Below are positions 1 through 64,000 of a stretch of 64,000 nucleotides of DNA, one piece after another; the first letter of the stretch is position 1; each line of letters begins with the position of its first letter. The translations under genes and the position numbers were made by a program. The notes below the pieces were generated by a model. That model searched no databases. It was not told where the DNA came from and worked only from the letters and a program-made list of their open reading frames with translations. The DNA is from an uncultured Nitrospiraceae bacterium. Its GTDB lineage: Bacteria > Nitrospirota > Thermodesulfovibrionia > Thermodesulfovibrionales > UBA6898. Location of the stretch: positions 544,001-608,000 of the forward strand of contig CAWEQH010000001.1 of NCBI GenBank assembly GCA_963811165.1, in the 5' to 3' direction.

Positions 1-569
1 TGGGAGCGCCTGCTGTTGTAATGGACCGCCTTTGCAACCAGTTCCTTGCCCGTTCCGCTTTCGCCGGTGATAAGGACGGTTATGTCTTTCGGAGCTACTT
101 TCCCTATGTCCTTGAATACCTTCAATATCCCCGGACTCTTGCCTATCATGTGGGGGCTTTCTGTTTCGTATGCCGCCTTTTTGAGTTCCCGCAGTTCTTC
201 TCTTAGGGAAAGGTCCCTGAAGGCCTTTTCGATCACTATCTTAAGCTCTTCGATATCGAAAGGCTTCTCAAGGTAGTCGTACGCGCCTTCTTTCATGGCG
301 GTGATGGTGCTCTGCATCTGGGCGTGCGCAGTGATCATGATGACGACAGCGTCGGGATAAACAGAGCGTATCTCTCTCAGCCCGTCGAGTCCGTTGCCGT
401 CTGGCAGTATGAGATCGAGGAGGATGACCTGGTGCCCCTCCTGAATTGCCTTGAGACCCGACGAAAGCCTCGTCCGCGAGACAATACCGTGACCGAGCGG
501 TTCGAGGGCCTTCTTGATGACCCATGTGATGCTCTCGTCATCGTCTATGACTAGGATTTTTTTATCCAT
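1..569 (-). CDS. ntrC: sigma-54-dependent response regulator, NtrC family (5' part; runs off window start)
   Basis: Manual translation, not in the ORF track: MDKKILVIDDDESITWVIKKAL...ILLDLILPDGNG...EGAYDYLEKPFD...VLITGESGTGKELVAKAVH (receiver plus AAA+ Walker A). Start overlaps the stop of the kinase gene. Confidence 0.85.
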   Translation of the reverse strand, partial: MDKKILVIDDDESITWVIKKALEPLGHGIVSRTRLSSGLKAIQEGHQVILLDLILPDGNGLDGLREIRSVYPDAVVIMITAHAQMQSTITAMKEGAYDYLEKPFDIEELKIVIEKAFRDLSLREELRELKKAAYETESPHMIGKSPGILKVFKDIGKVAPKDITVLITGESGTGKELVAKAVHYNSRRS

Positions 570-1599
570 TGTGCCCAAACGGTATGTAAATAGAGAAGGA
601 CGTGCCTTCGCCTACCTGGCTTTTTACGGTGATAAGCCCTCCGTGATCTTTAATGATTTTCCGTGACAAAGCCAGGCCTATGCCGGTGCCGTGTTTCTTT
701 TTTGTATAAAAAGGAATAAAAATCTTCTGAAGATCCTTTTCCCGTATACCGCTCCCATTGTCCCTTATCGAAATCAAGGCCCACCGCTTTATGCGCCCTC
801 CCTCCCTGACGGATTCCTTAGAAGGGTAAGTAGAAACTTCCAGCTTGCCCCCCTTTTTCATGGACTCAAGTGCATTTTTTATAATATTCAAAAAGACCTG
901 GAGGAGCTTCGACTCATCTCCCTTTACTTGTGGAAGGCTTGGGTCATACAGCCTCTTGAGCGTTATCCCTGCGCCCTTTATGGGTACATCCATAATGGAA
1001 AGGGCCTTCTCCATAACCTCATGGATATTCACCTGGTTAAATGCGGGTTTTTTGCAGAGTGTCAGATAGTCGTGGAGAATGGAATTGAGTCTGTCCGTCT
1101 CCTTCACGATGAGATCGACATATTCGTTAATAGGCGCGTTTTTTGCCTTATTACGAAGCAACTGCGCAGCTCCCTTTATTCCACCGAGGGGGTTCTTGAT
1201 TTCATGGGCTATCGAGCCGATAAGGTAGACAAGGGAGTCAAAATCGTATTCTTCCCTTTCCGAGATATTGATATTTTGGGAGATTGACAAGACGGCACCA
1301 TCTATTTTTCCGTTCGAAAAAAAAGGCGAAAGATGGAAATCAATATTGATGAACTGCCCGATATCGAGTCCTACGGACTTGCCTTTGAATGAACGCCCCT
1401 CGCGTATCGTCTTTTTTATGAGGGTTGAGATGGCCTTTTCACTCTCGAATATCTCCGACAATTTTTTCAGCATTATTTCTTTGGAACTCTTCCTCAGTAG
1501 TTCTTCAGCGGTCTTGTTTAAATAGACGATTCTCAGCGTCTTGTCAAAAAGGATGACGGCCTCTTCGAGACTATTTATTATGGCATCGAGCGAGATCAT
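562..1599 (-). CDS. ntrB: PAS-domain sensor histidine kinase, NtrB-like
   Basis: N-terminal PAS, H-box AHEIKNPLGGIKGAAQLL, N-box QVFLNIIKNA, G-boxes DNGSGI and GTGIGL; coupled to the NtrC-type gene. Confidence 0.85.
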   Translation of the reverse strand: MISLDAIINSLEEAVILFDKTLRIVYLNKTAEELLRKSSKEIMLKKLSEIFESEKAISTLIKKTIREGRSFKGKSVGLDIGQFINIDFHLSPFFSNGKIDGAVLSISQNINISEREEYDFDSLVYLIGSIAHEIKNPLGGIKGAAQLLRNKAKNAPINEYVDLIVKETDRLNSILHDYLTLCKKPAFNQVNIHEVMEKALSIMDVPIKGAGITLKRLYDPSLPQVKGDESKLLQVFLNIIKNALESMKKGGKLEVSTYPSKESVREGGRIKRWALISIRDNGSGIREKDLQKIFIPFYTKKKHGTGIGLALSRKIIKDHGGLITVKSQVGEGTSFSIYIPFGHNG

Positions 1600-1810
1600 T
1601 GGCGATTATTTTAAGGGAAACGTTCGTTATTTGTTCGTTGGTCGATTATGCGACTACATACGCATAGAGCCGTGCTCCCGGTTTTTGATATGCTAAGACT
1701 TTAGCATACGGAGAATTCCCTTTGCAATCAGATATCCGCTGAGTTTTGCCGTAGGTACCGTGCGGGTAATTATTCTCTTTATAATCAACTATTTCTTCCG
1801 AAAGTTTACA

Positions 1811-1840
1811 TTGACACGTTCTTTATTAAACTGGTAATAT
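1811..1840 (+). promoter_or_regulatory. sigma70-type promoter of the rpsU operon
   Basis: TTGACA (1811-1816), 18 nt, TG-n-TAATAT (1835-1840), upstream of the GGAGG RBS. Confidence 0.6.
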
Positions 1841-1877
1841 TGGTGCATTAATTTAAACAGGGAGGAGTGATACATGG

Positions 1878-2075
1878 ATGCCCTCAATACGGGTACGGGA
1901 AAATGACTCGTTCGAAAACGCTCTTAAGAAGTTTAAGAAACAGTGCGAAAAAGAAGGAATTCTTTCTGAGGTAAAGAAAAGAGAGCATTACGACAAGCCC
2001 AGCGTGAAGAAGAAGAAAAAGGCTATCGCGGCACGGAAAAAGGCAATGAAGAGAGTCAAAATGTCGGTGAGGTAA
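1878..2075 (+). CDS. rpsU: 30S ribosomal protein S21
   Basis: [16 protein letters not shown]...[15 protein letters not shown]; 65 aa; first gene of the macromolecular synthesis operon. Confidence 0.98.
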
Positions 2076-2076
2076 A

Positions 2077-2532
2077 ATGACTTTACTGCAGAAGCTTGAT
2101 GGAGATTTGAAGACAGCATTAAGGGAGTCTGATAAACTTAAGCTTTCTGCAATACGGATGGTTAAGGCTGCGGCCAAGAATCTGCAGATTGAAAAGGGCC
2201 GCGATCTTTCAGACGAAGAGATCCAGTCGGTTATTTCAACGCTCGCAAAGCAAGGAAGGGAGTCGATCGAGCAATTTTCGAAAGGCGGCCGGGAAGACCT
2301 GGCCGATCAGGAGAGGCGCGAATTGGCGGTCCTTCAATCATACATGCCTGAGCAGCTTTCGTCCGCAGCGCTCGACAAGATTATCCTCCAGGCGATACAG
2401 GAGTCCTCAGCCGGGGGCGAAAAAGACATGGGGAAGGTCATGAAGATCCTGATGCCGCGCGTGCGGGGCGTTGCCGACGGGAAGATAGTGAATAACAGAG
2501 TCAAGGAACTTCTCCTGTCCCTCCGCAGATAA
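2077..2532 (+). CDS. yqeY: GatB/YqeY domain protein
   Basis: ESIEQFSKGGREDLA...ELAVLQSYMPEQLS...DMGKVMK...ADGK; typical position after rpsU. Confidence 0.95.
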   Translation: MTLLQKLDGDLKTALRESDKLKLSAIRMVKAAAKNLQIEKGRDLSDEEIQSVISTLAKQGRESIEQFSKGGREDLADQERRELAVLQSYMPEQLSSAALDKIILQAIQESSAGGEKDMGKVMKILMPRVRGVADGKIVNNRVKELLLSLRR

Positions 2533-2670
2533 TTACGAGCTGTTGAGAAAAATCTCCTGAAAGACTCTTGCCCTCTCATTACACAGCGGCGGTAAAGGGA
2601 AAGATCATCTCTAGACAATTTCTCCTGAGGTTCGTGGTAAAATAACTAAAGAATTTTCCGTGGGGAAGGC

Positions 2671-4350
2671 ATGAAGACTGACAGGCTTCTCGAAGATATA
2701 AAGGCAAAGAGCGATATAGTAGACTTCATATCCTCCTACGTGCAACTAAAAAAGTCGGGACAGAACTGGAAAGGCAACTGTCCCTTTCATTCTGAAAAAA
2801 CCCCCTCTTTTATGGTGAGCCCTTCTAAGCAGATATTCCATTGTTTCGGCTGCAGCGTCGGGGGAGATATTATCACCTTTGTCATGAAACATGAAAACAT
2901 TTCGTTCCAGGAAGCGATAAGTCTGCTCGCAAAGAAGGCGGGTGTGCCGTTGCCGACGGACGGGACGGACAAAAAAGCCTTCCGGAAATATGAGAAGTTG
3001 CGTGATGTACTCTCTGAGGCTGGTCGGTATTATGCGACGAAGCTGAAGGCATCATCGCCGGCGATGGCGTACTTAAAAAACAGAGGAATCGGCCTCGAGT
3101 CCGTAGATATCTTCGGTATCGGATACGCTCCCCAGGGATGGGACAACCTTCTCCGGCATTTGCGCGGAAGCGGCTGTAGCGACACTTTGATAAAAGAAGC
3201 AGGGCTTGCCGTACAGGGGAACAAGGGGCCCTATGATATGTTCAGACACAGGATCATCTTCCCTATAACGAGCATGAGCGGCGGCGTCCTCGCTTTCGGT
3301 GGGCGGGCACTTGACGATTCCGTGCCGAAGTATATCAACTCTCCGGAAACTGCGGTATTTAAGAAATCCGATACGCTTTTCGGCCTCTTTACCGCGAAGG
3401 ATGATATAAGAAAGGGTGGGGGAGTCATTATCGTCGAGGGCTACTTGGACGTCATTATTTGTCACCAGTATGGGTTTAAAAACGTCGTGGCCCCCCTCGG
3501 GACATCGCTTACGTCAGGCCATATCCAGAAACTAAGAACACTCGGCAGTAAGCCCGTGCTTGTGTTTGACGGAGACGCGGCGGGCAAGGCTGCCGCGCGC
3601 CGCGCGCTCGCCCTTGTATGCAAGAATAACTATACCGCGAAGGTCCTCCTACTCCCAGATGGTGAAGACCCAGACAGCTACCTGAGGAAGTATGGCGGGG
3701 AATCCTTCGGGAGACTTCTCAATGACACAAAGACGCTTGTTGATTTTCTTTTCAGCATTTCCCATGGAGAAAAGATAGATGTCGTGAGGGAGGCATTGAC
3801 GCTGATATCGGGGGTCAAGGACCTGCTCTCCGCTGGTGAAATGCTCGGGGAGCTTTCCGAAAGGGCGGGGATAAACGAATCGACAATAAGGGAGGAGTTC
3901 AAAAGGATAAAAGACGGGGGCGTCCGTGCAGTGCCGGGGATCCGTCGCGCGTTTCCTTCTGCGGGGAACGGCGAAGAGTACCTTCTTTTGAGCGCGGTAA
4001 TCGCCTTTCCTGAAAAATCCGACTATGTATTTTCGAGGCTTAATATGGACGATATCGAAGACAAGATTGTTGTCTCACTCTTCAGGAAGATCGCCTCGCT
4101 CGGAGAGATGCGGGACATTACGCAAGTCCTGGATATTGCGGATGAAGAAGAAAGAAAAATGATTACAAGGTTTTCGGTCGAACCGGGCTTTGATCCCGAA
4201 CATGTCGACAAGAGCATAGAGGGGTGCTTCAGGAGGATGGAAAAGAGGAAGCTAGATGAGAGACTACATCTTGCACAGACCTCCGGAGACCCGGTGCTCG
4301 CCAATTCTCTTTTGGTTGAAAAGAGGTCTTTAGAGGGTAAAGGATTATGA
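2671..4350 (+). CDS. dnaG: DNA primase
   Basis: CHC2 zinc finger [11 protein letters not shown]...[19 protein letters not shown] motifs VEGYLD, FDGDAAG, DPD. Confidence 0.98.
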
Positions 4351-5927
4351 AAGAACAAGAGGACTATTTCGAAGATTATGAAGAAGACGGGCCTCAGATT
4401 AACGAATTTGAACCGGAATATGAGGAAGGAGTCGAAAAAGAAGAGGAGTCTAAACACAGGGAAACACTGTTTCTGGATGGCGACCAAGATCCAATAAGGA
4501 TTTACTTAAAGGAAATGGGCGGCGTGCCCTTGCTGACCAAAGAAGGCGAGATCGAGATTGCCAAGAGAATAGAGAGGGAAAAGGAAAAGGTCGCCAGAAT
4601 CATTTTTTCCCTTCCCTTCGTCTTAAGCAAGCTCATTACGCTTGGAGAAATGGTCGAAGTCGGTGAGGCTCCCCTCGAGGAGATCATATTAAACGGCGAA
4701 GATGAAGTAGAGGAAGACCTTATCATGGAGAGGAAAAAGTTTTCAGAGATCGCCTTGCTATTGAAACCGCTTCGCGACAGCCGGAAAACACTTCTCAAAA
4801 ATGTGAGAGATGCCGGAGGTGTCCTTCGGGAGAATGATGAAAAGGTCCTTGAGGACAATCTCGAACAGATCCTCGACCAAATAAGTCGACTGAATTTGAA
4901 GGACGATGTAATCCTGGCGTTTTCTGAGGAAATCAAAAAAGCAGTTCTAGATATCAATGATCTTTACATGAGGATGTCCTCTGCGCAAGAGAAGGCACAG
5001 TCTCGGGCCGGCGACATCAAAAAGATCCGGGAGGCTTCCGATGTGAGTGACAAAGACGCTGAGGAAGAAATTGCCGGTCTCCTTGCAGAAGCGTCGGCAT
5101 GCAGGCTGGAAATCGAAAAGAAAGAGAATTTTTTTGATATAAATAATGGTGAAATGGGAAAGACGGCGGCGATTTTAGAAGAAGGGGAGAAGGCTATTCG
5201 AGAGGCCAAGAACGCTTTGATAGAAGCAAACCTCAGACTTGTGATAAGTATAGTCAAGAAACACTTGGGCAGAGGACTCGGGTTTTCCGATTTGATTCAG
5301 GAAGGGAATGTCGGCCTGATGAAGGCCGTCGACAAGTTCGAATACCAGAGGGGATATAAGTTTAGCACGTATGCCACGTGGTGGATAAGGCAGGCGATTA
5401 CAAGGGCGATCGCGGAACAGTCAAGGACGATCAGGATCCCCGTGCACATGGTCGAGGCGGTCAATCGAATGATAAAGGCGATACAGGAACTTGTTCAGGA
5501 AAAGGGAAGGGAGCCCTCAACGGAGGAAATCGCAGAAAAGATGAAGATACCGGCTGACAAAGTAAGGGTCATGCTGAAGATTTCGAAGGAGCCCATTTCG
5601 TTGGAGACCCCGATTGGGGAGGATGAAGACAGTCACATCCGTGATTTTATTGAGGACAAATCGGTATTGTCTCCTCTGGATATCGCAATGCAAGGTGACA
5701 TGAAAAAGAATATCGACAAAGCGCTTTCTTCCCTGACCGCACGCGAACAGAGTATCATCAGGAAGAGGTTCGGTCTCGGTGAAGACACCCCCCATACCCT
5801 GGAGGAGGTCGGACTCGAATTTGATGTTACCCGCGAACGGGTGAGGCAGATTGAAGTGAAGGCAATCAGGAAATTGAGGCACCCGTCAAGAAGCAAATGG
5901 CTTAGGACCTTCATCGAGAGTCCTTGA
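4347..5927 (+). CDS. rpoD: RNA polymerase primary sigma factor
   Basis: Region 1.2 [11 protein letters not shown], region 2 [37 protein letters not shown], region 4 TLEEVG...TRERVRQIE; follows dnaG. Confidence 0.96.
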
Positions 5928-6022
5928 CTAAAAGAAGGCGTGGATTTATATTAATAGGCTACGGATATTTTCAGGGAAGGCGGTCAATAGTTCAGTCGTC
6001 TTTCCTTTGGTTTTGTTTTGCA

Positions 6023-6098
6023 GGGCCCATAGCTCAGCTGGTAGAGCTACCGGCTCATAACCGGTTGGTCCCAGGTTCGAGTCCTGGTGGGCCCACCA
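6023..6098 (+). tRNA. tRNA with CAT anticodon, probably tRNA-Ile2 (lysidine)
   Basis: 76-nt cloverleaf GGGCCCA...TGGGCCC-A-CCA, anticodon arm ACCGG-CTCATAA-CCGGT; lacks initiator features; position after rpoD is typical of Ile2. Confidence 0.9.
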
Positions 6099-6114
6099 TA
6101 TCCCTGGAGGACTG

Positions 6115-6837
6115 GTGAAAGATCTTATCAAACATCTTGTAAATCTGCAGGAAACAGACACACGCATTATCGAGAAACGTTTTTTCATTGGAAAGGTCCC
6201 TCTTCGAATTTTTGAGGTCGACGAGCCTTTCAAGCAGGCAAAGGCTGAACTCGAGAAGATGAAACAAAGGAGCGAGGCGCTGGCAAAGAAGAAACGTGAC
6301 AAGGAGCGGCTACTTGAAGAGACCAATGAAAAAATCAACAAAATGAAGACGAGGGTTTCAGACTTAAAGACGAATAAGGAATATCAGGCCCATCTGAAAG
6401 AGATAGAGGTTTTTCAAAAGGAGATCGAAGGGATAGAAGAAGAAATACTGGTCGTCATGGAAGAGCTCGATGTCGCGACGAAACAACAGAGGGGCAAGGA
6501 AGAAAATGTAAACAGGGAAGCGGAAAAGCTGGACGTCTTCAAAAAGGAGCTGGACGAAGAAGTCGGGGAGATAAAGAAGGAATTGTCCACACTAGAGGAA
6601 CAGAGGGCGAAGGTGATTGGATCAATTGAGCCCGATATTTACGACAAGTATATGATGCTTCTGAGAACAGGAAGCGGAGTTGCAGTAACGCAGGCGAAGG
6701 ATGAGCTCTGCACCGGCTGCAACATGAACATACCGCCTCAGCTGTATGTTGAGATCAAAAAAAACGAGCAAATCATTCAATGTCCCCAGTGCCTTCGGAT
6801 ACTCTACTCTCTCGAATCTGATGAAAATGGTGGTTGA
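6115..6837 (+). CDS. coiled-coil protein with C4 zinc ribbon (DUF164/CT398-like)
   Basis: Long coiled coil then CTGCNMNIPPQ...CPQCLRILY; commonly found before rnpB. Confidence 0.92.
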   Translation: MKDLIKHLVNLQETDTRIIEKRFFIGKVPLRIFEVDEPFKQAKAELEKMKQRSEALAKKKRDKERLLEETNEKINKMKTRVSDLKTNKEYQAHLKEIEVFQKEIEGIEEEILVVMEELDVATKQQRGKEENVNREAEKLDVFKKELDEEVGEIKKELSTLEEQRAKVIGSIEPDIYDKYMMLLRTGSGVAVTQAKDELCTGCNMNIPPQLYVEIKKNEQIIQCPQCLRILYSLESDENGG

Positions 6838-6884
6838 TAAGCCCTAATAGAATGTTATATAATAATTAAAATTTATTATAGACT

Positions 6885-7297
6885 GCCGAAGCAGAACAGA
6901 TGGTCGCCCGCCGGAAGGCGGGAGGAAAGTCCGAGCTCCAAAGGGCAAGGCGCTCTGTAACGCAGAGTCCCGGTGACGGGAAGGAAAGTGCCACAGAAAG
7001 GGAAACCGCCCTGTATGTCAGGGTAAGGGTGAAAAGGTGCCCGCCTCGGCGGGTCTGCCGGAATTGGGCAGAAGGTAAGAGCTCACCAGTGCCTCGGGTG
7101 ACCGGGACAGCTAGGAAAACCCCGCCTGGAGCAAGGTCAAATAGGTTCCGCTTTGAGAGGGGCCCCTTCAAATCCCTTACGTTTCAGGGTGGCGGAACGG
7201 GTAAGGCCGCTAGACCCCGGCAATATGTGCGGGGCTAAGATGAATGACCATGACCCGGTCAACGGGAGACAGAACTCGGCTTATGGGCTGCTTCGGC
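6885..7297 (+). ncRNA. rnpB: RNase P RNA, bacterial type A
   Basis: GAGGAAAGTCCGAGCTC, GGAAAGTGCCACAGAAA, GGAGCAAGG, ACAGAACTCGGCTTAT; terminal P1 GCCGAAGCAG/CTGCTTCGGC. Confidence 0.97.
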
Positions 7298-7336
7298 AAT
7301 ATAACAGGACCCTTGAAGGGTCTTTGAGAAGGCGGT

Positions 7337-8245
7337 ATGGACGACCATAAATTAAAAGTTTTTTGCACTGTGGCGGAGACAAAAAGTTTTTCCAAGACTT
7401 CGGAGATCATTCACTTGACCCAGCCGGCAGTCAGCCTTCAAATACAGGCGCTCGAAGAAGTCTACGAAACAAAGCTTTTTGACAGGTCAAGCAGTACTGT
7501 TACCTTGACGCCAGCCGGCGAAATCCTCTACCGATATGCCAAGGAAATCCTGAGCCTCTATTCGAATGCGGAAAAGGACATAGGAGAGCTTATCGGCCTT
7601 GTAAAGGGCAGCATCAGCATCGGCGCAAGTTCGACAATAGGTAATTATCTCTTGCCCGGCGTCATTACCGATTTCAAAAGGGCTCATCTGAAGATCAAGG
7701 TCCATCTCCTCGTTGGCAATACGAAGAGGGTGGTAGAGCTTCTTAACTCAGGGAATATCGACCTGGGCCTTGTCGAAGGTGATGTCACCAGGCAGAAGAT
7801 GGTCGTTGAAAAACTTATACCGGACGAACTCCTGCTCGTGGTCCCTTCCTACCACCCCTGGGCAAAGAAAAAAGATATTTCAATAGGGGAACTTACGAAG
7901 GAACCTTTTATTTTCAGAGAAGGAGGATCAGGCACACGGCAGATGATAGAGAAGTTTCTCGCCAAGCATGGAATAACGCCGCAGGACATGAAGATATCTA
8001 TGGTCCTCGGGAGTACCGAAGCGATAAAGGAGGCTGTTGAAAACGGTCTCGGTGTGTCCATTCTCTCCCGGTGGGCAGCGCGTAAGGAGATCAAATACGG
8101 AAGCCTTCACCTCATTAGGATCAAAGAGGAAAAAGTGCTGAGGGAGTTTTCACTGATAATCAATAAGAATTCTGTCTCGTCGCATGCGGTCGACGAGTTT
8201 CTGACCTATCTAAAATCCTATCCCTTTGAAAAGCTTCTAAACTGA
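7337..8245 (+). CDS. LysR family transcriptional regulator (CysL-like)
   Basis: N-terminal HTH SFSKTSEIIHLTQPAVSLQIQALE; substrate domain with REGGSGTR. Confidence 0.93.
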   Translation: MDDHKLKVFCTVAETKSFSKTSEIIHLTQPAVSLQIQALEEVYETKLFDRSSSTVTLTPAGEILYRYAKEILSLYSNAEKDIGELIGLVKGSISIGASSTIGNYLLPGVITDFKRAHLKIKVHLLVGNTKRVVELLNSGNIDLGLVEGDVTRQKMVVEKLIPDELLLVVPSYHPWAKKKDISIGELTKEPFIFREGGSGTRQMIEKFLAKHGITPQDMKISMVLGSTEAIKEAVENGLGVSILSRWAARKEIKYGSLHLIRIKEEKVLREFSLIINKNSVSSHAVDEFLTYLKSYPFEKLLN

Positions 8246-9877
8246 TCAATCCGCTTCCCGTTTTGCATATATCCTGAAGTCCGCGTCCTTGAAGATGTTG
8301 TTCTTTTGTTCCAGACGCAAAAGGTTAGCTTTGTCTATGTTGCCGGAGGAGATATCCCTATGCAAGTCCAGGAAGTTTTTCATGTGTTCCCGAAACTTGT
8401 GTTCCGCAAAGGCTGCGGCGTTGTCCGTCTTCATCATGAACGGCCAGTCGCTTGACTGCGCCAGAAGGAGTTCCCGCAAAGCCTGATTGAGCGCTCTTCT
8501 GAGAAGTCCCCGCGCATGTATATTCCTGAGGGAAGCGCCGGCGAGAAGTTTTGCGGCCCTGTGCAGGTGTTTATATATCCAGTGGTTGGAGGAATGTATC
8601 CACGTTGAACCGTATCCCTTGTCTCCCCAACTCGATGCAGAGGGCATGACCGATTGAATTTCGCCGTGCCCCGAAATGTATTCCGAGGGCGTAGTAAACC
8701 GAAATGAATTTTTTTTGTGATGACCACCTTTGAGAAATGACCTGAGCCATTCCGGTCCTTCAAACCACCAGTGGCCGAAAAGTTCGGCGTCGTAAGCCGC
8801 GGTGATGACAGGAGGTATCTTTAGATGTTCACCGAGAAACCTTACCTGTTTATTCTTTTCGGAAACAAAGTGATCCGCGTGGATCCTTGCCTTCTTAAGC
8901 GCACGTTTCGGGACATAGGGCTGCTTCCCGCCCGCACTGCCCGTGATACGGTAATACTTGAAGCCGGTAAAGGTCCGGACACCTGCGGGGAGGTAGGGCT
9001 TGAGGTATTCGTCGTCAAGATCGAAGCCTATATCCCGGTAAAAATCTCTGTAGTCGCAATCCCCAGGGTAACCCCCGATTGAGCTCCAGACTTGCCGGGA
9101 AGACTCCACGTCACGCGAAAAGGCGACAACCCCTGCCGGGGTTCTCACAGGCGCATAAATACTGTGTGTGCTTGCAGGGGTACTGTTGAGTATCCCGTGA
9201 CTTTCGAGGAAGAAGTACTTTATTTTAGTCTTTCCCAATATTTCATCGAGGGCCGGGACAAAACCGCATTCGGGGAGCCAGAGGCCCTCCGGTTTTTTCC
9301 GGAATGTCTTATAGTGATGGTCGACCCCAAGCCGTATCTGTGCCTCAGCCGCGAGGGGCATTGTGATTAAGGCGGGCAAGAATGCGTGAGTGGCGGCGCT
9401 TGTAATCAGCTCAACTTTGCCAGAACTCGCTAACGCCCCGAATGCCGAGATCAGGTCTTTCTTGTATACTTCTTGGAAGAGGTACCGTATTCGGGTGAAC
9501 CGGCGCTGGTACATCCTTGAGAGGGGCTTGATGGCCGAGCGACCACGGTTTCTAAAGACTTCCTTTTCAGCAAGGTCTATAAGGTTGTCAAGATATTGTT
9601 CGTATCTTGCCATTAACAGTGCGTCGCGGATCATCTCTGTCAGCGTGGGGGTAAGGGAAAGAGTTATTCTGAAATCGACGTTGTCGGACAATAAGTCCCC
9701 CAACATCTCGATCAAGGGTATATAGGTCTCCGTGATAGCTTCGTAGAGCCATCTTTCTTCCAGGTGACGAGTGTGTTCAGGATAGCGGATATAAGGCAGG
9801 TGAGCGTGCAGCACGAGCAAGAGATAGCCTGAGGGTCCTGGTGAAGGCGAAATTCGCATGATGAAGAAATGATACAC
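8246..9877 (-). CDS. GH57 family 1,4-alpha-glucan branching enzyme (DUF1957)
   Basis: LVLHAHLPY, ETYIPL, GLWLPEC, YDAELFGHWWFEG, LLAQSSDWPF; true start may be ATG 9859. Confidence 0.92.
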   Translation of the reverse strand: MYHFFIMRISPSPGPSGYLLLVLHAHLPYIRYPEHTRHLEERWLYEAITETYIPLIEMLGDLLSDNVDFRITLSLTPTLTEMIRDALLMARYEQYLDNLIDLAEKEVFRNRGRSAIKPLSRMYQRRFTRIRYLFQEVYKKDLISAFGALASSGKVELITSAATHAFLPALITMPLAAEAQIRLGVDHHYKTFRKKPEGLWLPECGFVPALDEILGKTKIKYFFLESHGILNSTPASTHSIYAPVRTPAGVVAFSRDVESSRQVWSSIGGYPGDCDYRDFYRDIGFDLDDEYLKPYLPAGVRTFTGFKYYRITGSAGGKQPYVPKRALKKARIHADHFVSEKNKQVRFLGEHLKIPPVITAAYDAELFGHWWFEGPEWLRSFLKGGHHKKNSFRFTTPSEYISGHGEIQSVMPSASSWGDKGYGSTWIHSSNHWIYKHLHRAAKLLAGASLRNIHARGLLRRALNQALRELLLAQSSDWPFMMKTDNAAAFAEHKFREHMKNFLDLHRDISSGNIDKANLLRLEQKNNIFKDADFRIYAKREAD

Positions 9878-9939
9878 GATACGCAGGGAGAGGGCAAGAT
9901 GGGTATTGGGTCAGTGTTTAGGCTGACCCAATACCACAA

Positions 9940-34855: not shown

Positions 34856-35941
34856 TCACGACGTTACGACATGCAATGTTTTTTCAAGGTACGCTTCGCC
34901 CCACCTCAGATCCGGTTCCAGATAGTTGGTCTCGGCCCACTCGTTCCAAGACTTGATGAAGACAACCCTCCGGTCATGGCTGCGGGCAGCTACAAGGCCA
35001 ACAGCTTCACGAAGGTGTTTGGCGTAGAGCTCGGGTCTAGAGCCTGCAAGGACAAAGCCGTTGACTCCGGAGCGGGGTGTGTTGTCCCAGTTTGGGACCA
35101 CGCAAGGGTAGAACTCCGGCCGGCGCGTCTTTTCCGGAAAGGCGTTCCTGACGAAGGTTTCATAGGAGTAGATCTGTGGCAACTCCGGTTTATCGTTGGG
35201 GAAAGTCCGGGCAATCTTCTCGTTGAGGGACTTGATCCCCTGGTATGCAAGCATTGCCACTGGAGGATTCGTTGTGCAGGCGTCATAGCTCTCCTCAGGT
35301 ATCTTCCACGGATAATCCGTAATGGCGATGAAATAGAATCCCGGCACGCCCTCTTTCTCCGCCAATTTCCGCCAGGTATTTATGAAGAGTCCCGGCTCCC
35401 AGAGATCAAAAGGGCGATAGATGCAGAAGATATTTCTGTCGTCTATCTTCATGTAACGGGGGTCGCGGAAGGCATCAATCATGGCATAAAAGTGAGAGAT
35501 GAAATCCTCTACGCCTGGATACGTCTGTTCGATCAGGATACGATCCGGGCAACCGTGCCAGATGCCCGACCATGTATGGTTGGCCCAGGCAAGACAAAAG
35601 GGAAAGTCAGGGTTTCCTGACTTCAGCACTTCATTGAAGGGCCTCTCCAACAGTCTTTTGCCGCCGAACCAGTAATGCCAATAGCAGAACCCCTCTATCC
35701 CGTATCGATGGGCCAGCTCCGCCTGGGCAATCCGGGACTCAGGCACCCGTAAGTCGTAGAAGCTCAGGTCTGCCGGGAAATTCGGCTGCTCGTGTCCGGC
35801 GAACAGAGGCTTTGCCCTGGCGACGTTCGTCCATTCGGTGAATCCTTCGCCCCACCATTCATCGTTTTCCGGGATCGGATGGAACTGGGGAAGATAGAAT
35901 GCGATCAGACGGGCTTTGAGATCAGAATTCTGTCGTATCAT
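34856..35941 (-). CDS. WbsX / GH99-like glycosyltransferase family protein
   Basis: LIAFYLPQFHPIPENDEWWG, PNWDNTPR, KSWNEWAE. Confidence 0.9.
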   Translation of the reverse strand: MIRQNSDLKARLIAFYLPQFHPIPENDEWWGEGFTEWTNVARAKPLFAGHEQPNFPADLSFYDLRVPESRIAQAELAHRYGIEGFCYWHYWFGGKRLLERPFNEVLKSGNPDFPFCLAWANHTWSGIWHGCPDRILIEQTYPGVEDFISHFYAMIDAFRDPRYMKIDDRNIFCIYRPFDLWEPGLFINTWRKLAEKEGVPGFYFIAITDYPWKIPEESYDACTTNPPVAMLAYQGIKSLNEKIARTFPNDKPELPQIYSYETFVRNAFPEKTRRPEFYPCVVPNWDNTPRSGVNGFVLAGSRPELYAKHLREAVGLVAARSHDRRVVFIKSWNEWAETNYLEPDLRWGEAYLEKTLHVVTS

Positions 35942-35965
35942 AAACTCCCTGTTGATGACATTCGA

Positions 35966-37072
35966 TTATTTTGCCAATAAGCGGTCTGCCAGCCATCTGA
36001 GCGAGGCTGTTAACTCCCAACTCAGGGAGCTTTCCAAGGCATGTATCTTCTGGTCTTTTTCGGCTAAACGTCTGTCCTTTTCGGCCAGACGTTGGTCTCT
36101 ATCGTCCAACTGACGGTGCATTTCAGCCAACTGACGGTCCATATCAGCCAGTTGGGTCAATTGCCGGTTAATCAAGTCCAGAGTTTCTTTTCGATTCCAA
36201 AGATCGGTCGCATCGTAGCGGTAGAATCGCGCATAAGAAAAAAAGTCGTTCCACAGTCGGGCTACCGTCTCCCGATTTGAAGGGGAGTCCAGTGGATCAC
36301 CCTCAAGCATGCGCTGAAAAAGTTCATAGAGTTCTTTTACGGGCCGGGGCGCTCCGCATTTATTGAGGTCCTCTGCCGTCGAAGCGCTGTGCCTCAAATC
36401 AGATCTTACAAAGGAAGCCATCCTCTCCCGAAGCTCGCTATCGTCCCGGGGCCACGAGATAGCCAGACCTTCTGAGACGCGTCTCAACTCCATCTCCCAT
36501 TCGTCAAGGAAGAGGTCATAGGAGACGAAAACCTTCGATATTTTATCTATTGCCCGAAGAGCGGTGATGTTGTAATTGAACCATATGCCGAAGCCTTTAT
36601 CGAGGGAAAACCCGTCTCGTTTCTGAAGTGAGCGCGCGACATCAAGGGGGTTTCTCACCACAAAAACTATGGAGAGATCAACCCCGAGATCAGTGAGAAC
36701 TTCTTGCCAAAGCTCAATAAATATCTGCGAACGCGGATCTTTCCAGCCCCACAGAGGAATGCCGGAGAAGTTAGCCCTGATGAGCGAGCTGATCTCATCT
36801 CTAAAAGGCTTCACCTCCGAAGCACCTTGCCATCCGGAAGGAAAAGGCAGAGCCGTATCCCATTTTCTCTTCATCTCTGCCAGAAGTCGTTCCTGCAGAT
36901 TATTGAAATCAATTCTCTCCCAGAGTCCTTCGGGATTATAGTCCCGGGCAGAGTAAAGGTCCGACTCTTCTCCAAGATATACACCCAACAGATTAATAGC
37001 CCGCGCGATCACAGAAGTTCCGCTCCGGTGCATGCCTAGGATGCAGATGGCTTTTTGTCCTTTACTGTTCAT
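35966..37072 (-). CDS. sulfotransferase family protein with C-terminal coiled coil
   Basis: ILGMHRSGTS, WGWKDPR, RNPLDVARSL; heptad repeats then SLSWELTASLR. Confidence 0.88.
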   Translation of the reverse strand: MNSKGQKAICILGMHRSGTSVIARAINLLGVYLGEESDLYSARDYNPEGLWERIDFNNLQERLLAEMKRKWDTALPFPSGWQGASEVKPFRDEISSLIRANFSGIPLWGWKDPRSQIFIELWQEVLTDLGVDLSIVFVVRNPLDVARSLQKRDGFSLDKGFGIWFNYNITALRAIDKISKVFVSYDLFLDEWEMELRRVSEGLAISWPRDDSELRERMASFVRSDLRHSASTAEDLNKCGAPRPVKELYELFQRMLEGDPLDSPSNRETVARLWNDFFSYARFYRYDATDLWNRKETLDLINRQLTQLADMDRQLAEMHRQLDDRDQRLAEKDRRLAEKDQKIHALESSLSWELTASLRWLADRLLAK

Positions 37073-37354
37073 CTTATTAGCGGGGGGAAATCACTCTTCT
37101 TCGAACTTTAAAATAACTTTTTTATCAATCATGAAATAAACAAAAAAAAGTTCTCCTCATGAAAGTTAGACACAATTATTATAACATAGCGCTGTTTATT
37201 GAAAGTTTTGTTAGCAAAAATTGCTTCATCGAGAAACGGACCAATTCGAAAGAAGAAATTCTTGGAGGGAGCATGAGGGGCGTGAAGTGTTTGTTGCAGC
37301 GGTCGCTGATAACTGCGCATTGACTAGCGGCGCCTCGTCATGTTATAAGAATAA

Positions 37355-38389
37355 ATGTCTCAAAAAGCAGATTCCTACCAGTTAATAGATACAAAAAAAA
37401 GATTTAGAATAGACATAAAAAAAAGATTTAGAACTGTTCTAAATAAAGACGTTATAAACGTAAGATACTACACCGCTTTCGATGTCTGCAACTTCTCCTG
37501 TGAGTATTGTGTCGCGGGACAAAACAACAAGGCACGAATAATACATAATTTTGATAAACGCAAATATATCGAAATCGTGGAAGCAATCAAGAAGTTGCCT
37601 TTTTCAATGAATATAAGAATAGGGGTAGGAGGGGAATTTTTCCTGAGTCCGGATTTGATCGAAGGGGGAAGACGGCTTTCATGGTCCAGAAATGTAGAAC
37701 ATTTGAATTTAATCACAAATTTGAGTTTTGATTATGCTAGGTATGCTGATCTGCTAAGAGGCTACGACCGCAAAAAAGTTGCAATCGTTGCGAGTTACCA
37801 TCCAACCCAGACAGAGAACAAAAAAAGATGGCTCGAAACCGCCCTCCATATAAACAAGGAATATGATTTTGCTGTGATATTAGTGGCCTACCCGCCTCTT
37901 TTAGGGGATTTGCCTATTATTGCCAGAGAATTGAGGCAGGCGGGTCTCGACGTATTTGTTCAAGGATATATCGGGAGCTACAACAATAAAGTGTACCCTC
38001 TTTCGTACACGATGGAAGAAAAAGAACTTCTTAAAGACATAATGTATAGCCGTCACGATTATGAATTTTTTGTAAACTGCAAAAAACCGGGATTATGCAA
38101 CGCCGGATATAAAAGCCTATATATCGACAGAGAAGGGAAAGTATTTTCCTGTGGAATGGGAAAAGGTGTTAAACTCGGGAATCTGACGGAAAGCCCGGAG
38201 ATCCGCTTCTTCGACGCTCCACGCCCATGCGTTCATGAAACCTGTTTTTGCGATACGGAATATATAAACACGGTCATTTTTGAACAATATTATTTTATGC
38301 TGGGGGGAAATCAGCATAAATATGCTTATAGATTTAAGCAGCTTTCAGAACATATCAAAGAACTGGACGAATGGAAGATCGCTTATTGA
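37355..38389 (+). CDS. radical SAM protein with SPASM/twitch-like C-terminal cysteines
   Basis: CNFSCEYC (CxxxCxxC); CNAG...IDREGKVFSC...PCVHETCFCD; AT-rich. Confidence 0.88.
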   Translation: MSQKADSYQLIDTKKRFRIDIKKRFRTVLNKDVINVRYYTAFDVCNFSCEYCVAGQNNKARIIHNFDKRKYIEIVEAIKKLPFSMNIRIGVGGEFFLSPDLIEGGRRLSWSRNVEHLNLITNLSFDYARYADLLRGYDRKKVAIVASYHPTQTENKKRWLETALHINKEYDFAVILVAYPPLLGDLPIIARELRQAGLDVFVQGYIGSYNNKVYPLSYTMEEKELLKDIMYSRHDYEFFVNCKKPGLCNAGYKSLYIDREGKVFSCGMGKGVKLGNLTESPEIRFFDAPRPCVHETCFCDTEYINTVIFEQYYFMLGGNQHKYAYRFKQLSEHIKELDEWKIAY

Positions 38390-38476
38390 TATCTCTTCTA
38401 TTCGCTCTGACCTTCTTTCGATCCAGAAGCGGGCCTCAACGATGGGAAAAGCGCTCATTGCATGGCGGACAGTTTG

Positions 38477-38507
38477 AAAAAAAAGGCAGGGTTATTCACC
38501 CTGCCTT
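38477..38507 (-). terminator. rho-independent terminator
   Basis: Minus strand AAGGCAGGGT-GAATA-ACCCTGCCTT followed by a T run. Confidence 0.85.
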
Positions 38508-38533
38508 AGAATAGCCTCAAAAAAACGTTTTAT

Positions 38534-39437
38534 CTAATTGCCGGCAGTCAGAGATGGTCCAACGCTTCCAAACATATCTTTTGATTTGATCTTCGTGACC
38601 TGTGCTTCAAGTTTATTCAACTTTTCCGAGAGTTCGGCAATTGTCTTGTTCTGCTCCTGAACAACTTTCGTCAATACTGCCACGATGTCCATGGTGCTTA
38701 AGGTCTTTCGGTCAGGAGTCGCCACGAGGTCCGGAACATCCTCTGCGATAAAACCGACATGTTTATAACCGGGGATATCCTTGTATACAAAGGTAACAGG
38801 ATTCATTTTCTTGACGGCCGCGATAGCCTTTTCGGCACTAAGTTCTTGAATATTGTCTTTGTATTCTTCTGCTCGATGACGTAAACCATGTAGCTCCATC
38901 CGAACCTGCTCCGTTGGTCCCTACATTAAAAAGATGATGCAGCGTGGATGTGCCCGTGCCCACCCCGACTTTCCCACTGGGAAATAAAACACTGCTCCGA
39001 CCAGCAATTGATATCATATCCTGAGGACCTGTCATATTATAATGTCTTATCTTAAATGTAGCGCTCGGCAAATTGAAGAGATTTGAACCAAAATCAAAAA
39101 TTTCCCATCCTGGGTTTGAAGGATCTTGCGGACCTATAGCCTGCCATCTCGGGGCAAAATCAGTTGCCGAGCTTCCTATCAAACTGATCCTGCTGTTCGT
39201 TTGATTAGTCACAAGTTGAACATGAGACGCTCCACCGGTATGCCCCATTACTTGAATTTGGAATGCGTTGTTTGCGTCTGTTCCGCCGGCAAACACTTCA
39301 CCGGTGTCGCTGACACTAAACACAGTATTCGTTCCCCCCGAATCCTTCACGATCAGTTTGTCCGCGCTGAACGCAGCCGCCGCCAGCAAAAAGATAAGAG
39401 CAACAACTGTCAATACAACTGCAAATGACTTTTTCAT
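38534..39437 (-). CDS. secreted protein with C-terminal peptidase S74 intramolecular-chaperone domain (one frameshift near 38870)
   Basis: Signal peptide MKKSFAVVLTVVAL...AFSA; GKVGVGT; SSSR/EYKDNIQEL...PVTFVYK...GFIAEDV...LTKVVQEQ coiled coil. Confidence 0.82.
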
Positions 39438-39863
39438 CTCTTTTCTCCTTTCAAAGAAATATTTATAACAAACATTGACTTTCGATGTCCCGTCGATTTT
39501 CCTTAGTTGAGTTGCCTCCTTTGTTGATCATCCGTAATATTTCTTCCCGATATAAATCGGCCCCATTAAACGTATATTATCAATTTTTGCGCGATTTATC
39601 AAAATAAAACTATCCACGAGCAGTTCCCTTTCTGTCCGCCCGCTTTGGGCGATACCTGCACGTGTTTATGTTTGGGTTGGCGATAAAGCCGATATTGTAG
39701 TCCGCCGCCACCTCGGGCGTTGATAGAAGGAGGATATGCCCCGAAGACTGTCGGACCACGGACTGAAATTTTCGCTAAAAATCAAGGCCTTTTTGGTGAT
39801 ATTATGAAATGCGCATAGCATGTCCGTTTCTGAAACAACGCTAACGTCAAGTTACGTTTTCCC

Positions 39864-42034
39864 TCACAGCACTATCACATTCCCGATGATTACGGTCCCC
39901 TTGCTGATCGTGAGTGTCCCGCTAATAGTCGTAGAACCGGTTTGGGACTCGAAGGCAGGGTCATAACCGCCCAGCAGACTTACGGTAATGCCCAGAGGCA
40001 GGTTAATGACGGGGCTTCCGGCAAGAGGAGTTTCCGGACTCGTCGTTTGCAGGCGAATGTCATCCCAGTTGCCGCAATCTCCTGCGGCCGTCTGGATGTC
40101 CGCATAGGTTGCCACAATTGCGCTGCCCTGCGCGAGCGCGACAGGATCGTTGCCGCGCAAGGGAATATCCAAGGTCGTCAAGATGGCAGGGTCATTGGAT
40201 GCAATGCTCAACTGTCCGGTTCTTGCCCCTGCCCCTATGGGAGTAATAGAGACACTGCAGCTTGACAGGGACGGTATCGCATGACCTGAACAGCCGTCAT
40301 TCGCTATTTCAAAATCGCCGCTGATCGACACAGTGCCTATGGTGAGGTCGGCGGTGCCCTGATTCACTATGAGTATGGTGCATGAAGTAGCAGCCGGATT
40401 TTGAAACATGTCAAATGTGCATGCATTGGAGTCGTTGACGAAATAGGCTGACGGCGGCAGGCCGGCAATCTGAGGGTACATCGCCCCTTGCTGAGTAATT
40501 AATAAAGGCGTATTGGTATGCGGCGGCTACATCGGCAGGCCAAACCCGTAGGTATTGTTAGGCGAAGAAGGCTCATCCGGCAGCGGAAGGGCTGACTTCT
40601 GAATAGCTTCCTCTATCTGGTCAGGCGTTAGCCCAGGCATTGCGCCTGCCAGTAGTGCTACAGCCCCTGAAGCATGCGGCGCAGATTGCGAGGTCCCGGA
40701 ATATAAAGCATATTCGGAGGTAGTGGTGCCTGAAAAAATGGAACCTTCCGGGATAGAGGACCGGATGTTTGAACCGGGAGCAACCACATTCGGGAAGTTG
40801 ATCCCCGTAAAAGTGGGGAAGTCAGGCCTGGCAGAACAGGCGGAAGGGCCCCAGGCGCTATAGCCTGCGATGACATTACTCGGGCTTGCGCAACCAATGC
40901 CAATGCAGTCTGTTGCGCCTACAGCGAAGACCCCAGGATTGTTGGCTGGGCTGAAGCTCGATGGAGAAATGACGGGCGTCGTGGGAACATTCCCGGCAGA
41001 AAAGACGACCTCTATCCCGGCAGCCTGCAGATTAGATATCACAATAAAAAAGTAGTGTCACATGCATTTTGAGAAGTGTCTATCTGCCATGAGTTGTTTA
41101 CAACATCCGGCGCAGGTTCGCAGACACAGCCGGTATCTGCAGGGTCGCAGCCAGGGCAAAGGGCCCACCCCAATGCACTGATAATGTCGCTGTCTTGCGC
41201 GTTGCCGGCATCGTTGAATATCTTTGCCGATATCCACTTCGCCCCCGGGGCCATCCCTATCGCATTGCCTGAAGCGGTTCCTCCGGCCATGATGCCCATC
41301 GTATGTGTGCCGTGGACATGAGTATTGTTCAGGTCGAGACAGGTAAAGTCCGAAGATTGGCATGCTACGGCCTTAAGGCCGTAAGGAGTCGTAGTATGAT
41401 TATAAGGTTACCAGCTTGGGCAATTGGGAGGAGTGCTGCATGCCCCTCCTCTCCACCGGTACTTCAAATCCGGGTGGTTCACATCGACCCCTGTATCAAG
41501 ATTGGCCACTACCGCGCCGACACCTGTGATTCCCGCGGCCCAGAGGGCGGGCGCGTTCACCCTGTCGATGTTCCAGCGGGGTGTGCCCGGCAAGGCAGGG
41601 ACCATGGGCGTAAGCTGGACAACGGCATCCAGTTCAATGCTCGCTACCTGCGGCGAACCCGAGAGTTCGTTTATAGTTGAAGCCGGGACAGTGACGGCAA
41701 TCGAATTCGTTATCCAAAGAGGCTTTATCTTCTTACCGCTTCTGTTTTGAAGCAATGCCTTGATCGGTCCCTGCGTCTTGTCCGCCTTGTCCTTAAGCGC
41801 AGCGGCAATCGCTTCTTCTAATTGCCCTGCCCTCCCGCGTACGACTCGCGGGGACTAGAGGAATTTGTTTAACGTCTACCTTATCGGCAAGATTAATGAT
41901 GATAGCTACCTCCTGATTGGGAGGAGCTGTTTGTAATACCGATTGAAGTTCAGGGCTTATAATAGCTGCCTCACAGACGGATAAGATAAACGAGAAGAAA
42001 ATGAAAGAAAGAAACAGAAACACAAACGCCTCAT
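39864..42034 (-). CDS. secreted S8 subtilisin-like protease with Ig-like and C-terminal domains (multiple frameshifts)
   Basis: Catalytic motifs across fragments: ANLDTGVD, HGTHTMG, VVFSAGN, SGTSQSAPH; signal peptide; IVNQGTADLTIG Ig-like domain. Confidence 0.85.
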
Positions 42035-42116
42035 TTTGTTCACTCCTACAGTGCTGTCTTACATATATATTTTAGCAAAATGGTCCAACCTCATAACAAT
42101 CCCAACATAGAAGAAA

Positions 42117-42150
42117 CCAAGGCCGCAGGGAGTATGTCCTGCGGCCTTGG
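42117..42150 (-). terminator. rho-independent terminator after the multicopper oxidase
   Basis: 13-bp stem CCAAGGCCGCAGG/CCTGCGGCCTTGG followed by TTTCTT on the minus strand. Confidence 0.8.
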
Positions 42151-42179
42151 CGTGAACTGTCCTGATACAGGCTAGTCCA

Positions 42180-45100
42180 TTACGGGGCGGTTACGTATCC
42201 CGCAATCTGGCCTGTATTAATTGAAAATACGTTTAGTTGGCCAGTCAGCAAGGGATCCATCCCGGCTGCGGGCACGTCATTCGAAACAGCAGTTGCTATT
42301 TGCGTCCAGGCGGTGTTGCCTGTGAGGCTGTCGCCGTTAATGCTTGCCTTATAGATGTTAGTGTTGGCGGCGCCCTTGGCAACGACCTCAAGTTTGTTTG
42401 ATTAGCGTTCCAGGTGATACCAGGACGAGTCGAAGTGGTGCCGGCAGGAAATACCTTCCAACCGCTGAACGACGAGCCGTTGTTATTGACGTTACCGACA
42501 AGGATCTGATTGGTGCTGTTTCTCAAAAGCGAACTGGACCTTTCCGGTATTATCAATCGCAATTGCCGGAGCAGAAGCGACGACGCCTGCAAGTGCGGTC
42601 TGGGAGGCACCTGTACCGTTGTAGTTCATGGAACCTACCCATGCGGTGGTACCGGCCAAGATCGCATATTGCAGCTTGTTAGTTACAGGGTTCCAGGCGA
42701 TTGCCGGAGCGGCAGTATTACCCGCCCCGACCAGGGTATATCCGCTGAACCCTGAGCCGTCGGCATTCATATTCGCAACCCAGAGATTGTTAGAGCAGAT
42801 CCCTTAACTGCGATTATGAGCTTCTTGTGTAGAGGGTCCCAAGCGATTGCGGGAGCAGTCGATGAGGTCCCTGGGGACAGAGGGGCAAAATCAAAGTTGA
42901 GTACGCCGTCCACATTCGCCGTCCCTACGTAGATCTTGCTGTCCGCTCTCCTGATGGCAACATGGTATTTGCCCAACGTGGGGTTCCATGCGACCGAAGG
43001 AGCGGAGGCCGAGTTAACCGGGGCGATCTGGAAGACAATCGGCCGCATCATGTCGAATTCTTCGTGGGCCAGGATGTGGCAGTGCCACACGTATTCAAAG
43101 CCGAAGTCGGTCAGCGTGTTGGTTGTCTGGGCCACTGCGGGGACGCCCACCGGCGGCGCTATCGGCAGGAAGTTTGTGGTGGAACCCACAGGCGTCGAGG
43201 GATCCAGCGGCCGGATTTCGTGCGGCTCAGTGAACGGCAGCACCGGCTGGGTCGGCTTTAAGGCAATAAAGATGTCCTCAAAGGGGTTGGTCCTGATGGC
43301 TTCCCTCCAGCCCAGTTCATCAGGATAGGGCGGCTTTACCGTGTTGGCATAGTCGACCCTGTTTATTACCTGAAGGTCGAAGAGGTGGAAGTGCATCACA
43401 TGGGAATCGACGCCGAGGTGCGTAATGCGCCAGAGCACGATTTCGCCGTTGTTGAGGTACTCGGTCGGCGGGTCTATGAACTTCGAGATACCCACAACCG
43501 GGCCTGTGCCTACCGTCGGCGTAAGCGGGTTGGGGGTCGAACCGAGGAAGATGTTTATCCGCCCGTAGTCCGGATCAAAACCCTCGGTCAGGTTCTTCCC
43601 GTAGGAGCAAGGGCGCCGGTAAGCAACGCCGAAGCAGTGGCGCCGGTGCCGTTGGTCCCCGGTGCAGCGATGAGGAAGACCAGAGGCTCATTGACGCATC
43701 CAGAGCCCGCATTTGTGACCGTGATCGAGCCGACGAGGCCGGCGGTTGCCACGGTAACCGAGCAGGTCGCGCCGGTGCCGCCGCCGCCCGTAATGGTGCA
43801 GGTAGGGGCTACCGCGTTAACCGCGGTGTTATAGTTCGAACCTGGCTCCATAATTATGATAGCGGTAACTACACCGCCCGATATCGTTGCCGCTACGGTG
43901 GCCTGTACGCCGCCGGCAAGGGGCGCGCCCAAGGTGACCGTAGGCGCCGAGGTGAACCCGGTGCCTGCCGCGACGAGCGTGACCGCGCCGATGGGGTTAA
44001 TCCCCGCAGTCGCGGCGGGCAGCGTGGTGCATCCGCCTGCGCCGGGGACTATCTGAACCGAAGGAGCTACGGTATAACCTGCGCCGGGCAGTGTCGTCAC
44101 GATCCTGGCGACGGTCTGACCCTTACCGGTTATATTCAGGCTGTCCATGTATCCCTGGCCATAAATATTGGCAGTCGCGAAGCCGGGGAAGGCCGCATTA
44201 TACGCCAGCTGCGGCACTATGGTTTTTCCTGAACTGCTGCAAAGGCCTTCGGCAACACCGTCCTCAGAGCGGTGAACGTCGCCCCGAATGGGCCGCTCAG
44301 GGTCGGCGGGTTGAAGGACCCGGTAGGAGAGTGATCGAAAGCCGGCGTTGCCGTGACATCGAAGTTGAGGGTCGACGTCTTGGTTCCCGCGATCCGGATC
44401 TGCATGAGGGTTCTGATGTTCGGGCCGAAACCTGCTGGTGTCGGGTACGCGCCCACCGGGAACTTATCAGGAGAGTCGGTGTAGTAGTCATAGGACGAAT
44501 TGAACATTGCATAGGCGTCGGTGCGTCGTTGTACACGATAAGCATGTCGCCTGCCGTGTAGTGGGAGAAATCGACAATAACGTCAGCCCGCATCGCGCCC
44601 ATCAGGTAGAGCGTATGGCTGGTGACGCCTGCAAAGGGGAGATTCTGCCGGACATACTCATAGTCGACCGGATTCTGCGGCCAGACCGCAAGCTGCGCCA
44701 GGAACCCGGCTTCATTGCCTATCTGGAGCCACGGGGGGCCTATAGTGGTCAGGATCAGGCACGCCTCCGTCCCTGCCGTCTGTCGGCCAGGTCGGCGGAT
44801 CCTGCGCCCACTGCGGCGGGGACCATTGCGACCTCTGTGCAGAGGTTTTCCCAGGTCTGACCCGAGGGTGGCGTTGCATAATTGTAACCGAGGGACCCTG
44901 CTTTGCATATGGTGCCCGCAAGGTAGCCTGCGCCGCCAAAGTTCGGACCGGTAAACGTGAAGCCGGTGACCGCGCCGGTTCCATCCAGTATCGGCGTTGC
45001 TGTGGCGACCGTAGTCGGAACGTGGCCGGCAACGTCGGTGATGGTCGCGGTGAGACCAGGGGCACATCCTGCGCCTGGTCTCAGGACAGAGATGCCGGTG

Positions 45101-47080
45101 ACGCCGCCGCCGCGTACCACAGTCGAGGCGATAGGCATCGTGGTGCAGGCCCGGTGAAGGTAACATGGGCATGCCGACGGCCGCGCTATAGAGCTGGAGG
45201 TTGAAGCTGCGGTCGTTTCCTGCGTCCAGTATCCTGAAGCGGAGTGCGTCAGGCGGCAAGTTGACGAAAGGGAAGGCCGTGCCGTTGACGACCGCCGTGT
45301 CCTGAAAGGCCTCGGCGTGACTGACGGGCTCGGCAGGGTGAGATACTTCGGAATCGCCGCCGGAATCATGAAGGGGCCGTAGTCCCACCTGCCGGTATCG
45401 GTGTACCCTCTCGGGTCAAAGATGTTCTCGATCGGCATGTACTCGTGGGGCATCCAGAGGTTCCCACCAGACAGCCGAGGCTATTGTTGGTATAGTTCAC
45501 CCAGAGAGGGTCTACCGCGAGGTTATCTCGTTGGACTGGAACTCAGCCGGGAACGACCTCGTGGCGGGATAGGCGTTACGAATGGCATCCGTCGACGCAT
45601 CTGCCACAAAGGTCTTGTCCTGAATGACCAGCGGGATTCCGTAGCGGTATACCCCATTAGGGGTACCATTGTCAGGCAAGATCTTGGTGGGGCTGATCCC
45701 CGCGGCGGTGAAGACGCCAGAATTGTTGGTGCCGTCGATCAGATCATCCTCGGCGTCGTCGACGATCAGATAGGGTGCGGCCATGCCGTCATAAACAGTC
45801 AACCTCGTAATGCCCCAGGCATGGTCGTGGAGGAAGACACCGGGGACTCTGCTGGTTCGTATAATACAGGGTCTCAACACCGTCGTCGGCTGAAGGCGTA
45901 ATGCACTTCGCGCCGCCTACGCGGAGAGGGCCCGTCACCATGTCGGGGACATCCTGGAAGTCCGGACCTTTCTTCATGCCCCAGGGATATCCCGGGATGG
46001 CGGTCCCGGTAATCGGGTCTCCCACAGGAGTGAACCATTCGCTGGGAGGTCCGTCGTTGCTGCCCGGGGTGTGGCCGCCATGGAGGTGAATGGAGATGCG
46101 GTTCTGCGTGAACTTGGCACAGGTCGAGAGCCCGTAATCACAGGCCGCTCCTGTCAAATCCTGGGGCCCCATTCCCCAGCCCATGACCGTCTCGTCCACA
46201 GGGAAGGGGAGCGCTCCGCGCCGCCTGTGCTGAGCGGAAGATGGTTTTCGAACCTGAAGCGCACCGGCTTGCCGTTTACCGCGCTTCCAAGAGGATAACC
46301 ACCAATGAATCCGGTGCTCCCGGCCGGCTTGTCTGGATGATAGGTGCGGGCTATGATCGCCGGTCCCAGATACTGAGGTGTGCCGCCGGCGTTAGGATCT
46401 GTTGCGTGATCACCCTTAATGTAATAGCCCCGGAGCGTTGTCGGAGGCAGGTCGGTGTGCATCTGGCGTGAATACTGCGCTACGCCGAGCTCATAGTAGT
46501 CCGAAGCAGGGGCAATACCCGTTGTCGGAAAGCTTGCCGTGTCGGGAATGGCAATCGGGATGAACTCTCCGAGGTTGTTTTGGTTGCACGTACCACCGGT
46601 AACATAAGGGGGCGTGCCGGTACCCGGCGTGCATCCCTGAAGTCCCAGTCCGGGCAGCGAGTCAACGAACTTCCTGATACTCGGGCTCTGGGCAAAGTTC
46701 GGGAGGGTGTAGTCGACGACCGGGTTAAACCCGATCCCTGGCGGGAAAAGCGGGTTGGCCGCGACCGCCGGACCGACAACCTTAGACGGATAAGGCGGCC
46801 TAACCGGCCCGCTCGGCATCTGATTGATAGCCTCAGGAATCGGTCCGCGGAACCGTTGTCCGCTGGCCTTTATCGCGTTCAGCATCTGTTGAGTCCACTG
46901 CAAATACTCATTGTGTCTATCGAGGTCAGTATTCACTCCGCTCTGAAGCGATGGCGCTACCGTCCCCTTTGGCGGGTGGCCTCTTTCCCCTTCCTCTGCG
47001 TTGCCCCTGACAACTCCCCATAAAAAGAGAGCTGCTGTGAGGAGCACGCCCATTACAACGATAATTTTTCGTCCATACAT
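42180..47080 (-). CDS. very large secreted multicopper oxidase, OmpB/MofA-like (about 1600 aa, many frameshifts)
   Basis: Copper motifs in order across fragments: IHLHGGH, HDHAWGITRL, SHVMHFHL, WHCHILAHEEFDMM; signal peptide; IRKFVDSLPGL; Gly/Thr/Ala-rich inserts. Confidence 0.9.
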
Positions 47081-47727
47081 TATGTTTATCCTCCTGCTTT
47101 TAAATGTTTTCCTTCATTGCTCTAAGCCCTGACACCATCATAATTCATAACTTCGTCTCAACATCCCCTTCCCTTTGTCGATTCTCCGACAATTTGATTG
47201 CTAAGAGTTCTATCTGGAAATATGCGTCTAGTGTAACTATTTACTCCCCCCATCAAGAGACCACTTGAGTGGTATCCGAATTTATTAAGTATATTTAATG
47301 ATGCCAACCAACGTTTAATATACTTATCTATTTAGAAATTTCAATATAAAAATATATAAAATATAAAAACTTTGCATTTATTCTCCCGCCATCCGCGAGA
47401 AGTCTGAATAATTTTAACCAATTAGGGGATTTTCAACAATAAGTCTTAGTCCGAAATTAATGGAGGATTCATTAACTTTGATGTAAGTCATTTCCCTACA
47501 AAAGTCGGGTTTAAATTCGTCACCCATGATCCTCAATAATCAGTAACAAGCTGTTATAGCTGCTTTTTTAGCTAAGCAGGGAAAAGCTATGCAGGGCGTA
47601 GTTGAAATTAACCTGGAAAAAGGAGATCAAGCGGAAAGTCATAATAGAAAAAATTAATAGATGAAAAATTAATCAAAGGACCACTTATCCCCCCAAGGCA
47701 CGTATGGATGTCATGTTGCAGAAACGC

Positions 47728-49505
47728 TCAGTAAATAACCCGATCGCTCCTTCTGATAAGTTCAGGTTTCGGTCCTTTCTTGAGCTGAACGATATAGCAT
47801 CCCTTGGAGGCATAGCGTTGACCCGGACCGAAGCTCAGGCGCTCATACGGAGCAATCTCCTGGTCCTCCATCATTCCGATGACATCCAAAAAGTAGTCAC
47901 GGTAATATTTTCCCCTTATATCCATGAGCGCCCGGTCCAGGACCTGGATAACGTCGTGTGTCCGCGCGGTAATCTGCTGAATATCGTCCTGAGCCGGCTT
48001 TCTCGTCAAGGTCTCGATGTGGCCTACAAACGTTGCCTCATCCTGGCGCAACCTGAAAGGGTAGGTTACGTAAGACTTGCGCAATTTGAAAGGGTAGGTT
48101 ATGTACGTGAAGTCACGGGCCTGATCCTTCAATTCCCAAACACTCTTCCCAAGATAGCTCGATGAAACAAAAACCATTCCCGGCCTGTCGTTACCGACAG
48201 CCGCCATATATTCAAGAGCGGTCAGGGCCTGGGGACCGTCCCAAAGGACGAGCACGGCAGGTTTTTCCTCAGCCAATGCCTTCCGCAAGGAGGCTGCAGT
48301 CAGCGCTTCCCCTGCCTTGAGGGTGACCGACACGGGGGGGCGATGTCCCGCTTCCTGCAATGTGTTTTGAAACCCGGCCGCCAGCGCCCGGCCTTCACTT
48401 GAATCGCGAACGATCTGGAGTATCACCCCGCCTTTTGCCGGTTCGTCCTCTACCGTATTGAGATATCTGGCCGCTCCTTCGCCTTCCTGATAATATCCCC
48501 TCGACAGATACCAGGTATACCAGTCATTTTCGGAAATGACCGGTAAATCGGTAAAAGGGAAGAGTTCCGGGATCTTATTTGCCTCGCAGAAATCGTGTAC
48601 CGGCTTCCAGTCACCGCTTGTAATTCCCCCTATCAGCGCAAATACAGGATTGTTACGATGGTATTCTTCCAGCTGGATGCGCCAGGTCTCCCGGGGACCT
48701 TTGAGCACCCAGAGTGCCAGTGACAGATCCCGGTATGCCTGTTCCGGACCGGCGTATTGTCCCTGGGACACCGATGATTCCTGCACAGAGCGGTTCATGC
48801 CTTCCTCAACCTTTTTGAAATATGCATTGCTGTTCCAACTCACTATGTAGTTCTCTAAGGGACGCAGCATCGCCTTGCGAACTTCGGGGCTCACATCCTC
48901 GGAGACGACCGTCGCCAAGTGCAGCGTCGAAGCCGAGACCCCGGGAGAAAATTGAGATGAAAGCGATTTGAGGTAGAAGATGAGCACTGCCATGTCCTTA
49001 TCATCAAGCAGATAACGGGGCATGACCTCGCTCAGGACCCGGCCTGTGGGGTCTATGCCGCCCCTGATTACGTCAGCCAATGTTTCATCCGTATACGCCG
49101 GCCGATATAAAAGCGGCGTGGGAGCTTTTTGAAAATAGCCTGTATAAAATTCTATCTTGTACGGATGGAAGAGCTTCTTCCCGGTTGTAGGGGGCGTGAT
49201 AACACTGCCCTCGATAGAGCCGAGCCCGCTGCGCAGATGGCAACTCACGCAGCTGAAGGCTGTTCCTGCAACAGGGATTTCCCCATTTACCACGGCCTCC
49301 ATCGGTTCACCCGAGGGAAGGATCCGTCACGATACATCCGTTCCCCAAGGCGTACTGCCTTTTCATTGGCCATCCCGGGAACAGGGAGGGGCTTTACGTC
49401 ATCTGCCCATACAGGCCCGGACCAATAAAGCGCGAGCAGGGTAATAAAAAATCGCAGACCGATCAATGCCCCGCGTGCTGTCTTTGCGATATATGTTTTC
49501 ATCAT
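47728..49505 (-). CDS. monoheme cytochrome c fused to a periplasmic-binding-protein-like domain (frameshift near 49310)
   Basis: Signal peptide and GERMYRDG in 49287-49505; CVSCH, MPRY, FGPGQRYASKGCYIV in 47728-49302. Confidence 0.82.
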
Positions 49506-50083
49506 TTGGCCATCCTTTCATATTCGGCCAAAAGGTCGGAAGTCCCGATGAGACCGTAGATTCTGAGCCATCGTTTGTCAGCCGAAGAATACAGCAGGGC
49601 CAGCGGCAAGTGGGACATCTTATTCATGGTGTAGGCCTCCAGGACCTTTGTCACTCTTTCGATATCTCTCTTGGAACCCGTCAGGAATTCCCACCCTGGT
49701 TTTGCACCATACCGTTTAAGGTACTCGGTCAGCCTTTTCGGGGTATCATTTTCAGGATCAATCGAGATGGAAATGAGCAACACATTCTTCGGATCCTGGC
49801 CGACCCTCTTTTGGAAATTTGCAAAGCCGGCTGAAAGCACCGGACAGATCGTGGTGCAGGTGGTAAAGATAAAATCCACCAACACTACTTTCTTCGAGTT
49901 CAGCAGCTCAATGAGCTTCACCTTTTTCCCCTGTTGATTCAGCAGCGTCACGTCCGGAACGACATAGTCTTTGAACGTCCTCGTGTACTTTTCCTGTGTC
50001 CCGGCGCTGACTATCTCTGCTGGAAGTAATAGCGTAAGTGCAGCCAACAAAACCGGGAAATACCATATCTTGAGTTTTGGCAT
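49502..50083 (-). CDS. SCO/SenC copper chaperone
   Basis: FIFTTCTTICP (CxxxC), SISIDPENDTP, WEFLTG, distal His. Confidence 0.93.
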   Translation of the reverse strand: MPKLKIWYFPVLLAALTLLLPAEIVSAGTQEKYTRTFKDYVVPDVTLLNQQGKKVKLIELLNSKKVVLVDFIFTTCTTICPVLSAGFANFQKRVGQDPKNVLLISISIDPENDTPKRLTEYLKRYGAKPGWEFLTGSKRDIERVTKVLEAYTMNKMSHLPLALLYSSADKRWLRIYGLIGTSDLLAEYERMAK

Positions 50084-50290
50084 TGCAAAACCTCCATTAT
50101 ATTTTTACACTGACTTTTTTACTCTATCATAAAAAATCACGGGTGGCTAGCAAACGAAAAGGTGGGTAGTGGGTCGTTTAAACTGACCACTACAAAAGGT
50201 GCAGCCTCATCTTATCCCTGCAACCAATTCCCTTTTTGTCGCCCTTGTCTTGAAGTGTTACGTCTGATATGATGGCTGTATTACATCCTC

Positions 50291-51280
50291 ATGAAAAGGA
50301 GTTTTATGAAATCAAGATTCGCAGTTTTCATGGTCTTGCTCTTTCTCTCACTGTCTTCTCTGAGCTATGGGACTGATTGGTGTCAGGAATATTTGAATAA
50401 AGGAGAATATGACAAAGCGATTGATGCATGCACAGCCATGATTCAATCGCCGGCCCCTCAGACATATCGTAGCTTCTACAATCGCGGGTTTGCCTATTCC
50501 AAGAAGGAACAATACGACAAGGCCATTGCGGATTACACCACGGCAATTGAGCTGGCCCCCCGAAACGGGGGCATTTACGAGGCACGGGCATACGCCTACG
50601 AGGGCACGAAGCAGTACGATAAAGCCATTGGGGATTGGAGTAAAGCCGTTTCAATCGCTCCCTCAGAATATAATTACCTCCATCGCGCAGGTCTCTATCG
50701 CAACAGTGGGCGATATCGTGAGGCCATAGCGGATTACGGCAAGGTCATACAGTTGGACCCCGAAAAGGCCGCAGGCTATTGGTTTCGCTCAGTTGCCTAT
50801 TACGAAGAGGGATCGTTCGGGGACAGCGTCCGGGACAACAGGAAATTGATAGAAATAATGCCGAAGACAATCCATGATGTGAAATTGGATCTTCTCTATG
50901 TGCGTCTTTTAAATTCCGCAGGGAAGCTTTCTCAAGGCGAATACGACAAAGTCCTCGCAGAACTCCGGAGCTATGTGGCCTCTCACGACGTTTCATCCGA
51001 CGACGAAAAGTGGTGGCGGGCCATTTCAAAGTATTACCTGGGGATGGGTGACGTGACGGATATCCGATTGCTTGAGGAAGCGCGCAATGGCAGGACTGAA
51101 GAAACGGTGCAACACAGGCTTTGTGATGCATATTATTCGATCGGCGAAAAAAAACTTATGGAAGGGGACAGAAAAGGGGCAGAAGGGTCCTTTAATAAAA
51201 GCATAGAAACGGGCGTAAATTCATATTCATCAAGATATGCAAAGGCGATGCTGATGCTGATGCATGAGGGAAAGCTGTAG
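50291..51280 (+). CDS. exported tetratricopeptide repeat protein (NlpI-like)
   Basis: Signal peptide; TPRs YNRGFAY...AIADYTTAIELAP; C-terminal LCDAYYSIG. Confidence 0.85.
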   Translation: MKRSFMKSRFAVFMVLLFLSLSSLSYGTDWCQEYLNKGEYDKAIDACTAMIQSPAPQTYRSFYNRGFAYSKKEQYDKAIADYTTAIELAPRNGGIYEARAYAYEGTKQYDKAIGDWSKAVSIAPSEYNYLHRAGLYRNSGRYREAIADYGKVIQLDPEKAAGYWFRSVAYYEEGSFGDSVRDNRKLIEIMPKTIHDVKLDLLYVRLLNSAGKLSQGEYDKVLAELRSYVASHDVSSDDEKWWRAISKYYLGMGDVTDIRLLEEARNGRTEETVQHRLCDAYYSIGEKKLMEGDRKGAEGSFNKSIETGVNSYSSRYAKAMLMLMHEGKL

Positions 51281-51462
51281 TTCCGTTCCCGTGTATCTTT
51301 GCTTTTGTCCTTACGGAAACGTGACCGGTCGGTCCAAACGCAGACGAAAAAGTCTGTCCCCCTTTTCCCGCAGACAGGTTGAACTAAAGCGCCTGCCTCC
51401 ACGGCCGAGGGGGGAACCCCATCCGTCTATGCGCTACGCCAAGAATACGTCGCAGAAGGTGT

Positions 51463-52317
51463 CTACTCGAAGGGGGCGGTGGTTACGTCAAGTTTTATTG
51501 CCTTATCGATAGCCTTTGCCGCCTCTTCATTTCGGCCCAGAGCTCGAAGGCTTACGCCTTTATAATACCAGGCATACACTTCCTCTTCATGGCCCAGGCC
51601 GAGGCTTATCGCCTTATCGTACGCCTTCACCGCTTCTTCATGCCGTCCCAGAGTTCGAAGACTTGAGCCTTTCAAATACCACGCGTGAGGAGTTAACTCC
51701 TTCCTCAGGCCGAGGCTTATCGCCTTATCGAGGGCCTTTGCCGCCTCTTCATTTCGTCCTAATGCTTGGAGGCTTAAGCCGTTTGAGTACCATGCATATG
51801 CCTCGTCTTCCTTCTTAAGGCCGAGGCTTATCGCCTTATCGAAAGCCTTTGCCGCCTCTTCATGTCGTCCTAATGCTTGAAGGTTTAACCCGGTTGAATA
51901 CCACGCATATGCCTCGTCCCTTTTCTGCAAACCGAGGTTTATTGCCTTATCGAAGGCCTTTAACGCCTCTTCACGTCTGCCCAAACTTCCAAGGCTTGCC
52001 CCCTTCTCATACCAGGCATATGCCTCTAAATCTTTCCTGGGGCCGAGGCTTATCGCCTTATCGAATGCCGCTATCGCTTCTTCGTATTTGCCGGCCTGGC
52101 TTAACCCTACTGCCTTGTTATTCCAGTCCGTTGCATTGTCCTCTGCAAAAGCCGGCGCGGCTGCTGAACCGGATACTATGAAACAAGACAGCAAAAATGC
52201 CATTGCAGTAAAATAGTAAGTGCTTTTTCTCGCTGCCGCGTTCCTCGGTTCTTTCACCGGACGGCCAACTTCGTGAGAATTGAGTATAATCATTATCGTC
52301 CTCCCTAAAAGGTCCAT
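51463..52317 (-). CDS. exported TPR protein with 37-aa tandem repeats
   Basis: Repeats AYAWY.KG.SL..LGR.EEA.KA.DKAISLGL; DNA period 111 bp. Confidence 0.88.
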   Translation of the reverse strand: MDLLGRTIMIILNSHEVGRPVKEPRNAAARKSTYYFTAMAFLLSCFIVSGSAAAPAFAEDNATDWNNKAVGLSQAGKYEEAIAAFDKAISLGPRKDLEAYAWYEKGASLGSLGRREEALKAFDKAINLGLQKRDEAYAWYSTGLNLQALGRHEEAAKAFDKAISLGLKKEDEAYAWYSNGLSLQALGRNEEAAKALDKAISLGLRKELTPHAWYLKGSSLRTLGRHEEAVKAYDKAISLGLGHEEEVYAWYYKGVSLRALGRNEEAAKAIDKAIKLDVTTAPFE

Positions 52318-52366
52318 TATTTCTATAGATTATATAAAAACGTGATACGAAATCAGCAGAAATACC

Positions 52367-53101
52367 TCAACCGCCGTATCTCTTTATCGTTCCCGCAACA
52401 TCGGCGCCGGACTCATGAATCTGGCCGTGGTCCAGCCAGACGACTTTGTTGCAGAGGTCTTCTATGTCGGTCAAATTGTGAGAAACGAGAAGCATCGTTG
52501 TCCCCTTTTCTTTGAACGCACGAATTCTTTCGTTGCACTTTCTTTTGAAATGTGCATCGCCCACGGCGAGGATTTCATCGATGATGAGTATCGCCGGATC
52601 GACTTCGGTCGCGATCGAAAACCCGAGTCTGGCTATCATCCCGGAAGAATATGTTTTAAGGGGGCTGTAAATAAAACCGCTGAGCTCGGAAAAATCCACT
52701 ATCGCCTCGAACTTGTTGTCGATCTCCTTTTTTGAAAGTCCGAGGATCGAGGCATTGAGGTATATGTTTTCTGAGCCGGTCAGCTCCATGTCAAAACCCG
52801 CGCCGAGCTCTATAAGAGGTGCGATTTTGCCGCTTACAAAAACGCTTCCCGCTGTGGGCTTCATCACCCCGGCGACTACCTTTAAGAGCGTGCTTTTCCC
52901 TGCACCGTTAGCACCGATAATGCCGAGGGTCTCCCCTTTGCCGACCTCGAAGCCTACATGCCTCAAGGCCCAGAAATCCTCATAATTGGTCTTCCTGCCT
53001 TTTAGTTTCTGTATGAGAAATTCCTGGAGCGTCTTCGGTTTTTCCCTGGAAAGACGGTAGCGGACCGCAACGTCCGCAATCTTTATTGAGAGATCACTCA
53101 T
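52367..53101 (-). CDS. wzt: polysaccharide ABC exporter ATP-binding subunit
   Basis: GANGAGKST, YSSGMIARLGF, IIDEILAVGD; likely start MSDLSIK at 53101. Confidence 0.92.
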   Translation of the reverse strand: MSDLSIKIADVAVRYRLSREKPKTLQEFLIQKLKGRKTNYEDFWALRHVGFEVGKGETLGIIGANGAGKSTLLKVVAGVMKPTAGSVFVSGKIAPLIELGAGFDMELTGSENIYLNASILGLSKKEIDNKFEAIVDFSELSGFIYSPLKTYSSGMIARLGFSIATEVDPAILIIDEILAVGDAHFKRKCNERIRAFKEKGTTMLLVSHNLTDIEDLCNKVVWLDHGQIHESGADVAGTIKRYGG

Positions 53102-53133
53102 CCCCGTGCCCCCAAATATTTCTCCGCCCGCGA

Positions 53134-53919
53134 TCACAGATGATAAACCACCCTATCTTTATATCTGTCGTAAAAAATCCAGCCTGTGGACAATGCTCCC
53201 AGGGCGAACAATGACGCGAACAACAGTTTTTCATAAAAAAAAGGGACGTCCATGTATAAGACACCCCTGAAGACGCTTATAAAATAGTACATGGGGTTCA
53301 ACTCAAAGATTATCCTGAATCGTTCAGGGACTATCGACTCGGGGAAAAACACAGGGGTCATATACATCATGGCGAGCAGAACGACTTCATAAATGTATTT
53401 CGTGTCATGAAAAAAAACGGTCAGCGTCGAGAGGATGAGTGAAACCCCGTAACAAAATATCCCTACAAGGACGATTACCAATGGAAGCATGATAATACGG
53501 CCGCCGACAGAGGTGCCCGTCAGATAAAAGATTAAAAAAAGAGGGACGAGGGAGAAGACGAAATTGACAACTGCCGACATCACGACAGACAGTGGGAAGA
53601 TGGCCTTCGGAAGATAGATCTTCTTGATGAGATTGCTGTTAGTCAGCAGGCTTACGAGCGCCGATGACGTGCTCTGCGAGAAGAAGTTCCATAGAATGAT
53701 CCCGGAAAGGAGATAGGATGTGTAGTTTTTGGTCGCCACCCGAAAGAGTTCGGAAAAGACCATATTGAGTATCAGCATCATAAACAGAGGGTTAAGCATG
53801 ACCCAGAGAAATCCGAGAACAGACCTCTTATAGCGCACTTTAATGTCCCGCATGACGAGGTTCCTCAGAAGTTCCTTGTATCTGAGGATGTCAAATATTT
53901 CGCTTTTATATGTCACCAT
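53134..53919 (-). CDS. wzm: polysaccharide ABC exporter permease
   Basis: RDIKVRYKRSVLGFLWVMLNP, LIKKIYLP, TPVFFP, LNPM. Confidence 0.92.
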   Translation of the reverse strand: MVTYKSEIFDILRYKELLRNLVMRDIKVRYKRSVLGFLWVMLNPLFMMLILNMVFSELFRVATKNYTSYLLSGIILWNFFSQSTSSALVSLLTNSNLIKKIYLPKAIFPLSVVMSAVVNFVFSLVPLFLIFYLTGTSVGGRIIMLPLVIVLVGIFCYGVSLILSTLTVFFHDTKYIYEVVLLAMMYMTPVFFPESIVPERFRIIFELNPMYYFISVFRGVLYMDVPFFYEKLLFASLFALGALSTGWIFYDRYKDRVVYHL

Positions 53920-54068
53920 GCCTTGCCTCGGTTTGATATTATACAGCATCCGCCCCGTCTTGTTCGCCTTGTCCGTGAATCTGTGAAACCCTCCCCGGGC
54001 TGTGCTAAAATCTTACATGGCCCGAGAGTTCAAAATGGTTTTATTTTTCCTGAAAAGGCCCTGAACCA

Positions 54069-55172
54069 TTGAAGATAGGTATTAATGCAACATTCCTGAG
54101 CGAAAAACCTACCGGATTAGGGGTTTTTACACAAGAGATATCCCGCCATATCTCTGCGCTTAACAGGGACTTCGTCGTATTTTCACCGGTCGCCCTGGAA
54201 GGAGTTTCGGAAGTTTTTATCCATAAAGTCCCGCCTTCGGTCAGGGGTTCTCTGAGGTTTCGCGATAACCTGCTGCGGTTTGTGTATCTAAACGGTCTCT
54301 TCCCCATGCTTTGCCGGAAGAGCAAAGTTGATGTCCTGTTTTGCCCGATGATAGAGTTTCCCTTTGTACCACTTGTCCCGCTTGTTGTGCAAGTCCATGA
54401 CCTGCACCCGATACAATTTGCCGCGCAGTTCAAGCGCGCTGCAGTTCACTTCAGATTATCACTGAAAAGGTTGGAGAAAGTCGCCGGAAGGGTGACCGTC
54501 TCGTCCGAGTTTGTAAAAAAAGTTCTCCTTTCGGCAACAAACTTGGGAGAAGACATGATCGACGTAGTCCCGCTTGCCTATAACCGGGAGAGGTTTTATC
54601 CAAGAGGCCAGGAGGGAAGAGCCGGGTTCCTGGCAAAATATTCCCTCAATGGCCCTTACATCCTTGCGGTGGGAAATCTCTTTCCTTATAAAAATATTGG
54701 CAGCCTTGTTGAGGCATTTCTCAGGATTAAAGGTAAGGTGGCTCATTCATTGGTCGTTGTCGGCAGAAAGGAATTTGCGGCATCGCAATTGGCCGATGAC
54801 GAACGGGTACTGTATACCGATTATGTCCCGGACGAAGACCTCCAGAAATTTCACTCCTATGCTGATCTTCTCATACACCCCTCCCTAAGCGAAGGCTTCG
54901 GACTTACTCCTCTTGAGGCGATGGCCTGCGGTACGCCGGTCATATGCTCTGACCGCGCATCATTACCGGAAGTAGTCGGAGACGCGGGGCTGCTTTTTGA
55001 TCCGGACGACGAGACCGCCTTGGGGGAATTGATACTGAGGGTGCTCGGCAATGAAGGACTGAGAAGAGAACTCTCGGCAAAAGGGCTGAAAAGGGCTCAA
55101 CTATTTTCCTGGGAGAAGACCGCCTCGGGCATCCTTGATTCGTGCAGGAAGGCGCTAAAAGAGAACCGGTGA
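54069..55172 (+). CDS. GT4 glycosyltransferase
   Basis: [35 protein letters not shown]. Confidence 0.92.
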
Positions 55173-56280
55173 AGATACTCCATCTGCTGTACGAAAGCAA
55201 GGGCGATTATTTCGGGATCGGCGGTGTCGGAACGCGCGCATACGAGATTTACGGCCGCCTCAAAGGCAGGCACGAAATTACGCTTTTGTGCAAAAAATAT
55301 CCTGGCGCACGCGACAAAGAGATAGAAGGATTGGCACATATCTTTGCGGGTACCGAAAGCAGGAGTCTCACCAGGACGCTGTTGTCCTACGCATACAGGG
55401 CGGCCCGCTTTGTCTCGGAGAAGGGGAAAGATATGACCTCATAATTGAGGAATTCTCCCCGGCCGTGCCGACCTTTCTCCATGCCGTTACGAAAAGGCCG
55501 GTTGTGCTGCAGGTCCAGGGATATACGGGGTCCCTTTATTTCAGGAAGTACAACCCCCTCTATTCTTCGGTCCTTTTTCTTTTGGAGCACCTGCGGCCGT
55601 TGCTCTATTGCAACTTTATATTTATAAATGATGAGACCGCGGGCAGGCTCTTTCTCGATAACAAAAAGCATAAGACGGTCATCCCAAACGGCGTGGCCCC
55701 CGAACTCTTCGGCCTCCCGTTTCGGCGAGGGGATTACATACTTTACCTGGGCCGTATACATGTACGGCAAGGGGCTCGACCTGCTTTTGGCTGCGTATAC
55801 TGAATTTTGCAGTTCTTTCCGTAACATCAAACTGGTCGTGGCCGGGGACGGCAGGGACATGGACAGGTTAAGGTCAGCGGTGATGGCACTGCCGAGGGCG
55901 TAAGGGGGAACATCGAACTTCCCGGTTGGGTCTCGGGAGTAAAGAAAAGCGAAATTATCGGTGATGCCTCTTTTGTCGTCTTTCCTTCCAGGCATGAGGT
56001 CCAGCCCATATCGGTCCTTGAGGCTATGGCCTGCGGGAAGTCTGTTTTAGTGAGCGATATCCCCGCATGCTCTTTTGTCACGCAAAACGGGGCAGGGGTC
56101 TCCTTCAAGTCAGGGGACCCGGCCTCGCTGGCCCTCTCTATGAAAGATCTCGCCGAAAGCTCCGCACGTGAAGAAATGGGGATCAAGGGAAGGGAATGGG
56201 TCAAAAATTTCACATGGGACAGGATCGCAGCTCAATATGAGAAGTTCCTTGTCGAGACAGTCGAATCTTACTCGGAGTAA
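55169..56280 (+). CDS. GT4 glycosyltransferase (frameshifted)
   Basis: Pieces: KILHLLYES...GGVG, IPNGV, YLGRI..KGLDLLL, FPSRHE...LEAMACGK, FTWDRIA. Confidence 0.85.
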
Positions 56281-57472
56281 ATGATCGCCTTGATCTTCTC
56301 CTTGTCTTTTATCTTGGCAGCCAGTTTTGCCGATTTTCTTGTCTGCGGAATTTCCGATCAGCACCCGGTAGAGCATCCCTTTGTCTTTCCCGGAGCCCTT
56401 GACCACAAAGGCATCGTATCCTTTCCCCTTAAATTGTTTCGTCAGCGCGGCGGCATTGTCTCACTCTTAAACACACCCAGTTGAACGGAATAGTCTTTTT
56501 CCCTGAGGTTTTCGCTTTACCCGAAGGAGTGGGCGCTGTGGGCAAGGCGCGGCGGTCCTTTTTTCGCAGGCAATATGGGGGCCGGTGAGGGCGATGCAGG
56601 GGCTGTTTTCCCGGCAGACGGGCAAGCCGCAGGGGCCGTCTTATTTTCAGCGCCGGTCTGTTGTTTTTGCTGTTCATTTTCCGGAGCAGGCGACGGAGTC
56701 GAAGAATGAGCGGGCGCCGCATTCGGTCTTCGGCTTCATGCGGTAGTCGATGGGTTTATGGGGACGGCCTTTTTAGTCCCCAAATCCCGGTATCAGCCCG
56801 CTGTAAAAGAGGGCGCCTGCACGATAACGACAATTACCATGGCCGCTCCGGCGATGACCGCAGGGAGGCTCGCTTCTTTTTTCTGCGCCTCAGCGCTTCT
56901 TTGGAAATTAGGCATCCGCAGGCTCCGGAATTTTTTTTCCCCGTAAACCATTTCTTTATCAGGCTCTTCGTCAAGCTCCGGTATACCCGACAACTGAAAA
57001 ATCGGAGCCTCATGTCCGGGGCCTGTTTTACGGCAGGACCTCAATCGGGAAGGCAGTCTCTTCGCTTTCAGGGGCACGTTCCTTTTTCCTTGACGTGCAG
57101 TACGATGGGGGGCCTTGAATTGAGGACTTTCGCGGTTTTTTCAAGGAGCTCACCGGCGGTGAAAGGGACGGTAATCACGTCCGGCGACACGAAGGCAGAA
57201 GAGAGTCAATTCCATTTTGCTCGCGGGGATATCAATAAGACGAGGGGGACCTTTTGCAGTGACTCGAACCCGCGGATCGTCCTGCACATATCAAGCCCTG
57301 TTTCATCGGGGTTTATGAATATGAGGGAAGGGCTGACTTTCTGCGCCATTTCCGTGCCGACGTCGCCGCCGGGGACCGCAAAAAACCAGATTCCCTTCCG
57401 ATCGAGGGTAGAAGCGATGAGCTGCTCCGTTTCGCTGTCGGAGTCAATTACAAGGATCGTTTTGCTTGCCAT
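56268..57472 (-). CDS. receiver-like domain + single TM + SPOR domain protein (frameshifted)
   Basis: MASKTILVIDSD...SPSLIFIN (receiver fold); TM LPAVIAGAAMVIVVIV..ALFY; SPOR YSVQLGVFKSE.NAAAL...KGYDAFVV...LYRVLIG. Confidence 0.78.
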
Positions 57473-57511
57473 AGTAAATTCCCTTTCAATGGGTTATCGT
57501 ATCCCGAGACC

Positions 57512-58529
57512 TCAAAGAGGTTCCCAGTACTTCGAAGGCATATGTTGCGCCAGTTCAGCGCACCGTTCATCCTGCAAACAGAGGGTCTTCCACGCAAGAT
57601 ACCCTGCAGGGGCCGTATTCTCTCAGTGCGTCCTGCAAATATTCACGGAGGCCCCGGATCAGGCTGCCGCCGCCTGCAAAGACGATATTGTTTTTATCCT
57701 GACCTGAATTCAGGATCGAACCTCGCGATCATCTCGGTGGTGGTCTCGGTGAGCGCCGGAAGAATGCTTTCGGAGGCCGCTTGATCTCGTGTTTGATATC
57801 GTGCATGACGGGTTTGCCGTCGACCGGTATCCCTCGCGGACCTCTTCGGCCGTGTCCCTTACAAAGCTGTAATTTTTTTTGAACCGACGCACCATGTTCT
57901 TGTTGAACTTCGAGTTGGGATATTTCTCGATCAGATAGCTGAACAGCTGGTCTTCTATGTAATCGCCCGCATTCAGTATGGTCTTCTGGGCTTCCTCTGT
58001 AGGGATCGCCCCGTGCATGATGCAGAAATCGGTCGTACCCGCGCCGATATCGATGACGAGCGAATGTTCAGGAGGTTCATCCCGTAGGCGACCGCAAAGG
58101 GTTCGGTCACACCATCAATGCGTGGACGAATTCCGTCACCGCCTTTCTGATGGCGAGTTGTTCACCTTCAGGGTATCGGCCGAACGCCCACGACCGCGTG
58201 TATCTTTTGTTCCGGTTTGGGGCCTGCGAGTTCGATCAGATGCTTCATGATCTCTTTCACGGCCTCTTCGTTTTTGCCGATCCCTTCCTTTATCACACCA
58301 TGCTCAAGAGCCGGCAGACGTCGAGGGAGAGCCTGTTTTGGAGCGCCTCGGCGCCGAAGAGCACCGGCTTGCCGACGACCTGCATCGAGATAAAGTCCTT
58401 GGGCCAGCCCACGAAACTCTCGATCCATTCCCTCTTGTCGTTGCCGGCCGAGATCGCGGACCTCGATGTCCCGAGGTCGATCCCTACGAACAGGATGTTA
58501 TCTTTTTTCTGCGGATCCGTTTGCCTCAT
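57512..58529 (-). CDS. MamK-like actin-family ATPase (about 340 aa, many frameshifts)
   Basis: Reconstructed motifs FVGIDLGTSRS, SFVGWPKD, LEHGVIKE, HAVVGV, EPFAVAYG, IDIGAGTTDFC, AGDYIED, NIVFAGGGSLIRGL, CVEDPLFAG, MPSKYWEPL. Confidence 0.88.
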
Positions 58530-59556
58530 AGCTCATTTCTCCTTTATTTAGGTAATCCAGTATCCCGGCCTCAAGATAATGGGCGATATTCTCCCTGTGC
58601 CCCGGGGTGTTCAGCATCTGTTCCTCCTCTTTGTTGCTCAGGCATGAGACCTCCGCCAGCACGGCCGGTATGTCCACTCCAAGCAGCACGACGAAAGGCG
58701 CCCTCTTGACCCCGAAGTCGTAGGCGTTTCCGTTGTCTTTCTTGAAGTTCAGAAAAAGCGTTTTTTGTATGGAATATGCAAGGCCCCTGGACTCCTGCGT
58801 CTTCATCCTCTCCCCCAGCTTTTCGATGATCTCCTTGAAATCGCTCAGGCCATACTGGGACCCGGCGTTTTCCTGTTCCGCAAGCCTTTGCGTCTTGGTA
58901 TCGGCAGAGGGACCGAAAAAGTAGGTCTCGATGATATTGATCGGTTTGTGGGGAATATAATTGAGATGAATGGACAGGAAGAGGTCCGCCTTTTTTGATA
59001 CTGCCATATCGACCCTTTTATTGAGGGGCACCGTAACGTCCTGGTCTCGGGTCATCAACACGTTAAACCGGCCGTATTTGTCTAAACGTTCCTTCAGCCT
59101 CCTTGCGATGTCTAAAGTGATGTCCTTCTCAAGAGTGCCCATTACTCCCTTTGTGCCGGAGTCTGCGCCGCCGTGCCCCGCGTCTATCATGATCGTCCTT
59201 ACCCCCAGGCCGAAGGTGCGGCTGACCGACATATCGGGATTGGTGATAAATGCCCGGAAATCGGCCGGATTTGATTTGGGGCCGGGAGTGAGAATTTTTT
59301 GACTTATCTCGCTTGCGGTCAGCTGTTTTTCCGAGAAGAACGAGTTTGAGACGTAGGAGCCGTGGACCAGGATAGCGACCGTTGAGATAAGCAGGGTCAG
59401 GAAAAACTTATTGAGGAGAAAAGGTTTTTGCCGTGATGCAACGCCGTCGCCCTTGCCGATGATCCGCAAATTTTCTTCATAGACGCCCCGCAGCATCTCC
59501 TGCCGGACCTTAAGATCGTTTTTCTTCCGCGAAAAAATAGAGATCATGACGTTCAC
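58498..59556 (-). CDS. membrane-anchored N-acetylmuramoyl-L-alanine amidase (Amidase_3)
   Basis: IMIDAGHGGAD, EKDITL, MTRDQD, FLSIHLN, PAVLAEV; N-proximal TM FFLTLLISTVAILV. Confidence 0.93.
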   Translation of the reverse strand: MNVMISIFSRKKNDLKVRQEMLRGVYEENLRIIGKGDGVASRQKPFLLNKFFLTLLISTVAILVHGSYVSNSFFSEKQLTASEISQKILTPGPKSNPADFRAFITNPDMSVSRTFGLGVRTIMIDAGHGGADSGTKGVMGTLEKDITLDIARRLKERLDKYGRFNVLMTRDQDVTVPLNKRVDMAVSKKADLFLSIHLNYIPHKPINIIETYFFGPSADTKTQRLAEQENAGSQYGLSDFKEIIEKLGERMKTQESRGLAYSIQKTLFLNFKKDNGNAYDFGVKRAPFVVLLGVDIPAVLAEVSCLSNKEEEQMLNTPGHRENIAHYLEAGILDYLNKGEMSYEANGSAEKR

Positions 59557-59559
59557 AAC

Positions 59560-59588
59560 ACTTTACCAATTTGCGGGAAAAAATTCAA
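59560..59588 (-). promoter_or_regulatory. putative sigma70 promoter of the amidase-actin-SPOR unit
   Basis: Minus strand TTGAAT, 17 nt, TG-n-TAAAGT; would favour ATG 59547 as the amidase start. Confidence 0.5.
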
Positions 59589-59849
59589 TGGTGAAGCTCT
59601 CTTATAGCAGGCATGTCACTTGTCCTGTGCCCTCTGCAGCAAAAAATGTATCTTGTTCCAGGCCATGTTGTTAGCGCCTGTGCTTGCCCGCTATGTATAT
59701 GTAATAGTAATGGCGCCGAGGGGAACCCTCTCCCAGGTTTTTCTCGCTCTTGCCTATCCCGAAGCCGAAATTCAAGAAATTCAGTCTCTGTCGTCCATTA
59801 ATTCATATTCTTCAACTATAGAGTATTCATCCTGAATCCGGAAAACAAT

Positions 59850-60899
59850 TTAAATTATGACCTGCATCTTCTTCAGGCCAAAGGCAGTTAGGTTCGTTAA
59901 GAGGAAGGATAGCATATAAATGATAATCACTAGAAAAGAGAATAACAAATAATCTTCTAAGAGATTTAATTGAAGGTATCTAAAAAGAGGTAAAGTCTGA
60001 GTTAATAAAATATGATGAATTAGAAATGCTCCATAAGAATATACACTGAAAAAATTAACAATCTTCTTAAGAAATAAAATATCAAAAAAAGAAGAGACAC
60101 ATGATAAACATATGAAAATGCAAATACCTTCTATAGCCGTCCTATAAAGGATAGGCATATTCGTTTCAACAGCCAAGAAAAAGAATATTCCTGCTATTCC
60201 TATTATGAAAACTTTTGACAATCCATGAGAGGGGTTATAGAAATAAACAAAACTCATGCCAAAGGCAAATTCGACTAACCGAGACAGCGGAAATCTGAGA
60301 ATTTCCATATTCAGACAATAAAATCTTTCCGTCAAGATCATTATGAATACACAAAACAGAAAGGTGATCAATTGATTTGTCAAAAATAGACGCCGCAAAA
60401 AAGGAAAAATCATATACATGATGATGATAAAGCCTAAAAACCATTCTCCCAGCAAATAAAAATTATTTACTCCATACCGCAAAAAACCATCTAGCCCCGC
60501 GATTGTAAGCAAGAAAGTTGCCAAATGTGCTTTTACAGGAACCGCTTGATATTTCAAGAATAATATTGAAAAAGTTATCACATAAGTAACCCAGAAAAGA
60601 GGATAAATGGAAAAAAACCTTTTTTTAAAAAAAGCCTTTGCCTCAAAGGTGTCTTTTGTGCTTACCATTAGTGAAGCTCCCGATAGAATAATGAAGAGTG
60701 ACACTCCTATAAGTCCCCAAAAAGAGTGATCCAAGCTAAACAGCGATTGAGGCCAGAAGACGATATTGTTCGTAATTCCCATTTCCAGGGCATGATAATT
60801 GTAATGAAAAATTATTATCAGTAATATTGAAATCGCTCTTAAAAAGTCAAGGTAGAAAAGTCTTTTCCCCTTCATCGTATGTAGTTTGACATTATCCAC
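59850..60899 (-). CDS. acyltransferase family 3 (O-acetyltransferase)
   Basis: YLDFLRAISI...H, GVSLFIILSG, KKRFFSIYP, SYGAFLIH; polytopic membrane protein; very AT-rich. Confidence 0.9.
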   Translation of the reverse strand: MDNVKLHTMKGKRLFYLDFLRAISILLIIIFHYNYHALEMGITNNIVFWPQSLFSLDHSFWGLIGVSLFIILSGASLMVSTKDTFEAKAFFKKRFFSIYPLFWVTYVITFSILFLKYQAVPVKAHLATFLLTIAGLDGFLRYGVNNFYLLGEWFLGFIIIMYMIFPFLRRLFLTNQLITFLFCVFIMILTERFYCLNMEILRFPLSRLVEFAFGMSFVYFYNPSHGLSKVFIIGIAGIFFFLAVETNMPILYRTAIEGICIFICLSCVSSFFDILFLKKIVNFFSVYSYGAFLIHHILLTQTLPLFRYLQLNLLEDYLLFSFLVIIIYMLSFLLTNLTAFGLKKMQVII

Positions 60900-61911
60900 G
60901 AAGAAACTTTTTGATCTTCATTAAGAAGAAGTCCTTTTCCCAAACAGAGGTCATAATACTGTAAAGGTATTTATTATCGACTTTCACGGTTTTCATAATT
61001 TGTTTTCTCTTGCTCATCATGCTTGGAAAAAAAATGACAACGTCTCTTTTTGCCTTAAGATAAACCCTCAGTTTCCTATGCTTTACTGCAAAATAGATAA
61101 ACTCAGATATGATGCCAAGGATAAATTCCGGGAAACACCTCAAGAAAAGAACAAATGAGATATTCTTGATTCTCACAAATTCGCTGTTCCTGAGGGTATA
61201 ATAAACAGCCATATCGCTCATATGACCTATCGATGAGCGAACCTTATGATAGACTACCGCGGTAGGTACGTAGAGGACCTGCCAACCTGCAAGCTGAGCC
61301 CTGAAGTTAAGATCGGTATCTTCGTGGATCAGGAAAAAATCTTTGTCAAGAAAACCGATCTCATCGAGCATTTTCCGCCTGTAAAGTGCAGCACCTGCAC
61401 AAGCACCGAAGACATATTCCTGGCTGTTATAGTTGAGGCTGGCTTCCCCTTCTCCTCGTTTAAAGCCCTTCAGCGATGTTGAGTATCCGTCACCCGCACT
61501 ATCTATGTTATCTGTTCCAAAAACAATCATTTTAGAAGCGCAGATGCCCGTATCGGGACGCGCTTCCATCACTCTAACAAGATTATCGATCCATTCCCTG
61601 CCGGGTTCGGTGTCATTATTAAGGAGGGCTATATATTCGGCTTCCGTATACGCTAACCCCGCCAGATTACCACCAGCAAAGCCTGAGTTACCGTTTAAGG
61701 GGATTAATTTTACAGGATTTAAAGTGCTCATTTCTAAAAACTTTCGGATTTCATTTATTGAATTATCTGACGAGCCATTTTCAACAATGATAACCTCAAA
61801 GTCCTTAAAGCTCTGCTCCTCAATAGCTCTCAGACAATCTATCGTCAGGTCGCTCCCATTGTAATTGACAATAATTATGCTTACTTTGGGCATCTGCCTT
61901 GGTTGATGCAT
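60892..61911 (-). CDS. GT2 glycosyltransferase
   Basis: VSIIIVNYN, ENGSSD, LLNND, HEDTDL. Confidence 0.92.
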   Translation of the reverse strand: MHQPRQMPKVSIIIVNYNGSDLTIDCLRAIEEQSFKDFEVIIVENGSSDNSINEIRKFLEMSTLNPVKLIPLNGNSGFAGGNLAGLAYTEAEYIALLNNDTEPGREWIDNLVRVMEARPDTGICASKMIVFGTDNIDSAGDGYSTSLKGFKRGEGEASLNYNSQEYVFGACAGAALYRRKMLDEIGFLDKDFFLIHEDTDLNFRAQLAGWQVLYVPTAVVYHKVRSSIGHMSDMAVYYTLRNSEFVRIKNISFVLFLRCFPEFILGIISEFIYFAVKHRKLRVYLKAKRDVVIFFPSMMSKRKQIMKTVKVDNKYLYSIMTSVWEKDFFLMKIKKFLRG

Positions 61912-61961
61912 GTCTGAATAATGAAGATAGGGAGCCCGATCTCATTCATACGGGTTTGCAC

Positions 61962-64000
61962 TTAATACGAGGAAATTAAATATGAAACGTCATCGCTTTC
62001 GCTCTTAATGAATACCTTAATGATATTAAAGCCAGTATCTTTAGAAATTACTTCCTTTAAAACTGATCCCCCAACTTTAAACTCCCATCCCGAATTCAGA
62101 CAATCAGCCCTATCAAAATGCTTTTCCACATCCGGACGCGGCATCCCAAGCGTTGCCTTTCCCACAAGTTCAGCATTGGCATAAATGAAGATCTCCTTTA
62201 CGGGGTCATTGATTCCTTTGCCTATAGCCCACCCGAAAATGGAGAGACCGCCATCCTGTGTCATCCAAACAGAATCAATGTTTCCCATAGGGTAATGGGT
62301 AGGCATCAAATTGTTCATCTGCGGAATATTCTTTTTTGTAACCACATAAATATCCTGAAATCCGCGTAATTCTTTCTCCAGAAAATAAATATTGGCAATG
62401 CCTATTTTCTTGCCCAATCCCTCCACCCAATCTCGTTTTACAAAGGTAGATCCATATTCCTTTGAAGACAATGACCTGCTTTCGCTCCAATTAAAAAAGG
62501 TGAACCCTGACGGATCGATCTGAAGTCCTTCAGGGCACAACGATTCTCCATGCGTTGAAAAGATAAGGATTCCGTCATCGTCCAAAACGTTATAGAGAGT
62601 CGATAGCCACTCTTCAAAACGGTTTGCGGGAAGATGAGAAAATAGAGATCCTACATAAATTATCTCAAAGTTTCCGGGAAATACCAGGCGTGAAGGTTCT
62701 GTTTCAGAGTAAAACCCATTTACCATAAAATATTTCTTTTGAAAATCTACCGCGTCCTTGTAGATATCGCTTACCCATACTTTGGTGGACTCGATCTCTT
62801 GAATCAAGAACCTCGTAACCCTTCCGTAGCCGCATGCAAAGTCCAAAAAGGTTCTTACTTCTCGAAACGACTTTCCGCTAAACCGTATAATATTTTCAAT
62901 GCTCTTAAAACATTCTCTGCCTATTATGAAATAGAGATATTTTGCCGTATCCTTCTGCTCGGTGCTATTTCTCGAAGTGATATACATCTCATCTTCCGGA
63001 CTTATTACATCAACAAAAGTATTGGGGTTCTTCGCTGCCGTTTCGATGTAGGCATTCGCTAATTTTTCCTCTCTGTCAGTGAACAAATGTTGATTGATGA
63101 CATGCCTGTCATTAGATCCTTTTGTCTTCTCCATACACTGTCTAATAAATCCTTTTATCTTTTCCATGCATTGTTTGTTAAAAGTCTCTTCCCAGCTCTG
63201 GCTCCAATGAACGTTGGCTCCGCTTACACGGCTGTCATAATTTTCAATATTCTTTATTGCCCTCACGAGTCCATTTTCTATTCCTTCTGTTGTGGGTTCA
63301 GCCGGGATAATATTTGTCGAAGATTTCCCTAAGACGTTCTGCTGTTTTATTAGCAAAGGTATTTGTTATAACAAGCATCCCCGCTGCAGCCATTTCTAAA
63401 GGTACAATGCTTGGGTGTGGTGAAAGCATCAAACTAAGGCCAATATCAAACCCCGGCAGCACCTCTTTATATTCGTTCAGACTCAGCTTCGGCAACAGTT
63501 TCATAGATACATTGTCATGAAGGATTATCTTCTTGTTCTCTCCCTCTACACTGCCGATTCCATAGAACTCCCAGTTATCAACATCAAAATAACCACTTCC
63601 GATTACATTGGACAATGCGATCATTCCAAGCTCAAACATGTTTCGTGATGCATGTTCCTCAGGGCGTGCATAAAACAATAATTTCTTTTTTGCCCTACTC
63701 GCCATCTTGGTCTTGTCTAATTGAAATTTCAGAATCGCGTTCTCAATAGCAACAGACGATTCCTCACCGATTTGATGCCCGTCTCTAAATACTCCTAATC
63801 GATTCTGACTGAAATATTCTCTCAGTATTTCCGTAGAAAACACCGCGTAATGAGGAAGATTATAGCTTTCCATCGCCAAAGCCGCAAATGATCCCATCGG
63901 GTAAAATATAGGTTCGAATTCCTGGCTGAGATATAGAAAGTTATGAGAATTGAGGTATTTTATAGCGTAATTTGCGATATGAGCCGTCCACCAGCTGGTC
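61962..64000 (-). CDS. WsaF-like glycosyltransferase fused to a class I methyltransferase (5' end off window; frameshift near 63322)
   Basis: TSWWTAH, QEFEPIFYP, FYARP...RNMFELG, SPHPSIVPLEMAAAG; then LDFACGYGR, GSLFSHL; removing one T joins the two ORFs. Confidence 0.78.

Follow-up and report, generated by a model that had tools for sequence, protein, structure and literature searches.

Organization of the locus

In the window, by which we mean the whole 64,000-nucleotide stretch of contig C1 of a Nitrospirota bacterium that was analysed, the minus strand carries three co-oriented genes: an amidase gene at 58498-59556, an actin gene at 57512-58529 and, at 56268-57472, a gene for a protein composed of a receiver-like domain, a transmembrane (TM) helix and a SPOR domain. 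The amidase and actin genes overlap by 32 nt (58498-58529), and a gap of 39 nt lies between the actin stop codon (57512-57514) and the start of the SPOR gene at 57472. This arrangement, with its overlap and its gap, is the one described in an earlier sequence-only reading of the same DNA. The description of all three as genes holds as it stands for the amidase, an intact open reading frame of 352 amino acids that is 98% identical to the copy on C3, a sister contig from this assembly, but in the window the actin and SPOR frames are broken by indels relative to the intact C3 allele. The unit had also been placed behind one candidate promoter, for which we found no support. A promoter would be expected in the 293 nt of intergenic DNA that precede the amidase (59557-59849, minus strand); a consensus promoter scan of positions 56000-60000 returned 2 promoter-like sites, no excess over the 2.8 expected by chance. 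Both sites (59854-59948) fall within the upstream acyltransferase gene or at its end.

As the sequence-only reading had noted, mreC, rodA and mam genes are not recognisable in the window. Genes for MreB, MreC and a RodA-type protein are found elsewhere on C1, at 84.7-89.8 kb (MreC and the RodA-type gene within 84.7-88.4 kb), 455 kb away from the actin locus, and FtsW and FtsA are encoded on contig C4, apart from the trio. That reading also suggested looking for mam genes in the hosts. The genome is 95.4% complete, and a tblastn search of it with 13 query proteins from a genuine magnetosome cluster detected no magnetosome genes: the whole genome gave only generic HtrA, CDF and TPR matches of 27-33% identity and no specific match to MamM, MamQ, MamP, MamB, MamA or MamE.

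Interrupted reading frames on contig C1

A three-way alignment of C1 with the haplotig C2 and with C3 delimits an indel-rich stretch at 55430-58309, which runs across the actin and SPOR genes and the convergent GT4 gene. It contains 33 indel events private to C1, 30 of them deletions of 1-2 nt and 3 insertions, scattered at a density of about 1 per 90 nt, and its allele has diverged from that of C3, the substitutions amounting to 8-15%. With the intact C3 allele as the reference, 11 events (all deletions of 1 nt) fall in the actin frame and 18 in the SPOR gene, making 29 frame-breaking indels of 1-2 nt each; the adjoining amidase has none. On C3 the amidase, the actin (342 amino acids, L024:6427-7455) and the SPOR gene (406 amino acids, L024:5166-6386) are all intact, and the “corrected” letters are present in short-read contigs of relatives (4 runs from 2 other studies). 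Assembly error is therefore likely: strains vary in this stretch, and a long-read metagenome assembly most likely introduced the frame breaks as errors of its consensus.

Could the C1 copy instead be a true, recent pseudogene pair in one strain, with the module kept only by other strains such as that of C3? The number of frame-breaking indels in two genes and the divergence of the allele would fit such decay. We nevertheless consider it unlikely, as every indel is of 1-2 nt, 30/33 are deletions and they are scattered, as the amidase next door is without any break, and as the GT4 neighbour and haplotig C2 show similar frame breaks, which is what poor polishing of a region of mixed strains would give. 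Moreover, the substitutions between the C1 and C3 actins number 9, 9 and 53 at codon positions 1, 2 and 3, the pattern of a selected allele, whereas decay that left 11 indels should have changed positions 1 and 2 far more often. The sequence-only reading had named dead genes with real indels as an outcome that would speak against its proposal; what we find are indels that resemble consensus errors.

The actin belongs to the MamK family

Few bacterial actins have a known job: MreB, FtsA, the ParM-type actins and MamK, which forms actin-like filaments that position magnetosomes and is treated as a marker of magnetotaxis. Because the actin and SPOR frames are broken, the window copies score in Pfam and NCBIfam as fragments alone. 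The actin fragments match the MamK model NF040964 with E-values of 4.6e-17, 1.8e-6 and 7.2e-24 (27-84 bits each), and the intact C3 actin scores 409.2 bits, above the cut-off of 400. The latter reaches 232.6 bits on the BeeR model (cut-off 530) and 92.1 and 78.2 bits on MreB models (cut-offs 293 and 365.75, respectively), compared with 521.6 bits for the genome's real MreB on the MreB model. It aligns with the solved MamK structures (PDB-codes: 5jyg and 5ljv) at about 2e-88 (2.3e-88 for 5jyg), with residues 7-341 paired to 7-340, and with MreB at 7e-16. Judged by these scores, the actin is a member of the MamK family and does not fall within MreB, the placement that the sequence-only reading had considered damaging to its proposal. 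The phosphate-binding and adenosine motifs are invariant (Asp-18, Gly-20, Thr-21 and Ser-22; Glu-144, Pro-145 and Phe-146; Asp-162, Gly-164, Gly-166, Thr-167 and Asp-169; Gly-289 and Gly-290), and Gly-291 and Ser-292 are invariant in A1 only. From the homology to MamK (about 2e-88) and the intact nucleotide-binding motifs, the actin is predicted to polymerise into cytoplasmic filaments. A hydropathy scan revealed no hydrophobic segment in the actin, so that a partner would have to supply membrane contact.

The passing of the NCBI MamK cut-off could mean that the actin is a part or remnant of a cryptic magnetosome system, and its assignment in Pfam to MreB_Mbl alone (94.3 bits) could mean an MreB-type elongasome actin. 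Both are very improbable. Same-phylum actins encoded within true magnetosome clusters (MamE, A, B, Q, M, P, K) are 44-46% identical to this actin, carry a 9-residue and a 5-residue insertion that it lacks, and form a clade with a support of 99-100 outside which the amidase-locus actin falls; the genome, in addition, has no specific match to the six Mam proteins named above. An elongasome role is opposed by the low score on the MreB model and by the bona fide MreB, MreC and RodA genes far away on the same contig. As a monophyletic group, the amidase-linked actins have zero branch support, and the base of the tree speaks neither for nor against the ancestral role outside magnetosomes that the sequence-only reading had considered for MamK.

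The amidase and its cytoplasmic tail

Amidase_3 (PF01520; 143.2 bits against a cut-off of 27, 1.1e-41; residues 122-332) is the sole Pfam domain of the amidase, and there is no AMIN domain. The enzyme matches AmiB (PDB-code: 3ne8; 4.7e-30), AmiC (4bin; 1.4e-28) and AmiA (8c2o), and the best Foldseek match of its AF2 model (pLDDT 81.2) is AmiA with a TMt of 0.83. Pfam, the PDB alignments and the model place a periplasmic catalytic domain with AmiA/B/C-type inserted helices (residues about 220-275) at 58561-59193 on the minus strand. Alignments to AmiB and AmiC span residues 216-275, those to CwlV, LytH and CwlD end near 215, and helices are modelled in the insert at 220-230, 237-246 and 250-275. 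His-128, Glu-143, His-197 and Glu-302, which we take to be the zinc ligands and the catalytic glutamate, are invariant among 56 amidase sequences. According to the AmiB and AmiC structure papers, the inserted helices are said to keep the enzyme auto-inhibited, a state that a LytM-type activator relieves. The gene unit encodes no LytM-type activator, and control of the amidase might therefore come from elsewhere.

The N-terminus does not have the signal peptide of the exported, soluble AmiA/B/C form, but consists of a basic tail of 44 residues, 10 of them Lys or Arg, and a single predicted TM helix (residues about 45-70; 59347-59424, minus strand) with a Kyte-Doolittle peak of 2.15 and a model helix at 48-66. 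By the positive-inside rule, this signals an N-in/C-out topology. The tail is modelled as a helix (residues 7-32) ahead of the TM segment, and alignment, model and HMM delimit within it a motif at residues 16-30 (KVRQEMLRGVYEENL; codons at 59467-59511, minus strand), a predicted docking helix. Its consensus is K..ILR.VYEENL, in which Asn-29 is invariant in 56/56 sequences. Searched against the whole genome, the motif HMM matched only the three copies of the linked amidase, the next match having an E-value of 0.31, and gave no match to the two further Amidase_3 genes that the genome holds. It also matched 16/16 linked amidases left out of its building; one full-length linked amidase, L095, was missed. 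The motif occurs on linked amidases only, across several phyla, and the tail is likely to dock on the actin filament.

Conservation of the amidase-actin pair

Our phylum sample comprised 401 genomes of Nitrospirota, of which 24 have an orthologous actin and 377 do not. In all 24 orthologous Nitrospirota loci the amidase gene stands immediately upstream on the same strand, and in none of six magnetosome-type loci. A full-length amidase (E ≤ 4e-85) is present in 24/24 genomes with the orthologous actin and in 0/377 without it; the remaining amidase matches in the 401 genomes cover the catalytic domain only, with E ≥ 1e-52. Among 80 related loci, all from metagenome-assembled genomes, the amidase lies upstream of the actin in 61, from at least six phyla (Nitrospirota, Rokubacteria, Desulfobulbaceae, Syntrophobacteraceae, Gammaproteobacteria, Rhodothermales and Acidobacteriota). 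The two genes overlap by 32 nt or stand within a few nt of each other. Amidase and actin are thus the conserved core. The sequence-only reading had regarded a trio not conserved in other genomes as an argument against its proposal, and had described a self-contained module of three parts. The trio does recur, with the receiver/SPOR gene downstream in 19/24 orthologous Nitrospirota loci, but across phyla only the amidase-actin pair is kept.

The receiver/SPOR protein

Outside the phylum sample, where most phyla lack it next to the pair, the SPOR gene was found in 6 of 52 downstream ORFs tested, and within the sample the gene is absent beside the pair in 5/24 loci. The SPOR gene is a lineage add-on, mainly of Nitrospirota, and a feedback loop of three parts is therefore not the general mechanism. 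Its intact product matches Response_reg (PF00072) at residues 6-113 with 35.5 bits (cut-off 30.2; the window fragment of the domain scores 19.3 bits) and SPOR (PF05036) at the C-terminal residues 331-403 with 51 bits (cut-off 21). A TM segment at 202-235 with SRRRKK on its N-terminal side indicates a bitopic, N-in protein. In an alignment of the receiver with YycF (PDB-code: 3f6p), the acceptor aspartate is replaced by asparagine and the conserved lysine by valine. Of 25 orthologs compared at the acceptor position, L092 and L118 are without a receiver domain, and the 23 that bear one have Asn, Ser, Lys, Asp, Glu or Arg. Since no phospho-acceptor is conserved and the lysine is replaced, we call the domain a pseudo-receiver.

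A possible link between filament and wall hydrolysis

Amidase_3 enzymes remove stem peptides, and SPOR domains bind such denuded glycan. We propose that the genes form a putative conserved operon, whose MamK-family actin would form cytoplasmic filaments. The filament would dock the conserved N-terminal cytoplasmic helix of the bitopic AmiA/B/C-type amidase, and docking would determine the place or the time at which the periplasmic enzyme removes stem peptides from the wall. Thermodesulfovibrionia add a third bitopic protein, whose SPOR domain, in the periplasm, would bind glycan that the amidase has denuded and whose cytoplasmic pseudo-receiver would report back to the filament. In the cell, the system might split the wall locally, for division, shape or separation. 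To this account as a whole, in which an actin filament steers or times a tail-docked amidase, SPOR feedback operates in Thermodesulfovibrionia and the breaks on C1 are assembly errors, we assign a probability of roughly 0.55. We infer the binding of tail and filament, the SPOR feedback and the cellular role from sequence; a physical coupling of filament and amidase across the membrane would agree with the tail motif being confined to linked amidases and with the strict co-occurrence, both of which are indirect support.

Alternatively, amidase and actin could be co-regulated without contact. In that case the actin would position a different cargo or structure in the cytoplasm, and the amidase would be an ordinary cell-separation paralog in a shared operon. 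The two further Amidase_3 genes indicate that amidase paralogs are common, and both Planctomycetota (saltatorellin type) and magnetosome clusters have MamK-family actins that lack an amidase, so that a filament can serve other cargo. We hold this to be rather improbable in view of the strict co-occurrence, the overlapping or nearly contiguous genes and a conserved cytoplasmic helix motif confined to linked amidases in several phyla, which is hard to explain without a cytoplasmic partner.

A large branch of the MamK family thus belongs to bacteria that are not magnetotactic, in at least six phyla, and is tied to a membrane-anchored amidase by gene overlap, co-occurrence and tail motif. If the filament does steer the amidase, this would be an undescribed bacterial cytoskeleton and, if it places or switches the enzyme, a new route by which the cytoplasm directs wall hydrolysis, with a concrete, testable peptide-filament interface. 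It would also advise caution in inferring magnetotaxis from mamK alone in metagenomes.

Comparison with known systems

The septal loop of E. coli consists of a cytoplasmic actin-fold protein (FtsA), a bitopic protein ending in a SPOR domain (FtsN) and the amidases AmiA/B/C, which make denuded glycan, and this parts list equals that of the Nitrospirota trio. In contrast to the septal loop, however, the genes of the trio stand together, away from the dcw cluster, its actin is of the MamK type, its amidase is itself membrane-anchored and by Pfam without the AMIN domain, and its SPOR protein has a pseudo-receiver domain where FtsN has a short tail. In the MreB-RodZ elongasome, the analogy drawn by the sequence-only reading, an actin filament is likewise joined via a bitopic adaptor to periplasmic wall enzymes, but here the partner is a hydrolase where the elongasome has a synthase, a RodZ-like HTH is absent, and MreB, MreC and RodA are elsewhere in the genome. 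With MamK of Magnetospirillum (PDB-codes: 5jyg, 5ljv and 5ljw) the actin shares full-length homology and the nucleotide-binding motifs; it differs in lying outside a magnetosome cluster, in a genome without detectable mam genes, and in having a peptidoglycan amidase as its fixed neighbour. One may go further and suppose that serving as a cytoskeleton for the cell wall was the original role of the MamK family or is its main one, that its filaments grip the cytoplasmic tail of a dedicated membrane amidase, and that Nitrospirota add a SPOR “reader” to give a self-reinforcing wall-splitting loop that parallels FtsA-FtsN-AmiABC yet is independent of divisome genes, the magnetosome MamK being a later co-option; this seems to us doubtful.

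The proposed architecture has a working precedent, because the cytoplasmic N-tail of LmdC, a bitopic M23 endopeptidase, binds the bactofilin BacA in Hyphomonas neptunium and Rhodospirillum rubrum, according to the report on that system (PMC10945521). As described there, lmdC and bacA form an operon with the hydrolase gene directly upstream of the cytoskeletal gene, as here, and LmdC likewise has a short conserved N-tail in the cytoplasm, followed by a single TM helix and by a catalytic domain in the periplasm. The LmdC tail is the polymer-binding determinant, whereas binding by the amidase tail is only predicted; the polymer is a bactofilin rather than an actin homolog, the enzyme an M23 DD-endopeptidase rather than an Amidase_3, and the tail a β-hairpin rather than the helix of our model.

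A full-text literature search found no paper describing the pairing of an amidase with a MamK-type actin. The word “amidase” is absent from the preprint on saltatorellin (bioRxiv 10.1101/817700), a MamK-like actin of Saltatorellus, which, as that preprint shows, forms filaments in E. coli and is likewise a MamK-family actin in a non-magnetotactic bacterium. The Planctomycetota relatives in our set have no adjacent amidase (0/15 loci) and group with cluster-borne MamK, not with the amidase-linked actins.

Gene unit and its surroundings

The unit comprises three genes on the minus strand of the window. The amidase gene (58498-59556) is an intact open reading frame of 352 aa, with a match of 143.2 bits to Pfam Amidase_3. 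The actin gene starts at 58529, 32 nt within the amidase gene, stops at 57512-57514 and is traceable solely by switching frames; the third gene (start 57472, stop 56268-56270), separated from the actin stop by a gap of 39 nt, contains many frame changes. With open reading frames and frame switches followed, the co-orientation, the overlap and the gap are as a sequence-only reading of this DNA had described them. The actin fragments match the NCBIfam MamK model NF040964 (4.6e-17, 1.8e-6 and 7.2e-24), and the first fragment of the third gene matches Response_reg weakly, with 19.3 bits, under the cut-off. A convergent GT4 glycosyltransferase gene on the plus strand (55142-56280), frameshifted too, overlaps the 3' end of the third gene. 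The single candidate promoter that had been placed before the unit was not recovered: the promoter and terminator scan gave 2 promoter-like sites against 2.8 expected, and none inside the 59557-59849 gap. There was no RNA run among the public runs matching the locus.

Within the window, the unit is most closely flanked by surface-glycan genes (ABC-2 and ABC transporter, GT4, acyltransferase_3, GT2, methyltransferase and a WsaF-type protein), and the GC content at 60-64 kb is low (0.38-0.41). The low-GC block at 59850-64000 consists of the acyltransferase_3, GT2, methyltransferase and WsaF-type glycosyltransferase genes. On C3, a short contig of the same assembly, a different GT2 and other genes substitute for this block, starting right past the amidase start. 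The trio is located at the margin of a swapped glycan cassette; that the neighbours on C3 are unlike those on C1, the contig of the window, is consistent with a strain-variable region. Elsewhere, the window holds a complete rRNA operon (16S, two tRNAs, 23S, 5S; 19253-24539) and a class A RNase P RNA (6888-7298).

Origin of the frame breaks

The region of the unit is duplicated by two short contigs of the assembly (3.66 Mb, 10 contigs, 95.4% complete). C2 (40 kb) aligns over its entire length to C1:570828-610858 at 95-97.5% identity, and positions 19158-35520 of C3 (47 kb) align to C1:586607-603595. On C3 all three genes are intact: the amidase (L024:7424-8482, 352 aa), the actin (L024:6427-7455, 342 aa) and the third gene (L024:5166-6386, 406 aa). 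The three-way alignment is a mosaic, in which C1 is near-identical to C3 at 58250-59500, C2 equals C3 at 56250-57250, and at 56250-58250 C1 departs from both by 8-15%. Across 54200-59560, 33 indel events separate C1 from C3: relative to C3, C1 has 30 deletions of 1-2 nt and three 1-nt insertions, distributed over the GT4 gene (3), the third gene (18), the intergenic stretch (1) and the actin (11), with none in the amidase. The actin substitutions fall 9/9/53 on codon positions 1/2/3, a pattern indicating that C1 stems from a selected, diverged allele on which small deletions are superimposed. Contigs 90-99% identical to the locus, from four public runs of peat and soil metagenomes in two studies, carry the C3-like state at the 11 places listed here, which are insertions at 55430, 55757, 55893, 56335, 56339, 56721, 56739 and 56821 and deletions at 56775, 57081 and 57385; 30 further places lie outside this list.

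Real decay of the unit in one strain is improbable. The breaks that would mark dead genes are present in the C1 actin and third gene, but the C3 copies are intact and contigs of two other studies share C3-like letters, so that error is the favoured explanation: the frame breaks on C1 are likely consensus errors in a strain-mixed, poorly polished stretch. All protein-level analyses use the intact C3 allele as reference. C2 and C3 resemble haplotigs of C1 (from window position 26828 to past the window end, 89-97.5% identity), with blocks in which C1 and C3, or C2 and C3, are identical, a pattern suggestive of recombination among several strains around a variable surface-glycan locus. The C2 actin and amidase also contain stop or frameshift breaks.

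Family of the actin

The C3 actin scores 409.2 bits on the MamK model NF040964 (cut-off 400), 232.6 on BeeR (530) and 92.1 on MreB (293); the true MreB of the genome reaches 521.6 on the latter model. The assignment to the MamK family, outside MreB, therefore holds. Among solved structures, MamK (5jyg, 5ljv and 5ljw) matches at about 2e-88 across actin residues 7-341, compared to 7e-44 for 8r2n and 7e-16 for MreB. The nucleotide-binding motifs are invariant across 55 relatives, and a hydropathy scan revealed no hydrophobic segment that could serve as a membrane anchor of its own. A tblastn search of phages and plasmids with the actin gave matches in 16 phage and 66 plasmid records, the best of them at most 28% identical and MreB-like; an origin from a mobile element is thus not indicated. 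In a Thermodesulfovibrionales MAG, the actin (L066:7985-9010) is interrupted by an internal stop at codon 204 downstream of an intact amidase; this may be either an error or a decayed copy.

Matches to the actin at E <= 1e-40 occur in 38 of 401 sampled genomes of the phylum: 24 actins, that of the window's genome counted, are 63-100% identical, and 14 are 44-46% identical. A closed genome contributes one locus of the latter group that is a classic magnetosome cluster, with MamE-like, MamA, MamB, MamQ and MamP proteins and a Mad28-like actin, scoring 388.7 bits for MamM and 469.1 bits for MamK. When 13 proteins of this cluster were searched against the window's genome by tblastn, just generic HtrA, CDF and TPR similarity (27-33% identity) was found, and MamM, MamQ and three unnamed cluster ORFs had no match, which extends the reported lack of other mam genes from the window to the 95.4% complete genome. 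No mreC or rodA lies in the window, as had been noted; the MreB, MreC and RodA-type genes are at C1:84.7-89.8 kb, and FtsW and FtsA on C4. Two genomes of the same family, G308 and G346, have solely the 45%-identical magnetosome-type actin, without a full-length linked amidase, so that both actin types occur within one family. At L056 (G106:C1:2416000-2435999, minus strand), the magnetosome cluster from a magnetotactic relative, mamK is adjoined by a receiver-domain protein (11291-12181) and by a second, distant actin-like ORF (12168-13415, 415 aa) that is Mad28-like and scores 48 bits with the MamK model.

A quick maximum-likelihood tree of 102 actins was computed with MreB as a very long outgroup and alphaproteobacterial MamK left out. 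Cluster-borne MamK and the unlinked actins of Planctomycetota and Omnitrophota form one clade (support 99). Linked actins, those with an Amidase_3 gene directly upstream on the same strand, form two: Acidobacteriota (34 rows, support 100), and Nitrospirota, Desulfobulbaceae, Gammaproteobacteria and Rhodothermales (43 rows, support 94). In the best tree all 77 linked rows lie on one side of a branch with support 0 at the poorly supported base.

Conservation of the amidase-actin core

In the 63-100% group, the amidase lies immediately upstream on the same strand in 24/24 loci, and the receiver part of the third gene follows downstream in 19/24, 17 of which also show the SPOR part within the 1.5-kb flank. 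The five others have, downstream of the actin, an HtpX-like gene (other strand), a transporter, a small secreted protein, a thiolase or a receiver-PilZ gene. Neither amidase nor third gene was present in the six loci fetched from the 44-46% group. Searching the 401 genomes with the amidase gave full-length matches (E <= 4e-85, query covered from residue 1-18 to 339-352) in the 24 genomes that have the 63-100% actin and in no others, a co-occurrence to be read as a pattern and not as a statistic because these kin are not independent; every other match begins at residue 62 or later, with E >= 1e-52.

When one genome of each prokaryotic species was scanned with the actin alignment, 80 loci emerged, every one of them in a MAG, in lineages including Nitrospirota, Rokubacteria, Desulfobulbaceae, Syntrophobacteraceae, Gammaproteobacteria, Rhodothermales, Aminicenantes, Thermoanaerobaculia, Holophagales, Planctomycetota, Omnitrophota and Aegiribacteria. 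Of these loci, 61/80 have an Amidase_3 gene as the direct upstream neighbour on the same strand, and the two genes repeatedly overlap or nearly abut. Pfam on ORF calls had placed the amidase upstream in 45/77, an undercount, since the ORFs selected in high-GC genomes included long antisense ones; when all six frames were searched with an HMM of the Pfam-positive amidases, 60 loci were flagged, and L094 was added by inspection. ORFs of 682 aa and 1193 aa at L084 and L094 that looked like actin fusions are open-frame artefacts, with the amidase in another frame.

Among the 19 loci without an upstream amidase, three (L086, L112, L124) have less than 200 nt of upstream sequence and L090 has 378 nt. 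The remaining 15 belong to Planctomycetota, Phycisphaerae, Omnitrophota, Aegiribacteria or unnamed lineages, with 44-48% identity, and MamB/M-like or MamE-like genes lie near some of them (L125, L119, L123). At two loci of an Aegiribacteria/Planctomycetota clade a PAS-domain protein gene lies upstream of the actin (L119:6914-7888 and L123:6901-7866, plus strand), with MamE-like proteases within a few kb, and a MamB/M-like CDF gene is present at L125, a related locus from Omnitrophota; all three may be magnetosome clusters.

Downstream, 52 of 67 candidate ORFs were analysed with Pfam, 15 ORFs of at most 127 aa being left out. Six contain a SPOR domain (L058, L062, L063, L079, L092, L118), two of them together with a receiver domain; the other genes vary (DHFR, methyltransferase, alpha/beta hydrolase, DNA ligase, PilZ). 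The proposed conservation of the trio thus stands within the phylum (amidase 24/24, third gene 19/24) but not in the wider survey, where SPOR is found in just 6/52. Because the amidase is kept and the downstream gene is variable, the conserved core is the amidase plus the actin. In Rhodothermales-type loci a dihydrofolate reductase gene lies directly 3' of the actin (L077:5546-6064, L082:8990-9532). At L049:733-1485 (minus) and L129:9086-10672 (plus), the post-actin gene encodes a receiver-plus-PilZ-like or PilZ protein in place of the receiver/SPOR protein, which hints at c-di-GMP input in some versions of the module.

Architecture of the amidase and the third protein

The amidase has a basic N-terminal tail of 44 aa (10 K/R), a single TM helix (~45-70), a linker modelled as disordered (71-92) and the Amidase_3 domain (122-332), in which H128, E143, H197 and E302 are invariant in 56 sequences. 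The best structural match of its model is E. coli AmiA (TMt 0.83). Alignments to AmiB (3ne8) and AmiC (4bin) extend through an insertion at ~216-275, which contains three helices in the model and is absent from the Gram-positive CwlV, LytH and CwlD. In AmiA/B/C this insertion auto-inhibits the enzyme until a LytM activator acts.

The cytoplasmic tail carries the motif K..ILR.VYEENL, which can be recognised from Nitrospirota to Acidobacteria and Rhodothermales and in which N29 never varies (56/56); the motif is modelled as a helix at 7-32 (pLDDT ~81-83). Against the six-frame translation of the whole genome of the window, a 27-column HMM of the motif matched only the three copies of this amidase (4.6e-10, 1.2e-9 and 9.3e-6); as the next match had an E of 0.31, the two other Amidase_3 genes, on C10, are without the motif. 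Across the 80 loci the HMM matched 55, all amidase-linked and with the match invariably in the N-terminal portion of the amidase frame, including 16/16 full-length linked amidases outside its training set. It missed L095 and five amidases truncated by contig ends.

In the third protein, a receiver domain (6-113, 35.5 bits) is joined through low-complexity linkers to a TM helix (202-235), with SRRRKK ahead of it, and to a SPOR domain (331-403, 51 bits). Aligned to YycF, the receiver has Asn in place of the phospho-acceptor Asp and Val in place of the beta-5 Lys. Of 25 orthologs compared, 23 bear a receiver, with N, S, K, D, E or R at the acceptor position, and those of L092 and L118 are without the domain. 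Judged by its sequence, the receiver is a pseudo-receiver. Both this protein and the amidase carry N-in/C-out topology signals.

Proposed mechanism

Four features support a joint function of amidase and actin: the recurring overlap or close spacing of their genes, the co-occurrence in 24 genomes, the tail motif of the linked amidases, and the N-in/C-out signals of both flanking proteins around an actin that has no membrane anchor. We hypothesize that the actin polymerises beneath the inner membrane and that the tail helix of the amidase docks onto the filament, which would thereby set the place, or gate the timing, of stem-peptide removal by the periplasmic domain. In Thermodesulfovibrionia, the SPOR protein would then bind the resulting denuded glycan and feed back via its pseudo-receiver domain. 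In its part list, the Nitrospirota trio mirrors FtsA-FtsN-AmiABC.

A full-text literature search, with subscription journals outside its scope, found no link between a MamK-type actin and an amidase; the texts naming MamK, amidase and SPOR together concern, to judge from their excerpts, a locust transcriptome and B. subtilis nanotubes. MamK homologues do exist in non-magnetotactic genomes, according to a preprint passage citing Lefevre 2013, and the saltatorellin preprint (bioRxiv 10.1101/817700), in the part available, describes a MamK-like actin of Planctomycetota with the amidase unmentioned. The closest working precedent for the amidase-actin pair is LmdC-BacA, a hydrolase-bactofilin pair in which the hydrolase is likewise bitopic with a cytoplasmic tail; as stated in a passage of PMC10945521, the 38-residue tail of LmdC binds the polymer with a KD of ~15 uM.

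Follow-up and report, generated by a model that had tools for sequence, protein, structure and literature searches.

A MamK-family actin gene paired with a peptidoglycan amidase gene in Thermodesulfovibrionales

In the MreB-RodZ elongasome, a bacterial actin is joined to cell wall enzymes via a bitopic membrane protein. Bactofilin and the hydrolase LmdC are encoded by genes that overlap by 17 bp; the N-terminal cytoplasmic tail of the hydrolase binds the polymer, and the pair controls local wall curvature (PMC10945521). In the ParM-ParR system, the bacterial actin has a hydrophobic pocket at its barbed end that receives a short tail of the partner protein (PMC5016525). The gene for MamK serves as a signature of magnetotactic bacteria and as a marker in searches for them (PMC10653835, PMC7449369). 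Uzun et al., whose text notes close MamK homologs in non-magnetotactic bacteria, kept 227 of 2798 MamK-like matches after a check for other mam genes (PMC7449369). Non-magnetosome relatives of MamK are thus already known in general, and they include BeeR (8R2N; NF053558), in which the cross-strand loop formed by MamK residues 80-85 is described as missing (PMC11929497).

This analysis concerns a MamK-like actin gene on a 64,000-nucleotide stretch of DNA from an uncultured Nitrospiraceae bacterium (hereafter the window). The first-pass annotation of this DNA was right about the MamK family, and it overlooked an amidase gene that lies upstream of the actin gene and overlaps it. The features discussed below are as follows.

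57512..58529, minus strand: gene for a MamK-family actin (342 aa where the ortholog is intact; the window copy has 11 one-base deletions).
58498..59556, minus strand: intact gene for a membrane-anchored Amidase_3 N-acetylmuramoyl-L-alanine amidase (Pfam Amidase_3, E 1e-41).
59452..59517, minus strand: helix at the N terminus of the amidase (residues 11-32, ILRGVYEENL) that is conserved among orthologs and, in view of this conservation and a complex model, predicted to be cytoplasmic and to dock on the actin.
59350..59421, minus strand: predicted single transmembrane helix of the amidase, inferred from its highest Kyte-Doolittle 19-residue window (mean 2.15).
56268..57472, minus strand: frameshifted REC-SPOR gene encoding a receiver-like domain, a linker, a predicted transmembrane helix and a SPOR domain (Pfam Response_reg and SPOR on the intact allele of contig C3).

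The actin gene runs from an ATG at 58529 to a stop at 57512-57514, and its coding pieces on the minus strand are spread across three frames. Compared with two intact alleles, one from the same bin (contig C3) and one from a relative (locus L016), the window copy has 11 single-base deletions (near 58310, 58182, 58157, 58110, 58065, 57834, 57778, 57706, 57692, 57568 and 57556) and no insertions. Two independent contigs from two separate runs, which represent other strains (about 95% alike) and not the source sample, span 57510-59590 in 2092 letters where the window has 2081, with 11 gaps, a difference that equals the bases absent from the window actin gene. There are no stops within 309 comparable codons, and dN/dS for the window allele is 0.06-0.10 (0.099 against C3), compared to 0.038 between the intact alleles. 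By this measure the actin clade is under purifying selection, and the higher value of the window allele fits sequence errors but also relaxed selection.

For the source bin (G000), 40 kb of the window region align with contig C2 at 96.5% and 17 kb with contig C3 at 87-93%; because of these long matches, both contigs are most likely strain haplotypes of the window region, and the idea of three actin copies in one genome was rejected. Deletions in the window reach 14-28 per kb where C2 diverges (kb 56-59), as opposed to 0-2 per kb where the two are identical (kb 29-39 and 60-66), and number 4-5 per kb in kb 52-53. We infer that the frameshifts of the window actin are very probably consensus errors that arose from mixed strains. 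The converse, that the gene is a true pseudogene in its particular strain, would account for 11 frameshifts next to broken neighbors, for the slightly raised dN/dS and for a C2 copy that is likewise frameshifted, but it is improbable given that every change is a one-base deletion without a stop, that the deletions pile up where C2 diverges, that C3 carries an intact allele within the same bin and that the independent contigs are intact in length. The gene for a GT4 glycosyltransferase (55142-56280) and the REC-SPOR gene (56268-57472) are also frameshifted, probably through the same consensus errors. Across 26.8-64 kb, C2 and the window are identical over many kb and only about 80% alike at 57-59 kb, the block that holds the amidase, actin and REC-SPOR genes, which suggests either that strains have exchanged alleles of the module as a whole or that the region is mis-assembled.

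As the actin gene is frameshifted in the window, family-level analyses were run on P0001, the intact ortholog from L016, which has 88% nucleotide identity to the window gene. All the MamK motifs that had been read from the DNA were recovered on the minus strand at the positions given (GIDLGTS, SFVGWPKD, EPFAVAYG, DIGAGTTDFC, YSFV, GKPV, FDPEF, NIVFAGGGSLIRGL, CVEDPLFAG and PSKYW). The assignment to MamK rather than MreB was likewise upheld by sequence scores, NCBIfam models and structure comparison. P0001 scores 312 bits against AMB-1 MamK (5JYG), 155 against BeeR and 59 against MreB. It passes the NCBIfam MamK model NF040964 (418.7 against a cut-off of 400), as does the intact C3 allele from the same bin (409.6), and it falls below the cut-offs of the MreB models TIGR00904 (74.5 vs 365.75) and NF010539 (88.5 vs 293) and of the BeeR model NF053558 (232.4 vs 530). 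Pieces of the window gene itself match the NCBIfam MamK model (E 7e-13 and 8e-14) and no MreB model, and a Pfam search of its ORF fragments gave no match. The AlphaFold model of P0001 (pLDDT 84.5) has MamK structures as its top Foldseek matches, with a TM score of 0.89 to the filament form 5LJV, and across 39 orthologs the ATP-site residues D18, G20, D162, G164, G289 and G290 are invariant and the catalytic Glu, E144, is at least 90% conserved. Several orthologs already bear the NCBI label 'MamK family actin-like protein', and the nearest named relatives come from Thermodesulfovibrionales/Nitrospirae. The host has a separate cluster at C1:84669-89818 that, from its sequence, we take to be mreB-mreC-mreD-mrdA-rodA-like, and its MreB is only 25% identical to the actin. 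On sequence grounds, the predicted product of 57512-58529 is therefore confirmed as a MamK-family actin and not an MreB.

This actin shares with MamK (5JYG, 5LJV, 5LJW; NF040964) its best sequence and structure match, a score above the model cut-off, the ATP-site residues and its length; it differs from MamK in lying outside a magnetosome cluster, in a host without detectable mam genes, in forming a separate clade and in having a wall amidase as its fixed partner. Like BeeR, it is a MamK-related actin found in non-magnetotactic bacteria, but it misses the BeeR cut-off (232 vs 530), belongs to a separate clade, lacks a long N-terminal extension and has a cross-strand loop as long as that of MamK, whereas BeeR is without this loop (PMC11929497).

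The first-pass annotation had also placed the actin outside any magnetosome gene cluster and had offered three origins for it: a non-magnetosome MamK clade, a second copy in a magnetotactic host, or a relic of lost magnetotaxis. Its position was borne out, since its neighbors are the amidase gene, the REC-SPOR gene and glycosyltransferase genes. The suggested search of the remaining genome for core mam genes found none in G000: tblastn with the proteins of five Nitrospirota magnetosome clusters, one of which was confirmed to hold MamM and MamB-, MamP-, MamA-, MamE- and MamQ-like genes, failed to find mamA, B, E, I, M, P or Q in this 95% complete genome. The matches were scattered generic CDF, HtrA, LemA-like and TPR proteins (at most 34% over long matches, with short protease stretches of up to 44%). 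The MamM model gave 0 matches in G000 at 1e-60. A 446-aa protein encoded behind mamK in L095, which by its position is presumably Mad28, also finds no match in G000.

A search with P0001 across 201 genomes of the order revealed two types of MamK-level match. Class A actins (64-96% identical to P0001) occur in 43 genomes, among which mamM/mamB matches number 0/43, and class B actins (43-48% identical) occur in 21 genomes, all of them among the 25 with MamM/MamB matches. The amidase-actin module is found in none of these 25 genomes, where chance would predict 5.3, and this exclusion is just a hint because 22 of the 25 belong to one family. All class B copies lie inside mam clusters except two in G299. 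In this magnetotactic-type genome, these two mamK copies (L103 and L104) sit outside the mam cluster among response-regulator and chemotaxis-like genes.

In an LG+G4 tree of 43 rows, class A actins form one clade (98/96) whose sister is the Acidobacteriota-labelled P0123 (100/99); Nitrospirota magnetosome MamK (100/100) and the clade with the AMB-1 MamK-like protein P0175 (95/95) lie apart from it. Class A is also its own clade in two larger trees of 95 and 68 rows, the latter a quick tree; rows were dropped from the set (95 of 130, 68 and 43 taken) for speed, redundancy or long branches. The existence of a non-magnetosome MamK clade is thereby supported. In AU tests on the 43 rows, neither an arrangement with class A as sister to Nitrospirota magnetosome MamK (p 0.49) nor one that joins both magnetosome-type clades (p 0.24) is rejected, and the former has an SH-aLRT of 86 in the 68-row tree.

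These data bear on the proposal that the actin gene is left over from a magnetosome cluster that was lost, or that the host is magnetotactic, with this gene as its second mamK and a cluster that the assembly lacks. Such an origin could draw on the magnetotactic relatives in the same family (G008 and G023, with mamK inside mam clusters), on the tolerated sister position to Nitrospirota magnetosome MamK and on the shortfall of modules in mamM/mamB genomes, with the caveat given above for a set dominated by one family. It is, however, largely refuted and highly improbable. The actin is only 42-45% identical to the mamK products of those family relatives but shares 62-69% identity with amidase-linked copies from a different phylum; it sits in a clade of its own apart from both magnetosome MamK clades, so on phylogenetic evidence its gene neither was recently copied from a local magnetosome mamK nor is left over from one; mam and mad28 orthologs were not found in G000; and no class A carrier has mamM. 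Neither earlier suggestion therefore fared well: a second copy finds no mam genes in the host to accompany it, and a relic is at odds with purifying selection, a separate clade and a partner gene of its own.

ORF clustering over 49 loci recovered the actin in 49, an Amidase_3 in 48 and a REC-SPOR protein in 34, and no other gene recurred in more than 9 of them, so that neither a conserved cargo gene nor a division gene was detected. In the genome scan, the amidase gene is immediately upstream of the actin gene in 37 of 37 loci, some of which carry Desulfobulbaceae and Syntrophobacteraceae labels, and the pair is also found in the Desulfobacterota-type loci L050-L052 and L142. The amidase stop falls within or next to the first codons of the actin gene, 11-39 nt ahead of the GIDLGT codon, in all 40 loci where the distance could be measured (of 41), and in the window it overlaps the actin start by 32 nt. 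In a sister clade from metagenomes (80 loci, about 50% identity to P0001), an amidase gene is present in all 72 loci with at least 400 nt upstream, the other 8 being left out of the count for upstream DNA that was too short. In one binned genome, amidase-actin loci occur on two separate contigs (L027 and L038), which may reflect duplication or strain mixture.

When a profile of this amidase subtype was used to search the 201 genomes at E < 1e-120, it recovered the same 43 genomes as the class A actin plus G448, where the subtype is a fragment cut at a contig end. Weaker matches in nearly all genomes represent a separate housekeeping amidase (192 of 201 have some amidase match), which genomes with the module typically carry as well. 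Class A actin is missing from 158 of the 201 genomes, and because it is absent from most of the order, the module is dispensable.

The amidase, whose likely start is the ATG at 59547, has a conserved helix at its N terminus, followed by a single hydrophobic segment, a variable linker and the residues of the catalytic domain. All 39 orthologs share H125, E140, H194 and E299, which we take to be the zinc-binding residues and the catalytic Glu. Within the tail, N26 is invariant and L19, Y23 and L27 are at least 90% conserved. A similar N-terminal helix was seen by eye in the 30 sister-clade amidases listed, and a search with residues 1-60 alone returned 10 close relatives, all Amidase_3, distant ones being beyond its reach.

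A complex of the actin with amidase residues 3-46 was predicted alongside three controls. The model has an ipSAE of 0.85 (best control, 0.00), at least 95% of its contacts agree between runs and the partner pLDDT is at least 69; 116 of 157 solved pairs and 2 of 215 mismatched ones attain the ipSAE mark, a rough guide here, where the alignments were our own. Modelled contacts place the most conserved tail residues (L19, V22, Y23 and N26) on actin positions 140-142, 150 and 330-338, and conservation is 0.71 for interface residues vs 0.46 for the remainder of the tail. We take this groove to be the barbed-end cleft of eukaryotic actin (Y143, L346, L349) that is used by ParR and actin regulators, and the site to be the equivalent of the ParR pocket on ParM, a likeness that makes the complex model plausible. 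The amidase helix is thus predicted to dock on the actin groove, and part of the score may stem from actin-helix complexes that the predictor had already learned, ParM-ParR for example. Magnetosomal Nitrospirota MamK, which is without an amidase partner, keeps the same cleft residues, so cleft conservation does not single out the amidase. A helix seated in the barbed-end cleft might also act as a filament cap or hold single monomers instead of travelling along filaments. Compared with ParM-ParR, the partner here is a membrane enzyme instead of a DNA-binding adaptor, and the actin gene is chromosomal, with no match at 1e-15 among the PLSDB plasmids.

The closest functional parallel is bactofilin-LmdC, with which the pair shares an overlapping two-gene unit that places a bitopic wall hydrolase ahead of a cytoskeletal gene, and a short cytoplasmic N-terminal tail as binding determinant, shown for LmdC (PMC10945521) and predicted for the amidase. 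The two systems differ in their parts, neither of which is homologous: the nucleotide-free bactofilin and an M23 endopeptidase in one, an ATP-binding actin and a zinc Amidase_3 in the other. By analogy, the pair would resemble bactofilin-LmdC in how it works while its parts, an actin and an Amidase_3, mark it as no member of that system. It differs too from MreB-RodZ, as the host has its own mreB cluster (25% identity) and the partner of this actin is a hydrolase. We propose, with a probability of roughly 60%, that the amidase-actin pair is an accessory, actin-guided module for wall remodelling. In this proposal, the actin would polymerize with ATP into a MamK-like double filament that the conserved cytoplasmic helix of the amidase is predicted to bind; the filament, likely ATP-driven, would hold or move the membrane-anchored wall-cutting enzyme at chosen sites, and local cleavage would shape the cell or make local openings in the wall. 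The module would be accessory both to MreB and to the housekeeping amidase, and where a REC-SPOR protein is present it would bind the glycan strands that the amidase has stripped.

Two other functions for the pair can be weighed against wall remodelling. The amidase might tether a MamK-like filament to membrane and wall, or cap its end, while the filament positions cytoplasmic cargo such as granules, vesicles or DNA, as MamK does with magnetosomes. The retained MamK fold, a cross-strand loop of MamK length (no gap against MamK in the alignment) and the resemblance of the predicted site to the filament-end site of ParR are compatible with this idea; it is nevertheless unlikely, because a pure anchor would not need the four catalytic residues that are invariant in all 39 orthologs, and because just the amidase and REC-SPOR genes recur in more than 9 of the 49 loci, leaving no conserved cargo gene nearby. 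Still less probable is a division or cell-separation unit, in which the actin would stand in for FtsEX/EnvC-type systems as the activator of the amidase at septa, for instance where cells form chains or filaments. A septal location is typical of Amidase_3 enzymes and SPOR proteins, and a REC-SPOR gene follows the actin gene in 21 of 33 loci, but most genomes have a separate housekeeping amidase with or without the module, and no division gene recurs beside the pair at the 49 loci. Within the wall-remodelling reading, a bolder and tentative version holds that the pair is an undescribed, widespread wall-cutting machine: the amidase would track a dynamic MamK-type filament end via its ParR-like helix, polymerization would move or pattern cleavage, and this may be an ancestral housekeeping function that magnetosome MamK co-opted, which would explain why both are never found in one genome here.

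The REC-SPOR protein is a less constant companion. Its receiver-like domain mostly has Asn at the inferred phospho-Asp position, and its gene is 3' of the actin gene in the 21 of 33 loci (counted where the flank was sufficient) cited above. The family occurs in 153 of the 201 genomes, most of which are without the amidase-actin module, and beside the 80 sister-clade loci there is only one REC or SPOR match. These counts weaken its candidacy as a dedicated third subunit, and by genomic distribution the gene is an optional part of the module. The module lies amid polysaccharide genes (52367-55172 and 59850-64000) that encode an ABC transporter pair, a GT4 enzyme, an acyltransferase, a GT2 enzyme and a methyltransferase; these flanks are not conserved past close relatives. 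GC content falls to 0.38-0.41 beyond 60 kb, and a scan of 56-60 kb for promoters and terminators gave counts in line with chance (2 and 8 found, against 2.8 and 5.5 expected). No RNA dataset was listed among the sequencing runs that carry the sequence, which has no bearing on its expression. Farther away, 47728-50083 and 50291-52317 hold a gene for a c-type cytochrome (CxxCH)/periplasmic-binding protein with a SCO1/SenC gene, and two TPR proteins.

A description of an amidase-MamK pairing was not found in a search of mainly open-access literature. What the window adds to the known existence of non-magnetosome MamK relatives is the picture for Thermodesulfovibrionales: an exact joint occurrence of actin and amidase across an order with magnetotactic members, and two MamK types that never overlap. 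Of the 64 order genomes with a MamK-level match, 43 have the amidase-linked, non-magnetosome form without mamM, and this form passes the NCBI MamK cut-off, so a 'MamK family' annotation is poor evidence of magnetotaxis. If the predicted binding is true, a bacterial actin is coupled directly to a peptidoglycan amidase through a short interface of about 20 residues. The module is also a candidate for the ancestral job of MamK, and so bears on the origin of the magnetosome cytoskeleton.

The searches also uncovered non-magnetosome MamK-like clades without an amidase (L137, L140, L141 and L143-L149). L137, L140 and L141 (in G741, G799 and G849) have tandem mamK-like pairs with no mam neighbors; L137 and L140 fall in the clade of proteobacterial-type MamK, and G741 and G799 are without a MamB-level match. 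Relics of magnetosome genes, or copies put to another use, are better sought among these tandem genes. L143-L149 and L151 form another non-magnetosome MamK-like group that lacks the amidase, with 44-47% identity to P0001 and scores mostly above the MamK cut-off; in L143 the MamK-like gene comes after genes for charged proteins of 663 and 117 aa. MamK-like domains also occur at the C terminus of proteins of 520-1230 aa (P0126, P0127, P0131-P0134, P0136, P0137, P0139, P0140, P0142, P0143, P0147, P0149, P0167 and P0170), several of which score above the MamK cut-off and whose N-terminal parts have no Pfam match. P0159 (CAX83788.1), from an uncultured bacterium and annotated as MamK, is a 768-aa FtsZ-MamK fusion that may be real or a read-through error. 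Finally, A278D is the non-polymerizing MamK mutant of PDB 5LJW, and one class A actin (L051:7983-9020) has Asp at the column of AMB-1 MamK A278, a column that is variable in the family.
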